Shown: positions 1 through 64,000 of the stretch, piece by piece
How positions within the stretch are numbered: position 1 is the first letter of the stretch
Layout: each line of letters begins with the position of its first letter
Source: a virus
Lineage: Duplodnaviria; Caudoviricetes
Direction: 5' to 3' (one strand)
DNA length: 64,000 bases
IMG/VR virus record: IMGVR_UViG_2595698882_000001
Coordinates: 92,649 to 156,648 of that record
The notes under the pieces: model-generated
Databases searched by the model: none
What the model was told of the DNA's origin: nothing
The model's input: the letters and a program-made list of their open reading frames with translations, nothing else
Translations under genes and position numbers: made by a program

Positions 1-149
1 GGTTTGATGTTAATTATTACGGGGGCAACAGCTTTAGTTGAAGAAGAGGGAATGACACCCCGAGAAGCCTTAGAACAACTAGAAAAGGTTAAAAATACGA
101 TCTGGGGCGCTCTTAATGAAATCCATGCAGAGCAGGGCGGTACGAAGTA

Positions 150-305
150 ATGAGGGAATCCCCTTGTATTAAATGTGGAAAGATGACGGATGCAGACATG
201 ACAATGTGCTGCGATGGTCGGGAGTGTGGCTGCATGGGACTTCCTATCCATCCACCTCTGTGTGAAGAGTGTGGAGAGACATTTTTTGAGGAGGGCGTGG
301 AGTGA
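150..305 (+). CDS. small Cys-rich (Zn-binding) protein, 51 aa, not in ORF track
   Basis: ATG overlaps upstream stop (TAATG); translation has CxxC, CCDGRECGC and CEEC motifs. Confidence 0.6.
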   Translation: MRESPCIKCGKMTDADMTMCCDGRECGCMGLPIHPPLCEECGETFFEEGVE

Positions 306-496
306 GAGGTAAAGCGATCTACCTAACCCGAGAAGAAATGAAAATGATTGAGTTGTGTTTGGGTAATGTGGAACCGGAGGACTTTATTGCTACAGAAAAC
401 AAATGGGAGAACTTGGAACCCGATCATAGAGCATACAAAGCATGGCATTCGGTATCAGATAAGATTTTCAAAGCATTAAGGGAGGGTGCAGAGTGA
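302..496 (+). CDS. hypothetical protein
   Basis: ORF with GAGGAGG RBS, coupled to neighbours. Confidence 0.6.
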   Translation: MRGKAIYLTREEMKMIELCLGNVEPEDFIATENKWENLEPDHRAYKAWHSVSDKIFKALREGAE

Positions 497-717
497 TTGA
501 GGTTATCGTAAAAAGTAAAATTAGCGGCAGATTAAAAAGAGGATTATTCACTGCAAGGCAGTTACTAGACACTTACGAGGATGATCTTGTCTGTACCTTG
601 ACGGAATGTAATTGCCAGCCTGTAGGGGAAACATACGTAGTAGACTGCAACTGTTGTGATGAGTGGGAAGACTACGAGATTTCATTTAATATTGAGAACA
701 GGGAGGAGCAAAAATGA
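493..717 (+). CDS. hypothetical Cys-rich protein
   Basis: GGAGG RBS, overlapping start/stop. Confidence 0.6.
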   Translation: MIEVIVKSKISGRLKRGLFTARQLLDTYEDDLVCTLTECNCQPVGETYVVDCNCCDEWEDYEISFNIENREEQK

Positions 718-1094
718 AAATGTTAAAACTATCGGAACTGCCTGATGACACAGAGCTAGGGGTTGACGGGTCTGGCATAATCCAAACAGTGTCTGAGATA
801 AAGTGGGGAATACAGAAGTACGGAGAACCTTATCACTTGGAGGGGGACTGGTATACAATCAAACGGAAAAAGTGGCGTCCCGATGCAACTAGGATGTTAG
901 AAGGTTACATTGAGGATGAGCTGGATGATATGTATGATGATTGGGATGAACGAGCTTGGGACTGCCTCCCGGATGAAGTAGTAAGTAAAATTCAAGGTAT
1001 ACTGAACGAAGCTTTTAAAGGAGACTACGCTACAGCATACTGGACCTACGAGCAGCCTGTTGATATTGATATTTACCCTTATCAGAAAGGATGA
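714..1094 (+). CDS. hypothetical acidic protein
   Basis: GGAGG RBS, overlapping start/stop. Confidence 0.65.
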   Translation: MKMLKLSELPDDTELGVDGSGIIQTVSEIKWGIQKYGEPYHLEGDWYTIKRKKWRPDATRMLEGYIEDELDDMYDDWDERAWDCLPDEVVSKIQGILNEAFKGDYATAYWTYEQPVDIDIYPYQKG

Positions 1095-1100
1095 CACAGA

Positions 1101-1313
1101 TTGAAGACAGAGATGACCATTGATGGAGGAGAGCTCACCATTAGTACCGTAGACGGTGTATTTAGTGCCACAATAGACATCGAGACCGGGGAGGTCATAA
1201 GCTTTGTATACACAGTAGCAACAGCTCCACAGGTGGCTGCATTTGCAAACAAGGTCAAGACTCGGTACAACAAGTTTCTCCGTAGTAAAGATATTGATGA
1301 TTTTATCAACTAG
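1101..1313 (+). CDS. hypothetical protein
   Basis: AAAGGA RBS, TTG start, followed by terminator. Confidence 0.55.
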   Translation: MKTEMTIDGGELTISTVDGVFSATIDIETGEVISFVYTVATAPQVAAFANKVKTRYNKFLRSKDIDDFIN

Positions 1314-1343
1314 GTAGAGGGGTTTCTGCTCCCTACCTTTTTT
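1312..1343 (+). terminator. intrinsic terminator
   Basis: GGTAGAGGGG...CTCCCTACC hairpin followed by T run. Confidence 0.6.
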
Positions 1344-1416
1344 CCGTTCTATGTTATAATAAGGGTATAGGAATATACATACAATTCTGAAAAATACATA
1401 GATAGGACGGATTAAC

Positions 1417-2184
1417 ATGACTAGGAAGAAGAGTTTGAACATCCACAATACGGATCGTCTCTTTAACCTTAACCTCACGACAAAGCAAGAAGAAGCTGAT
1501 TTTATCAAGGTTACAAGGTTAAATGAGAAACAGATCGAGAAGGATATGGATGAATTAAAAGCAGCATCGACAAGATACAACAAACGAAACAATAAAAGGT
1601 ACCTATTGTACAAGCAGCGATACGCAAACGACACAGTTCAAGACAAGGTATTTGATCACGGAGGGCACATTTACTATTACACCACAGACCGGGTACCCTT
1701 ACCTGTAATCAATAAACTAGCCAGTGTACCACAGTCAGAGGTGGTGTACTACTGTAAGAAAGAGCACACCCTCGAAGATGTTATGAATGTGCAGCTGGCT
1801 TCTATGGCTACACAGGTTACTGTAGACGTTCCAATTGTGTTACCAGACATAAACCCTTATGACTACCTGTTTTCCCTTGCACCACTGAGGTACCATGTAG
1901 ACAAAGTTAAAATCTCCTTCCCAGCTCTAAAGGAAGAAGAGCTACAAGAGCGTCACAAAGAGTATTATGTCTTCTATAATGGCATGTACCATTTAAAAGC
2001 GCACTATAAGTACCAATGCTTCAAATACATTCAGGAACCGCTGTCTACTTGGAAAATGAACATCTGGCTGGTATGTGACTCTAAGATGGATAAGGATATG
2101 GTCGAATCTCTGGTTGTCCGTAATACAAAACGTCTGAAGAAGAAGGCTGACTCACAGGGAGGTAACTCTGATGGTCAATCGTAA
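1417..2184 (+). CDS. conserved phage protein upstream of HU-like gene (function unknown)
   Basis: 255 aa ORF; position typical of Herelleviridae replication module. Confidence 0.7.
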   Translation: MTRKKSLNIHNTDRLFNLNLTTKQEEADFIKVTRLNEKQIEKDMDELKAASTRYNKRNNKRYLLYKQRYANDTVQDKVFDHGGHIYYYTTDRVPLPVINKLASVPQSEVVYYCKKEHTLEDVMNVQLASMATQVTVDVPIVLPDINPYDYLFSLAPLRYHVDKVKISFPALKEEELQERHKEYYVFYNGMYHLKAHYKYQCFKYIQEPLSTWKMNIWLVCDSKMDKDMVESLVVRNTKRLKKKADSQGGNSDGQS

Positions 2185-2461
2185 GGAGTTAGCTAGACGA
2201 ATTGCACACATATTAGGTTATAACATCGGAGAAGTGGAGGAGGTCCTAGAGGTGTCTGAGGATGTCATCGCAGATGCTCTAGCTTCTGGAGAAGAAGTCA
2301 AAATGGGGAAACTGTATAAGCTTTTCTTACAGGAACTCCCGGAGAAAAAAGCTTTTGACGGGCTTAACAAGAAATACTTCGTCAGAAAGGCGAAGAAGGT
2401 GCCTAAGTTTAAACCGTTGTCTCGGTTACAGAATATCAGCACAGAGGATACAGAGGAGTGA
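2171..2461 (+). CDS. HU/IHF-like DNA-binding protein
   Basis: NRKELARRIA...DALASGEEVKMGKL...AKKVPKFKP matches HU/IHF fold. Confidence 0.85.
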   Translation: MVNRKELARRIAHILGYNIGEVEEVLEVSEDVIADALASGEEVKMGKLYKLFLQELPEKKAFDGLNKKYFVRKAKKVPKFKPLSRLQNISTEDTEE

Positions 2462-2475
2462 TACTCCTCTTTTTT
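2453..2475 (+). terminator. intrinsic terminator
   Basis: GAGGAGT-GAT-ACTCCTC plus T run. Confidence 0.75.
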
Positions 2476-2542
2476 ATGTTGACATTCGGTATATGTTATA
2501 GTAAGATTATACACATGAATACACTGTAAAGGAGAGAGCGGC

Positions 2543-3007
2543 ATGGAAAAGATGTCATTGTTAGAAAAGATTATATACCTTAGAAATTTCTATAAGGGCA
2601 GGAGTCAATGGGCACGGGAGAAGTATGAGAAAATTAAAGCTGAAGGGCAGATAGGGTTCATGGTTATGTCTGATGAAGAGGCGTTGGTACTACGAGATAC
2701 CCAAGCGGAGAACTACAAAGCCTTCAGCAACGTATTAAACACTATAGTAAATGAACATCTAGGTACAACTGCGCTAGGGGAACTTGTATGGGTAGAGGTT
2801 TTAAAACCTTTTGGATACTATGTCGAGGATCATCCCATTGGAGAAGTTATGCAGGTAGATGTAGCACATGTAAATGACCTTGTAAAAGACGGATATGCCA
2901 AGATTGTTATAAATAATATGGGTGAGAATAAGCCAGTGGACAGAGACCTAGCTGACTTAGACCCCTTTGAATCCCAGATAGCAGAAGTCCAGCCATCAGA
3001 AGAATAA
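2543..3007 (+). CDS. hypothetical protein
   Basis: AAAGGAG RBS; TTGACA promoter at 2479. Confidence 0.7.
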   Translation: MEKMSLLEKIIYLRNFYKGRSQWAREKYEKIKAEGQIGFMVMSDEEALVLRDTQAENYKAFSNVLNTIVNEHLGTTALGELVWVEVLKPFGYYVEDHPIGEVMQVDVAHVNDLVKDGYAKIVINNMGENKPVDRDLADLDPFESQIAEVQPSEE

Positions 3008-3020
3008 GGAGGGTACAATA

Positions 3021-3854
3021 TTGAAAGTTTTATTTCTACAAGATCACCTTAAAGAGAACCATGTTAAGCAAGTAGACGGAACTCTTCGTAATGTATACTT
3101 CCAAACACAGGCAGGTAAGATTCTTAAACGTACAGCGGAGGAGACCCTCAAGCTGAAAGGGAACGAATACTACATTGACTACGCCTACCAGCTGGTTCCG
3201 AAAGTTGTACAAAGAGATAAGTTTAACCGGGCTATACGATACAAGAAAATAAGTTTAACAGAAGCAAGACCAGAGTTTGATCTGCTATACGAGAGAATTA
3301 TCAGGGAGAAGCCAGATATTATAGTCCCACAAGGGAACCTTGGATGCAGTGCATTACTCAAGAAAAATGGAATCAAGTCACTTAGAGGCGTACCTCAAAA
3401 GGTTGTTGTTAGACACGGTAATGCCTCCCATGAAACATGGGTACTCCCTACATTTAGTATTGAGTACATGTTAGTAGACTACAAGGTCAACAACCTTGTT
3501 GCTGCCGATTTTAGCACGTTAGGGAAGTACATTGAACAAGGGGATATAGCGTTTGAATCGGAGACTCGGGACTACGAATTTGTAGACAGCATCGAGAGGG
3601 TTAGAGAAATTTTTAAAACGATCTTGCCCGCTGCTCCTATTGTCGCATGGGACTTAGAGACCAATACGTTACATCCCGAAAAAGCTGGAGCAAAGCCTCT
3701 CGTTATCTCCTTGTCTTGGCAGGAGGGTACTGGGTGCACCATACCGCTAGAACATAAAGAGTTTACATGGATGCCCGGACATTTAGCGGAGATATACGAG
3801 CACATAAAGACATTCGTAGCTGACCCGGATATAATCAAAGTAGGTCATAACATT
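3021..3854 (+). CDS. DNA polymerase family A, exon 1 (UDG-like N-terminal domain and start of 3'-5' exonuclease)
   Basis: KPDIIVPQG...VLPTF UDG-like segment; ExoI WDLET; ends GHNI, joining QFDIRFL after splicing. Confidence 0.9.
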
Positions 3855-4646
3855 TAATAAAATGGGTGTTATAAAACCCCTCTCATAACGGTGGACGCTA
3901 AGTCGAGAGATAAGCCAATATCGTGCCTACATTACTGGTGACAGTAGATGGGGTGTAGAGACTGAGCTGAGCCTTCGCAGGGCAAAGTGAGAAGTGATGT
4001 AACGTGGCTCTATAGGAGGACGTTAGATGAAACAATGTTCAAAGTGTAAGGAATACAAGGATGAAACTCAGTTTAATAAAGGAAACAAGAAGAAAGACGG
4101 TACTAGACCTTTGAAATCCCAGTGCAAAGCCTGCCTAGCAGAGTACAAAAAGAAGCACTATTCCAAAAACAGGGATAAATATTTAAATAAGGCTAAGAAG
4201 CAGCGGGAGACACACGGTGAGGAGCTTAAGGCATACTGGAGAGATTACCATCAGAAGAATAAAGAGTATAGAAACAGCCAGATGAAAGAGTATTCTCGAA
4301 CAGAGAAAGGGAGAGAAGCCCGAAAAAGAGCACAAGAGAGGTACAGAGAGTCTAGTCAGTATAACTTAAAGCAGAACGCTCGGAAGAAGGTACTTAGGGC
4401 AGTTCGAGCGGGAAAGTTGTTAAAGCCTCTAAAATGTCAGTGCTGTAATAAAGAAAAGCCATTAGAAGCTCACCATACTGATTACCGTAATCCGTTAGAT
4501 GTGAAATGGCTATGTAAAGAGTGTCACGAAAATGAACATCACTTAAATGAGGGGCATGAGTCCATGTAGGTAACTGCGAACAAACCTATTGGTAAGGGCT
4601 CATGAAGGTATAGTCCACTCCTGATCGAAAGATCAGGGCTAAAGTG
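3855..4646 (+). mobile_element. group I intron 1 in DNA polymerase gene (792 nt)
   Basis: P1 ATAACATT/GGTGTTAT with U-G at splice site; R-like GAGACTG about 3957; S-like AAGGTATAGTCC about 4604; terminal G4646; splicing restores ExoII GHNIQFD. Confidence 0.88.
4027..4569 (+). CDS. intron-encoded HNH homing endonuclease
   Basis: N-terminal CxxC pairs; C-terminal CQCC...EAHHTDY...WLCKECHENEH. Confidence 0.85.
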   Translation: MKQCSKCKEYKDETQFNKGNKKKDGTRPLKSQCKACLAEYKKKHYSKNRDKYLNKAKKQRETHGEELKAYWRDYHQKNKEYRNSQMKEYSRTEKGREARKRAQERYRESSQYNLKQNARKKVLRAVRAGKLLKPLKCQCCNKEKPLEAHHTDYRNPLDVKWLCKECHENEHHLNEGHESM

Positions 4647-6077
4647 CAGTTTGATATCCGATTCTTGCAGCTTTCTAAAGGATTTACAGCCTTTCATAAC
4701 CATCGAGACACCAAGGTCATGTACTACCTACTTGTGGATCAGGATAAAGACGCTTCATTGAAGTTGAGTAACCTGAGCTATGAAATGACTGATATGGGTG
4801 GGTACGACAAACCACTAGAAGATTTTAAGAAAAAATACGTAGAAGATTATGTTGCTAAAGAGCGAGCTCGAATCAACCAGTTGAAAGAGGACTACAAGAA
4901 AGCAGTAGCTAAAGAAAGGGCTTTAGCCAAAGAGGAGAAAAGGAAAGCGCAATTACCTCCTAAACCAAAGTTCCCTAAAGTTACTCCTCCTGTAAACGAG
5001 ATAGATGGTAGTGACTTTAACTATGAATGGATTCCTTTAGAAAGCATGTTATCTCCTTACGCATCTGGAGACGTTGATGCTTGTCTACGTATACATAACT
5101 TCTTAGAGAAGAAAGGTCAAGCGGAAGAGAACGCTAAAATTAGAAAGCTGTACACTGAGCATTATACAGAGCTGTCCGCATACCTCGCTAAGGTAGAGGC
5201 TGCGGGGGTTCAAATGAACACGGATTACACCAGAGGACTTATTGATGCGTATACAGAAGAAGAGGACCGACTCCTCCAGCTGATCCGTAAGTTCCCAGAG
5301 GTGCAGAGACTTGAAGAAGAGCATGAGGCGCTGTACATGAAAGGTCTAGAAGAATGGTCTAAACCTAAGCCCATGCGGAATGAAGAAATTGCAAAGCTAC
5401 GTGATAAGTACAAAAAGAAGCTAGTCTTCAACCCCAATTCCTCAGAGGACAAACAGAAAGCTCTGTATAAGTACACTGGATACAGACTTCCATACAACAA
5501 AGAGTTGGTTGTTAAGTCCGCTTTTGAGGATGGAATAAGTGAGGATGAGCTAGAGTGGTATCATTATAAAGCGGATAAGACAGCTTTAGAGTACATCAAA
5601 GAGAACTTTGAGGACCTCAAAGAACTAGCTGAGCTGCTGCTAACTCACTCATTGGTTAAGACTCGGAAACAGAACTTTACATATAAGCTGCTAGACTTAG
5701 TAAATGACAAGAATCGGCTGTATGGTACGTTTAACCCTACAGGTACTGAGACTACACGTCTTTCCTCTAGGGACCCAAATTTACAACAAATTCCAAGAAA
5801 GACCGGGAACGTTAAGCGGTTCGACTACAAGCACCCTATTAAACGGATGTTTGTTACAAGCTTCCCGGGAGGAGCCCTGTTACAGCTTGACTACAGTTCC
5901 CTAGAGTCTCGTATCTTAGGCTTGGCGGCTGGGGACGAAGAGATGACTCAACAGTTCTTAGATGGACGAGACTTGCACAAAGAGACAGCAACCTTTGTAT
6001 ACGGAGTGTCTATGGACCAAGTTACTGAAGACATGCGTTCCATGGCTAAAGCCGTAACATTCGGACTCGCATACGGT
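4647..6077 (+). CDS. DNA polymerase family A, exon 2
   Basis: ExoIII YASGD; TTRLSSRDPNLQQIP; motif A DYSSLESR; motif B RSMAKAVTFGLAYG. Confidence 0.92.
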
Positions 6078-7124
6078 ACTTTAAATACATTTGCCGTAGT
6101 AAAACTCAGTGAACCTACAAATGTAGGGTGTCTGCTTATAGCAGGCTAACGGTGGAGGCTAAAGCCTAGTCAGCAATGCTAATACCGTGCTAAGCATACT
6201 CTCATGTGCCCATTTACTAAAACAGGAGGTGAATTGAAATGGCAGTAATATTTAAGCCGGGAGAACGGCAGTACCATAATAATCTTTATAAAAAACTAAG
6301 GAAAACGTGGTATGACATGATACAGCGATGTTATAACCCCAACCATCCTAGTTATAAATTTTATGGAGCAATCGGTGTGACAGTTACTAGTCAGTGGCAC
6401 TCACTGGATGGCTTCCTTGAGACGGTGGATACTGTAGATGGTTGGGATGCTGATAGGTATACCAACGAAACAATGCACTTAGACAAGGATTTAAAAGTTA
6501 AAGGGAACAGCGTGTACAGCCCGGCAACCTGTATGTTTGTCACCCCGGAAGAAAACTATAGACCCACCCGAGAGGCGAGGATGAAAGACTGTGAGGCAGT
6601 ATCCCCTAAGGGGAAAACTTATAAGTTTTCTAATAAGGAGCAGTTTTGTAGGGAGCATGGTTTAAATCCCTCTAATGTCTATCTCTGTTTGGTAGGAAAA
6701 TATAGACATCATAAAGGTTGGAGGTTTAACTATGCAGACGGTTCTACTCCCCAAAATACAACGAATAACCGAGGTAAACCTAAAATAGCGGTAGACCCGG
6801 AAGGGGTAACATATGAGTTCTGGAATCAAAGTAAGTTTGCCAGAGAGCACGGTTTAGACCCCAGAAAAATAAGTGCAGTAATCAATGGTAAACGCCCCCA
6901 CCATAAGCAGTGGAAATTTTATTTAAAATAAACATATGTGAGAGTATGTAAGTGTAACGACTATCGAAAGGGTAGCTGCTGTCGGGAGGACACCAGTGAG
7001 AACCGAGTAGAGTACATTCAAGGTGAAAACCCTTGTTTGGAAGTGCTGAGAGCTTGTAGTAACGATACAAGTTAAGATATAGTCTAGTCCCCTAATAAAT
7101 ATCGGGAAACCGAGGGTATAATCG
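6078..7124 (+). mobile_element. group I intron 2 in DNA polymerase gene (1047 nt)
   Basis: P1 TACGGT/GCCGTA with U-G; stem CATACTCTCA/TGAGAGTATG encloses the ORF; S-like AAGATATAGTCT at 7074; terminal G7124; in-frame YG-ETPFSF after splicing. Confidence 0.9.
6239..6931 (+). CDS. intron-encoded HNH-type homing endonuclease with two C-terminal NUMOD/HTH-like repeats
   Basis: WYDMIQRCYNPNHPSYKFYG...LDKD...YSPATC; repeats FCREHGL and FAREHGL; AGGAGGT RBS. Confidence 0.82.
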   Translation: MAVIFKPGERQYHNNLYKKLRKTWYDMIQRCYNPNHPSYKFYGAIGVTVTSQWHSLDGFLETVDTVDGWDADRYTNETMHLDKDLKVKGNSVYSPATCMFVTPEENYRPTREARMKDCEAVSPKGKTYKFSNKEQFCREHGLNPSNVYLCLVGKYRHHKGWRFNYADGSTPQNTTNNRGKPKIAVDPEGVTYEFWNQSKFAREHGLDPRKISAVINGKRPHHKQWKFYLK

Positions 7125-7817
7125 GAAACACCGTTCTCCTTCGCACCGAAAAACAACATGTCCGTTGAAGAAGCTGAAGTCATCTTCCAGAAATACTTCC
7201 AGAACAAGCCGAAAGTTAAACAGTTCATTGATGCTACACATGCTCAAGTGAAAAAAGATGGCTTTGTAGAATGTATGCAAGGATTCAGACGGAACCTACG
7301 CAACGTGTTCTCACAAGATAAGTCAAAAGTAAACGAAGCCTTACGTCAATCTGTAAACACCAAGATTCAGGGTTCAGGGGCATTCTTAACGAACTCCTCT
7401 GTAATTCTGATCATTAAGTTCATTGAGAAGAACAACTTGCGTTCTAAAGTCGTTCTAACAGTACATGACTCCATCGTAATTGACTGCCCGCCGGAAGAAA
7501 TTCATATCATGGCACATGCAGCTAAACACATCATGGAGAACTTACCTATCGACTGGTTGTTCATTGACTGGAAAGGTGAGAGACTTCGTTACCCAATCAA
7601 AGCTGATGTTGAGATCGGTACTAACTATAATGACATGGTTGCTTACGATAAAGACGATCTTAACAGCTTTAAAACGGTCCAGAAATACTGTGACTTCTAC
7701 TTAGCTAAGAAGGAAATCAAGAACCACAAAGAGACAGGAACTATCACTAAAGAGCGATATGAAGAGCTTGAAGAGCTTATCGACAGCCGTAAACCAGCTT
7801 ACCAAGAAGCTGTATAA
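7125..7817 (+). CDS. DNA polymerase family A, exon 3 (spliced product 985 aa)
   Basis: NTKIQGSGA and motif C TVHDS. Confidence 0.92.
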   Translation, partial: ETPFSFAPKNNMSVEEAEVIFQKYFQNKPKVKQFIDATHAQVKKDGFVECMQGFRRNLRNVFSQDKSKVNEALRQSVNTKIQGSGAFLTNSSVILIIKFIEKNNLRSKVVLTVHDSIVIDCPPEEIHIMAHAAKHIMENLPIDWLFIDWKGERLRYPIKADVEIGTNYNDMVAYDKDDLNSFKTVQKYCDFYLAKKEIKNHKETGTITKERYEELEELIDSRKPAYQEAV

Positions 7818-7934
7818 ATTTTTTATAAAATACAGTTGACATACAGCCTTGGTTATAGTAAGATATAAATACAGCGGAGGGGTAATACAGAGTGCTATGC
7901 CTCTTCTCTGTCTCTACATAAGCGAGGTGAGAGA

Positions 7935-8453
7935 GTGTTAGACGTGAATATCGGTAGCCTTGACTTTTACAAGCTAAGGCTCATAGACGAGAACGGACAG
8001 TATCAAGAGTATGACCTAGAGGACCTACTTAAAGTTAACGAAGACAACTACATGCAAGAGATGATCGAACAGCCTTCCAAGTACATCTACTGGTCATCAG
8101 TGTTAGAGCGGCTTAAGTTCTATCAAGAAAGTGTAGAGTTGGAACTAGAGACCGTTGTAGCCAGTCTAGACCAAGAAGCCCGAGATTACCTTAAGGACAC
8201 AGTGCCTAAACCTACAAAAGATATGGTAGAGTCTTATATCAAAAGGCAGCCAGCTTATAAAAGTGTTAGAGATAAGGAAATCCATTATAACTACATTGTA
8301 GGCAGGGTGCAGCGTATTGTAAAAGCTTTTGAGCAACGTAAGGACATGCTACAGTCCTACGGTAAACAAGTTATTGATAACCAGCAGTATGGTAGAGGTG
8401 CAGGGTCTACTCTAATGTACCCTTCGTATAACCCGCCAAACCCGAGTCAATAA
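7935..8453 (+). CDS. putative UvsY-like recombination mediator
   Basis: helical protein between pol and SSB/RecA; KAFEQRKDML segment. Confidence 0.5.
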   Translation: MLDVNIGSLDFYKLRLIDENGQYQEYDLEDLLKVNEDNYMQEMIEQPSKYIYWSSVLERLKFYQESVELELETVVASLDQEARDYLKDTVPKPTKDMVESYIKRQPAYKSVRDKEIHYNYIVGRVQRIVKAFEQRKDMLQSYGKQVIDNQQYGRGAGSTLMYPSYNPPNPSQ

Positions 8454-8556
8454 ACGTGCTATAACTTGTTTATAACAGTTGACATATGTTATAATGTATG
8501 TTAGACTGTCACTATAGTAACAAAATAAATTACATACACAGGAGGAGAAAGTTAAT

Positions 8557-9819
8557 ATGTCATTCTTAGACATCGTAAACCAAGAAGCAGGAAAGTTAAA
8601 AAGCAGCGGTAACACAGACAGAGTAGAGTACCCGAAAACAAAACATGATCGAATCTTCGCAGGCAAGGACAATCAGATCGCTGTACAGATTCTGCCAAGT
8701 GCTGATCTAAACGGGCAATTCTGGAAGAAGATTAGAAAGCTGTATCTTACTACTGTTTCATCTCAAGGCAAAGAAGTGAAAGCAAACTTTACTCTTGACG
8801 GGGATGAGAACCCGGGCTCTATGCTTGAGCAGAAATATATGGAGTGGGTTGAACGAGACGTTTTACCTAAAGGTCGCTATGGTATCCCTACGCCTAATGA
8901 GTTCTATCTTGTAAATGCAGTTCGATTAGTTCAGGATGCTGCGGGTAACTGGACTCAAGAGCGAGATACTACGGGTCAGTTAGTTGTGCGTGTACTAGAA
9001 CTTAAACCTTCTGCAATGCAGGATATCTTGAATAAGATTCAGAACACGATGTACAACATCTCTAACACACAGTTAGCGTTCTTACACCCGGATAAGTCGT
9101 GTGTAACACAAATTGAGAAACCAGCAGACAACGAGTCTCCTAAAAAATACAAGTTCCATGTATTCCCGCACTTACTTCTTCCACCACTAGGTCAAGGATG
9201 GGAACAGCAACTTGAAGATTTAGAAGAACAGGGTACACCTACAGAGCGTCTAGTAAACGGAGACAAATGGGTACAAGCGTTTATTGATATGATGGAAGGT
9301 CGTAAACCTAACCAAAACCAAGGTCAGAATGCTGCTCCAGCACCGACAGTAAACCCTTACGCTGCACAGCAACCTAATGCGAACCCGTTTGCAGGTCAAC
9401 AGCCTCCAGCAACTAACCCATTTGCAGGGCAGCCAGCTCCAGCGGATAATCCGTTAGCAGGGCAGGTACCTCAGCAAAATACATATGGTCAGCCAGCTCC
9501 GGCACCAGCGGCACCACAACAACCGAATATTACAATGCCTACTGGAATGGGTGAGCCAACACCTCCTCCGGCACAACCACAGGTTAATGCTAACCCAGCG
9601 ACACCTCCGGTTCAGCCGCAGGCAGCGCCAGCTCAACCAGCTCAACCTACAGGAGGGTTAGTATCCGACCCATTACCGACTGACTTCGGTACCACACATC
9701 AGGTAGGTTCAGACCCTGCTAACGAAGTTCCATTACACAGTGTAGAGACTAACAGCAATGGTCTTTTAGATGTTAATGCGCTTCTTCAACAGGAAGTAGG
9801 AGACCTGCCAACTGAGTAG
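8557..9819 (+). CDS. single-stranded DNA-binding protein with P/Q/A-rich tail
   Basis: synteny before RecA; gp32-like N-terminus; NP(Y/F/L)A repeats; acidic end. Confidence 0.7.
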   Translation: MSFLDIVNQEAGKLKSSGNTDRVEYPKTKHDRIFAGKDNQIAVQILPSADLNGQFWKKIRKLYLTTVSSQGKEVKANFTLDGDENPGSMLEQKYMEWVERDVLPKGRYGIPTPNEFYLVNAVRLVQDAAGNWTQERDTTGQLVVRVLELKPSAMQDILNKIQNTMYNISNTQLAFLHPDKSCVTQIEKPADNESPKKYKFHVFPHLLLPPLGQGWEQQLEDLEEQGTPTERLVNGDKWVQAFIDMMEGRKPNQNQGQNAAPAPTVNPYAAQQPNANPFAGQQPPATNPFAGQPAPADNPLAGQVPQQNTYGQPAPAPAAPQQPNITMPTGMGEPTPPPAQPQVNANPATPPVQPQAAPAQPAQPTGGLVSDPLPTDFGTTHQVGSDPANEVPLHSVETNSNGLLDVNALLQQEVGDLPTE

Positions 9820-9902
9820 ATGAATAGAGCCTAGTGTAACAACTAGGCTTTCTATATCAAATTTTATACATATAGAAGTAAGAAACACTGGAGGGAAAAC
9901 AT

Positions 9903-11099
9903 TTGGCAAAGAAGAAAAAACAGAATAATGTATCCGTAGACATTGACTTATCGTCTCTAGCACAGGACGCAGGGCTAACCATCCTCAGAGATTCAGAGTA
10001 TGCCTTAGTTAAGGATAGACTCCCTACTTTCCTACCGAGAATTGATAAAGTATTCGGAGGCGGTTTACCATTTGGTCGTATGATCGAAGTTGCAGGGGTG
10101 CCGGGAGGAGGTAAGTCTACATTAGCCTTCCATATAGCTCGTGTAGGAACCCAACTAGGCTGCATTGTCGTCCTTATTGACGTTGAGGGTACAGCTGACC
10201 GGGTACGTTTAGCAGAACTAGGCATTGACATTAGCAAAGTTCTTGTTAAGCAGCCTGATCTAGAGAAGGACATCGCCCTTACCGTTGAAGAGATCGGTAG
10301 AACGGTTGAACAGTGTCTTGAGATTTTCGGTAAGAAATACCCGGGTGTTCCTGTAGTATTCGTTTGGGACTCGGTAGGTATCACCCCGAGTGAAGGTGAG
10401 CTGGACAAAGACTATGGTGAAAAGAACGTAGGTATGCGTGCAAAAGCCATTACCCAGTTCATCACCAAAGTAGCTCCACAGGTGACAGCACAGAAAGCAA
10501 TGCTTATCGGCATTAACCAAATTCGGGCGGATATTGGTGGAAACGCAATGTTCCCTACAATGTCTGTTCCGGGCGGTAAAGCTTGGGAGCATTATGCAAG
10601 TCTACGTCTGGAAATCCAGAAGAAGGCTGCGATTAAAAAGGGTACAGATAAGATCGGACATGAACTTGGAGTAAAAGTTAACAAGTCCAAAGTCTCTCGC
10701 CCTCACCAGATCGCACTCGGATACCTCATCTCAGATAATGGTCTGGACTACGAGTACAACCTCGCTAAGATGGCAGAGGCAGACGGACTCCTAAACTCAG
10801 TAGGTCAGAGCTATGAACACGTAGACCGCTACGGTGAAATACATAAAAAGAAGAAAGACAACTTTATTGAATGGCTTAAAACGCCTGAAGGTCAGCACGT
10901 CCGGGAAGAGCTGCTAAACGCATTAATTGAGCATGAGTATCCGGGCGGTACATACCCAGCATTTGAAAATGACTCTCTCGACATCTCAGGGTGGATTGAC
11001 AAAGTGGAGAGACAGGTTCCACAACCTTTAGACCTAGATGAGCATGTCACAGAGAGTACCAGCGTTGATGATTTATTGAACACTGATGGAGAAGGGTAA
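9903..11099 (+). CDS. recA: RecA/UvsX-like recombinase
   Basis: GGLPFGRMIEVAGVPGGGKST, VWDSV, INQIR, PGGKAWEHYASLRL. Confidence 0.93.
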   Translation: MAKKKKQNNVSVDIDLSSLAQDAGLTILRDSEYALVKDRLPTFLPRIDKVFGGGLPFGRMIEVAGVPGGGKSTLAFHIARVGTQLGCIVVLIDVEGTADRVRLAELGIDISKVLVKQPDLEKDIALTVEEIGRTVEQCLEIFGKKYPGVPVVFVWDSVGITPSEGELDKDYGEKNVGMRAKAITQFITKVAPQVTAQKAMLIGINQIRADIGGNAMFPTMSVPGGKAWEHYASLRLEIQKKAAIKKGTDKIGHELGVKVNKSKVSRPHQIALGYLISDNGLDYEYNLAKMAEADGLLNSVGQSYEHVDRYGEIHKKKKDNFIEWLKTPEGQHVREELLNALIEHEYPGGTYPAFENDSLDISGWIDKVERQVPQPLDLDEHVTESTSVDDLLNTDGEG

Positions 11100-11139
11100 T
11101 CCCCTTCTCTCCTAATTATTAAGAAGGGCGGGTCCAGTA

Positions 11140-11499
11140 TTGCAGAAGCGAAGTCATGGTGATATTGTAGCCAATACTCTACAGTATTATAGGGAGAGAA
11201 CAAAAAGCAATAACGACAGAACCCCACACCTCTATCTTGACATCAAGAAGAAGCTACAAAAGATTGCTGAAGAAGGTAAGCGTGTCCTTATCGACACTAA
11301 AGACTCCTACAGTGTTCAAACAGTATGCTTGAAATTTGATTACATCTCAGATAGATGGGCTCGGGGTACGTCAATCTGTTACTTAGACGGCAAAGAAGTT
11401 AAGGTTCCTTATACAATCCATTACTCTGACATTGTGTGCAGCCGCATGAATGTCAAAGTAATCATGGAGGGGGATAACCCTTTTGAGAGACCTCAATAA
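11140..11499 (+). CDS. conserved hypothetical phage protein
   Basis: ORF between recA and sigma gene. Confidence 0.7.
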   Translation: MQKRSHGDIVANTLQYYRERTKSNNDRTPHLYLDIKKKLQKIAEEGKRVLIDTKDSYSVQTVCLKFDYISDRWARGTSICYLDGKEVKVPYTIHYSDIVCSRMNVKVIMEGDNPFERPQ

Positions 11500-12118
11500 A
11501 GAGCAGGAACAGATTTTGAATGGAAACCGTTTTATGGTGAATACAAACGAAGCTACAGGAGTGTTCCTTCGGGACGTGGATAAATTGATGCACCAGTACC
11601 GTAACCTACGAATGAGTGTATACAATCAGTTTAAAGACTGCTTACCGGACCCAGTATCCCGGGAGGAGCTTAAGAGCTACATTGATGAGCAGTTCGTCCG
11701 TCTTGTGAAGGAGTACGATATCAATGGTCCTGTAGATTTCCCCGGGTACATAAAGACCAAACTAACCTACAGAGTTAAGCACTCTTACATAAAAGGAGAG
11801 TACCGGGACAGACATCGAGTATTCGTAACAAAGAATGAGTTCGATGTTTCTACACTGATCGAAAGAACGCCTAGCTTAGACGAAGAGTTGGACTACTATG
11901 AAGTGTTGGAGTACACGCTGCATGATGTGAACTTGACTAATCTTGAAAAAGAGGTATTGTTCTACATCCTACAGGAGCTAACAGACTCTCAGATAGAGCA
12001 GAAAGTGAAAGAGTCCTTTGCAGATGAGTATAAACTTAGTACCTCCGAGATACGTACAACGATTAAACTGATGCAGACATTCTTAAGAACAAAGCTCGAA
12101 GAAGCTTTGAAGAAGTAA
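11483..12118 (+). CDS. phage RNA polymerase sigma factor (probably late)
   Basis: region 2-like EQFVRLVKEYDINGPVDFPGYIK; region 4-like LTNLEKEVL; synteny. Confidence 0.75.
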   Translation: MRDLNKEQEQILNGNRFMVNTNEATGVFLRDVDKLMHQYRNLRMSVYNQFKDCLPDPVSREELKSYIDEQFVRLVKEYDINGPVDFPGYIKTKLTYRVKHSYIKGEYRDRHRVFVTKNEFDVSTLIERTPSLDEELDYYEVLEYTLHDVNLTNLEKEVLFYILQELTDSQIEQKVKESFADEYKLSTSEIRTTIKLMQTFLRTKLEEALKK

Positions 12119-12131
12119 GTGCTATATTATA
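12119..12131 (+). promoter_or_regulatory. candidate late promoter TGCTATATTAT
   Basis: resembles Herelleviridae late promoter core TG(T/C)TATATTA; upstream of holin; related TACTATATTA at about 22703. Confidence 0.5.
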
Positions 12132-12152
12132 CAAGTAAACCACGAAGAAAGG

Positions 12153-12458
12153 ATGATCGACATGGATGAGAACAAAAATGTCCAAGTGCAAGAGGTAGAG
12201 ATTCCAACAGAAGCTCCTAAAGTGTCTTCTAAGCTAGTTGTTACAACTATCATCTACCTAATTGCGATTGTCAACGCTGCCGCAGCTTTCCTTGGTTTTG
12301 ATTTTAATATTCCAACAAACTACGACTTCATTTATGATGGCGTTTCTCTAGTGTTCTTTGCAGGAAGCTTCTTCCACGCATACTGGAAAAACAATGACAT
12401 CACTAAAAAAGCTCGTATCAAAGCAGAGGTAGCTAAACAAGTTGATCTTAAGAAATAA
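12153..12458 (+). CDS. holin (SPP1-type)
   Basis: two hydrophobic segments then YWKNNDITKKA motif. Confidence 0.8.
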   Translation: MIDMDENKNVQVQEVEIPTEAPKVSSKLVVTTIIYLIAIVNAAAAFLGFDFNIPTNYDFIYDGVSLVFFAGSFFHAYWKNNDITKKARIKAEVAKQVDLKK

Positions 12459-12485
12459 TAACCTTATGGAAGGAGATATTAACTC

Positions 12486-12974
12486 ATGAAAATTTCAGAA
12501 GCAATGGCTCAAGAAACTGTTACTCTTAACCCGGGTGACTACCTTGCAGCTAACACAGACTCAGTAGGGTACCTGCCTACATATAAAGACACAAGCGATC
12601 TACACAGAGGTCAGTACCTCTTCAAAGTAGTAAGCGCAGACTCTGGTCTGGATGTTATCCCAGTTGTAATGGCTGAAGATGGCAAGTCTTTTGTAGAAGT
12701 TCCTGAGCGCCCGATCATTTCTCAGAGAGGTAATGTGATTTCTTACATGACTACTCGTAATGATCCTATCTTTAAAGATGGCTACCGCCCGGCGCATGCA
12801 CACGTAGTAGAAAACATCCCATCTGGTGAAGAAGCACGTAATATTCTTGCCACTTTCATTGCCTTTGTTGGCAGCGAGTACGGTATGGGTGTTAATGACT
12901 TCAACATTGAAGGTCCTGACTACCTGAATACGGGAGCAGCTCCTGAGCCAGAACCAGAAGAACCACAAGCTTAA
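12486..12974 (+). CDS. hypothetical, possibly virion-associated protein
   Basis: AAGGAG RBS, cotranscribed with holin, terminator downstream. Confidence 0.6.
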   Translation: MKISEAMAQETVTLNPGDYLAANTDSVGYLPTYKDTSDLHRGQYLFKVVSADSGLDVIPVVMAEDGKSFVEVPERPIISQRGNVISYMTTRNDPIFKDGYRPAHAHVVENIPSGEEARNILATFIAFVGSEYGMGVNDFNIEGPDYLNTGAAPEPEPEEPQA

Positions 12975-13033
12975 TACAGTGGTACTATAGTCCTAGTATA
13001 AAAAATACTAAGATAGTACCACACACCAAGAAT

Positions 13034-13060
13034 GGAAGGGGCTATAGCCCCTTCTTTTTT
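13034..13060 (+). terminator. intrinsic terminator
   Basis: GAAGGGGCTATAGCCCCTTC plus T run. Confidence 0.8.
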
Positions 13061-13166
13061 ATATGTTAAAAACCTGAAATATTTTTAATATTTTTATTGA
13101 CTATTTTAAAGAGCCCTGATAGAATACAGTTACAGGGTAAGAAACCTGTAGAAATGGAGGGAGATA

Positions 13167-14108
13167 ATGGACAACAAACTGACCTTGCGAGTCTTTGTGC
13201 CCACAACGTTCGAGGGTGTAACAAGTGTTGCAATCTTAGAAGAGATTATACACCCTAATGTACACCTCGATGTGCGGTATACACGGCACTTAGATTTTCG
13301 AGAACACTGGGAGTTCCACGGAGCAGACATTGTTCTGATACTAGGGTTGGCTTATATGGGTTATACACTCCCGGAAGAGTTTTATACCGAAGTCGATGTT
13401 CCCTTTATGGACTTCCACCACGGCAGTACATACGGAAAACCTATTGAAGGTCACCACATCCAGTCAATCGTTACGGAAGACGCAGACCCCATCTATGAGT
13501 TATGCCGCCACATGCGTTCGTTCCCCGACCAGAGCTTATTGTCCAAGAACGTAACGATCACAGACAAAGCATGGCAGATGATTAATGCAGTGAACAGCTA
13601 TCGGACGTGGACTTGGGAAGGTAACGATATTGTCCGGTTGCTTCTTGCGTTGTATCACGCCAGCTACACATTGATGCCGGGAGCTATCAGAGGAAACAGC
13701 TTAGAAGAGACAGTTAAGAAGAACGCCATTGTCATTAAAGGACAGATGGAGAAACTCAAAGCGTATATCGCTAGGAAGAAAGAAGTTACTCAGACATATA
13801 CAGTAGACATTAATGGTACACACTGTCTGCTGAAAGTTGTGTTTGCAGATGAATACATAAACGAATTGGCTAATGAACTACTAAATGATGAAAAGACTTC
13901 GATGCCAGTTATTGTTTGTGTGGGAAGGGCTACGAAGTCAAATGATATGTTTTCTATTCGTACAAAGCGTATACACGCCGGACAGGTCGCACACCTGATT
14001 AATGAGGGGAACGGTAAAGAAGAAGTCGGTACTGTATTTGTAGACGTAGGTTATGCGGAACTTATGGGGAAAAGTATTATTGCAGCGCTTACCCGTAACG
14101 TACAGTAA
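13167..14108 (+). CDS. DHH/DHHA1-like protein with degenerate motifs
   Basis: TFEGVTSVAIL, DFHH, FSIRT...GNGK resemble DHH family motifs. Confidence 0.5.
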   Translation: MDNKLTLRVFVPTTFEGVTSVAILEEIIHPNVHLDVRYTRHLDFREHWEFHGADIVLILGLAYMGYTLPEEFYTEVDVPFMDFHHGSTYGKPIEGHHIQSIVTEDADPIYELCRHMRSFPDQSLLSKNVTITDKAWQMINAVNSYRTWTWEGNDIVRLLLALYHASYTLMPGAIRGNSLEETVKKNAIVIKGQMEKLKAYIARKKEVTQTYTVDINGTHCLLKVVFADEYINELANELLNDEKTSMPVIVCVGRATKSNDMFSIRTKRIHAGQVAHLINEGNGKEEVGTVFVDVGYAELMGKSIIAALTRNVQ

Positions 14109-14151
14109 GATCACAAGGTATGTTATAATAAAACACAGGGAGGAATTTAAT

Positions 14152-14430
14152 ATGGTGGAAGTCTTAGATCAGTTGGTAGGTAGTTATGGGGTTACTACGG
14201 ATGAGGAGTTCGGTAAAATCGTAGATACACTACTTGAAGTTGGTAGAGTTGTACAAGATCAAGAAAGACCGAGCCATCAAGCAGAGCTCATCATCCAAAA
14301 GTTCGAGGTGCCTACGCCGGAGGGGAAAACAAAGTGCTACGACCTCTGGTATCAAACACGTACACCATTTTCACCTAAAGAAATGTGCTGCTCTTTTGGT
14401 TTCGAGGAGGCAGACAGAAAATATATCTAG
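14152..14430 (+). CDS. hypothetical protein
   Basis: GGGAGG RBS before ATG 14152. Confidence 0.6.
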   Translation: MVEVLDQLVGSYGVTTDEEFGKIVDTLLEVGRVVQDQERPSHQAELIIQKFEVPTPEGKTKCYDLWYQTRTPFSPKEMCCSFGFEEADRKYI

Positions 14431-14442
14431 GAGTGAGAGATA

Positions 14443-15753
14443 TTGAGCGATAAACGTTTAAGTGCTGAGGAGAAAACAATATTAGGTACCGAGAATGGAG
14501 CTAAGGCAGCTTTAATGGGGTACCTTATGGCAGAACGAGGTAAGTGCGCTCCAGCTGTATTTAACAAGTATGCTAAGCGGTTAGGCTTTAGTAAAGTAAA
14601 CATTGCTGAGATGAAGAAACTTCAATCTGACATTGAAAACGACACTGTATTATACAGCATCTATGGGAAAGCATACCAGCGTGTCATCAAACTTGAAGAC
14701 ATCCCTACTGCTTACGACAGCGTACCTGAAATGAAAGAGGAAGACGCATTTTCTCAGGTCACCCCTTACGTAGTGTCCAATGAAGCAAATAATGCGTTCC
14801 TGAGAGAGTTAAGAAGTTTGCAGCGTAAGGGCGCCCATATGGAGCTGCTGTTTAAAGGACTTAAACATTACCTCGTAGAAGAGCTTAAAGGGATGCCGAG
14901 AGCTAAATATTTAAAGACTCCGGTACCTAAGCCTCGAAAGGGAGATAAGAGCCTCATCCTCGCCTTCTCAGACTGGCATATCGGTGCCCTAGTCTTCAAC
15001 GAAGACACCGGAGGATACGACTTCAAGAAGCTCACAACTCAGATGGGCGAAGTTACAGAGTTTGTGCTTGGTTTAGTTGAAGAACTAGACATTAAGCACC
15101 TATACATATTCCACGTTGGGGATGTCATCGAACATATCTCCATGAGAAACGTGAACCAAGCTTTTGAAGCAGAGTTTCCGGCTACAGAACAGATTGCTAA
15201 GGGAACAAGGCTGCTGATTGACATACTTAAAAACATATCCGCACATATTCATGTTACCTTCGGAATGGTTGCTGGTAACCACGACCGTTTCAACGGGAAC
15301 AAGAACGACAAAGTGTACAACGACAACGTAGTATACTTAATCCTTGAGACACTCATTATGTCCCAAGAGGAATTTGGAGCGCTACCTAACGTCACTATTA
15401 TTGACAACAGGGCTGACACTTATGAATTTACCCAAAAGGTAGCAGGTCAAAACATAAAAGTTAAGCACGGAGAGTATGAAAAGAAAAAAGACGATCAAAA
15501 AATTCCAAAACACATCAAAGAAGAACCTATCGACCTGTATATCATGGGACACATACATACAAACAGATTCGTACAAGAAGACTACTCTAGATTCCATGTG
15601 TACGCTGGTTCTACAATGGGAGCGAATAACTATTCCAAAGAACTTAACTTCCCGACCACAGCAGCATCTCAGTTAGCAGTAGTTTTGACGGAAGGAAGCT
15701 CAACAAGAATGTTTATCCCGATTATGTTTAATAAAGACGGAAAATTAGATTAA
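14443..15753 (+). CDS. calcineurin-like metallophosphoesterase
   Basis: SDWHIG, GDVIE, GNHD, KHGE, GHIH motifs. Confidence 0.88.
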   Translation: MSDKRLSAEEKTILGTENGAKAALMGYLMAERGKCAPAVFNKYAKRLGFSKVNIAEMKKLQSDIENDTVLYSIYGKAYQRVIKLEDIPTAYDSVPEMKEEDAFSQVTPYVVSNEANNAFLRELRSLQRKGAHMELLFKGLKHYLVEELKGMPRAKYLKTPVPKPRKGDKSLILAFSDWHIGALVFNEDTGGYDFKKLTTQMGEVTEFVLGLVEELDIKHLYIFHVGDVIEHISMRNVNQAFEAEFPATEQIAKGTRLLIDILKNISAHIHVTFGMVAGNHDRFNGNKNDKVYNDNVVYLILETLIMSQEEFGALPNVTIIDNRADTYEFTQKVAGQNIKVKHGEYEKKKDDQKIPKHIKEEPIDLYIMGHIHTNRFVQEDYSRFHVYAGSTMGANNYSKELNFPTTAASQLAVVLTEGSSTRMFIPIMFNKDGKLD

Positions 15754-15767
15754 TTAGGAGGATGTAA

Positions 15768-16145
15768 ATGGAGACACTAACTGCTTTTGCTGTAACTATG
15801 TATGGGGTCGTTATAGCTTCCTTATTCGCTAACCTCCTTCAGCAATGGAGAGAAACTAAGGAGCTTAAACAGAAGGGGAAGACCCCGTTGACCGGAAAGA
15901 ATACAGCCACGGTTATCTGTGCAGCACTTGGGGAAGCTGTAGTTGTCACCCTTGTATTTTTAGCTCTAGCCGCTGCACCTGCTACACTAGGTATTTGGGA
16001 ACTAGGGGCGGCTGCTGTAGGCTGCTATCTTATTAAAGAGCCTGCTGCATATCTCTCCGCTTGGGCGTGCTGGTCTCTGTTCCTAAAAATCGAAAAGAGA
16101 AAAAGGGTAGCAGAGATCAAAAAAGATCAGAAAGGAGCCATTTAA
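15768..16145 (+). CDS. membrane protein
   Basis: three hydrophobic segments; AGGAGG RBS. Confidence 0.7.
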   Translation: METLTAFAVTMYGVVIASLFANLLQQWRETKELKQKGKTPLTGKNTATVICAALGEAVVVTLVFLALAAAPATLGIWELGAAAVGCYLIKEPAAYLSAWACWSLFLKIEKRKRVAEIKKDQKGAI

Positions 16146-16217
16146 GGCTCTTTTTTCTATACTATAGTAGACAATACTCTGTAACTATGCTATACTAAGA
16201 CTATAAAATACAGAGGA

Positions 16218-16571
16218 GTGGTTTATGTGCTCAAGGAGAAAAAAGTAAGAATTTTCGATCCTGAAATAATCAAGGAAGGTCATGTCATTACATTGGACCA
16301 GTATCAGATAAACACAACTGGATATGATGACGATGAAGACTATAAGGTTAGTTGGGAGTATACAGGAAGCATTACTGGGGTGATAGTAGCAGCCTCTGAA
16401 GAGCGAGTCAAGGTCCTGTGTTCAAGTCCTTGGGAGCTAGGGTGTACTAACGAATATAATATAGGTATTAATGAAGTCGTAGAAGGTGATACTTTACCAG
16501 AGAGCACCGTCAGAAGCTACATGTACTCTATCGTAGGAGTAACAAACCGAGTGAAAGGAATATCAGTATAA
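16218..16571 (+). CDS. hypothetical protein
   Basis: TAGACA/TATACT promoter and GAGGAG RBS. Confidence 0.6.
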   Translation: MVYVLKEKKVRIFDPEIIKEGHVITLDQYQINTTGYDDDEDYKVSWEYTGSITGVIVAASEERVKVLCSSPWELGCTNEYNIGINEVVEGDTLPESTVRSYMYSIVGVTNRVKGISV

Positions 16572-16589
16572 ACAAAGAAGGGTGATCTT

Positions 16590-17186
16590 ATGAACGATAA
16601 AGATATGGCACTACCTAACCCGGAACTGTTGACATACGTTCAAACCGGGGTTTTATGGATAAAGGATGATCCTACTTATGTCATAGACCTTATCAGACAA
16701 GAAAACACAGCTATTGTTCATGTGTTTGCTGTTCATGACAAGACGGCTCAAAGACCTAAGAAAAGGGCAGTGCAAGTAAAGCAGCAAACAACTCGATTCA
16801 GTAACAAGACTAGGCTAGGTGAGATGGCTAATAAGTATTTACCTGCGAAGACTATTGAGAAGTGGGTGGTAAACCCTCCGCTGTTTACAGCACCTATAGT
16901 GCAGGGGTACCGGGATACCTTCTCTCAAAGACAGGAGCCCGGGTTCTTTGAACGGGAGCCGGACACTGAAACGACCTTTAGTGGGGAGCGCAAGATCATT
17001 AGAGGGAAGAATACAGGAGTGTTTATCGGGCTATCCTCTATTGTGTGGGAAGACAGAATCAGAATATCTAAAGAGTCCCTTGTACAGGCAATCACTAAGT
17101 ACCGTCAAGGTAATTCTTTCTATAACTTCACAGATAGAGACGATGATCCGAATAACCCGTTATCGAGCGGCTACAATAACCTATAA
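16590..17186 (+). CDS. conserved hypothetical protein
   Basis: 198 aa ORF. Confidence 0.65.
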   Translation: MNDKDMALPNPELLTYVQTGVLWIKDDPTYVIDLIRQENTAIVHVFAVHDKTAQRPKKRAVQVKQQTTRFSNKTRLGEMANKYLPAKTIEKWVVNPPLFTAPIVQGYRDTFSQRQEPGFFEREPDTETTFSGERKIIRGKNTGVFIGLSSIVWEDRIRISKESLVQAITKYRQGNSFYNFTDRDDDPNNPLSSGYNNL

Positions 17187-17271
17187 AGAGGTAACAGAGT
17201 TACTGGCTGCTAGGCTCCGGCTTAGCAGCTTTTTGTGTACATAACCCAGACAATATCAGGAGGGAAATGTT

Positions 17272-17991
17272 ATGAAAAAGTTATACGAGGCAGAAATTAA
17301 AGAATTAATTTTAAAAAAGAGGCATATATTTGTGTCAAACGGGAATAGTAATAGTACCATCCTATTCGAGAAGGCAATTGTTATAGGCTCCACAATCGCA
17401 GACTGTATCATCTTCTCTGAGGATAGAGGGATTATCGGGATAGAGATAAAAACAGAGTATGACAACACTAGACGGCTTAACAAGCAGCTGAAGAACTACA
17501 GCCTTGTATGCGACTACGTTTATGTACTGTGTCACGATAATCACGTAGAGAAGACTGAGGAGATACTTCTCAAAAATAATCATCATCATGTGGGGATACT
17601 AGCATATACTGAATTTAGAGGGGAGGCAATACTAGGGGTTTATAAGGCAGCTGCTCACTCGCCGTCTAAGAATGTTAGAATGGCATATCAGATGCTGTGG
17701 AAAGAAGAAATATCTAACATACTAGGCAGCTTCAAGAAACAGATGAAGACCTTGGAAGAACAAGGGTTATCAGTAGATACTGCAAAGAGTAGGTCAAACG
17801 GTTTACACGGACTTTATACTAAGTCTAACGCCTCTAAGAAGTACCTTACGAAGAGTAACATGATAAACATGATCGTAGGGCGGCTAGGCGAGCACTCTGC
17901 TAACTGCCTACTGTGTGACATCTTTATATCCGGTAGAATGCACCCCGATAGAAATTTAAAATTTCATTATTTTAAGCAGTCCGGTAAATAG
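17272..17991 (+). CDS. Sce7726-like PD-(D/E)XK nuclease family protein
   Basis: IADC...GIEIKTEYDNTRRLNKQLKNYSLVCDYVYV. Confidence 0.7.
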   Translation: MKKLYEAEIKELILKKRHIFVSNGNSNSTILFEKAIVIGSTIADCIIFSEDRGIIGIEIKTEYDNTRRLNKQLKNYSLVCDYVYVLCHDNHVEKTEEILLKNNHHHVGILAYTEFRGEAILGVYKAAAHSPSKNVRMAYQMLWKEEISNILGSFKKQMKTLEEQGLSVDTAKSRSNGLHGLYTKSNASKKYLTKSNMINMIVGRLGEHSANCLLCDIFISGRMHPDRNLKFHYFKQSGK

Positions 17992-18089
17992 AGGAAGTTT
18001 ACATTGTAACCATGCCATGATATACTTCCTGTATAAAGTCTTTTGAGAACAGATAAACTAAAAATAAAAAACCGAAGGAGAGATACACA

Positions 18090-18638
18090 ATGACTGTACA
18101 CATGAATTTAGTTAAATACGCAGGAGACTTTTGGGTGACTTTAGCTGATTATACACATACTAGGAGTGCTGAGAACTACTCAGACCATGCATCTGTAAAA
18201 TCTGCGATTCGTACTGCTGTAGTTAGAGAAGGGGCAGATAAATACATCGCTTTTAGAGGAGAGGCGCAAATTAAGGGTATCATTAGAGAGAATAAAGACA
18301 ACGATATGTTCTATCCTGAAGATTTTCAAGGGCATACTCGTGCTGCTTTAATTCATTGGAGTATGCTTGATATGCTCAATAACCGATTCAAAGTAGAAAA
18401 AGGCAAAGAGCAGGCATTCGCTCGCTTTATGGAAGAGGCGGAAGAGTATATGGAGACTCTGGCTACTCCTAAAGAAGAGTCTACAGGACTTTTCGACAAT
18501 AGGTCTGCAATGCTAAAGAGCTTACGACAAGACCTAAGTTTACTGGATAAAGAAATTGAAGTTAAGATGAATAACCGGGAGAAAATACTGCAGGCTATAA
18601 ACGCTTTAGAGGGTCTCGACTTAGAGAATCTCCAGTAA
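18090..18638 (+). CDS. hypothetical protein with C-terminal coiled coil
   Basis: AAGGAG RBS. Confidence 0.65.
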   Translation: MTVHMNLVKYAGDFWVTLADYTHTRSAENYSDHASVKSAIRTAVVREGADKYIAFRGEAQIKGIIRENKDNDMFYPEDFQGHTRAALIHWSMLDMLNNRFKVEKGKEQAFARFMEEAEEYMETLATPKEESTGLFDNRSAMLKSLRQDLSLLDKEIEVKMNNREKILQAINALEGLDLENLQ

Positions 18639-18750
18639 GTATGATACAATATGAATACAGAGTACAGGGGGTGACATTTTGTAAAAAAGTGTTGCCTTTT
18701 TCTTTTATACACTGTATAATATACATAAGACATACAGGTGGTTACAGACT

Positions 18751-19281
18751 ATGGCAAAAAAGAAAAAACCAAATTCAGTAACAAGAGCAATGTCTCGGGG
18801 TGTTGGAGCCCGAGGAACATCAGCAACACCAAACTCTGGTAAAGATGCACACAGTCAGGCTAGAAAGAGCACTAAAGGGCACTACAGAGTAGAGTTCACA
18901 GAGGTATTTGAGCGGATGACTGAGAAGGATATAGAGCTAAGGAAGACATACGGTATAGACTTAGTTGCAGGGAACCTAAAGGTACCTACAGATATGGTTA
19001 CACTCCGAGCTAAGAAGAAAACAGGAGAACAGACTCTAACTTCTCTAGATGAGGTGTACTATGTTAAGGTTGGTCAGGAGACCTGCGGAAAGCTGTCTAT
19101 ACGTACACAGAGGCTATGGAAAAGCAGTAACCTTATATTTGTATTCCAGATCAAGAAAACCGCTCTAAAGCCACCACAGAAAGCTTTTAGCCGCAACAAG
19201 GGGTTTAAGAAACGAACCACCAGTCAGAAAAGTCAGGCTAGTAGAAATTCCTATAATAAACGCAGAGGAGGAAAGAATTAG
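18751..19281 (+). CDS. basic hypothetical protein (possible nucleic-acid binding)
   Basis: K/R-rich termini. Confidence 0.65.
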   Translation: MAKKKKPNSVTRAMSRGVGARGTSATPNSGKDAHSQARKSTKGHYRVEFTEVFERMTEKDIELRKTYGIDLVAGNLKVPTDMVTLRAKKKTGEQTLTSLDEVYYVKVGQETCGKLSIRTQRLWKSSNLIFVFQIKKTALKPPQKAFSRNKGFKKRTTSQKSQASRNSYNKRRGGKN

Positions 19282-22200
19282 TGGTTGAGAAAAAATATTT
19301 TGAAGTCACTCTAGATTTTAAGGGGAAACCTTTTCTATTTGATGAGTCCTCTTTGACGGCGCTTAAAGAAAGTTATCTCGGACTTGGTCGTGGAACAGTA
19401 GGGCTTTACTTCGGAGAGGACTCTAAACTAAGTGACACAAGAACAGGGTCAGAGGTAAACTGCTCTGCCATGGAACTGTGGGAACTCTTGAGGAAAGCAG
19501 AGGGTAAATTAAAAGAACTCAGACAAGAGTTCCATAAGGAGCAGCTAAGGGAACTGCGTGAACAGAGTGCGGAGGCTGAAAGAATTAAACGGAAACAAAA
19601 GCATAAAGAAGAAGTTGAGCGTGTGGCTAGAGAGCAGCTCTTCGATGCTGGGTTCCGTAGAGTGAAGGTACTTTACCACGATGAGAAATATATTCAGCTC
19701 AAAGGGGAAAAGAGACATTGGTTTAGCAAGCGTAGTTATGTTAAAACTTTTGAGATTGTAACAAAAAAGACTACGGACAACTTTGGCTATGCCGGAGATT
19801 GGTTCCTAATGCCAGTTAGTAAAGGAATGCTGTAAAATGAATAAGTACACTCAATTTGAAGTCCTGTTCAAAGGGGAATCATTCACCGTAACCATGGGGC
19901 TGATCGAATACTTTGAGAAACAGGCATATAGTAACCCTGTAGGAGAGATAGATGTAGAGTTTCTAGACGGGAGAGTTCGTAAATGGTATGGAACAGACCT
20001 GATTATTTTTTGTAGGAATGCAACCAAAGCGTATCACCAGCTAGTCTACGAAGACCTAAAAGGTAACGAAAACGCCTATGTAAAGCGTATGCGAGAAGAG
20101 AAAGACCCCTATGGAAAGGACGATGACGATGATTATTAATGGACTAAAAGAGTATAAAGGCACGCTTAAGAAGCTAGACAACTTACTGAAAGATATAGCT
20201 AGAGGTATTCAGGGAGTATATTATACCAACAGCTTCTTCAGCCAGAGATACCTTACAAAAGCTTTCGCTATTGCAGATCACCTAAGTATTGCGGACAATA
20301 GTGTCAATCTCAAGATCGTAACAAGAGTTGAGAAAGCAGGCATCTTAGAGATGAATAATACTAGTGATATGCTGCTGGACTACGCTGCGGGAGAGGTCAA
20401 GGCGTTTTCTCTAGACCCGGAGGAAGCTTATGCACACAACCCTACAACACCTATCCCGGAACCTATATCAGTAAACATGGCATTATTTCCTTTTGACATT
20501 GAGCTGTTCATGAAAGACCCGGAGGTTACATACCAAGAGGTCACAATCGCTGGAAGTAAGTTTACATTGATAAACCTACACCAAGTATTAGATCAAGAAA
20601 AAGAGCTGGAACAGACGGTATCACTGTTATTCGGAGAACGAGACAAACTTAACTTCTTTTCTCATTTCCTCAACAAGACTCTAACATCTAGAGACACTAA
20701 GTTAATACTAGACCTGATTGTGGATGAGAATATCACAGGTAGGGCGGTCAAGTCTGTGAGCTATCGTAACGAAGAAGGAGTAATCAGCCAAGTATTCCCT
20801 TACGAAGAGCTTATCAACTCTTATAGAAACTCTAACGGACATTACATCTTCGGCACAGGTCATGGGTACCTGAGAATCCCGGAAGATAGCCTTTATAAGT
20901 ATAAAATGACTGTAGATGCTTTTAGTGATTCAAAAAGCCTAGAGTATCAGCTAGTTTTAGAGTCGGCTAAGAGTAGAATTATTCTAAATATGGACTAGGA
21001 GGTAATCGTATGCCACCCCAAGATAAAAATGGCAAGTATATAACAGACTGTAATATAGTGTACTACTTCAAGACCGTAGAGGAGAGGATCGTCTCCAAAG
21101 AGCATCAATCTTTCGAAGATATGCAGGCAATCTCGGACGACTTCTATCAGCCGTATGTTGAGATGTCTACTAGGGTGAGAGAGGAACCTAAGAAGCCAAA
21201 GTTCCGAAGCCTAGCACAGGTAATGATTCGTAAAAGAAAGTAGTCTAAATCAAAAAACAAGGGGAGATTTCTATGTATGCAAAGTTTACAGGTAGGCAGT
21301 ACGAGGCGTATAAACAACTCATGGAGGACTACCGTATTCAGGACCACGCTCTGCAAGTGATTTACACTTACCATGGTACAGGGGACTGGGAGAGTGGACC
21401 ATACGCCCCTTTAAATGAGATAGAGCGATATTGTCTAGTTCAAGCGGTTGTTAATGGTCGTTATGAAGTTTGTCTTACCTTCTTAGAGAAGTTAGAAACC
21501 ATGATTAAGGATCAAAACAACAAAGTAAATAATCTGGTAGAAAGACTAGACTTCAATCAATGTACCCTTTCAGGACCCTTAGCTGAGGACATCCTTCCAG
21601 AGGTGCGTACAGAATGGAGAATATCACTAGCTGAGCTTGATAAACTCAGAGAGGTTTACTTGGAGTACGTTGAAGAACAAGAGGGGTCACGGCATGAAGC
21701 TAGAAGACAATTAAACATCCTCATGGGTGGAGAGCCTGTAGATGATGAAGATGATGAGTGGGAAGAGGGTGAAGACGATGAGTGATAACAGAGAACGTCC
21801 TTGGGACCTAAGTAGATTCCCTCCTATACCTGAGAGTGAGGCTGCCAAGCACGTCTGTGTTTCTCGTGCCGAGGGGTTGTCTGAGCTAAGTCCACTAGAA
21901 GCTCAGGTGTATTTCCCAGACCTACCCGGACCTCTGAGTCCGATATCTGATGAGGATGTTAATTACCTCTTCTCTAAAGAATCGTCAAACACAGAGTCAC
22001 GTAAGCGGCTTAGAGAAGGGCTAAAAGCTTACCGGGAGGCAAAAGCAAAACGGGCGGAGAGGGATCAAAATGAGTAGCCTTGAGTCACGATTTATTCAGG
22101 TCCCTGTACTATTCAGAAAAAATAAGTTCTATATAAGTGAATACGAGCTCCGCAGCCTAACATCGAAAATTAGCTACCCCTCAATGACAGGAACCATCTG

Positions 22201-22486
22201 GGCAACGTTTTGTGTGGAGACTGAGGAAGGCTCAAGAGAATACAAGACAATTACCTTTTCCGATGCGGAGTTCGATAGCTTCGCCCACTCAGCCCTAGAT
22301 CAGATAAATTATTATATGCACAGGATAAATCATGTTCGAAGTGAAAAGATGAAAGCTAAGGGAAAACAAAGTAAACAAAAGGTGATACGTTACAAAGTGT
22401 ACGTTTGCGATGAGTACATAGGGGACTTATTTCCTCTAAAAGATACTCGTATAGAAAAAGCAGATATAGACGAAGAGACCGAGTAA
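19281..22486 (+). other. run of seven hypothetical CDS (19281-19835, 19837-20139, 20111-20998, 21010-21243, 21273-21785, about 21778-22077, 22070-22486)
   Basis: tightly packed + strand ORFs, most with RBS; terminator at 22476-22498. Confidence 0.65.
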
Positions 22487-22784
22487 TCGGTCTTTTTTCT
22501 TATCTACAGGCATGGTTCAAGAAACAAAAAACCTAACAAAATAGTGTATAATAGAGATAGAGGGTAAACGGGTTTTTTCAAGGTAGTCTTAAACAGGCTG
22601 TATTTGTTTAAGATTGTACACTAAGCTTTAGTGGCTAAAAGTCAACAATGTTGTGATATTTTTAATAAAAATGACTGAATATTGAAAATATCTTGAACGA
22701 TTTACTATATTAGTGTAGAGACCTTGATATATCAAGCTTTACCGCTATTTAATAAATACACAATATTGGAAGGGTTGAACTAAA

Positions 22785-23525
22785 ATGGCAGATAAGAAAG
22801 ACAATAAAAAGAAGTCCATGGGCTCCAGTAGCGTACTCGTACAGCTGTATAACAACAGGAAGCTGGCAACAAAAGTAGATAACATGCTGGATGAAGGGCA
22901 AACCTACGATTACATTATCGACTTCTGTAAAGAAAACGGACTGAGTATTTCAAAAGCATCTTTGACTAACTATAAGAAAAAGCGGGAAGAATCTATACAG
23001 ACAGGTAAACCGCTGTTGCAGCTGCTGGATAAGCGTGCTAAGGACAACGTTACATACATAACAGAAAAGAAAGTAGAGGCTTTCAAGGAGAAACAGTCTG
23101 AGAAAGGATCGTCAGAGGACGGACATTCTCCGGCAACTATCCACGAATTTGATAAGATGGACTCTATTTTCCACGATATTGAACTGTTAGATGACATCAT
23201 CCGAAAAGGAGCCAAAGGGCTTAAGCAGTTTGATGTAGTGGACACTCCACTTGCAATGAAGGCAATCGAATTAAAAGCAAAGATCACGAACAACCAGCTC
23301 AACGGCTTATCTATTGCAGGGCTTAGAGAGCTAAAGCTGCGTCAACAAGCGAGAGCATCTGCATTAATGGAAGTTATCATGAAGTACGTACCAGAGGAGC
23401 AGCATGACTCTTTATTCGAGGATATGGACGCCGCAGAAAAAGCATTCTATGAGAACCTTGATCTGACTGAAGAAGACAAACGTATCAGTAGAGCATTAGA
23501 CCAAGCTGGCTTTGGGCTAGAGTAA
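22785..23525 (+). CDS. conserved hypothetical protein with HTH-like N-terminus
   Basis: GQTYDYIIDFCKENGLSISKASLTNYKK; late-like promoter upstream. Confidence 0.65.
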   Translation: MADKKDNKKKSMGSSSVLVQLYNNRKLATKVDNMLDEGQTYDYIIDFCKENGLSISKASLTNYKKKREESIQTGKPLLQLLDKRAKDNVTYITEKKVEAFKEKQSEKGSSEDGHSPATIHEFDKMDSIFHDIELLDDIIRKGAKGLKQFDVVDTPLAMKAIELKAKITNNQLNGLSIAGLRELKLRQQARASALMEVIMKYVPEEQHDSLFEDMDAAEKAFYENLDLTEEDKRISRALDQAGFGLE

Positions 23526-23539
23526 CTTGAGGAAGGAGA

Positions 23540-24022
23540 ATGATAATGGCTACGTTAGACCCAGTTGAATACGTATCGCTGCCTTTCGCAGTGTATACAA
23601 CATTAGAAGAGAAGTTACAGGCGTTATTAAATGGAGAGATGCTGCTTATTAAGAAGTTTGAGCAGCGGGAAGGTGCGGACGTACTTGTTCGACTGGAGAA
23701 GAAGAAATTCACCGTCACCCAGATTTCCTACGATGTTACATATACCGATAGGAACCCTCGATTCTGGGCTACATTTAACATAGGGATAAACGACCTATCT
23801 CTGTTTACCTGCTTTAAATTTGAGGAAGAGCTGTTTACCCATTCAAACCTATTCCAGTTAAATGATAACGTATGGTACACAAGTGAGGACGGTCGTAAGG
23901 ATACGGCTCTAGTAGAAGAAGTGTACGTGTCAGTTACAGACCCTACGAAGTACGCATATAAGTTGTCCCGGGATGATGGACTGTACGCTGAAGAAGATTT
24001 ATCACAAAACAAATACGCATAA
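23540..24022 (+). CDS. conserved hypothetical protein
   Basis: AAGGAG RBS; terminator at 24030-24064. Confidence 0.65.
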   Translation: MIMATLDPVEYVSLPFAVYTTLEEKLQALLNGEMLLIKKFEQREGADVLVRLEKKKFTVTQISYDVTYTDRNPRFWATFNIGINDLSLFTCFKFEEELFTHSNLFQLNDNVWYTSEDGRKDTALVEEVYVSVTDPTKYAYKLSRDDGLYAEEDLSQNKYA

Positions 24023-24093
24023 GGAACAGATACAGGGTGCTTAGGGCATCCTGTATTTTTTTTTATAAAAATCGTTGACAGTAACAAGACTGT

Positions 24094-24705
24094 ATGATAT
24101 TCTCTAAATATAGAAATTACATAAGCCTAGAGGAGGACGAAAATGTGGAAAAGAATAAGAAGGTTGCTCCAATCCGTATTGTAGCAGAGGAAGGAAATAC
24201 AGGGGAGTTTACCCGAGAGGACATTAAACTGATTGAGTCGATGTATGTTGCAGGTAAGCCTATTGCAGACATTGAGGCAGCACTTAACATCTCAAGAGGA
24301 ACACTGTATAGCTACCTAGACCGTATGGGAGTGCAGCGCCGTATGGGTGCCCCTATGACATCCTCTACTCGTAAGCTGCTCACAATGAGTAAAGAGGACC
24401 AAGAAACGTTGATTCAGAGGTATGTTTCTGGAGAGAGAACACAAGACCTACAGAAAGAGTATGGCATCACAAAGCACGCATTATACAGTCTTTTAGACCG
24501 TGAAGGAGTACCTCGTAGAGGGCGAACAGGTAAAAGAACAAAGGCTAACTTCATTACAAGTTCTAAATCACTGACAGTACCTCAACCTCTTGTAGATGTT
24601 CCCGCTATGCGTATCGAACGGGACGGAGATGTGCTGCATATCAACATTTCTCAGCAGCCGGACTGCCCAGTTACAGAAGTGAGGGTAACATTCGATAAGG
24701 AGTGA
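24094..24705 (+). CDS. tandem-HTH DNA-binding protein (probable start GTG 24145)
   Basis: IADIEAALNISRGTLYSYL and TQDLQKEYGITKHALYSLL. Confidence 0.75.
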   Translation: MIFSKYRNYISLEEDENVEKNKKVAPIRIVAEEGNTGEFTREDIKLIESMYVAGKPIADIEAALNISRGTLYSYLDRMGVQRRMGAPMTSSTRKLLTMSKEDQETLIQRYVSGERTQDLQKEYGITKHALYSLLDREGVPRRGRTGKRTKANFITSSKSLTVPQPLVDVPAMRIERDGDVLHINISQQPDCPVTEVRVTFDKE

Positions 24706-24859
24706 GAGGTATGACACCTTTAGAAATACAGGAACGATTAAAGAAAGAAAAGCTGATGAACAGATTACAGCAGATGATCATTACAGGGGCTGCGCCGGAA
24801 GGTCATATCCCTTTCCTACGAAAAAAGGTAGAGAAACTTAAAATTGAATTGGGGGAATT

Positions 24860-25120
24860 TTGATGAAGAAACTTCTTCTAGCTCCTGCGCTGCTCCTAGC
24901 GCTTGCCGGGTGCTCAGGGAACCCAGAGGAGGCTACCAAGGATGTGGACTGGGACACTGGTAGGTTTACAGAAGTGTCTGACGATGAGCTATTTGATGGT
25001 TGGGGCTATCTCAGGATTGTTCAAGACAACGTTACAGGCTGCCAGTATATACTAACATACAAAGATGTTGTCACTCCAGTCCTTAAAGAAGATGGAAAAC
25101 CTTACTGCGTTAAGAAATAA
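24860..25120 (+). CDS. lipoprotein
   Basis: lipobox LAGC; DNVTGCQY motif. Confidence 0.75.
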   Translation: MMKKLLLAPALLLALAGCSGNPEEATKDVDWDTGRFTEVSDDELFDGWGYLRIVQDNVTGCQYILTYKDVVTPVLKEDGKPYCVKK

Positions 25121-25268
25121 TGGAGAGTATAACTCCATCTCTAAGGGGTAAGTTATATGTATCGACACTGTAACTTACCCTGTATCATTTTTTTTTTGAA
25201 AAGGTGTTGACTAAAAGAAAACATCGTGTTATAGTTAAGGTAACAAATGAGTTACAGAAACAGGAGGA

Positions 25269-26916
25269 ATGGAAATGAGACAAGAGACTGTATTCAAAAA
25301 AGACAATGACGTAGCGATGGTATTCATGAATGAAAGTGGAAAGGTAGTAATCAAAAAAGGTAATGAGACTCGGGTGTTCAACCAAAGTGTGGGCTTCGAT
25401 GACGTAGTAGAGAGCTTTCGAGAAGGTGGCTGGGTTGAAGGTGGATTCGAGGACAGCAAGCGAGACATTAAAGCAGAGGTTCAAGCTTCCATTGACAGCC
25501 TTACAGAGCCTGAAGGATTTAAAGTTGTATCGTCTGAAGAACCTCGTATGGTTGTAGCTAAAACAGGCACAGGAACATCGTATTTAGCAGAAGCGGCTCA
25601 AAACTCCTTAGATCAAGAGGTGAGCCTAGAAATTATCCAAAAAGTGGACCAGTACATTGAGTTGCATAAACAGGCAGCAGAACTCAAGAGTCGTATGGAA
25701 GAGCTTAAAAAACCTGTACGTACCTATATGCAAGAGAATAACCATAAGAAAATTAAAGGAACAAAAGGTGGATCAGTGGTTCTTCAAGACGCTACAGCGT
25801 CTAACTCAACAGCTATCTATTCTAACTACGAGCTTGGTGACATTGCACCTCTAGTTTCTACAAACTTCTTGAACAAAGTCACTGAGAGCAGAATTAACTC
25901 CGAGAAGCTTGAGGGGCTGCTTAAGACTCACGAGGGCTTGGATAAGGAGACTATCGAGAAGATCAAAGAAGCAAAGATCGTAAAACCGGGAACACCTCGC
26001 TTCACAGTTAAAAAATAGGAGGGGCATGCACATGAGTATGAAGATTAACAGGTTAAAGCGGGAAAAGACAGAGTACCGAGATAAGAAAGGTACAGTTATT
26101 CGGGATGAGGATACTGTACTGTGGGAGAGCCAAATCTATGAGGTCTACAAAGACCTCTTTATAGCTGACTGGGCGCTAGACAACGTCCTTGGGGCACCTA
26201 TACCTCTAAAAGAGGTGCATAACCAAGTTTCTGTAGTTGTTGTCAAAGAAATCCCCGGACTATCAGAAAATATAGAAAAAGAAGCTATGAAGCACCAGAA
26301 GCTTTTAACCCTAAGATTGGCTACTATGGAGAGTGAAGAACGTATCCTTCTTATTATGTTCTACGAGCAGTACGTGCAGATAGCGACTTCTGAAGGGTTG
26401 ACACCTAAGTCGATGTTAGATTTTATTGATGAGGACCTAGAGAGTATGGCAGAGGATGTACTAAACGGTTTAGAGAAAGGGTTGAATAACTAATGGAAAA
26501 GACGTATAAAGTAGAGGTAGATATTACACAGCGGTTTACTACAACAGTTACAGTGACTGGAGACTTTAAAGATGCTAATGATCCTAGAATTGATAAAGCA
26601 GCTGAACAAGAGGCTGATCGAATGGACCACGGAGCGTGGGACTGGCAAGATTCCGAGTTTGAAATTATGAATGTAAAAGAGGTATCAGAGGATGAGTAAG
26701 GAATTTGGACCAGACACAGTAGTAGTATTTTCAGTAGATACAGGTTATGTAGGTTGCGATAGAGAGGAAAAATTCACTTTAGGGGACTTAGGTATTATAG
26801 ACGAGGGTGAAACTATCTCCGTAGACGACTTAGACTCTGCATTACAAGAAGCTTATGATAACTGGCTATGGGACAATATCAACTGTAACTATTATGTGGA
26901 TGAGGAGTCTAAGTAA
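25269..26916 (+). other. four hypothetical CDS (25269-26018, 26026-26493, 26493-26699, 26692-26916)
   Basis: TTGACT promoter about 25207, RBS, coupled ORFs. Confidence 0.65.
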
Positions 26917-27093
26917 AGCTGTCTGCGATAATAAACAAGAAAACATCATTGCGTTAAAAAAGAGGGCTGTATGCCTTCTTTTTTTTATTTTTTTTTTTTT
27001 GAAAAAGTGGTATAAAAACTATAGACAGTAATATATCTGTATGTTACACTGTTTACAGATAGTAAATACAGGGTATATATAGTATTCTTAAAA

Positions 27094-28107
27094 ATGAGAG
27101 GAGAGTTAAAGAAGATGGCGAAAAAAACGGAGTTATTAACGACAGAGGAGATTTTTGAACTGATTAGCGCAGCGCAATCTGGGTCAGAAGAGGCTGCTAA
27201 CGTCTTAGTAAGTCGAAATCAGAGACTAGTTTTCCATGTATTAAAAAGAGTTTATTGTGCTCATGTTTCCCAAGAGGATTTAGTACAGATTGGAAATATA
27301 GGTCTCCTCAAAGCAATACAGAATTTTGACTTGAATAAAGGTGTGAGGTTCGGTACATACGCAGTTCCTTGTATCTTTGGAGAAATCATGAGGTTCCTAA
27401 GAGATGATGGAGTGGTCAAAGTTTCTAGACCAATCAAAGACTTAGCGATTAAAATTGCCAACAGCGGGTTAGTGAATTTGAATACTCAAGAGGTTATTGA
27501 CGCTCTAAACCTTACGGAGAAACCGGAAACAGTACACTTAGCATTAACGTTTATGGAGAATCGAATTACAATATCTACAGAGGCTGCTGTACTGAACGAG
27601 GGTACAGATGAGGAAATCTGCCTCAAAGACACTGTCCACCTTAGTAAAGACCTTAACGGGGATAACTGGATGGATAATATTGATTTAACAGAAGCAATGA
27701 AGGTACTAGACGAACGAGAACGAAGAATTATAGAACTTCGGTACTTCGGTGACAGAACACAAGACTACGTAGCTGCCGATCTCGGAGTGTCCCAGACACA
27801 TATTTACAGGTTGGAGAGACGTGCACTAAACAAGCTTAGAGATACGATGTTATATGGAGGTACTGAGTTCGTTGAGGAAACCGAATCAGAGAAGCGCAGA
27901 CGGGAAATGCGGGAAAAGGCGATTGAGTTATTAAAGAGCACTACAGACACCTACGCCAGTATTTCAGAAGTGACAGGGTTGTCTGCTGCTACTATCAGTG
28001 ATCTAGCTAGAAAGCATAGACCAGAGCATATGCGGAACAAGGGCAAGCGGAAAGGTATTTTAGGTTTACCTGCAAATACTAAAGCTAAGAAAGCTGCCAC
28101 AGCTTAA
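27094..28107 (+). CDS. SigF/SigG-like sporulation-type sigma factor with extra C-terminal HTH (probable start 27115)
   Basis: EDLVQIGNIGLLKAIQNFDLNKGVRFGTYAVPCIFGEIMRFLRDDG; TQDYVAADLGVSQTHIYRLERRAL. Confidence 0.9.
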   Translation: MRGELKKMAKKTELLTTEEIFELISAAQSGSEEAANVLVSRNQRLVFHVLKRVYCAHVSQEDLVQIGNIGLLKAIQNFDLNKGVRFGTYAVPCIFGEIMRFLRDDGVVKVSRPIKDLAIKIANSGLVNLNTQEVIDALNLTEKPETVHLALTFMENRITISTEAAVLNEGTDEEICLKDTVHLSKDLNGDNWMDNIDLTEAMKVLDERERRIIELRYFGDRTQDYVAADLGVSQTHIYRLERRALNKLRDTMLYGGTEFVEETESEKRRREMREKAIELLKSTTDTYASISEVTGLSAATISDLARKHRPEHMRNKGKRKGILGLPANTKAKKAATA

Positions 28108-28124
28108 TACAGGAGGAGTTTACT

Positions 28125-28541
28125 ATGTCGAAAAGAGAAAATAAAGAACTAGCAATAAAACTACTAGGTTCTACCCAGATGTCTTATCAGCAGATTTCTA
28201 AAGAGACGGGAGTAAGCCGATCTACAGTAGCGTACATGGCAAAGAAATACCGACCAGAGCATCTACTGAACTCAATAGGACGCAAGCCTAAAGGGGAGCT
28301 AGGAGTACCAAACATTCAGATAGACCTCTCCGAAGAGCCGCAGTCTGTTATTGTCCCTCACCCTGATTCGATTCCAGTAAGACGTAGTTCTAACGAGGGA
28401 GTAATAGTTAGTTTTAACCTGAGTGTTGAGGAGCAAGCAGTGCCTAAAGAGACAGCGGTTAATCGACTTGAAGGGGTACTACAGGTTCTAAAGACGTTAC
28501 CGGGGGATCAGGTATCTTTAAGCATGAAACTAGAACAGTAG
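28125..28541 (+). CDS. HTH protein paralogous to the sigma C-terminal extension
   Basis: AIKLLGSTQMSYQQISKETGVSRSTVAYMAKKYRPEH. Confidence 0.75.
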   Translation: MSKRENKELAIKLLGSTQMSYQQISKETGVSRSTVAYMAKKYRPEHLLNSIGRKPKGELGVPNIQIDLSEEPQSVIVPHPDSIPVRRSSNEGVIVSFNLSVEEQAVPKETAVNRLEGVLQVLKTLPGDQVSLSMKLEQ

Positions 28542-28551
28542 GAGGTAAATC

Positions 28552-29961
28552 ATGAAGAAGGATAAGTATATTGTCTGGGAAGTAGAGGACCTGCCGGAAC
28601 TAACTAAGCAGGAACTAGATGTTCTGAACAGTATCTCAGAGCGTATGGCTACGGAAAAACAGGTGAAAGGTAAAGACACAAACCCTAACTACCTTGTTGT
28701 TAAAACCAGTGCCGCTTATGCAGGGGTTGTTAAGGACCTCATGCGTCAACATGGGGACTGGGACTGACTGTTAGTCCAGTTCCTTAATTTTTAGAAAGTT
28801 GTTGACACGCAGTCAAAGGAGACTGTATAATATAGCCATTGATACAGAGTAAAGGAGAGGCTGAAATGAGTTTAATCAAAAGATTACGGGACATGGCAGA
28901 TGACATCGAGAAACTTGAGGAAGAGATAGGTGAGTTACGATGGGAGCTTCTCGGAGCGGAGGTCACCTACAAAGGTAAAGAAGCTATTATTGACACAATT
29001 GACTGGAGAGCAAACCATGTATTATTAAACTACGATGATGAGAACTACGAGTGGGTGTCTTTTGCAGAAGGGGCTGATGACGATGAGTAAGTTTAAAAAC
29101 GTAGAGGTCTTGATAGCAACACTCGATGAATGGGTAGAACGCCGGGTGAAGTCAATTGAAACCCGTCTTCATGAGGTAGATGAAAGGTACAGTCTCGTAG
29201 CTAATAAGGAGCCCGAAGTTAAAGAGTTAGCTGCTGCCACGGCGGAGATAGAGAGTTTCTTGAAAGATGTCATGGATGTGGATACTGACGACCCAAACCA
29301 TCCCTTACAGTATGCAAAAGACACTATCGACCTTATGCTCTCAGAGATTCAAGAGTACAAGGACCTTCCAGTAGAGGAGGATGTAAGTGCAGAAGAGCCA
29401 GTATCTCAAAAAGAAACCCCATTGGAGCATACTCTCTCTGCCGAGTGCCTCAATCAGTGGGCAGACGCATATACTAAATACCTTAAGGGGTGTCTAGAGG
29501 TCTTAGAAAAAAGTTCTCTCTCATTGGAAACCAGAGCGTCCCAACTTCAGTTAGTAGCAAGCCAACGAACTATGCTGGCGGCTTTACTCAACTCTATCGA
29601 GGGAGAAACCTACAGTAAAATGTTAGACGACCTACATGGTTATATTGAGTACCTTTGGAAAGTCTTAGATAAGGAAAAGAAGGAAGGACCAAAGCCTAGA
29701 GAGGCAACTGAGGTAGAACTAGCCTTTGTGAGAGAAGTGAATAAACTCCAAGAAGAGGTAGACGTACTTGTAGCGTACAAAGCAGGTACTCCAGCTCTTA
29801 AAAAGGCACAGGATAGGGCTGTACTCCTCAAAAAATTATCACCCGCTTTGGGAGAGGACACTCCTAGTGAGATACCTCCAGTCTATGACATCCTACCCTC
29901 GACTTGTACAAAGATCGAGAATGCGATTAAAAAGCAGAGCAGCAACTATGGGACGTATTGA
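28552..29961 (+). other. three hypothetical CDS (28552-28767, 28866-29090, 29083-29961)
   Basis: RBS and coupling; palindromic promoter at 28802. Confidence 0.6.
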
Positions 29962-29983
29962 GGATAAAAGGAGGAAAAAGTAA

Positions 29984-31189
29984 ATGATCGAAGTAAAAGG
30001 AAAATATAACTCAGCTAAAATCTTTACAGATAACATTGAAGAAACGGCAATGGGGCAGGTTATTGAACTGTGCAACCAAGAGTTTGCAAAGGACAGCAAG
30101 ATTCGTATTATGCCTGATGTGCACGCTGGAGCAGGCTGCACAATCGGGACAACAATGACAATTACAGACAAGGTAGTGCCAAATTTAGTCGGTGTGGACA
30201 TTGGGTGTGGCTTGGAAGTTGCCTTCATCGACATAGATAAATCACAGGTGAACTTCGACCAGTTAGACGAGGTTATTCGAAAATACGTACCTAGTGGCTT
30301 TGCTGTCCGAGATAGGGAGCACCAATACACTGAATTTGTTCCCCTGAGTTTGGTGAGAGCTCCGATTAATAAAAATCGTGCAAAGCTAAGCATTGGAACT
30401 CTTGGGGGTGGAAATCACTTCATCGAACTTAACGAGGTTGGTCCGGGGAGAGTAGCCCTTGTCATCCATTCAGGGTCACGAAGCTTAGGCAAGCAGGTCG
30501 CTGAGCATTACCAAGACAGAGCTTATGAAGAGCTTGTGGACGTTAAAAACGAGCAGCAGCGGATCATTGAAGAATTAAAGTCTCAAGGAAAAGCTCACGA
30601 AATTCATGAAGCCCTACGAGGCATTAAAAAGCCTAAGATCAAAAAAGACCTTGCATACTTACAAGGGAACTCTTTTGAAGACTATATGAACGATATGCGT
30701 ATCGCTCAACGCCACGCTCTTTACAATCGAAAAGCCATGGTACAGCAAATTGTTGAACATATGGGTTGGGGTGCTGCGTGGCACATAGGAGACTCGTTTA
30801 CTACGATTCACAACTACATCGACATGGATCACATGATCCTTCGTAAAGGTGCTATTTCCGCCCGGGAAGGTGAACGAGTGATCATCCCAATCAACATGAG
30901 AGATGGTAGCATCATTGCAGAAGGAACAGGTAACCCAGATTGGAACTTCTCCGGTCCTCATGGAGCTGGTCGAGTAATGAGCCGATCTAAAGCTAAGAAG
31001 AATCTCAACGTTGAAGACTTTAAGAAGTCAATGGAGGGTATCTGGACTTCTTCTGTAAACGAGCACACCTTGGATGAGGCACCTATGGTTTACAAGCCGC
31101 TGAATGAAATTCGAGAGAACATTGAAGAAGGCGAATCAGTCAAAGTGCTGCAAGTTATTAAACCAGTATACAACTTTAAAGCAAATTGA
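29984..31189 (+). CDS. rtcB: RtcB-family RNA ligase
   Basis: MPDVHAG, GVDIGCG, GTLGGGNHFIE, HSGSR, HNY, HGAGR, DEAPMVYK. Confidence 0.95.
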   Translation: MIEVKGKYNSAKIFTDNIEETAMGQVIELCNQEFAKDSKIRIMPDVHAGAGCTIGTTMTITDKVVPNLVGVDIGCGLEVAFIDIDKSQVNFDQLDEVIRKYVPSGFAVRDREHQYTEFVPLSLVRAPINKNRAKLSIGTLGGGNHFIELNEVGPGRVALVIHSGSRSLGKQVAEHYQDRAYEELVDVKNEQQRIIEELKSQGKAHEIHEALRGIKKPKIKKDLAYLQGNSFEDYMNDMRIAQRHALYNRKAMVQQIVEHMGWGAAWHIGDSFTTIHNYIDMDHMILRKGAISAREGERVIIPINMRDGSIIAEGTGNPDWNFSGPHGAGRVMSRSKAKKNLNVEDFKKSMEGIWTSSVNEHTLDEAPMVYKPLNEIRENIEEGESVKVLQVIKPVYNFKAN

Positions 31190-31199
31190 GGTGGCAAAA

Positions 31200-33672
31200 A
31201 TGGAAGGTATTTTAAAGAACCTACAGATAGAGCAGAACTCGGCGTTTTGGAATGAGGCAGACAAGGCAATAGTCAAACTAACGGAGTTCCTAGATCGAGA
31301 ACTCCCAGATAGTGCAAAAGAGGAAGTCATCTTAGTCCTCAGAGAGGTATTAGACGCTATTGAGAGTGTGGTAGACGATGCCTATGATGAAGGTGAAAAG
31401 GCAGGATATTCAGAGGGCTATGAGGAAGGCTACGATATCGCCATATATATGAACGAAGACTAACAGACTAATACAACACAAGGAGAACTTAAATGTCACA
31501 TCCAGTAGCAGTAATCATCGCATGCGCTATAGGAATTGTCCTAGTAAGGGTAACGATGGATATTAGAGAAAAAGCAAATAAGAAAAGGCGGCGTTAAGAT
31601 GAAAAAATCGGGATTTTGGTTATCCATGCCAAACTTAGGTAAGTGGCTTATAGCTCTCTATGTCGGGTTAGGGTTCGGACACGTGGTGTGGGAAGACGTG
31701 GTACAATACTCTATAAAAGAACATCCGGGTTCATCACTCCTAGTCTACGTTAGTGCCATAGGTATTGGCATAATGGGAGCGAAGGACATTATCGAAGTAT
31801 ATGCTAAGTCTAAATACCAAGCAGGCAATGAAGAAAGTAACAGGAGAAAAGGAGAAGATTAAATGAAAAAGAACATAAAGGAGGAAGAGTTAAATGCAAA
31901 GAAAAGAGCAGCTAAATTTTATCCGAGATAGTATTGATGCGTTTGAAGGTCCCTTCACCAAGGCTGAGATGGACACGATCATGGAGGAGGACTTCCTCCA
32001 TCTTAGTGATGAAGAACTAGCAGAGCGGACAGCTTGGTACGAGGAGTTATGGTTAAAATAATCAAGGGGAGGGGCTAAATAGTGCCTAAGTTTGAAGTAA
32101 CATACGAGCATGAGATTGTTAGAACATACAAAGTTACAGTAGAGGCGGACTCGATAGAAGACGCACATAACAAAGTTGACTACCTAGAGTTCGATACCAG
32201 CGATGAGGAGCTTGTAGACGAAGAGGGTTTACGAATAAATGTCACTGATATTGAAGAAGTCGAGGAGGGAGAGTAAGTGGCTAAGAAAAAGCAGAACCTC
32301 GCAGACCAGATAAGCGAGTGGGATAAAGTAATCCAGAAACAGTTTGATGACAAACGGGAAAGAGACCAGCTGCTGGAACCCAGTCGACCAGCCATCCCTC
32401 GTATCGTCAATTCAGCACAGGCTTTAGGTAGGATGGCGCACTACATTCAGATGACCTCCGATATGGCACATGAAGGACTTCTTGCCGCAGATAAAGCGCA
32501 AAGGATTATAGACAACCAGATCAAGCATATGACCAATGAGATGACTTACCTCTCCATGTTTTTGAAAAAGGAGGACGAAGAGTAATGGAGGACCTTTCAA
32601 TTGCTTTATTTATGATCTTCTGTACTCCTCTTGGGTGGGCAGGTATCTTCATCTTTGGATTAGCAGCCAGCTTTGTCATTAAAGCGTGGAGAGGGGTTAA
32701 AAAGTGACTAATACCCTAGACAAGCAGCTCATGTTAAAACGACTTCGTTATGTTGCTGAAAAGCTGCGGGAGTATGAATCAAAACATCCCGAGCAAGAAG
32801 CGTACATTTTAGGCGGACTTCAGGTAGTAACTGACCTCGAATACCAGATTAGAAACGGTCTGTACGATGCTGAGGTCGGGAAGGGGCATCTCATAGGCTG
32901 TCAAACAGGTCGGTTCTCCAGCAGCGAGCCTAACCTAAGTGCAGAACCTAAGAGTGATCCTCTTGTTGTAAACGGACATGTGCTTTATACCAAGGAGGAT
33001 TTTAAAGACATGATCGGAGAGGAACTGGAGAGCAGCTATACTGCACACCTTGTCTTGGATGGTGGTCTCGCTATTTGTAAAATCTGTGGGGAAGGGGAAG
33101 CAGGATTAGACAATCCTTGCAAACCGAAGGAGGACAGTGTATGACAGTATACTACACAATGATGGGGTACTTTCCTGTACTAAGAAGAAAGATGGATGCA
33201 GAGTTTAAGCGGGTAGGATTCAAAAACATCAAGGAGAAACGCTGGTTCCTCAACAAAGTCCTCGGTAAAGCGCCTTACTTAAACAGTATGTCTATTGTGG
33301 AGATGGAGAGGATTATCTCCGAGTTACAAAAGTATGAAGATGTGAGTGAGATTGAGGGTAATGCATAATACAAATGATCCTAGAAGCATGTTCAAAGCAG
33401 TTAGACTACCTCCAAAACAAGAATTTCCATGGGAGATCGGCAGTTTAAAAAGGAAAGGTAAGCGGAGACTATCGTGGTCAGAGGAAAACCCAAGATGGGT
33501 TAATGTCGAAGAGTTCTGGGGCATGCCACTTTATTATGGGGTAGACCTAGAGGATTTTGGAACAGACAACTGGAGTTTATACGGTTGTATAGCAGAAGAC
33601 AAGTCTATCTATGACGATCTCGCTGAATACGTTGAAAAGTATAACAAAATGAAATCGAATAAGCAACCCTAA
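31200..33672 (+). other. cluster of small hypothetical CDS (31200-31463, 31599-31862, 32082-32276, 32277-32585, 32704-33144, 33141-33368, 33361-33672 and shorter ones)
   Basis: packed + strand ORFs with RBS. Confidence 0.55.
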
Positions 33673-33705
33673 TACAGAGGACGAGAAATAAGGGCTTATA
33701 CCAGT

Positions 33706-33736
33706 AAAAACAAGGGTTATCCCCTTGTTTTTTTTA
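33706..33736 (+). terminator. terminator insulating the ParM operon
   Basis: AAAAACAAGGG-TTATC-CCCTTGTTTTTTTT. Confidence 0.75.
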
Positions 33737-33746
33737 TTATGTACAG

Positions 33747-33775
33747 ACATAGGATTCCGCATATGCCCATAAAGT
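33747..33775 (+). promoter_or_regulatory. SigE-like promoter of the ParM-FtsK operon
   Basis: ACATA-N16-CATAAAGT versus B. subtilis SigE consensus ATa-N16-18-cATAcanT; no TTGACA. Confidence 0.55.
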
Positions 33776-33830
33776 ATAATCACAAGGGTATTACAAAGTA
33801 TGCGAAGGAATGACAAAGGAGGAGTTAGGT

Positions 33831-34910
33831 ATGACAAGGTATGCGGGTTTTAATGTAAAAGCGTTGGACGATGGGTACGGGGATGTAAAATTCGACAGCA
33901 CAGGTTCTCCTAATCTTATCCCATCATTCGTCACAAGTTTTAAGGAGAAGCCTAAAAAGGACTTTGGGCAAGACAGCAAGCTACGGTATGTAGCCAGTGA
34001 GATTGACGGAGAAAGATATGTAGTAGGAGACTACGCAATGAAGCTGGACCCAAACATCATCTGGGCTGGAGGGGAAAACAAACACGCTGACAAGAGGTTC
34101 CCGGTCTTATTAAAAACTACCCTTGGGTTAATGAGCTCGGGAAGACATGAAGTAATCGACACACTTATGATGAACCTCCCTATCAGATACGACACAGAGG
34201 AAAGACGGCAGCAGCTTACAGAAGTAGCTCAAGGCACTCATACCGTAGCTTTAAGTAGCGATGGGATGAACTTCATTAAAAGAATGGTCACAGTAAACAA
34301 CGTGGAGATTAAGAAGCAGCCGTTCGGTAGCCTGTGTGATGTGATACTTGATGGTAACGGAGACATCATTGATAAGGACACAGCCAAAGGGTTCAACGTC
34401 ATCGTAGATGTAGGTGCCCGGACACTAAACATCCTCACTGTAGACGCCTTAGAGGAACAGACAGAGCTTTCATTACAAACGAACGATGGGATGTACACCG
34501 CATTCAGTCAGGTAGGTTCCTATCTAGAGAAGGAGCTTGACGTGATCATCCCGGACGGTAAGCTTCCGCAGATCATTAGTCAAAAGGAAATCAAGAACAT
34601 GGATATCACACCGCTTATTAATAGCACATACGAGAATCATGCCAACACAATACTAGCTGTACTAGACAAGGTGCTAGTCAACTCATGGGGTTTTGTTACT
34701 TCCGTCATCTTCACAGGCGGAGGAGCCGGGAAAGAGCTGCTGAGACCGTATATTGAAAAGCGCTTCAACAGAGTACCTTCTATCTTCTTGGACCGTTATT
34801 CGAATGTCAGAGGTCTCCGCAAATATGGAATCCGACAATCGAAAAAGAACCCTAAGAAGGTAAATAACATTAAGATTCAGGTGGGTAATCATGAGTACAG
34901 TCCGAAGTAA
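33831..34910 (+). CDS. ParM/StbA-family actin-like ATPase
   Basis: LDDGYGDVK, IVDVGARTLN, FTGGGA, NVRG actin-fold motifs; AGGAGG RBS before ATG 33831. Confidence 0.88.
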   Translation: MTRYAGFNVKALDDGYGDVKFDSTGSPNLIPSFVTSFKEKPKKDFGQDSKLRYVASEIDGERYVVGDYAMKLDPNIIWAGGENKHADKRFPVLLKTTLGLMSSGRHEVIDTLMMNLPIRYDTEERRQQLTEVAQGTHTVALSSDGMNFIKRMVTVNNVEIKKQPFGSLCDVILDGNGDIIDKDTAKGFNVIVDVGARTLNILTVDALEEQTELSLQTNDGMYTAFSQVGSYLEKELDVIIPDGKLPQIISQKEIKNMDITPLINSTYENHANTILAVLDKVLVNSWGFVTSVIFTGGGAGKELLRPYIEKRFNRVPSIFLDRYSNVRGLRKYGIRQSKKNPKKVNNIKIQVGNHEYSPK

Positions 34911-35199
34911 GAAAAACAACAGACGAACACTTTACCTTAGTGACAGGAAGGATAAGGACATTCTGGAGTATATTGAGCCGCTTATGGATGAACGCTATGA
35001 CTTTTCCTTTGTGATCCGGGAGCTGGTTAGAGATGGGATTAAGTATAGAACCTGCCCGACAGCAGCTCCCGCACCACCTACCCAAGTTGTACCACAGGAA
35101 AATGGCATACAAAGTAATCCTCCTGAGCTGTCCAATATCGTTTTGAAGAAGAAAGAGTTGTCCGATGCAGACATCGAGGATAGGCTAGATAGCTTCTAA
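34891..35199 (+). CDS. ParR-like ribbon-helix-helix adaptor
   Basis: RTLYLS strand followed by two helices (FSFVIRELVRDG), flexible acidic tail; overlaps ParM gene. Confidence 0.65.
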   Translation: MSTVRSKKNNRRTLYLSDRKDKDILEYIEPLMDERYDFSFVIRELVRDGIKYRTCPTAAPAPPTQVVPQENGIQSNPPELSNIVLKKKELSDADIEDRLDSF

Positions 35200-35327
35200 T
35201 TTCCCGCTTCTTTCCCAAAAGCCTTATTTCCGGCGGGAAACGGGAAAAATACAGTAAAAAGCCCGAAAATAGTGTGTTTTTAGAGTGTGGGAATTAAGGA
35301 AATAAGGGAAGAAAGAGGTGAGAAAAG

Positions 35328-35888
35328 GTGGTCAAATACACGATCACTTCACGGTTTCACGCTACAGAGCCATTTAGAGATCATGCGCATAACGGGATAG
35401 ACTTTGCTATGCAGGAAGGGACACCTTTGAAAGCAATCGTTGACGGAGCAATTCGAGTAGCGGACTACGGAAACTCCTCAACAGGAAAAACGGTGTTCAT
35501 AGATGCGGCGGATGGAAGAACCTACATCTATGGACACCTGAAGGATTATTCAGTAAGCGATGGTCAGTCGGTCCATGTGGGTGATATTTTAGGTCATTCA
35601 GGTAATACGGGACACAGCACGGGTCCTCATCTCCACTTCGGTATAAAGGAGCACGGAGAATTTATAGACCCGACACCGTACACTTCACTCATTCAGCATA
35701 TGGATCAGTTAAAAGGGGCAGCTCACGCAACCGTTAACTCTGGCTTGGATGCTCTGGAAATGCTAAACCAAGCGCTGAGCCAGTTTACTCAGACGTTATC
35801 GGAGATGACATTGAACTGCATCAGTCTATTACTCGATAGTCATACAGTACATCTAGTATCCGATATAGTTCTCTCATGGTTATGTTGA
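35328..35888 (+). CDS. M23-family peptidoglycan endopeptidase
   Basis: HNGIDF, YGHL, GNTGHSTGPHLHF. Confidence 0.9.
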   Translation: MVKYTITSRFHATEPFRDHAHNGIDFAMQEGTPLKAIVDGAIRVADYGNSSTGKTVFIDAADGRTYIYGHLKDYSVSDGQSVHVGDILGHSGNTGHSTGPHLHFGIKEHGEFIDPTPYTSLIQHMDQLKGAAHATVNSGLDALEMLNQALSQFTQTLSEMTLNCISLLLDSHTVHLVSDIVLSWLC

Positions 35889-35982
35889 CATTCTGCTTAT
35901 CCTGAATTGTGTGAAGAACCAGATGATCGACATTCTGCATTTGCTTCTCATATCTGGTCAGCGGTTTAGAGTCAAAGAGCAC
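35821..35982 (-). CDS. unannotated 53-aa antisense protein
   Basis: AAAGGAGGT RBS 7 nt before GTG; open to TGA; SigG-like promoter upstream. Confidence 0.65.
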   Translation of the reverse strand: MLFDSKPLTRYEKQMQNVDHLVLHTIQDKQNVNITMRELYRILDVLYDYRVID

Positions 35983-36005
35983 GGTCGCTACCTCCTTTCA
36001 AGAGT

Positions 36006-36034
36006 TAGTATGTCCGGTCGAATTTCAATTATAC
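36006..36034 (-). promoter_or_regulatory. SigG/SigF-like forespore promoter
   Basis: GTATA-N17-CATACTA on minus strand; -10 preceded by GGA. Confidence 0.65.
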
Positions 36035-36048
36035 AGGGGGAATTAAAA

Positions 36049-36249
36049 ATGACGAGTATCTTTTTGGCAGTAGGCGGAGTTGCAGTTGTTTGTTCGGCAG
36101 GGACTGGATTAGCAGCAGCTTTGAAGTGGTTCCATAACTACGAGCCAGACGTGGATAAAAAGAAAAAGACCGTTAGAGAAACACGTAACCCGAACAGAAG
36201 CCGACTAGACGATTTGAGTAAAAAAGTACGTACAGATAATCATCTATAA
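36049..36249 (+). CDS. small single-pass membrane protein
   Basis: GGGGG RBS before ATG 36049; N-terminal TM, basic tail. Confidence 0.65.
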   Translation: MTSIFLAVGGVAVVCSAGTGLAAALKWFHNYEPDVDKKKKTVRETRNPNRSRLDDLSKKVRTDNHL

Positions 36250-36262
36250 GGAGGTAACTGAA

Positions 36263-36814
36263 ATGATTATTACAATGTCATCCAGAGAGCTCAATTCAGC
36301 CGTCAGTTACAAGAGTCCGGTACAGCAGTTTAACCTTAAGGAGAAAGTTGAAGACGATGTGCTTTTTATTGCAAACACCTTACAGAAGGAGGTGATCGAG
36401 GGAACGACCGGACAGCAAAGAAAAAAGATCAAGAAGCTGAAGAAATTGCTGAAAGGATTCGTTGTGGTTATGGGGGCGGGAATACAAGCAACACCCAAAG
36501 CCTTTGCCGCAGCACCTCTAACCGGAGCAACCACGACAGTAGCAGCCAATCAGATAACACCAGCTCTGGTAATGAAATGGGGTCTGAATTTAGCTTTAAT
36601 CTCTGTATCGGTGGGCGTAGCATTGTCGATGACTCTTCTGACGCTAGCCGGGATTTACAGGATGATGAGGAAGCGGAAGGAAGCGGAGGAGTGGAGCGTA
36701 GATGTAATCAAGGGTCTCGTGCAGGTTTTAGTTGCGGTCCCGGTCGTATATCTGCTCTTTTATCTGGCGCAAACGGTATTCAAAAGCTTGCCGATTTTAA
36801 GCGGACTCTTTTAA
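36263..36814 (+). CDS. TrbC/VirB2 pilin-like membrane protein
   Basis: internal KAFAA leader-like site; two hydrophobic helices separated by RKRKEAEEW...IKG. Confidence 0.55.
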   Translation: MIITMSSRELNSAVSYKSPVQQFNLKEKVEDDVLFIANTLQKEVIEGTTGQQRKKIKKLKKLLKGFVVVMGAGIQATPKAFAAAPLTGATTTVAANQITPALVMKWGLNLALISVSVGVALSMTLLTLAGIYRMMRKRKEAEEWSVDVIKGLVQVLVAVPVVYLLFYLAQTVFKSLPILSGLF

Positions 36815-37938
36815 AAGCAGCTACACTGGCACCCGTAGCGGTTCTCTCTTCCGCTGTTGTCTCTTCCATGTCGGCAAAAGCCTACGCACAAGCTACAGAT
36901 GTAAAAGCACCCATCGACCTTCTTCTGCTGGGGCGTAACAAAGATCAAAATATCCTGACAGCTATACCTGAAGTAGTGCAGATGTTCAATACAGCGGTCT
37001 CAAAAGTAAATGAGTTCCTTTCAGACCTCCCGCACAATATCGCTGAAATGTCTGTCCATTTAATGAGCTGGCTGTATGAACTCTGTGCTACGCTTATCCT
37101 GAAGACTCCCTTATGGCTTTTTAATAACGAGTGGTTTGAGAATACCACTTATCTGTTTAGTTTGCTGGCTATCGGTATCGTTTCCGTTCTGACCGTCATT
37201 GAATCGGTAAAGCTCATGCTCAGCAGAGGAAAGAAAAAGAGATCAGGTCCGATGGATTTTAAACTGATCATGCAACGGTGGGGGATTGTAGCAGCGGCAA
37301 TGACTGGAATACCTTTCTGCTTTCAGAAAGCCTTCCAAGGACTGAACAAGATATCAGATGTACTCATCTCAATGGGAGCAAGTACGATGGACGCTATCGC
37401 TCTCCCTACTCATATCTCTGTATGGGATGTGTGCTCGCTGGTGTTATTCGATGTAGTTCTTATTTCTACAATTGTTCCGGTGCTGTGGCAGAATGGCAGA
37501 AGATTTTTTGATGTCATGGTTTTGGGAGTAACAGCTCCGCTGGCACTGACAGCTTGGATATTCGATCCGTACAGACATCTGTTTCAGCAGTGGTGGAATA
37601 ACTTGAAACACTTATCTATGGTGCAGGTTTACTATGCGCTCTTCCTACTGATCCTTGGCTGGTTTATATTTGGCGTACCGACACCCAAGGACGTTGTAGG
37701 GATCGTAGTGAAGATGCTTGTAGTAATCGGCGGGTTCACCAGAATGACTTCTCCACCAAGACTCATTGCTAAACATCTGGATAACGGTGGTGGGCTGGAT
37801 GAAGTGTACGGCGGAGATAAAAATGATACCATTAAAAAAGTTCAACGGAACTTTAAAGATACCGCTAGGATTCTCATGAAGCCATCTTCAGCAGCGCAGA
37901 CCGTTTACAAGCGTGTTAAAGACATGAAGAAAAAATAG
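36577..37938 (+). CDS. TrbL/VirB6-like polytopic membrane protein (start uncertain)
   Basis: several TM segments; RRFFDVMVLGVTAPLALTAWIFDP..F..W resembles VirB6 motif. Confidence 0.6.
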   Translation: MGSEFSFNLCIGGRSIVDDSSDASRDLQDDEEAEGSGGVERRCNQGSRAGFSCGPGRISALLSGANGIQKLADFKRTLLKAATLAPVAVLSSAVVSSMSAKAYAQATDVKAPIDLLLLGRNKDQNILTAIPEVVQMFNTAVSKVNEFLSDLPHNIAEMSVHLMSWLYELCATLILKTPLWLFNNEWFENTTYLFSLLAIGIVSVLTVIESVKLMLSRGKKKRSGPMDFKLIMQRWGIVAAAMTGIPFCFQKAFQGLNKISDVLISMGASTMDAIALPTHISVWDVCSLVLFDVVLISTIVPVLWQNGRRFFDVMVLGVTAPLALTAWIFDPYRHLFQQWWNNLKHLSMVQVYYALFLLILGWFIFGVPTPKDVVGIVVKMLVVIGGFTRMTSPPRLIAKHLDNGGGLDEVYGGDKNDTIKKVQRNFKDTARILMKPSSAAQTVYKRVKDMKKK

Positions 37939-37949
37939 GAGGTAAAGCC

Positions 37950-38069
37950 ATGAGCGCAGGCATGCTTATTCTGATTCTGAATACAACGATGCTGCTAACA
38001 AACGCATTAGTTACATCAGTACAAAGCAGCATTATCATGAAGGCGGTACGTGACGATGTTAAAAGTTAA
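37950..38069 (+). CDS. 39-aa hydrophobic peptide, not in ORF track
   Basis: AGGAGGT RBS; MSAGMLILILNTTMLLTNALV... Confidence 0.6.
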   Translation: MSAGMLILILNTTMLLTNALVTSVQSSIIMKAVRDDVKS

Positions 38070-40287
38070 TCCAAGTTATCAGAACATTTCCAATTACTTT
38101 GTGGAGACGCAGGATGTAAGTACAGGGCTTTCCCAGATCATAAAGGAAGTAACAGATTCTCTGTTTGGAGTAGAGATCGTAATGTCTTCAGGGGTGACCA
38201 CTAAGTTTCTCGTCACTCCTCCTCATGTTCGATTAGGGGAAGATGCCTCAAGCTTTCGAGAATCCTCTGTGAGCGGTTTTACGTTCTATGAAGGGTATTT
38301 ATCTCGTCCACACTTTCTACCACTGTACGGGGCTAATAGGGGGCAATTTTTAAGTGATCTGGAGGACATTGCTTTGTACAATGGAGAGCGGTTGTGTATA
38401 CAGCTGCTCTTTAAGAAAAAGTTCCATTGGAAAGAGAAAGCCTTAGACATGTATGCAAGTTACTTAGAAGGGAACGACTACCCGGCATCATTTAGAATTG
38501 GCAGGTTTATTCAGGAGAAGACATTATCTGTACTGAATAGGGTAGCTTCTTTTGAATCAGTAAACGAGTACGTGCCGGAAGTGGAGGAAAAGCTGCTTAG
38601 TGATGGCTTTCAGTTCCAGATGCGGGTAGCGATGCAATCCGAGCGAGAAGACTACTTAAAGAGCAGGGTCACTCAGATACTGCGGACTTACGATTCCCAT
38701 AATTCTATCCGGTTGTATAAACAAAAGCATAAACAAACCGAGACTCAGTATGAAACTTGCATTATGACATCAGAGACAGGAGACCAGATAATAAGTACAA
38801 AAGAACTCTTCTCCTTACTAGGCAGCCAAAACGTAGTAGCTCCCCAGACGGCACCTGTTTCCCTATCCACACCAACAGTTACGAAAGAAATTATTAAGCT
38901 GCTGCCAGAGCATCACAGAGAGGAAGTCCATGCAGATGAAAGCCTCGTTATGAATATCGCTGAGGCGCTGAAACGGGTAGGGTTGATTAAAGCAGCACGA
39001 GTCTACAATGAATCTGTAACAGCAGGTATTCGGTTAACTGTAGTTCAATGCGACATCCCTAAAGGAAAGAACCTGAGTCATATTGTACAGAAGGGTAAGG
39101 ACATACAGGCAGCACTAGGTGTCCCTTCATTAGGAGTTGAGCAAGGAGATACTGCTGACACAGTTAAGTTTGTCATTCCAAATAACCAATCTGCTATCAT
39201 CAGCCTTAGAGAACTGATTGGCACAGCCAACTTCCAAGAGTACAGTAAGAACAATGAACTAGCCTTTGCTGTAGGTGTGGATGAAGTAAACAACCCAATT
39301 TATTTATCGCTGGCTAAACTGGTTCATCTCATGGTAGCGGGAACTACCGGGAGTGGTAAGTCCGTGTTCCTAAATTCGATGATTACTACACTGCTGGTCA
39401 GTTACCCTCCTGATAGGTTACGGATGACTCTGATTGACCCTAAGCAAGTGGAGCTACAGCAGTACAAGGGATTCCCTCATGTAGACGATGTGGTCACAGA
39501 CATGGGAGGTGCTGCACAAGTATTAGAAGACCTTGTTATGGAGATGGAGAAGCGATACAAAACATTTAAAGATAATGATGTGAAGAACATTACTTTGTAC
39601 AATCAGAAGTCAAGTACACCTATGCCTTATACCGTCTGTGTTATAGACGAGTATGCGGACCTCGTGGACACAAATAAGGAAGCCGAAGAGTATATTGCTC
39701 GCTTAGGGCAGAAAGCACGGGCAGCAGGTATTCACCTAGTCATCGCCACTCAGAGACCGAGTTCGAATATTCTTAGCGGCAGGATCAAAGCAAACATACC
39801 GAACGCCATCAGCTTTAACTTAAACAATAATAACAACTATAGGACTGTTTTCGGGGCAGGAATCGGTTACAAGCTTTTAGGGCGTGGGGATGGAGTAATG
39901 AAGATTGAGGGGTACCCTAAAGAGTTCCAACGCTTCCAGAGTGCTATAATTGCCCCGGATGAGGCGGAGGAGGAGAAAGTATACAAAGCTCTTATTGACT
40001 ACTATGGGGGAGCTGAAGTCTCTCCAGAGGCGGAAGAGGTACCGGAACAGCCGGAACAAGAACCTGAAGTGGAGGATGACCACCTCTACCGACTAAAGCA
40101 AGTGATAGCTACTACAGAGGAAACCAGAGTAGAACCACTTAGGAAAGCATTAGGTGTGAAGACTGCAAAGATGAAGGAACTCATGGGTAAATTAGTGGAA
40201 GAGGGCTGGCTTGTTAAGCATAAGGAGCGGTCTAAAGGTTACGAGCTGGTCTGTCCTGAGTCAATTTTATCAGAGTGGAGAGAATAA
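38050..40287 (+). CDS. FtsK/SpoIIIE-family DNA translocase without obvious N-terminal TM domain
   Basis: GTTGSGKS, IDPKQVEL, VIDEYADL, KARAAGIHLVIATQRP, LLGRGD; C-terminal winged-helix-like domain. Confidence 0.92.
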   Translation: MTMLKVNPSYQNISNYFVETQDVSTGLSQIIKEVTDSLFGVEIVMSSGVTTKFLVTPPHVRLGEDASSFRESSVSGFTFYEGYLSRPHFLPLYGANRGQFLSDLEDIALYNGERLCIQLLFKKKFHWKEKALDMYASYLEGNDYPASFRIGRFIQEKTLSVLNRVASFESVNEYVPEVEEKLLSDGFQFQMRVAMQSEREDYLKSRVTQILRTYDSHNSIRLYKQKHKQTETQYETCIMTSETGDQIISTKELFSLLGSQNVVAPQTAPVSLSTPTVTKEIIKLLPEHHREEVHADESLVMNIAEALKRVGLIKAARVYNESVTAGIRLTVVQCDIPKGKNLSHIVQKGKDIQAALGVPSLGVEQGDTADTVKFVIPNNQSAIISLRELIGTANFQEYSKNNELAFAVGVDEVNNPIYLSLAKLVHLMVAGTTGSGKSVFLNSMITTLLVSYPPDRLRMTLIDPKQVELQQYKGFPHVDDVVTDMGGAAQVLEDLVMEMEKRYKTFKDNDVKNITLYNQKSSTPMPYTVCVIDEYADLVDTNKEAEEYIARLGQKARAAGIHLVIATQRPSSNILSGRIKANIPNAISFNLNNNNNYRTVFGAGIGYKLLGRGDGVMKIEGYPKEFQRFQSAIIAPDEAEEEKVYKALIDYYGGAEVSPEAEEVPEQPEQEPEVEDDHLYRLKQVIATTEETRVEPLRKALGVKTAKMKELMGKLVEEGWLVKHKERSKGYELVCPESILSEWRE

Positions 40288-40394
40288 AATTGAATTATTT
40301 TGCATAAAGGGGTTGACTTTCAGTCAGCTCCTTTTTATACTGTGTATAGAAGCTGTAACGAAGACTATAAAATACAGGTTAAGGAGAGATTGCA

Positions 40395-41562
40395 ATGATT
40401 TCAGAGCCGCAAGTTCATATGTACATGAGTGAAAAGGAGTTCGATAGGCTCGTAGCAGGGGAGACTGCCTATGGGTACTCTGAGGGTTTTACCGAGTACA
40501 ACATCCATGTGAGCGTACCTGTACGTTTTGTAGAGGCAGTCACAGATGTTTCTGAGAGTGACAACCTGTATTATGAATACTATGTAAAATACAAGGAGGG
40601 CAAGTAACATGGTCGAAAAAGTAACGATTGAGATTACAGGAGAAAAAGCAGTAGTAAGACTTCTAGACGGAGACGGTAAAGAACTAAACCACTCAGTAAC
40701 AGTACCTGAAGAACGAGGACTTGTTACGAGGTATGCAAAAGAACCGTTTGATGAGATGGACGAAGAGGTCTTAGCTAACGAGGTTCTAGAAGCCCTAGGA
40801 AGTGACTTCTTTATTTATGAGGTACTATGGGCTTTAGAGGAGTTGCAATAAGTTTATGGTATACTAAAAACTCCAGATTAATAAACAGAAGCGGAGTTGA
40901 AATAATGTTTTACTTTTACATTCTACAGATGGCATTTTGGGGTGCGTGCGTGTACCTGTTCATTATAGACATTATTTTTAAGCGAGGTACAATACTTAAC
41001 TATTACGGGGATGCTGCTCTCCTGATATTAGGGTTTTATCTTATTTGGAGGTTAAACCCTGTGTTCTGGGAGCTGGTTGAGAAATTTAAAAACAAGTGGA
41101 AAAGAAAATAAAGAGGAGTGCTGCTGAATGAAGTCATTGAGAGTGAGAGCAATGCTTAAGTCTTTAGGGTTTATCAAAAAAGCAAACGGACACTACGTTA
41201 AGAATGAGGAATGTACCTTTTGTGAGGGTCTTGACTCTATGGATTGCTGGGTGTGCCACGGATCAGGAGAGTCACCTAGCTGGATTATCTTAGACCATTT
41301 TAAGGAAATCATTAGATATAATGGGTACCACACTACAGTTGCACCTTGCGAACACTGCGGAGAGGTAACTCAACTAGACTACGATTACTGGTGCTGTAAC
41401 GGTTACCTGTGTGGATGTATGGGAGAGCGTATTAGCTACGCAGTATGCAATACCTGTAAGGAACGTACTAATAAAGGGGAGACCGTATACAGGAAGCAAA
41501 AACAGCAAGCGGTATCTGCAGCTGAGTCTATAGACAGGCTAAACAAGGAGGTTAAGTCATGA
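40395..41562 (+). other. four small CDS (40395-40607, 40609-40851, about 40905-41111 membrane, 41128-41562 Cys-rich)
   Basis: TTGACT/TATACT promoter at 40313; RBS. Confidence 0.6.
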
Positions 41563-42002
41563 TACCTATTCGAGTATGGGATGCGCAAAACCACATGATG
41601 CACTACTTATCAGATGATCCTGCGGAACTTACAGTTACAGTAGCTAGTGATTCTTGGTTCTTAGAGCACGAACATTACGGGGTTATAACGGACTATAACT
41701 CAGGAGCCTTAATGCTAGGGACCGACCAGTTTGACACAGGGGACAGAGAGGCTACTGTAGGCACACGCATTTATGCTAATGACATCGTTTTGCAGGAAGA
41801 ACAGGCACCGGGGAACCCTACAGGTATCCTTAAGATTGTAGGTATTGTGAAGATGCTCGATGGGGCATGGGTTATAGATACTGGGAGTGAGGCTGTACCC
41901 TTGTTCTCAGAGACAGCTACAAATACAATTCTAGGGGATGTATTTACCACCCCTTACTTAACGGAGGCACTAGGATGCGAAAGACAACAAAATTACAGTT
42001 GA
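41559..42002 (+). CDS. YopX-family protein
   Basis: IRVWD...IYANDIV...ILGDVF. Confidence 0.7.
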   Translation: MIPIRVWDAQNHMMHYLSDDPAELTVTVASDSWFLEHEHYGVITDYNSGALMLGTDQFDTGDREATVGTRIYANDIVLQEEQAPGNPTGILKIVGIVKMLDGAWVIDTGSEAVPLFSETATNTILGDVFTTPYLTEALGCERQQNYS

Positions 42003-43794
42003 TGTACACTGGTATGCTTACAGCTGCGGCTCTTTTGTTCCATGTAATCTACTATTTTGTTACCGGAGAGGTAAAGGAGAACGCTGTAGTGCCTAATATA
42101 ATCTGCATAGTGGTGTACTATATGGCTATAGGTGCTGGGTTACATGAAGGAAGAGCTATCGGGTACAATGAGTGCGTGGAAAACTTAGAGAAATTTCAAA
42201 AAGAAATAAACCTATCAGGATGGAGCGGATACTATGGAAAAAATAAAACTGACTAGACAACTAGCGGACCTTCTTGAAGCGCAGATTGCTGAGGTATCAG
42301 TACACATTAACAGTAAGGACCCTGAAGTCATAAGTCACTTCCTTATCACCACGATGTTTAACTACGAGCAAAGACCTAAACGTTATAATAAATTCTTCAG
42401 TGGGGCATACACAGACTTGCTCTCTGATCTAGGAGACATTAAGTATATAGACGCCTTACGGGTAGGTTATGAAGTAGAGACTAACTTAGAAGAGGAGCAC
42501 ATTGAGGCTTGGGAGCTCGAAATACATCGTCTTGAGGCATTATTGCAGGAAGAGAATCACTTTTTTGACCCAGCAGATTGCCATTACAATCAAGGTAGGC
42601 TTGATGCGTCTAGAGACTCCTTAGCCTCCTTTAAGCAATACCTACAGAGAAAAGAAGCACAGGAGACCTCCGAATGAAGCTCTTGTTTAAAGATCGCTTC
42701 TGTAACATTGTGTTTGCATATGGTGGGATTGCAGCACTCCTAAACATAGTTGTGTTTAAAGGCTCTGTAGAGTATACTTTTATAGCCATCTTACTGTTTA
42801 TGATGTTCCGTGCAGGATATATTTTAGGAGAATACAGTGCGGAAGCGAGGAGAAAGAAAGATGAATAAGTCTGTTGAAGACAAGTTTAGCCACCTCCCGG
42901 ATGCGGAGAGGTACATCTTACACAAATGTCAGGAAGACTTAGATGCAGCCCGAGAAGAGTTTAAAGACCATTGGATGTCTTGGACTGCCTTAGACGGTAC
43001 TACTTATGAAGGGGTTTTCCTATGTGTAGAGTTTGGAGAGTACATCGTTCTCTGCCCTAACGGAGAGTACCGAAATGTTCAAGAGGATACTAAGGGGAAG
43101 GTTACAGACACAGACCAGCTGCTTCTTGATGAGCTAGGGGAACAAGTGAAGGAGGATAAATAAATGGCACATTATGATGACTTGTATGAGGATATCACAG
43201 AAGATGAAATCAAAGAGGAGATTTCCAATGCTGAGCGTAGAATAGATATGTACAAAGAGAGGGTATCTGAGATGGAGGCAGACCTGAATCGTTATGCCTT
43301 ACTAAACAAAACCTCTAGGGATATTCTACAAAATGCAAAGGAGCAAGATGAATTAGCCATACGGGTTGTACGAACTTCAGTAGAGAAGATGACAAAGACG
43401 CTTGAAAGGGTACTCCACGGAGAAAAAATACCCCGTATAAATTTTAAATATTATAGTTGAAGAGTATATTGGATTAGAGATTAGATAGACAGGCGGTCTT
43501 AGTCTTATATTGAGATAGAGACCGTCTGTAGCAGCAGGAGGGGGATATATGGATTATAGCAAACTAACGGACGAGGAGCTCCTTCAGATGGTCTCAGGAC
43601 TGCATGATGTGGAACTGAACGAGGAGTGGCGCCGTAGGCATGGGATTAACTTCCCTTATCGACTTGATATTTTTGGTAGGATTCTAAACTGCATGTCCTA
43701 TCAGATAATGCAAGACAGTGAGTGTGATAAGTTAATCGTCCAGCAGGCAAATGAAGTTCGTGTCCATAGGCAGTTCACAAACCTTAAATTCTAA
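41975..43794 (+). other. six small hypothetical/membrane CDS
   Basis: packed ORFs with RBS. Confidence 0.55.
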
Positions 43795-43807
43795 AGGAGT
43801 GGACGAT

Positions 43808-44044
43808 ATGGTAAGACGTACTTATGACTTCCGAGTGAAGATTAAGGAAGTATTAGAGGAACGTGGGCTAACTCAGAAAGACCTTGCAGAGATGACCGGG
43901 ATACGGGCTGCGGCTATTTCTGAGATGGCTCAAGGTACTCGCACAGTAATTAACAAAGTACATCTGTCTAAGATCATGGATGCTCTAGGGCTCACTCGCA
44001 TAGAGGACATCATAGAGCTTCATGTCGAAGAAATGTTCTACTAG
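43808..44044 (+). CDS. XRE-family HTH regulator
   Basis: IKEVLEERGLTQKDLAEMTGIRAAAISEM; AAAGGAG RBS before ATG 43808. Confidence 0.85.
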   Translation: MVRRTYDFRVKIKEVLEERGLTQKDLAEMTGIRAAAISEMAQGTRTVINKVHLSKIMDALGLTRIEDIIELHVEEMFY

Positions 44045-47000
44045 GTGTTCCACATAGGAGGAGAGAAATTGGATTATAAAGAGATGAAAGAGTACATATC
44101 CGAAGGTAACGATACTATGCTATTTGTAGATGGATTCGATGAAGCTTTACTCGGTCTAGTTAACATTGCTGGACCTAACGGCTCCTACGAGGCAGCACTG
44201 TATGATAAAGACCTCTGTATAGACATCCTAATTAGAAGGGACGGTATGACCGAAGGAGAGGCAGTCGAATACTTTGAGTACAATATTGCCAACGCTTATG
44301 TCGGGAGAGGTACTCCTGCATTTGCACGTATTGTACCTATAGAGGAGGTATAAGGATGGATTTTAAAGCTATAAAGGAAAAACTAGCGAATGCAGTATTT
44401 TGTTACAAAGTATGGCGTTATGTTAACAGAGACGAGCATAAGGATTGTAACTGTAAGAAACCATAAAGGAGCCCTCAAGGGTTCTTCTACGATATAGGTT
44501 ATCATATTGACTGGAGGGTCTTTGAGTTGGCAACAGTAAAAGACGTTATCGCAGAACTAGAAGAACAGATAAAGTATACTGAGAAAGGTGACGGATATCA
44601 AGAGCAGCTGTCCGAAGCCATTCAGGTGCTTAAGCAATATGAGGGAGAGAAGGATTAAAAAATCCTTCTTTTTTTTTTGCATAAAACTATAGACAGCGCA
44701 TAGTCTGTATGTTATACTCTGGTTACAGAGTTAAACAACACCAAGATATAGTAAATAACAAGGAGGGTTACAATGATTTTTAGAAAAAATGAACAGGACT
44801 ACAGTGGCAATGTATACCAGCACAGTGTACTAGAAAGAATTGAAGAAGCAGTGAATGACAAGCTGTCATTTGAGGAAGATTACGGCGACCAAAGGCTAAT
44901 CCTCAAGGAAGAGGCTGAGAGGCTCATTGTCGGTCTTTACAACCTTATCGAAGAGATTAACAATTAAAATTAACTATACTTAGGAGGAGTTTTAATCGTG
45001 AGCTCTGCCTTAACTAAAAAACAGATCGCCGTACTTATCGGGGCTGTAATGGAGTCTCTAAAGCTTAAATGGGCACTTAACGGCGAACAAGGTCCTGAAC
45101 CTACCGATCTGAGCAGAATACAGGATGCTCTCGATCTTATGGAGTCTGTGTACAGTGACCCTATACCATAGAACCAACTAACATTCGAAGAAATGGATGA
45201 GCTATTCAGTTTGTTACTGGATATGCACAACGCAGAAGGACGGACAGAGGAGGAGCTGGACTTAATGAACCAGCCTCCTTCTAGCCCGTACATACATTAA
45301 GAAAGGATGAAATAGAATGACACAATACAGACAATTCGAATATGACAACATGACATACCGTACAGGAGCACAAGGGTTTTCTTACTTCTTCAGAGGAGAG
45401 ACCTACTTTAACATTGTGGACGCTCTAAACATTTTAGGTAAAGAAGGCTGGGAACTTGTAATGTTAGACCGGGGAGACTATATCCTTAAACGTGAAATTG
45501 TAGGAGGAGAAGCGTAATGAATAAAAAAGAGTGTTGCCGCTGCTGCTGTGAACCAAAGCTTTCTTTTGACGGTCTGTCTTCGAAGGTTATAAACGATACT
45601 CCTGAAACAGAAGAAGAACATACTGCGGTGTTCTTTGGTACACTACAACATGTTAGCTATAGATTACAATACCGAGACAAAGACTATCTGCATAGAGCAT
45701 TACCTACTGAAGAGATTATCAAAAGCATTCAAGTAACTCAGGATATTAAAAGAGCGTCCAGCAAAGTGTACCTAATTAGAGGAGACCAAAAGATCACTGG
45801 ACCTATCAAGAGCGCAGGAGATAGAGTTTTACTAGAAGAGCTAGAATATCCGGTTACAATTCGAGAAGTAGTAACAAGAACAGACGGTACTGTGGTCTAC
45901 TATACGGATTATGTCAAGCATGTAGAAGACCCTGCACTATCTACTGAGAGGCATATAGAGGGCGTTATCAACCAGCTCAAGGAGCTAGTCCTAGGGTTAA
46001 ACCGTAGGGAACTAGAGAAAAAAGATAAGAAAATTGATAAACTCCATGACCACATACTAGAACTAGAGAAGAATCAAAAGAAGGGTTTCTGGAAGAGGGG
46101 TTAAGATGAAAGTTCAAGAAACTATTAAACGAATAGAAGGGCTAGAACATAAAATAAACACTGTTTATGGTATTATGCCTCTTTTAGACGATGAAGTAGA
46201 TGAGTCTATTAAGGACACTCTGACTAAATGGGAAAGAGAGCGGGACACACTAGTTGCACGTCTAGAAATGACAGAACTAGCTCCTCTGTCTCTTCTAAAG
46301 CCGTGCTGTGATGAGTCAAAACCCGTGGACTTCAAGTTTAATGCCAACCACGCCGTTAAAGTAAAGTTAACCAGTGAAGGTCTTGCTGAGCTTAAAAGGC
46401 AGCATGATGAGCTGTATGCATATTATGGAGATTATATTGGCGAGTTTATACTCCCTAAGACTGATGAGGAAGGATACTCCGAATTTCAACTATGGGACCT
46501 CATGTATCGCTTAGGGCGGCTGATGAAAATGGGAACTAATATACCTTTCCAGACTGATATGATTTTTCTGGGTGGCGAACCCCTAAAAGGTAAAGAAAAT
46601 GAATAAGCTATTTAGAAGAGTAGCTCGTTACGTCAAATCTGATGTAGAGCTGGGAACGACTACGGTATGGGAGAACGGTAAGCAGCGTATTGACGGTTTC
46701 TACTTTTACTCGAAAGCGCCGTTCTCCCGCAGATACCAGCTCCACGGCGCTGTTGGCTTAGATTATACCTACCCAGTTCTACAGAAGATAGACGAGGCGA
46801 TTACAATGAACAAAAGCGGATTCCTGCTTACTGTACATGACGGTCTCGCTACAGAAAGGATCAAAATACACAGGGGCAGCTTATGGAAAGCTAGGAATCT
46901 GATATACCAGATGATAGAAGAAATTCAGAAACAATACTAAGGAGGAACTGAAGATGGAGACTACTAAAAAATATGTACTTAAGAAGGACGGGCAACTAGT

Positions 47001-47785
47001 GGGTTATTTTGAAACCCCCTCAGAAGCCTATGATGAGGCACTGACACGACACATGCAGGACGGAGAGTTCTACTCTGTATCAGAAGTTTCGATGACCTCA
47101 TTCGAGTTGATGGAGGAGCAGATTAAGAGAGCTTATGATGAAGGGCTTAACTACTTTGGTGTAGCTGTTAGAATACCGGGTACCATGAACAATGAGTTGA
47201 TTATTAATCATATCGGAGAATACCCAACTAAGCTACAATACTACAAAGAAACTTATGATGCGGACTTACACCATAAAAACGTAGAAGGGTTAAGAATTAG
47301 ACATACAGCTGTAGGTAAAACTGTAGATAGTGTTGCAAATAAGTTAGCAGAGTGTTCAGCAGCAGACCAGCGTTGGGGCTTATTCAACATAGCCGGACCG
47401 ATACCAAAATGGACAATTTCTTCAGAGGGAGGTAAATAATATGCCAAACTTAAACGGATCGAATTGGGTTAGACAGGTACCGAAGTTTACTCATAGCCAA
47501 GTAGAGGCATTAAAACTGTTAAGCCTAGGGTCTATCGACTCACAGTTAGAGAACCTAGAGAATCATGGAGAATGGAGATTCGATTTTAAACCACTCAATA
47601 GTAAACCCCTTTCAGACATCCTGTACACACTAGTTACTGGGGAGTATGATTTAGACATTGACGAACATGAGCAATATCTTATGAACATGGTAGACCACTG
47701 GCATACAAGGGACACTCTTTTATATCACGAGATGAAAAAAGTTTTAGAAGAGTACCGATTATTCCAGAAGCAAGCAGAGGAATAG
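44045..47785 (+). other. cluster of about ten hypothetical CDS
   Basis: packed ORFs; TAGACA/TATACT promoter about 44690. Confidence 0.55.
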
Positions 47786-47806
47786 AGCTACGCTTAGTAG
47801 CTCCCT

Positions 47807-48523
47807 GTGCTGCTACTGAAAGGGGTGGAGAGGCTGGCAAAGACAGAACTTACAACTACACTAGAAAGAATGATCTATGCCAACACCTGCAAGATGGGGG
47901 TGTTTGGCTGCTTTGAAGTAACCATAGGTATGGGTGGTAGCGAGCGGGTAGATTATATCACTTACGACACAAAAGGGATATGGCGCTGCTATGAAATCAA
48001 GGTGTCAGTAGCCGACTTTAGGAGTACAGCTAAGAAGACCTTCTGTGGTCATTATAACTACTATGTGATGCCTAAGGAGCTTTATGATAAAGTAAAAGAT
48101 GAGGTACCTGCACATATAGGAGTTTATATTGATGGTAGATACTCCATTAAGAGAGCTAAGAAGCAAGAGTTATCCGTAGACGAGCAGGTACTTAAAGACT
48201 CTCTTATTCGATCTCTATATAGGGAAGCGGACCGGGTGTTTAAGAGTCAGAACCCTAACATTGTTGCTTCTTTGAAGAAGCAAGTAGAGCGGCTGAAGAA
48301 GGAAAAGTTTGAAAATTATTTAAACTACCGCAACTTACAACAAGAGGTCGTACAAAAGTTTGGTATACGGTGGCGTGAGTATGGGGAAGAGTTTAAGCCA
48401 CAAGACGAGAAGCTAGAAGGACGCTGTTTAAGGAAGGCTCTAATTAAGGAGACAGTTAAAGATAATTATGACGCATTGAAGGACCTTTCGGATACAGAGC
48501 CTTCAGGGGAGGAGAGCATTTAA
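47807..48523 (+). CDS. MmcB-like PD-(D/E)XK nuclease family protein
   Basis: ERVDY...CYEIKVSVADF...YNYYVMP. Confidence 0.6.
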   Translation: MLLLKGVERLAKTELTTTLERMIYANTCKMGVFGCFEVTIGMGGSERVDYITYDTKGIWRCYEIKVSVADFRSTAKKTFCGHYNYYVMPKELYDKVKDEVPAHIGVYIDGRYSIKRAKKQELSVDEQVLKDSLIRSLYREADRVFKSQNPNIVASLKKQVERLKKEKFENYLNYRNLQQEVVQKFGIRWREYGEEFKPQDEKLEGRCLRKALIKETVKDNYDALKDLSDTEPSGEESI

Positions 48524-50707
48524 TGAACAAGGAAATTCAGTTTTTAAAGGACCTACAGCAAGAGTTAAAGACACAAGACAACGACTGTCAAGCAGCCCCG
48601 AGGTTTTGGGCTCTAATGGACTATCGGTGGGTTGAGACTTCCCCTGATGAGCATGAGAGAATATCGATTGTATTCCCCGAAGAGTACGAGGACTATGTTT
48701 TAGATGAGCTAGTCAGTGATATCATTAACTATAATCCTGACTGTTCGTATTGTTACACAGTAGACCACGATGCTATTGATGACTTGCGAGAGATGGTGGA
48801 CTACTTCGTGACCGATGAGGATGAGCTGCTGAAGTGGTTTCAAACTAACATCGACAGCGAAGCGTATCTTGTCTATACAAAAGAAGAAGAGTTTATTGTC
48901 CCTAACACTATGTTCCTTACAAAGCAGGAAGCTAAGAACCATATTAAACTTAACCATTACCACTACACTAGTAAGGTACACACATACGCTATGACAGCAT
49001 GGAGAGCACCTAAAGTAGAGAAGCTGCTGAACATTTTGGAGAACTTTGACTGGGGCTCCTTAAGGGCAGCAGACTCCTTAGTAGCTCCCTGTGCAGACTC
49101 TGATGAAGCGGGGGAAAAGAGTAATGAGTGAGTTGTCAAAGTCAGCGATAATGGCTATTAAATCCCTAAGGGCGGCAGGTATACGGATCAGCAGGCTTTC
49201 TCCAGAGTCTAGACTGTTTCTGTATGGGGTAAAGCCTGCCTTAGCTATCCCCATAGATAGCGCAGCTAGTAAGATATTTGTATACAACTTCCCTAGCTTG
49301 GTAGAGCCCTTAAATAGCTCACCTCGTGCAGTAATATTTCAAGATGCTTATAAACTTCACGAATACGTACAGAAGGCTGAGGTAGTTGAAGTTAACAACA
49401 TGTTTTGGGAGGGCTCTCAATTTAAAGCTTCGTGTAAGGACGTTGGGATTGCACTAGGTTACCCGCCGTCAGCGTGTGCGTGGTTTGCCCAGTACAAAAA
49501 CCGAGCGGATAAGAATGAGGAAGGTACAAGACAGGTGTACTATCATGGGATGCAGTTTATGACTCACGAGAATCTTATAGTAGAGAACATTAACTGGTTA
49601 AGGGAGAACATGCCTGTACCTGAACATCTTCAGGATAAGGAGTACGTGAGCTTTCCTCGTAGACACATAGCTAATCGTATTAAAATGATTGGGACCTTTG
49701 ATGATATCCTTAGTAGCTCACTGGGAGGAGAAGAAAGCTAATGACAATTGAGAGTTATATCGTTAAACGAAGTACAAGGGACATGACAATGGAAGAAATC
49801 CAAGAGGAGTATAGTCTAAGCGAGGGTACGGTATACACCTTAGAGCTAGGGTATCAGTGTTACTTAAAGAGTATTCCTTTGGATCGTGCTATAAAAGTTA
49901 TTAAACGCTACTAAACCTTAGTAGCTCACTGGATTAACTATAAACGAAAGGTGGAAACGGCTATGCGAGCATTTAGAGTGACTTACAATGTTGGAGGTAG
50001 TTCAGGTAAACAAGCGGTTCTACTGGGTAACTTCCCCTATGACCATCCAGAGGGGGACTTATTATTTTTCCTAAGTAAAAAAGACCCAGAGTTTGACCCG
50101 AACTCTCCTTTTTGCAAGATTACAAGGCAAAAGGAGCTATCAATGGATCAAGTGAGAATTACAGACTTGTCAGCTAGAGAACTACGGATACTTCTTGGTG
50201 TTTAAACAGGAGAGAGGGGAGGTACAGCAATGGAACTTGATTTAAAATGGAGTTGCTCTTGTGGTAAGGAGAACATAACTACTTTGGATCATCTGAAGGG
50301 CATTAGACCCTCTCACACAGGCATTAGATGTCCTGCATGTGGGGAAAAGAAGATGGTAAGCATCAAAATAGAGGTTGAAGACTACTCCGAATGGATGTCT
50401 AAGAACCTTATACCTTAGTAGCTCACTGGATCGAACTTGATCGGGGGTGTCATAGATGGACATAAGCATAGAGAACCAGATTACTCAAAAAGTTAGGGAG
50501 TATGAACTATGGAGGGGAAAGCTTCCAGAAAGGGTAGTCATAAGTAGGGCTGTGAAAGAACTGATTGAGGTTCAGCAATCTGATCAAGGTAGGCTCACTC
50601 CCCTCCCTATGATCGGTAAGCTAACATATAACTTTATTTATCAGGATGGCACCGTGTTAGATGTGGTCGTGTTAGATCATAACGGGTTCGTTATACTTGT
50701 AGGGTAA
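48523..50707 (+). other. hypothetical CDS 48523-49131, 49124-49741, 49741-49914, 49951-50205, 50230-50418 (Zn ribbon), 50456-50707
   Basis: ORFs separated by the 15-bp repeat. Confidence 0.6.
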
Positions 50708-50765
50708 GTGACTAAATCACTAGTAGCTCCCTGTATAGGGTTCAATCGAAGGAGGAAATGTTAAT

Positions 50766-51167
50766 ATGAAAAAGAAACTTGTAACGTTGTTTGTAGGTCT
50801 TGCGGCAATTATCTCACTGGTAGGCTGCTCTTCAGAATCAGATGTTGTATCAGAAAACCTGTCAAAATCTGCTGATTCATTCGAAGTGCAGCGGAGAGTC
50901 GTATTCTTTAATGGAATCACAGACAAGTACCTGCTGACTATCGAGGGGCTTTGTGCGCTAGACACTAGTAGCTCAAAGAAATTAACTGTCACTTGTAAAA
51001 TTGGAAAAGATCAGTATAAGAAACATTATCTTGGACTAAGTGATAATGTAAGTTACTTTGTAGAGCAGACAGACGCTAAGTATGAGGATGCTTTCCACTA
51101 CAAAGTGTTGTTCCGTCCAGAGCAGATCGTCCCAGACATTGACCTACAAACAAGTAAAGGGAAGTAA
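50766..51167 (+). CDS. lipoprotein
   Basis: lipobox LVGC; RRVVFFNGITD. Confidence 0.8.
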   Translation: MKKKLVTLFVGLAAIISLVGCSSESDVVSENLSKSADSFEVQRRVVFFNGITDKYLLTIEGLCALDTSSSKKLTVTCKIGKDQYKKHYLGLSDNVSYFVEQTDAKYEDAFHYKVLFRPEQIVPDIDLQTSKGK

Positions 51168-51339
51168 AAACCTTAGTAGCTCCCTGTACAGACCTTGATT
51201 GACCTTAGTAGCTCCCTGCAACGAGGTCGATTGAGGTCTTTTTCATATTTTCAAAAGAAAAAAATATTAAAAAAAAGGTGTTGACCAATCGTCAATATCA
51301 TTATATACTAGAGTCAAGAAAGCAAGGGAGGGATTAACC

Positions 51340-51516
51340 GTGACACTAAATGAAAAGCGGGAACAAAAGAGAACAAAGAAATACAATAAACGCATAAAGC
51401 TATGTTTTCTCATTATACTGTGTGTAATTTGCTACTATGTAGGGTTCGGGCATGGGCAAGCATCCGCATATTTAAAGAAGCATGACGATGTGAACCTAGC
51501 TCCTAGATCAAAATAA
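51340..51516 (+). CDS. 58-aa membrane-anchored protein, not in ORF track
   Basis: GGGAGG RBS, GTG start, basic N-terminus and one TM. Confidence 0.55.
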   Translation: MTLNEKREQKRTKKYNKRIKLCFLIILCVICYYVGFGHGQASAYLKKHDDVNLAPRSK

Positions 51517-51640
51517 AAAGAGGTACTAACACAAGTCTAGTACCTTCCAAGCAAGGAACTGGTATTCATCCAGTACAATGAGGGCAAGAGGGCGTTACGT
51601 CATACATAAGGAATACGTCAGATGGTTGCTAACGCCCTCT
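51510..51640 (-). ncRNA. candidate antisense small RNA
   Basis: minus-strand TTGACA-17-TATTTT promoter; 11-bp stem; terminator hairpin plus T run. Confidence 0.4.
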
Positions 51641-51776
51641 AATAAAATAACAGCTACTATAGAAGTTGTCAAGTATCGAAAAATTTTTAAAAAGGGTGTT
51701 GACTTTAAATCAATACCCTGATATACTTAAGTTATAGCAAGGAAACATTACATAAAACAAAAAGGGAGAGGTTAAC

Positions 51777-52688
51777 ATGGAAAACAAGAAAATGAGTACA
51801 GAGGAAATTTATGCAGCGGTACAGAACATTTTAGGGCAGCACTCTTACGTAGAGGACAACGGAGACGGGACATACGCAGTAGAGGTGTATGCAGACCCTT
51901 ATGACAGGTTAAGAGATACTCAGTTAGAAGCTATTTCACAGGCAGATAATCCACATGAGGCATTTATTGAGTCATTAGACGAGTACGTTTTCGAGTGTGA
52001 GGGGTATGCTGGGTATGCACTTCTTGATGATATTAAGAGTGAGTGGAACAAGAGAGAGTACGGAAGTTTTGCAGATGTAGAAGATGAAGTTAGAGACTTT
52101 CTTATTGGCAACGTACATGCGGATTTTCCTTATAACCATTTCTTACAACAAAAGGTGTTGGTTAACCTTGTAGTAGACGCAGGGGATGCAAACTATGACT
52201 ACACACTAAACAGCTTTGCAAACGCCCATTACTATGACGATGATCAGTTATCACCGGAAAGCGGTCTTGTATGGTTAGTAAAACAGCAGGGACACAGTGT
52301 AGAAGAGTTGATTGACGTGATCAACAGTGAAGAAGGCAACGGAAACAAATTCATTGACTCTATTGTAGAGGAGTCGGCTAACGTTACAACCTCAATGAAC
52401 GCATTAACATTCAGTGTACAAATGAGCTTGGAGGACTTCATCAAGATTAAAGAAAACAAGGTTGATCTGACTCTAGAAAAGAGTACAACAGCAGGGCTTG
52501 TAGATTATTGGAACGGTGCAGGAAGTATGCACGACATTCAACTAGACAAAGAAGTTACCTTATCACATAACATGTACGATGCCCATATTGATGGGGCACG
52601 AGGATATGGAATTATGGAGATATACGGTGTAGGCTCTGACTTTTGGACTGACACGGTTGTCTCTATGGAGGTGAAAGGCAATGAGTAA
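51777..52688 (+). CDS. acidic early protein
   Basis: own promoter and RBS; D/E-rich. Confidence 0.75.
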   Translation: MENKKMSTEEIYAAVQNILGQHSYVEDNGDGTYAVEVYADPYDRLRDTQLEAISQADNPHEAFIESLDEYVFECEGYAGYALLDDIKSEWNKREYGSFADVEDEVRDFLIGNVHADFPYNHFLQQKVLVNLVVDAGDANYDYTLNSFANAHYYDDDQLSPESGLVWLVKQQGHSVEELIDVINSEEGNGNKFIDSIVEESANVTTSMNALTFSVQMSLEDFIKIKENKVDLTLEKSTTAGLVDYWNGAGSMHDIQLDKEVTLSHNMYDAHIDGARGYGIMEIYGVGSDFWTDTVVSMEVKGNE

Positions 52689-54099
52689 CGTTACGTTACT
52701 ACCTGTCAATGATATTGTAGAGCTATACTCTTCCTGTTTAAGGGAGGGTATAGCAGACCAAGAGGAAAAGAACTACAGAACAAAAGACGGCAGTATAACC
52801 GTTATCGTATCTCCTTCTAACCATTACATTGAAGCGTATTCTAAACACCATAAGGTTGTGCGGCTGGATTTCAGAGCAGATAACACCACATGGTACAAGG
52901 TAACTAGAGGAGACAAAGGGAGTTACCCTTTTGTAGACTTAGCGGCGGCAGTAACCTTGGTCACTCAATATGAGACCATCAAGATTGAAAAGGGGTTGTA
53001 TTATGATTTTCAATAGGAGTAACCCTGCACCTAAAGATACTGAGGTTGGGCAAATTGTCACTAATTTATTACACACCTCTTTCTTTACAGGATATCGTAC
53101 AGATAGCGGCTATTATTACCGGACACGGCAGAAGAACACGACAGAGGCGGGGCGGATAGAGACAAGGGATGATGTCATCACCTTATTTCAGAGAGTGGAC
53201 CAAGAAATTACCAATAATTTTCCAGCATGGGGGGCGTGGGACCGCTCTTCCGGGAATGTCTATCTATTCAGCATCGTACATGGAGATGTCCTAACAGTCA
53301 GGAAAGGGAAGGTTATACAGCTGGAAGAACCTGCAATGCCCTTCTTTACAAAGGCGTCTTTCTTATCTTATATCGACAATCTAAATGTGTAAAAAGTTTT
53401 TAAAAAGGTATTGACTTTATATCAACAAGCAGGTATACTGTAGGTACAGAGTAAAGAGGAGGGAAAATAGATGTCATTATCCAGTGACAAACAGGTAGAC
53501 TTACTGGTTGCACTTTTAGACTGCTATCCTAAGGATCTAACAGCCCTAGAGGGTTGCCGGATTCCTATGCTTGACATTGTAGAGAGGGCAGTAGAGACTG
53601 CCGCAGAAGCGGGTACAGAGGTAGACATCAATACACTTACATGGGCTATGTTTGATATTGCCAAGGGAGCGGTACAGGATTATATCAATACTACTGTAGA
53701 CTCTTATCGCCATACCTTAGGGGAGCAAGAACATCACAGCACTACTAGGGAGTGGCTTGAAAGAGCAGTATTGGTAGGAGAACATCTAGATATCTTTCAA
53801 GATACCGATAGCAGTCATATAGGGTCAGAAGTAGAGATACACTTCGTGAGTAATGCGGATAAATACAAGAATTACTTTGAAAATGCTCTGGATCACTTCG
53901 AGATTCTAACAGGCTACTCGATTGAGGATATAGGTTAAAAAAAAAATAAAAAGGGTGTTGACTTCTAATCAATACCCTGATATACTAAAGATATACTAAA
54001 TAAGGGAGAGGTTAACATGGATGAAAAGTATATTACACTAGAAGGGTACAACGACCGTACAGTAAGGTTTTCTAAAGCATGGTTAGAAAAGGCAGTGGC

Positions 54100-54477
54100 G
54101 CCGGACACCTTAGAGGAGTTCTTAGATGAGTATACATGGGATGACACGGAGTACCTATCAAGACAGTATCTAAATTACTTAGGGCAACTTTAATGAGGGT
54201 ACATTATACTGACAACGGAATTAACTTGTTATAGAATAAAATTACGATAAAAAAAAACAAAACAGAAGGGATAAATGATAATATGTTTAAAATAACTTGT
54301 GAACACTGTGGCAGAGAAAGCAAGGTTGTTATTTCAAATGGTACAATTGAAACAGATGGATACGTGCATTTTGGAGTAGGGGATGGGACAATAGATACAG
54401 TGCATTGCGTCGGTTGTAAAACACAATTAGATAGCGAAAATGCCTGACACCTTAGAGGACTTCTTAGATGAGTATAC
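54100..54477 (+). repeat. 36-bp direct repeat (54100-54135 and 54442-54477)
   Basis: GCC(G/T)GACACCTTAGAGGA(G/C)TTCTTAGATGAGTATAC, 34/36 identical. Confidence 0.85.
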
Positions 54478-57338
54478 TTTAATAGAATTATATGATCAAC
54501 TAAAAACGTATAAGGAGCACTTTTTAGATTATAGATAACTAGGAGGGGAACTGTATGTACATGGATTCTATAGTTGAAGAGATTAAACTAGGGATGCCTA
54601 GTCAAAGGATTTTACAGGTAGTCAGCTATGGAGGGGTAGTGGTGAATGGTAGGCTCATTACCCTAAAGAACAAGGAAGAACTAAAGATACTTAAAAACAA
54701 GTTAGTTATACCACAGGAAGAACCAGACAGCCCGCTCGTATACGATACAGCGACTACCTATAACAAGCCGTTTGAAGAAGCAGACTTGGAATTTTTAAAA
54801 GGGAAACGGATTATATTCGGGGAAGAAGTATTCACCTGTAGAGGACTTAAAGCAATCGTTAAACTGTCTAACACCATTCGTAACCTTAGATATTACTACG
54901 AATAAAAACATGTAATATAGACACGCCTATTGCATATACTATACCATTAAACAAAGGAGGTATATACGGTGAATCTAAATGGTATCGGTGCCCTATTGTG
55001 GCTAATCTGTGGGATTGTGGTTTTGTTCTTCTTAATCAATATCTACCCGTTTACAATCATCTTACTGTTTTGTATTGTTATCCCTGCCATTGCGGGCTGG
55101 GTATGGACAGGAAAACGAATAGAGCAAGAGAGACAGGCAGAAAATGAGTTTCAGCGGCTACAAGAGGAAAATGAGCGGCTTAAAAGAGAGCTAGACAAAG
55201 ACAAGTAATTTTTTTTTAGAAAGTGGTTGACTTATAGTCAACATGATGATATGATAAGTACGTAAGAAAACCAGAGGAGAGTGAACGAACATGACAAAAG
55301 CAATGTTCGCAATCAGTAACGAAACTTTGAATACTATGATATCCTTGGCAAATTTGAATAGCATACCTTATGAGTTTTTCGAGGGATGCCTTCAGGATAA
55401 CGTTATCTTTTATGACGCTGAGGATATTCATATTGACGGTGTGAGTGCAACATACATTATTGTAAAAGAAAAGTATGTAAATGAGTGGTCAAGCGATCTT
55501 GTGGCTATTCTGACGGATTCGTTTGAAGAAGTGCAGGACTTTGAAGAGGTTGTGAACATGTTCTAAAAATGTGTTGACTTTAAATCAACTAGATGTTATA
55601 ATGAAGTTAAGTTAAAATAAAGGAGAGATAACAATGAAGCAACTAGACTTAGACCTAGTGAGAAGTTTACAACGTCTGACACAGTTAAAGGATGCAGGGT
55701 GGAAGTTCCTACCGGAGGGAGAAACGGGGTACTACCTAGCAGTAAAGCAGGATCAAGTGGTTATTATTGAAGAGCTTGGGGACTTACAAGAGTGTATGCA
55801 GATTGAGAATACAATGAGTGTGGGAGGGGTAGCGTAATGGGTTATGTAGCAGTATTAAAAACAGAAGTACAGGAGGAACAGCAGAGCCTAGCCTTAAACG
55901 AGGAGCAGGCAATGGCTCTCTATATGCAGATTGGTTCTTATGAGGGAAAGATCAATAGATACGCCAATCCACAGAACTGGGGCAAGTGGGATAAGTACAC
56001 TAGATTAAAGCGTAAAATACTACAGTGGCAACAAAATATATAGTACATAAGACCTACAAAAATATATAAAAAAGATGTTGACAGGGTGTCAATAACTTGA
56101 TAAGATTAAGGTATAGAAAGGAGCTAGCAAATGAATATCGACATAAAAGCACTACAGCGGCGCATAGAGAGCCGCACAGGGCAAAGGGTAGACATAGTAT
56201 TCGTAGACTACATAAAGCCACACACAACAGCACAGATTGAATTTAGCCACTACAAGAAATTAGAACACCAATTAAAAGAGACAGGGGAGAAGTTAAATGA
56301 CAACTAAACTTAGCTTAGAGGTAGCCTTGGACAACGCATTCTGCATTATGAATGAGTATTCTAATCTAGAAGAAGGCTACCAAGCCGCCTTTAAGTATCT
56401 ATATAACTGCCCGTTACCTCCTAGGACACGAAGCAAATCCTTCAGGGAGTTGGAAGCCGAATTTAATAGGGCTAGCACAGAGGAAGGGTTTCAACAAGTG
56501 TATGAGGAGATAGCAGAGGTAAAACAAATAGCACTGTCCACAGAAAGACAGCTGGCGCAAATCAAGAAAAGTATTGATAACATTGTATGGAGCATTGACG
56601 TTAACCGAAAGACACTAGGAGATACTCGCATGTTATCAGAAGCGTTCAAAGCTCTGAAAAACTTACAGGATGCTTATAAATAAAATTTCATAAAAGGTGT
56701 TGACTTTAAGTCAATAACAGTATATAATAAAATTAACAAATCAAAAGGAGAGATTAAAATGACAATCAAGTTCACAGACAGTATCAAAGAAGAGTTACTA
56801 GACCGGGTTGAACACTTTGAGAACGATCTTATGGAAAATCACATGTTCGATATGCATGAGGATGCTATGGCAGATATAAAGTATCTTAAGTACGGAATTA
56901 AAAGAGAGAACGTAGACATTATACGTGCAGTATACGCACTCACACACGATGATAGTGTCTGTGGCTTTGTAGACGACCTCCTAGAAGTATTAGCTAGGAA
57001 TGCTAACTGAGAGGAGGGTAGCCATGAGTAAAAGTAAAAAGATGCCGCTCATTAATATCATAGGTACTCTTCATAACTCAATAGATATGTGTAAGAAAGC
57101 CTACGGCGGATGTAACTACATGGAAATGTCCGTACCCTTATACGAACTATATAAGAGCTTAATGATTCCTTTCATTTACGGAGATACCTTTGTAGGGGCA
57201 GTACAGGACATAAGAGAACGAGTAGAAATAATTCTTACAGATCACAAAGGGTACTACTGGAAGGCTTTAAAAGAAAAAGACGGGCAAGGAATAGGAATGA
57301 CATTAAAATAGAGATAAGATAACAAGGGAGAGGTAACA

Positions 57339-57635
57339 ATGAAAAAATTAATGCAGTCTATTACACTGATTGGGGCACTAACATTAGGAGTAACAGGGGT
57401 AGCCGCACAAGCTCCACAACAAGCACAAGCCGCTACAGAACATCACGTAAGAGCTAAACTAATCGGTTGGGCTGATATGAACTCATTCGAAGTAAAAACT
57501 TCTACAGGGAAAGTATACATCATGCGTACATCAAATAAATGGTACTACAAGAACCTAAAAGAGGGGCAGTATTACACTTACTTCTACACTGTAAACAAGT
57601 ACGGTCAGAACGTTATCACAAAGATCAACAAATAA
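57339..57635 (+). CDS. secreted protein
   Basis: signal peptide MKKLMQSITLIGALTLGV...AQA. Confidence 0.7.
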   Translation: MKKLMQSITLIGALTLGVTGVAAQAPQQAQAATEHHVRAKLIGWADMNSFEVKTSTGKVYIMRTSNKWYYKNLKEGQYYTYFYTVNKYGQNVITKINK

Positions 57636-59602
57636 GCGTAAAACTTTCCAAAATTGTATTGACTGTAGGACAACGATCAGGTATACTAACTACAGGAGTA
57701 GAGATAGACAGAGATGGGCATCTGATTATAACAGTAGACGCAATTATTGAATAATAACAAACGGGGCACTAACGGTGTCCCCTATACATAACACTAATTG
57801 ATGGTTACATACTAAGGAGGACACAATATGGCTATAACTGTAGACGAGAGAGCAAAGCTAGGCGGCACAATATTAGACATGGTAGATATTATCAATGGAC
57901 TGACAATTACAAACCTAACACCTGCACAGGAAGCCTATGTGCTCCTGTTAGCGGATAGACTTCATCAGTTATCGAAAGTAGTCAAAGAGTTAGAAGTAGA
58001 TTCACTAAGCTCCTTTAAGGAGTCCGGTGAAGAGCTACTAGCAAGGATCAAACGTTTAAAAGACGAGCTAAGATAGGGGGAGAGAACAATGGCATTGACA
58101 GAAGCGGAACAAAAACGAGCATATACAACACTAATAGCCTTATCAGATAGTGTAAAAAGTTTGCAGATGTCAGTATCCGTAGACGAACTGGATGATCTCA
58201 GAAGCATAGCAGAGTGTATAAACAGGTTAGAGGAGACACTACGTCCCAACAATTACCCATACAGCCATAAACTACGAGTAAACTTCAAGCCCAAACAGAA
58301 AAACCTCTCATGGTTCGACACAATCCTTTTAGGTCTTGCAGAAGGGTTCGAACAAGAAGCGAGGGAAAAAGCAGAAAAGAAACGTAGACGGAAAGAACGT
58401 ATGAATAAATTTCTCAGGAGGAAATAACATGAACGCATTACAAGCACTGTACCAACTGAATCACTTGACAGCCCTTATTGAAGCTCTCAGAATATCCGTA
58501 GAACATTTAAACAAACAGGCAAAAGATTATGACTATAGAGAGCTATATACCCACGTAGACCACATCTCAAAACACATTGAAGAACTAACTGCACAGGAGA
58601 CAGCTTTAAGAAATAAACTCATGGCGTTAAAATTAGACTAAGGAGGTTACCCAATGAAGGCTAGTAAGGTGTTAATCATAACTGCAAACTTACTCATTGC
58701 GTTAGGGTGGATTCTTCTACTAGCAGGATACGCAGTAAACAACCTCACTATAGGGATAACAGCCATCACAGTATTTGTCATCGCAGGTATTACAGGACTC
58801 GCAAGTATATCCGTATTATTGTATAAGGAGAGAGAATAACAATGACAGAGCGTAAGAAATTCCGTTCTACATCGTATAGAGACTTATTAGAAGTATTTAA
58901 AGATGAGTACACAATCCATGTCACAATAAGTATATGGACGTACCGCAGTAAGAGAAAACAGTTTATCATTCCGCTCTCTAGCACATATAGCCACTTTGAC
59001 AATGATCTAAACTTTACCTATAAGGACAAAGACTTTGTATTCAAAACAGTAGAGGGCAAGCAACACAAATTTCACTTCACAGAACTAAAGACAGTTAAGG
59101 TAGATCATATTGAATTGGTACCGCCGCTAGACTATATAAATGTTAGTATCGTTTCAGATAATGGGGAGGAGAAATAACAATGATAGAGTACAAAGGATTC
59201 AAATACACAGCTTACGACTTGTTTAAAACGATTAGAGAAAACATAGGTAGACCTCTCTTAATTGAAATGTCTGACAACTTCTATATTGGACTTCTTATAA
59301 GATACCCAAAGGAGTTTAAAGACATAGCGCTTATTGGCACATATAACCCTGATCTATGCTGGTGCGTAATAGATATGGATACTGGGGAGATAATAGAGGA
59401 GTGTATGTACTAAAAAATAGAGAGGGGCACATGGAGAGGATTAACAGAGAGATAGCCAGAACATTAGTATTAGAACGTTTAACACTAGGAGCAAAACTCA
59501 GTAGCTTACATGAGACTCTAACAGAAATAACACAACAAGCAGACATATATAAAGAAGTAATTACTAGGGAACAGCTATTAACCCTTATAAAAGAATGTTC
59601 TC

Positions 59603-59622
59603 TATATATATATATATATATA
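59603..59622 (+). repeat. (TA)10 microsatellite inside a CDS
   Basis: seen directly; encodes YIYIYI. Confidence 0.9.
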
Positions 59623-59868
59623 GAAGAAGCATTAGAGACACTACACCCAGACACAGAGGAATATATGGACTTACTTACTCATATAGAGGGACTACACTAT
59701 AAGGGGAAACTTTAAACTATAATGTATAAGGAGAGAGGAGAGAGGAAAGAGGAAAGACAATACTTTATCATACTAAAGAACAGTCGAACCTGGGGCGTGT
59801 AAATCGAGTCCGCTTCATGCTAGACTTTATTGTTCGCATCTTGTGGAGGGGGCGGCGGGAGAATTTTC

Positions 59869-59892
59869 ATTATTCTAAATATTCTGACAATT
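59869..59892. promoter_or_regulatory. CodY-like box
   Basis: AATATTCTGACAATT, 2 mismatches to AATTTTCWGAAAATT, plus a weaker box overlapping by 6 bp. Confidence 0.5.
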
Positions 59893-60417
59893 CAAGGGGG
59901 CGCATATAAGTGTTAGACTATCCCTTTGTCAGAATACCGCTCACCCTTCTCAGATTGCCCTGTAAGACGTTTTAATAATAATCGAGTATATTTAGTCTTA
60001 AACAGGTTAAAACGGCTTAAAACGCATTTAAATAGTAAATATTTTTCTATAATAAGTGTTGACATAACATATAGACCATGTTACACTATAGTTACAGTAA
60101 GATACACGATATATACTATAAGGAGGTGAGGGTAAGTGGCACGCAACCAAACTGACAAATCTAAAAAGTAATTAGCAGCACGTATGCAAAGTAACGTCTC
60201 AATACTATTGACTTATATTTGACTTTTAATTAAGGGATCGTTTCTTGATAGCTCATTAACGATTCATGTACTGCCTTGGGTTGGTGGAGGGTAAGCCGCT
60301 CTTCACCAAATTTTTTATAAAAAGGTATTGACAGTTAGTCAACATACATAGTATAATAAAAGTATAAAAAGATACTGGTGAGCTATGCAGAGGACGCATA
60401 TAAAGGGGTGAATAAGG

Positions 60418-60591
60418 ATGAAGGCTTATGATGAATATACAGTAGGTCATTTCACGGTTGTAATGCGGCGGGGCAGTGGCGGCTATGTAGGTCATTACAC
60501 TGATCATAGTAGTGGCTCAACATATTCCTTCCATGCGGAGGGGATGACACGTAAGCAGGTACTTAAGAGGTTTTGGGATCGTATTAAATAG
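60418..60591 (+). CDS. 57-aa early protein, not in ORF track
   Basis: AAGGGGTGA RBS-like site; promoter at 60328. Confidence 0.5.
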   Translation: MKAYDEYTVGHFTVVMRRGSGGYVGHYTDHSSGSTYSFHAEGMTRKQVLKRFWDRIK

Positions 60592-60661
60592 TAGCTCATT
60601 TTGTAGTAGCTCTGGCTCCGCTGGGTATACCGGAGCTACGGCGGGCTGCACAGGGTAAGCT

Positions 60662-60676
60662 AATTGTCAGAATATT
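60662..60676. promoter_or_regulatory. CodY-like box
   Basis: AATTGTCAGAATATT, exact reverse complement of the 59878 box, 18 bp upstream of a -35. Confidence 0.5.
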
Positions 60677-60756
60677 TTTATTTCTTAAAAGTGGTTGACT
60701 TGTGGTCAATAGGGTGATATACTAAAGATGTACTAAAAACGAGGAGGAATTTTACA

Positions 60757-63700
60757 ATGACTAAATACATTCAGTTAAAGGCAGGAAAGCACAGTATGTT
60801 TGCAGAGGAAACTGACAATGGTTTAGAATTGAATATCGAAGGTGAAACAGTTGCCGTATTAGAATATGATGAGGAATCTAAATCATTTAAACTGTATGCG
60901 TATGGTGATGAGGACGAACCAGCTTTCACTCATGATTACAAACTCTAAAAAAAAAATGAAAAAGGGTGTTGACTTGTGGTCAATACCCTGATATACTTAA
61001 GTCATACCAATAAGGGAGGGCTTACATAATGAGACAGAGTTTAGAGACGTGGAAAAACATTTTTAGAAACCTAGAGGAAGAGGGAGAGCAACTAGAGGTT
61101 ATATGGTTAGAGGGTAGTGATGAATGGTGTCTATGTGCAGGTACAGAACTATTTGAAGATGGTTTTAAAACAGAGGATGAAGCAAACGACCGACTAGAAT
61201 ACCTAGAGAACATTATCCTTTAAAAAAAAATTAAAAGGGTGTTGACTTTAAATCAATACCCTGATATACTTAAGACATACCAAACAAGGGAGAGAGTAAA
61301 ATGGAAAAAGTTAAAGCTTACTTACTAGATAACATGGAAGAACTAAAGGACGTTGTAAGAGAGGTTAACAGCTGGAATAGTGAACTTGAACATCTTGACT
61401 ATCAGTATAACGATGAGGACTTCTTTAATACTTACTTTGAAGGTGAACCTATGAAAGCAGTGCGGGCGGCTGTATATGGTGACTACAACTATACTGACGA
61501 TTATGTTAAATTCGATGGATACGGCAATCTAAAGAGTGTGTCAGAATATGACTTAGAGCGGGAATTAGAGGACCACATTGAGGAAATCATGGATTCCCTA
61601 GAAGGAAACCTCCCTAACCTAACACTAAGCGATGAACTAACAGCGCTCATTAATGAAGAGGAAGAGGGAGAATAATTCTCCTTCTTTTTCTAAAAAGATG
61701 TTGACAGTCAGTCAATACGGTGATATACTTAAGACATACTAAATAGGAGGTACATACATAATGACAACACTAGCAGGATATCGGGTAGATAATTGTAAGG
61801 GGTGCGGCAAGGTTTATCTTGTAGGAGAATCAAAGGACAGAAAGAAATGTGCAGGTTGTGCAAAATAGGTGTTGACTTTTCGTCAATACGGTGTTATACT
61901 AAATACATACTAACTCATACATAAACTAATTGGAGGTATGCAGGATGTTAAAACGCTACTATGCTATGCTTAATCGTTATTTCTTTTGTCTTGAAGAGGG
62001 TGAAGAAGTGGAAGCGGTGGACGCTAAACTATTCTATGGTGTCATTGGTGGTACTATCTGTGTTCTGCTGTTTATTATCGCTATTACGTGGGGTAAACTT
62101 CCACTATGAAAAGGCTATGGAAGCGGCTGACACGTAGGAAGGTGCTGACGGTAGACGAATACTGTTCACAGGTTAATACAATCTGTGAACAGTATGACCA
62201 GTCATTAAAACGATTATTAGAAAAGTGTTGACTTTGCGTCAACGTCCTGTTATACTTTAACTATACCAAATATGGAGGGATTTATGATGGAACTGAAAAC
62301 AACTAGTCAATGTGTGGCAACTGCTAAAGAGCTATTAGTCAGTGCGAGAAGTATTAAAAGTCAATGGGAGCATGCTGCATGGTGGGATCAGAAAGTAGAG
62401 CTATTTTGGATCATTCAAGATGCTTTAGAATCTGGCAGGTTTATAGGTGAAGCCTATGACGAACTATGGCAGGCTAAACACATCCTAAATGAAGCGGAAA
62501 GCGTTGCTGGAAGGTATGCGAACGATTGACAGTGCAAGGCGTTACCATTAAAGGATATGACGCCTAGACAGGGAATGCAAGTGTTATTTGAAGGCATTAC
62601 TGTCCAGATAGCAAGCAGGCGTTTGAATGGGTTCTATAAGGCTGTTGTCCTTTATGGTGACGATATGGAATACTTTGAAGGCGATACGATTCAGCTACAT
62701 GAGGAAACACTCGTAAAAAAAGTTTTAAATATGGGTTGACTTCTAGTCAACCCATATGGTATACTTAAGTTAACAAATTAAAGGGAGAGATCAATTATGA
62801 TAGGTGAAAGCAGAACAGAGTTAACTCCAGTTTATGACAGACGTAAAAGCTTCTATAAAAAGGCTTGGGTATTAGAGAGTGAAGGTGTTAAACAGCTATT
62901 GTCTTACCAAACGATTGTAGCAGAGATCAGGGACGGCAAGGCTGAAGTATTCGGGACACACTCAAGTACAACTTTAAGACACATTAAAGATTTTTTATAC
63001 CAAAATGGGTTTGAAATTGGGACTAAAAAAGAAATTGAAAAAATGTATATTATGAGTTGACTTATGGTCAACTCATATGGTATCATTATAATTGTAAAGA
63101 ACATTACATACTAAAAACAAGGGAGCGATTTTATTATGAACACATTACATATGAACACTTGGGCGGTTGAGGAATTAATGGGGCACGTTGACGGCGTATC
63201 ATTCGAGGAAGGTACAGCAAAGCTCGAAGCCATTGTCAAACACGGTTCAGACCATGTACTTACAGAGATAGAAAGGTATGAGGATAAAACGTATGATGAC
63301 CTATTCCGGGAACACTTTGAAGCGATTCTAAAGGAACTAGCGTTTACAGGCAGAGAGCATGCAGTGAAGAACTGTTCTATCACTAGTATCCCTTACTACT
63401 CGGTAAGGTACATCCTAGAGCTTAAAGCGGAACAGATGCTTGAAGGTTATCACGGCTGGTGTGATCATGAGATTGTGCAAGAAGAGGTAAACGGATCATT
63501 TGAATGCTTCTCGTATTGTGTTAAATGCGGGCAGGAAGTGTAAGAGCGGCAACGCTCTTTTTTTTTTATGATTAGTGTTGACTTTAAGACAATAAGGTGA
63601 TATACTAAAGACATACCAAATCAGGAGGGAATACACATGACAATGGATATACAGGTGTTAGCAGACAAGCTGGAGGACATGCAGGACACACGCAATGATC

Positions 63701-63885
63701 TAATGGCACAATATGAGGAGACAGGAGCGGCTGAACTGTTAGACGCTATAGAGGAGCTTGATCAGGATATAGAGGAGCTACACACAGACATAGAGATCAT
63801 GCAGGAGAATGATCCATATGCACACATGACCACAATGCAAAGGGAAATGAAACGGAATGGATTGAGTCAAGCGGATTTCATTTAA
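60757..63885 (+). other. early-region small CDS (60757-60948, 61029-61223, 61301-61675, 62272-62529, 62557-62739, 62797-63060, 63136-63543, 63637-63885 and shorter ones)
   Basis: most have their own promoter and GGAGG/GGGAG RBS; several strongly acidic. Confidence 0.7.
63543..63567 (+). terminator. intrinsic terminator
   Basis: AGAGCG-GCAA-CGCTCT plus T run. Confidence 0.8.
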
Positions 63886-64000
63886 GGGCGGGGTGTCCGC
63901 TCTTTTTCTTATTAGTTTGAATTGTCAGACTAATCTGTCAAACCCCTCCCCGTACCTTTTTTTCCCATAAACGACAAGGTACCCTAGCCACCTCTCTACC

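What the first reader, a model, noticed from the sequence alone, without database searches (positions are those of the whole stretch)
33747..40287. Phage operon coupling a ParMR partition pair with a minimal conjugation-like channel and FtsK, behind a SigE-like promoter
Seen: between a terminator (33706) and the next SigA promoter (40313) lie, in order, a ParM-like actin, an RHH adaptor, an M23 peptidase, a small TM protein, a VirB2-like protein, a VirB6-like protein, a 39-aa hydrophobic peptide and an FtsK/SpoIIIE ATPase lacking its own membrane anchor. No relaxase or VirB4 is present. The upstream region has no TTGACA but matches the SigE consensus (ACATA-N16-CATAAAGT). Established: SigE is mother-cell specific; SpoIIIE pumps dsDNA across the polar septum; FtsK genes are already known in Bastille-like phages. 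Inference: the operon is a dsDNA positioning and translocation machine that moves the phage genome from mother cell into forespore (virospore formation) or between cells.
Basis: partly seen in the sequence, partly recalled or inferred. Interest (0 to 1): 0.88.

Follow-up and report, generated by a model that had tools for sequence, protein, structure and literature searches.

The report
Phage partition plus DNA-pump cassette
A large Bacillus phage carries a mobile gene block, shared with plasmids and other phages, that joins a DNA-positioning filament to a stripped-down conjugation-type membrane channel and an FtsK DNA motor; what it moves DNA across is still untested.

Summary
The block 33668-40287 encodes an actin-like Alp/ParM, a small adaptor, an M23 peptidase, DUF7394, a VirB2/TrbC-like protein, a VirB6/TrbL-like protein, a 39-aa peptide and an FtsK motor with no membrane helix. 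I found no VirB4 or relaxase in the whole 156.6-kb phage genome.

I add four features:
- An iteron centromere lies just after the adaptor gene.
- A conserved 53-aa gene sits on the opposite strand inside the "operon".
- The VirB6-like frame stays open across about 150 codons of the VirB2-like gene and has no start codon. A T-run at the opening suggests a -1 frameshift.
- The cassette moves as a unit. A near-identical copy is in an SPbeta-type phage, and diverged copies are in Bacillaceae plasmids and genomes.

It is gene-by-gene homologous to the "DNA translocation operon" of phage 0305phi8-36 (Pathria 2012), so the kind is in print. This is a relaxase-free, FtsK-driven variant.

The SigE-like promoter elements are conserved in relatives, but nothing here shows SigE dependence. 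Forespore delivery remains untested.

This scan found the same module before on other DNA (e1-6230789, e1-5352802, e1-5648361).

The parts
33706..33732 (+). Intrinsic terminator that closes the upstream gene. Homology with the SPbeta-type phage Goe14 copy begins just before it, at 33668.
   Evidence: 11-pair stem plus T-run; blastn 33668-40284 against Goe14, 94.9% over 6623 nt.
33743..33780 (+). Promoter region. It holds a conserved -35-like ACAGACAT (33743-33750), a conserved -10-like CATAAAGT (33768-33775) and an overlapping TATAAT (33775-33780) that is not conserved.
   Evidence: The two conserved blocks are kept in 6 of 8 phage loci, read by eye. TATAAT becomes TAGAAT in BSP38 and Goe14 and TAGAAC in Goe3. 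The exact motif occurs once in the genome.
33831..34910 (+). Actin-like partition ATPase (Alp/ParM-like), 359 aa. The ORF opens at 33810, but the ribosome-binding site AAGGAGG precedes 33831.
   Evidence: ALP_N 4.2e-20, MreB-like_C 4.6e-18; phrog_691. PDB Ta0583 1.2e-8 and pCBH ParM 1.5e-5. NCBIfam ParM scores 78 bits, below its cut-off of 417.
34891..35199 (+). Partition adaptor, 102 aa. It has a conserved N-terminal DNA-binding-like part, a variable linker and a conserved acidic C-terminal tail.
   Evidence: alignment of 8 phage orthologues; phrog_3536; profile hit to 0305phi8-36 orf206 at 7.7e-7, scored against a 7-protein set. The fold is not established.
35200..35310 (.). Centromere-like iteron array. 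TTTCCC lies at 35200 and 35211, TTTCCG at 35227, and the inverted GGGAAA at 35235 and 35242, with degenerate copies further on.
   Evidence: this is the densest TTTCCC/GGGAAA cluster in the 156.6-kb genome (4 copies in 48 bp; genome mean 0.53 per kb; next-best windows hold 2); iteron arrays start at or shortly after the adaptor stop in all 10 loci read by eye (in B. salipaludis only 2-3 TTACCC-like copies). DeepBlue, Sporosarcina and B. salipaludis use a different word, TTACCC.
35328..35888 (+). M23 metallopeptidase, 186 aa. The HxxxD and HxH motifs are present. There is no signal peptide and no membrane helix.
   Evidence: 1.5e-28; phrog_7767; sequence and hydropathy. It is absent from Bastille and Deep Blue and present in 5 of 7 bacterial genome loci.
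35821..35982 (-). Conserved antisense 53-aa gene that overlaps the 3' end of the M23 gene.
   Evidence: 49-55% identity to annotated minus-strand genes of Bastille and Goe8; it is also annotated in phages that lack M23; no Pfam family.
36006..36034 (-). Promoter-like site of the antisense gene, GTATA-N17-CATACTA. It overlaps the ribosome-binding-site region of the DUF7394 gene.
   Evidence: the exact motif occurs once in the genome; allowing 1 mismatch gives 2 sites against 2.0 in shuffles; kept in 7 of 7 phage loci read by eye. Its likeness to the SigG/SigF consensus is recalled, not tested.
36049..36249 (+). DUF7394 protein, 66 aa, with one N-terminal membrane helix and a basic tail.
   Evidence: 3.2e-33; hydrophobic stretch at residues 1-25.
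36263..36814 (+). VirB2/TrbC-like protein, 183 aa. It has a cytoplasmic head, a leader helix ending in AFA-AA, and a two-helix hydrophobic hairpin joined by a basic loop.
   Evidence: the syntenic Niallia plasmid homologue passes Pfam TrbC (31.0 bits, cut-off 27.9). BLASTP 2e-10 and 8e-17 to plasmid homologues; model with helices at 100-136 and 141-175, pLDDT 60; hydrophobic stretches.
36363..36367 (+). T-run (CTT TTT A) at the invariant Phe35. It lies 5 codons after the point where the -1 frame opens and is a candidate slippery site.
   Evidence: a run of 5 or more T follows 1-17 codons after the last -1-frame stop in 10 of 12 loci; the other two have TTTT. Read by eye, all 12 show T TTT in the same phase at the conserved Phe.
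36352..37938 (+). Reading frame of the VirB6/TrbL-like protein. The annotated body is 36868-37938 (356 aa, about 5 membrane helices). A conserved signal-peptide-like stretch at 36796-36888 has no start codon before it.
   Evidence: model pLDDT 83.9; the Foldseek top 5 are R388 TrwI/VirB6. Z 10.6 to 7o3v_F and 8.8 to DotA, next 7.0; 5 of 51 relatives match Pfam TrbL_4 at E 0.01 or better (at least two over its cut-off); frame analysis.
37950..38069 (+). 39-aa single-helix peptide. Its end overlaps the FtsK start.
   Evidence: phrog_4802 6.7e-19; hydropathy; a 39-aa gene sits at the same place in 0305phi8-36 (orf202).
38050..40287 (+). FtsK/SpoIIIE-type motor, 745 aa. It has a soluble N-domain of unknown fold (about 1-260), alpha and beta motor domains and a weak winged-helix tail. 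It has no membrane helix.
   Evidence: PF01580 2.8e-47; TrmB 0.073 at 688-737. P. aeruginosa FtsK 2iuu at 2.5e-55, better than EssC/EccC and TcpA; no hydrophobic stretch; 41 proteins share the N-domain.
40313..40341 (+). Next sigma-70-like promoter, outside the cassette.
   Evidence: TTGACT-17-TATACT, 10 of 12.

Best explanation
The block 33668-40287 is a self-contained, horizontally mobile cassette for inheriting a large episome. It has two coupled halves.

(1) A type II partition system.
- Its parts are an actin-like Alp, an adaptor, and an iteron centromere placed just after the adaptor gene.
- Inferred mechanism: the adaptor binds the iterons and couples the phage DNA to Alp filaments. The filaments move the DNA towards a pole or membrane site.

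(2) A relaxase-free, VirB4-free DNA conduit derived from type IV secretion.
- Its parts are DUF7394, a VirB2/TrbC-like protein, a VirB6/TrbL-like protein and a 39-aa peptide in the membrane.
- An M23 peptidase would open the wall.
- A genuine FtsK-type hexameric dsDNA motor has no anchor of its own, so it must dock on these membrane proteins.
- The VirB6-like protein is probably made by a -1 shift out of the VirB2-like gene.

Inferred function: the motor pumps the element's double-stranded DNA at or through a septal membrane. An episomal (carrier-state or plasmid-like) genome would then not be lost at division or sporulation. The destination is unresolved. It could be the forespore, a sister cell or another cell.

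Shown here: gene identities, homologies, synteny, iterons and frame conservation. Inferred: every physical interaction and any DNA movement.
For: Gene identities.

VirB6 link, three lines:
- 5 of 51 family members match Pfam TrbL_4 at E 0.01 or better. P0099 scores 38.8 bits and P0131 scores 28.0 bits, against a cut-off of 27.
- The Foldseek top 5 of the PDB are R388 TrwI/VirB6, probability 0.98-1.00.
- An independent VIA-align search puts TrwI first (Z 10.6, 234 residues aligned) and DotA second (Z 8.8), with the next hit at 7.0.

VirB2 link:
- The syntenic Niallia homologue passes Pfam TrbC.
- It is homologous to the window protein.
- The window protein shows the pilin-type leader plus hairpin topology.

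The motor is closest to true FtsK (2iuu, 2.5e-55) rather than to T7SS ATPases or TcpA.

Linkage of the two halves is conserved:
- The VirB6-like gene was found in 158 phage records, 156 of them Bacillus phages.
- The same gene order holds in 7 Bastillevirinae loci inspected.
- 12 plasmids carry the VirB6-like gene. An FtsK gene lies next to it in the four plasmid contexts I inspected.
- 7 of 7 Bacillaceae genome loci hold the VirB2-like, VirB6-like and FtsK genes. 5 of the 7 also hold M23.
- In the two genome loci whose neighbours I scanned, an ALP_N actin lies upstream; a 102-aa ORF follows it in one (B. salipaludis).
- The whole cassette sits in SPbeta-type phage Goe14 at 94.9% identity.

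Every gene has a counterpart in the 0305phi8-36 'DNA translocation operon':
- Alp 1e-13, adaptor 3e-4, VirB2-like 6.7e-6 and VirB6-like 1e-14 by BLASTP.
- Profiles: A2 9.9e-54, A1 1.2e-13, A7 3.1e-13, A5 7.7e-7. These were scored against a 7-protein set.

Iterons.

Published context:
[quoted passage not shown] I saw this cited in a table in PMC8026635 and a passage in PMC11526630.
- Minimal conjugation machines built on an FtsK-type motor plus membrane proteins are described for pELF2 and Streptomyces (PMC13492992, passages).
Against: - No experiment or expression timing is available.
- The window's own VirB2-like and VirB6-like proteins do not reach any Pfam T4SS model. TrbC was not among the 25 families listed for the 28 aligned homologues.
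- The VirB2-like model is weak (pLDDT 60) and found nothing in the PDB. Its profile found nothing there either.
- For helical bundles the aligner itself warns that Z below about 13 can be a common arrangement.
- The adaptor fold is unproven.
- VirB4, the one ubiquitous T4SS protein, is absent.
- Deleting the homologous operon in 0305phi8-36 gave no growth defect in the laboratory (PMC3357382, abstract and section 15). Any role is therefore conditional.
- I could not test docking of FtsK on the membrane proteins.
Confidence: 0.55

Rival explanations
1. The cassette is a sporulation-specific machine. Host SigE switches it on in the mother cell. It then pumps the phage genome across the polar septum into the forespore, producing a virospore.
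For: - The conserved promoter blocks have a CATA-type -10, as mother-cell promoters do (the consensus is recalled).
- The antisense gene carries a conserved GTATA-N17-CATACTA site of forespore type (the consensus is recalled). Together the two sites would give compartment-specific control.
- Neither motif is a general promoter class of this phage. Each exact motif occurs once in the genome.
- Every host or record found is a Bacillaceae spore-former or a phage of one. This covers 156 of 158 phage records, the 12 plasmids (the record named 'Arthrobacter' has a spore-protein gene next to the module) and the 7 genome loci.
- These phages carry SigF/G-like sigma factors. In Deep Blue two such genes lie two genes upstream of the cassette. 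Background: Schwartz 2022, passages.
Against: - No sigma dependence has been tested.
- The -35 block that is conserved (GTACAGACAT) is longer than a SigE -35 and unlike one.
- The restriction to spore-formers may only reflect phylogeny. The genome search also relied on two peptide patterns.
- SPO1 forms virospores (PMC12991052) without any PF01580 protein.
- The same cassette sits in an SPbeta-type temperate phage, which reaches the spore as an integrated prophage.
Confidence: 0.25
2. Conjugation-like spread. The cassette exports the double-stranded genome to a neighbouring cell without a relaxase. Streptomyces TraB and the minimal pELF2 machinery work this way.
For: - VirB2-like and VirB6-like parts plus a wall hydrolase are what an envelope-crossing conduit needs.
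- There is precedent for a motor of the FtsK family without membrane helices that is anchored by partner proteins (PMC13492992, passages).
- An FtsK-like gene on pBtic360 has been taken as a hint of self-transfer (PMC6199540, passage).
- Pathria 2012 read the homologous operon as a conjugation-type unit.
Against: - All 12 plasmids are typed non-mobilizable. That typing rests on relaxases, however.
- There is no VirB4, VirB8-type or adhesin gene in the block.
- The partition half has no evident role in mating.
- The narrow host range of the family is unlike that of conjugation systems.
Confidence: 0.12
3. A purely intracellular role. The FtsK motor, held at the division septum by the membrane proteins, clears or resolves large episomal or concatemeric DNA. 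It works like host FtsK/SftA and moves no DNA through a channel. The T4SS-like proteins are only anchors.
For: - The motor is closest to chromosomal FtsK and has a weak winged-helix tail in the place of the gamma domain.
- The link to a partition system and to large replicons of 120-364 kb fits segregation housekeeping.
- A XerS recombinase gene lies about 7.5 kb from the module on the Niallia plasmid.
Against: - A pilin-like protein, a VirB6-like protein and a wall peptidase are more than an anchor needs.
- Host SpoIIIE and SftA already clear septa.
Confidence: 0.2

Closest known systems
'DNA translocation operon' of Bacillus phage 0305phi8-36, orf200-207 (Pathria et al. 2012, PMC3357382; I read the abstract and sections 7, 8, 9 and 15)
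   Same: The gene order is the same and the genes are homologous: actin-like orf207, small orf206, orf204, virB6-homologue orf203, 39-aa orf202 and the ATPase orf201, which has no membrane helix. The orf203 frame is also -1 to orf204 and open for 150 codons upstream. The operon is non-essential in the laboratory.
   Different: 0305phi8-36 adds a MobC-type relaxase-like orf200. The window has none (PF13814, PF03432 and PF02486 all empty). The paper files orf201 under AAA_10/VirD4, whereas the window motor is a clear PF01580 FtsK. The window also adds an M23 peptidase and an antisense gene. The sections I read do not describe the VirB2-like identity, the iterons, the frame overlap or the sporulation-type promoters.
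ParMRC / Alp7ARC type II plasmid partition, and the ParM-like system of phage Bp8p-C (Yuan 2015; seen only as cited in PMC8026635 and PMC11526630)
   Same: An actin-fold ATPase is followed by a small adaptor and an iteron array. Bp8p-T, a close relative of Bp8p-C, carries the cassette's VirB6-like gene.
   Different: The centromere lies downstream of the adaptor gene, not upstream of the ATPase gene. The NCBIfam ParM score is far below its cut-off (78 against 417). The adaptor fold is unknown. The system is welded to a translocation unit.
Minimal FtsK-type conjugation machines: Streptomyces TraB, Enterococcus pELF2 TraC/TraD/TraG, pCW3 TcpA/TcpH (PMC13492992, passages)
   Same: An FtsK-family motor, sometimes without its own membrane helices, works with a few integral membrane proteins. 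No classical relaxase is involved.
   Different: No second ATPase is present here. The membrane protein here is a real VirB6/TrbL relative by profile and fold, whereas pELF2 TraG is only an analogue. The system sits in lytic phages and is joined to a partition system. Transfer has not been shown.
SpoIIIE/FtsK chromosomal translocases
   Same: The alpha and beta motor domains match (2iuu 2.5e-55). A winged-helix-like tail is present.
   Different: There is no N-terminal membrane domain. Instead there is a 260-residue soluble N-domain, found in 41 proteins.
VirB6/TrwI and VirB2/TrbC of Gram-negative T4SS (R388, 7o3v)
   Same: The fold of the polytopic protein matches. The small protein has pilin-type topology.
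   Different: Identity is 10-14%. VirB4, B8, B9, B10 and B11 are absent. The host is Gram-positive.

Membership tests
Type II (ParMRC-like) partition system | Actin-fold ATPase | tested here: met
   ALP_N 4.2e-20 and MreB-like_C 4.6e-18, both over their cut-offs. PDB pCBH ParM 1.5e-5. NCBIfam ParM equivalog scores 78 bits against a cut-off of 417, so this is not that equivalog.
Type II (ParMRC-like) partition system | Small DNA-binding adaptor (RHH or HTH) encoded next to the ATPase | tested here: inconclusive
   Position and conservation fit. No Pfam family and no PDB match at E 1 or better.
Type II (ParMRC-like) partition system | Centromere made of iterated repeats | tested here: met
   Densest TTTCCC/GGGAAA cluster in the genome. 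Arrays lie at the same place in all 10 loci read, and the repeat word changes between lineages. Binding was not tested.
Conjugative type IV secretion system | VirB4-family ATPase | tested here: not met
   PF03135 gave no match. PF12846 gave only the FtsK P-loop at 12.4 bits, below its cut-off of 27.5. Both searches covered the whole genome.
Conjugative type IV secretion system | Relaxase | tested here: not met
   PF03432, PF02486 and PF13814 gave no match in the whole genome. Other relaxase families were not searched.
Conjugative type IV secretion system | VirB6/TrbL polytopic membrane protein | tested here: met
   The link is remote. The window protein has no direct Pfam hit. 5 of 51 relatives match TrbL_4 at E 0.01 or better. 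TrwI/VirB6 is the top hit in two independent fold searches.
Conjugative type IV secretion system | VirB2/TrbC pilin | tested here: inconclusive
   A syntenic homologue passes Pfam TrbC (31.0 against 27.9). The window protein and its 27 aligned relatives show no listed TrbC hit. The fold search was empty.
FtsK/SpoIIIE DNA translocases | FtsK_SpoIIIE motor domain | tested here: met
   PF01580 at 161.5 bits against a cut-off of 24. 2iuu 2.5e-55.
FtsK/SpoIIIE DNA translocases | N-terminal membrane domain | tested here: not met
   No hydrophobic stretch in 745 residues.
FtsK/SpoIIIE DNA translocases | Gamma winged-helix domain that reads polar DNA words | tested here: inconclusive
   Only a weak TrmB-type hit, 0.073, at residues 688-737. 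The host SRS word occurs 8 times on the plus strand and 5 on the minus strand, which says nothing either way.
SigE-dependent promoters | Match to the consensus and dependence on SigE | not testable with these tools
   The motif is present and conserved. The consensus is recalled from memory and no paper I opened printed it. Dependence needs genetics.
0305phi8-36-type phage 'DNA translocation operon' | Syntenic actin-like, VirB6-homologue and membrane-helix-free translocase genes | tested here: met
   Gene-by-gene matches and the same order.
0305phi8-36-type phage 'DNA translocation operon' | MobC-type relaxase next to the translocase | tested here: not met
   PF13814 gave no match. The cassette ends at the FtsK stop codon.

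The most novel reading that the evidence does not exclude
[quoted passage not shown] Three features would set its direction and dosage. A mother-cell-type promoter drives the machine. A forespore-type promoter drives a conserved antisense gene. A programmed -1 frameshift makes the VirB6-like channel protein from inside the pilin-like gene.
Probability: 0.2. Interest if true: 0.9.

Novelty: new variant of a known kind. Interest (0 to 1): 0.6.

Why it matters
How unintegrated phage genomes and big low-copy plasmids get into spores, or persist in a carrier state, is an open question with few molecular handles.

This cassette was found in 156 Bacillus phage records. It also sits in an SPbeta-type prophage and in Bacillus cereus-group plasmids. 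It can be studied in laboratory B. subtilis phages.

If it moves dsDNA across a septum, it would be a third route for DNA passage in Firmicutes, beside SpoIIIE and classical conjugation. It would also be an example of type IV secretion parts working with an FtsK motor and no VirB4.

The conserved overlapping frame would add a new case of programmed frameshifting that sets the ratio of two membrane subunits.

Tried and rejected
RNA evidence.
- I laid 4 of the 19 listed runs: X1 and X4 from one study, X2 and X6 from another.
- All four hold contigs over the block. These are contigs from RNA libraries, which the tool marks 'not shown transcribed'.
- In X1 and X4 the contigs run only from 33787/33789 to 40284 and the flanks have no cover. 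Both ends carry loose ends and both runs belong to one study.
- The loose end after 40284 resembles the sequence that follows the cassette in Goe14. That end is therefore a strain difference.
- Contig depths differ along the block, but they cannot rank genes.
- No indel at the T-run appears in the listed part of the contig table (7 further rows were not shown). Contigs drop rare variants, so transcriptional slippage is not excluded.

TATAAT at 33775-33780 as an ordinary SigA -10. I rejected this as the conserved element because relatives have TAGAAT or TAGAAC. It may still act in this phage.

A SigH-type reading of AGGATT. I rejected it because the spacing is wrong and the word is not conserved in Goe3 (the consensus is recalled).

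Either promoter motif as a general phage promoter class. I rejected this because each exact motif occurs once in the genome.

Profile or fold links that gave nothing:
- VirB2-like profile against the PDB and its model in Foldseek.
- Adaptor profile against the PDB; the best hits were chance Bcl-2 matches at E 1.3.
- Atlas look-up of the FtsK N-domain; it gave unnamed clusters at 0.90-0.91 and DUF8128 at 0.88, which is only a lead.
- Antisense protein in Pfam.

The 'Arthrobacter citreus' plasmid as a non-sporulating host. I rejected this because a small acid-soluble spore protein gene lies beside the module.

SPO1. The VirB6-family profile found nothing. The tool notes that an empty answer without a positive control shows nothing. 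PF01580 was also empty, with controls ringing.

Literature searches that found nothing on this module:
- DUF7394: 0 papers.
- SpoIIIE + phage + forespore + entrapment: 0 papers.
- 'Bacillus phage' with VirB6, TrbL or type IV secretion: none of the 12 listed of 80 papers held the phage term.

I could not read Yuan 2015. I did not open any supplements; those of PMC3357382 and PMC9429907 may bear on expression and gene lists.

Full report
What the window is. The window is the right-hand 64 kb of a 156,648-bp phage genome with direct terminal repeats. Across 33700-40350 it is 94-96% identical to SBSphiJ-type, BSP38 and phiNIT1-type Bacillus subtilis myophages. In all, 53 phage records match and 37 of them cover at least 80% of the query. 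BSP38 is classified in Herelleviridae, Bastillevirinae.

Checking the observation. The terminator at 33706-33732 and the next sigma-70-like site at 40313-40341 are found.
- An actin-like ATPase, with ALP_N 4.2e-20 and phrog_691 'partition protein'. The ribosome-binding site points to a start at 33831 rather than 33810.
- A 102-aa protein.
- An M23 peptidase (1.5e-28).
- DUF7394 (3.2e-33).
- A 183-aa membrane protein.
- A polytopic membrane protein.
- A 39-aa hydrophobic peptide.
- A 745-aa FtsK/SpoIIIE protein (PF01580 2.8e-47) with no hydrophobic stretch.

The whole genome has no VirB4. It also has no match to three relaxase families.

VirB6-like. The window protein itself matches no Pfam family. 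A full HMMER scan of 1.84 billion representatives found only 121 relatives. Of 51 that I aligned, 5 match Pfam TrbL_4 at E 0.01 or better, and it was the only family matched by more than one member. Two relatives clear the cut-off of 27 bits, at 38.8 and 28.0 bits. The AlphaFold model is good, with pLDDT 83.9. In Foldseek the five best PDB hits are all TrwI/VirB6 of the R388 secretion system (E 0.024-0.15, probability 0.98-1.00, TM 0.31-0.45). An aligner that does not depend on Foldseek puts TrwI first (Z 10.6, 234 residues, rmsd 6.4) and Legionella DotA second (Z 8.8). The next hit scores 7.0. The tool warns that Z below about 13 can be unspecific for helical proteins, so the case rests on the agreement of profile and fold.

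VirB2-like. On a Niallia plasmid the gene in the same position is annotated TrbC/VirB2. It passes the Pfam TrbC cut-off, 31.0 against 27.9 bits. It aligns with the window protein at 2e-10, and a B. cereus plasmid homologue aligns at 8e-17. The window protein has the expected layout. It has a leader helix ending in AFA-AA, followed by two hydrophobic helices joined by a basic loop. Direct tests on the window protein were empty, so I rate membership as inconclusive.

The motor. The closest solved protein is Pseudomonas FtsK (2.5e-55). It is well ahead of type VII secretion ATPases and the pCW3 coupling protein TcpA (3.8e-17). Residues 1-260 form a soluble domain of unknown fold. That domain is shared by 41 proteins.

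The partition half is complete. The adaptor has a conserved N-terminal part and a conserved acidic tail. At or shortly after its stop codon lies an iteron array. In the window, TTTCCC at 35200 and 35211, TTTCCG at 35227 and the inverted GGGAAA at 35235 and 35242 form the densest such cluster in the genome. Arrays lie at the same place in all 10 loci I read, although in B. salipaludis I saw only 2-3 TTACCC-like copies. The repeat word differs between lineages: TTACCC in Deep Blue, Sporosarcina and B. salipaludis, and GTTTCCC five times in Goe8. That pattern is what co-evolution with a binding protein would give. The fold of the adaptor is not shown.

An antisense gene splits the 'operon'. A 53-aa ORF on the minus strand (35821-35982) is 49-55% identical to annotated minus-strand genes of Bastille and Goe8. 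It is also annotated in Deep Blue and Bastille, which lack the M23 gene. Upstream of it, GTATA-N17-CATACTA (36034-36006) is kept in 7 of 7 phage loci read by eye. The exact motif occurs once in the genome. In plasmid and chromosomal versions a plus-strand Cro/C1-type HTH gene occupies this position.

A conserved overlapping frame. The annotated start of the VirB6-like gene (36868) has no ribosome-binding site. A conserved signal-peptide-like stretch precedes it, and that stretch has no start codon. In 12 of 12 loci the VirB6 frame, which is -1 to the VirB2-like gene, is open over the last 134-169 codons of that gene. The +1 frame is open for only 2-21 codons. Synonymous-codon shuffles reach the observed run in at most 22 of 2000 trials in 10 loci, in 102 of 2000 in Bobb and in 229 of 2000 in Niallia. 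One to 17 codons after the frame opens, at an invariant Phe, there is a run of five or more T in 10 of 12 loci and TTTT in the other two. The same holds in 0305phi8-36. I read this as a programmed -1 shift, or another form of dual coding, that makes the channel protein. It is unproven. An earlier report of this scan (e1-5648361) reached the same reading on other DNA. I saw that note only.

The cassette is mobile and older than these phages:
- The VirB6-like gene occurs in 158 phage records, 156 of them Bacillus phages. The gene order is kept in the seven relatives I inspected.
- Twelve plasmids carry the VirB6-like gene, all typed non-mobilizable. An FtsK gene lies next to it in the four plasmid contexts I inspected.
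- A pattern-limited scan of one genome per species gave 7 loci, all in Bacillaceae. All 7 have the VirB2-like, VirB6-like and FtsK genes, and 5 also have M23.
- In both genome loci whose neighbours I scanned, an ALP_N actin lies upstream. A 102-aa ORF follows it in the B. salipaludis locus.
- The SPbeta-type phage Goe14 holds the whole unit, 33668-40284, at 94.9% identity.

Prior knowledge. A lead from an earlier report of this scan (e1-6230789) took me to Pathria et al. 2012. I read its abstract and sections 7, 8, 9 and 15. They describe a 'DNA translocation operon' in phage 0305phi8-36. It consists of a MobC-type relaxase, a translocase without membrane helices, a virB6 homologue and an mreB-like gene. 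Deleting it caused no laboratory growth defect. I compared that locus directly. The gene order is the same and every gene matches, including a 39-aa gene and the adaptor. The E-values of the profile matches are for a set of seven proteins.

So the kind is known. The Bastille-type cassette is a variant without the relaxase, with a clear FtsK motor, and with M23 and the antisense gene added. For the partition half, the ParM-like system of the related phage Bp8p-C is cited as supporting plasmid-type unstable lysogeny. I could not read the original paper.

The promoter claim. ACAGACAT, 17 nt, then (C/A)ATAnnnT is kept in the window, BSP38, Goe3, 000TH009, Goe8 and Bastille, although the spacer has diverged. 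Deep Blue keeps only the -10-like part, and Bobb has an HNH gene inserted upstream (read by eye). The perfect TATAAT of the window is not conserved.

The likeness to SigE, and of the antisense site to SigG/F, rests on consensus sequences that I recall. No paper I opened printed them. Nothing here tests which sigma factor is used. The phage's own SigF/G-like factors are candidates.

Function. The parts fit a machine that positions a large episome and pumps its double-stranded DNA at or through a membrane. They do not tell which membrane.

For the sporulation reading:
- The promoter types resemble sporulation promoters.
- Every host found is a spore-former.

Against it:
- There is no expression or genetic test.
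- SPO1 forms virospores without an FtsK-family gene.
- The cassette is present in a temperate phage that integrates.
- The 0305phi8-36 deletion has no laboratory phenotype.

My rough odds are 0.55 for the general inheritance and translocation machine with the destination open. Within or beside that, I give 0.25 to forespore delivery, 0.12 to cell-to-cell transfer and 0.2 to septal housekeeping without passage.

Limits. The public RNA libraries were available only as contigs, which cannot show strand, ends or levels.

Noticed in passing
window 35209-35327: The gap between the iterons and the M23 gene is an insertion hot spot. Several close relatives carry an HNH homing endonuclease gene there (feature names). 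One metatranscriptome contig replaces 117 bases with 766 others (table 5). Goe8 has an HNH gene after its iterons.
   Followed up: partly
window 39826-39889: All four laid runs replace a 62-base stretch in the acidic linker of the FtsK gene with 65 other letters (table 5). This is a variable segment between the motor and the winged-helix tail.
   Followed up: no
L012 (Deep Blue) 426-1963: Two genes annotated as sigma-B/F/G-subfamily sigma factors lie two small genes upstream of the ParM-like gene. In BSP38 a single annotated RNA polymerase sigma factor gene lies about 6.8 kb upstream.
   Followed up: no
L022 (0305phi8-36), upstream of orf203: The start-less conserved leader of the VirB6 homologue ends in LSGC, which looks like a lipoprotein box. 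The Bastille-type proteins end in AYA or ALA, like signal-peptidase I sites.
   Followed up: no
window 35328-35888: The M23 peptidase keeps its metal-binding motifs but has no signal peptide and no membrane helix. How it reaches the wall is open.
   Followed up: no
L004 ('Arthrobacter citreus' NEB 577 plasmid) 12447-12647: A small acid-soluble spore protein gene lies on a plasmid filed under an actinobacterial name. This suggests the record's organism name is wrong.
   Followed up: no
window 35887-35945: A 17-nt direct repeat (GACATTCTGC...), with copies 42 nt apart, lies inside the antisense gene. A perfect TTGACA at about 35886-35891 has no good -10. This could be an operator or an internal promoter for the membrane genes.
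   Followed up: no
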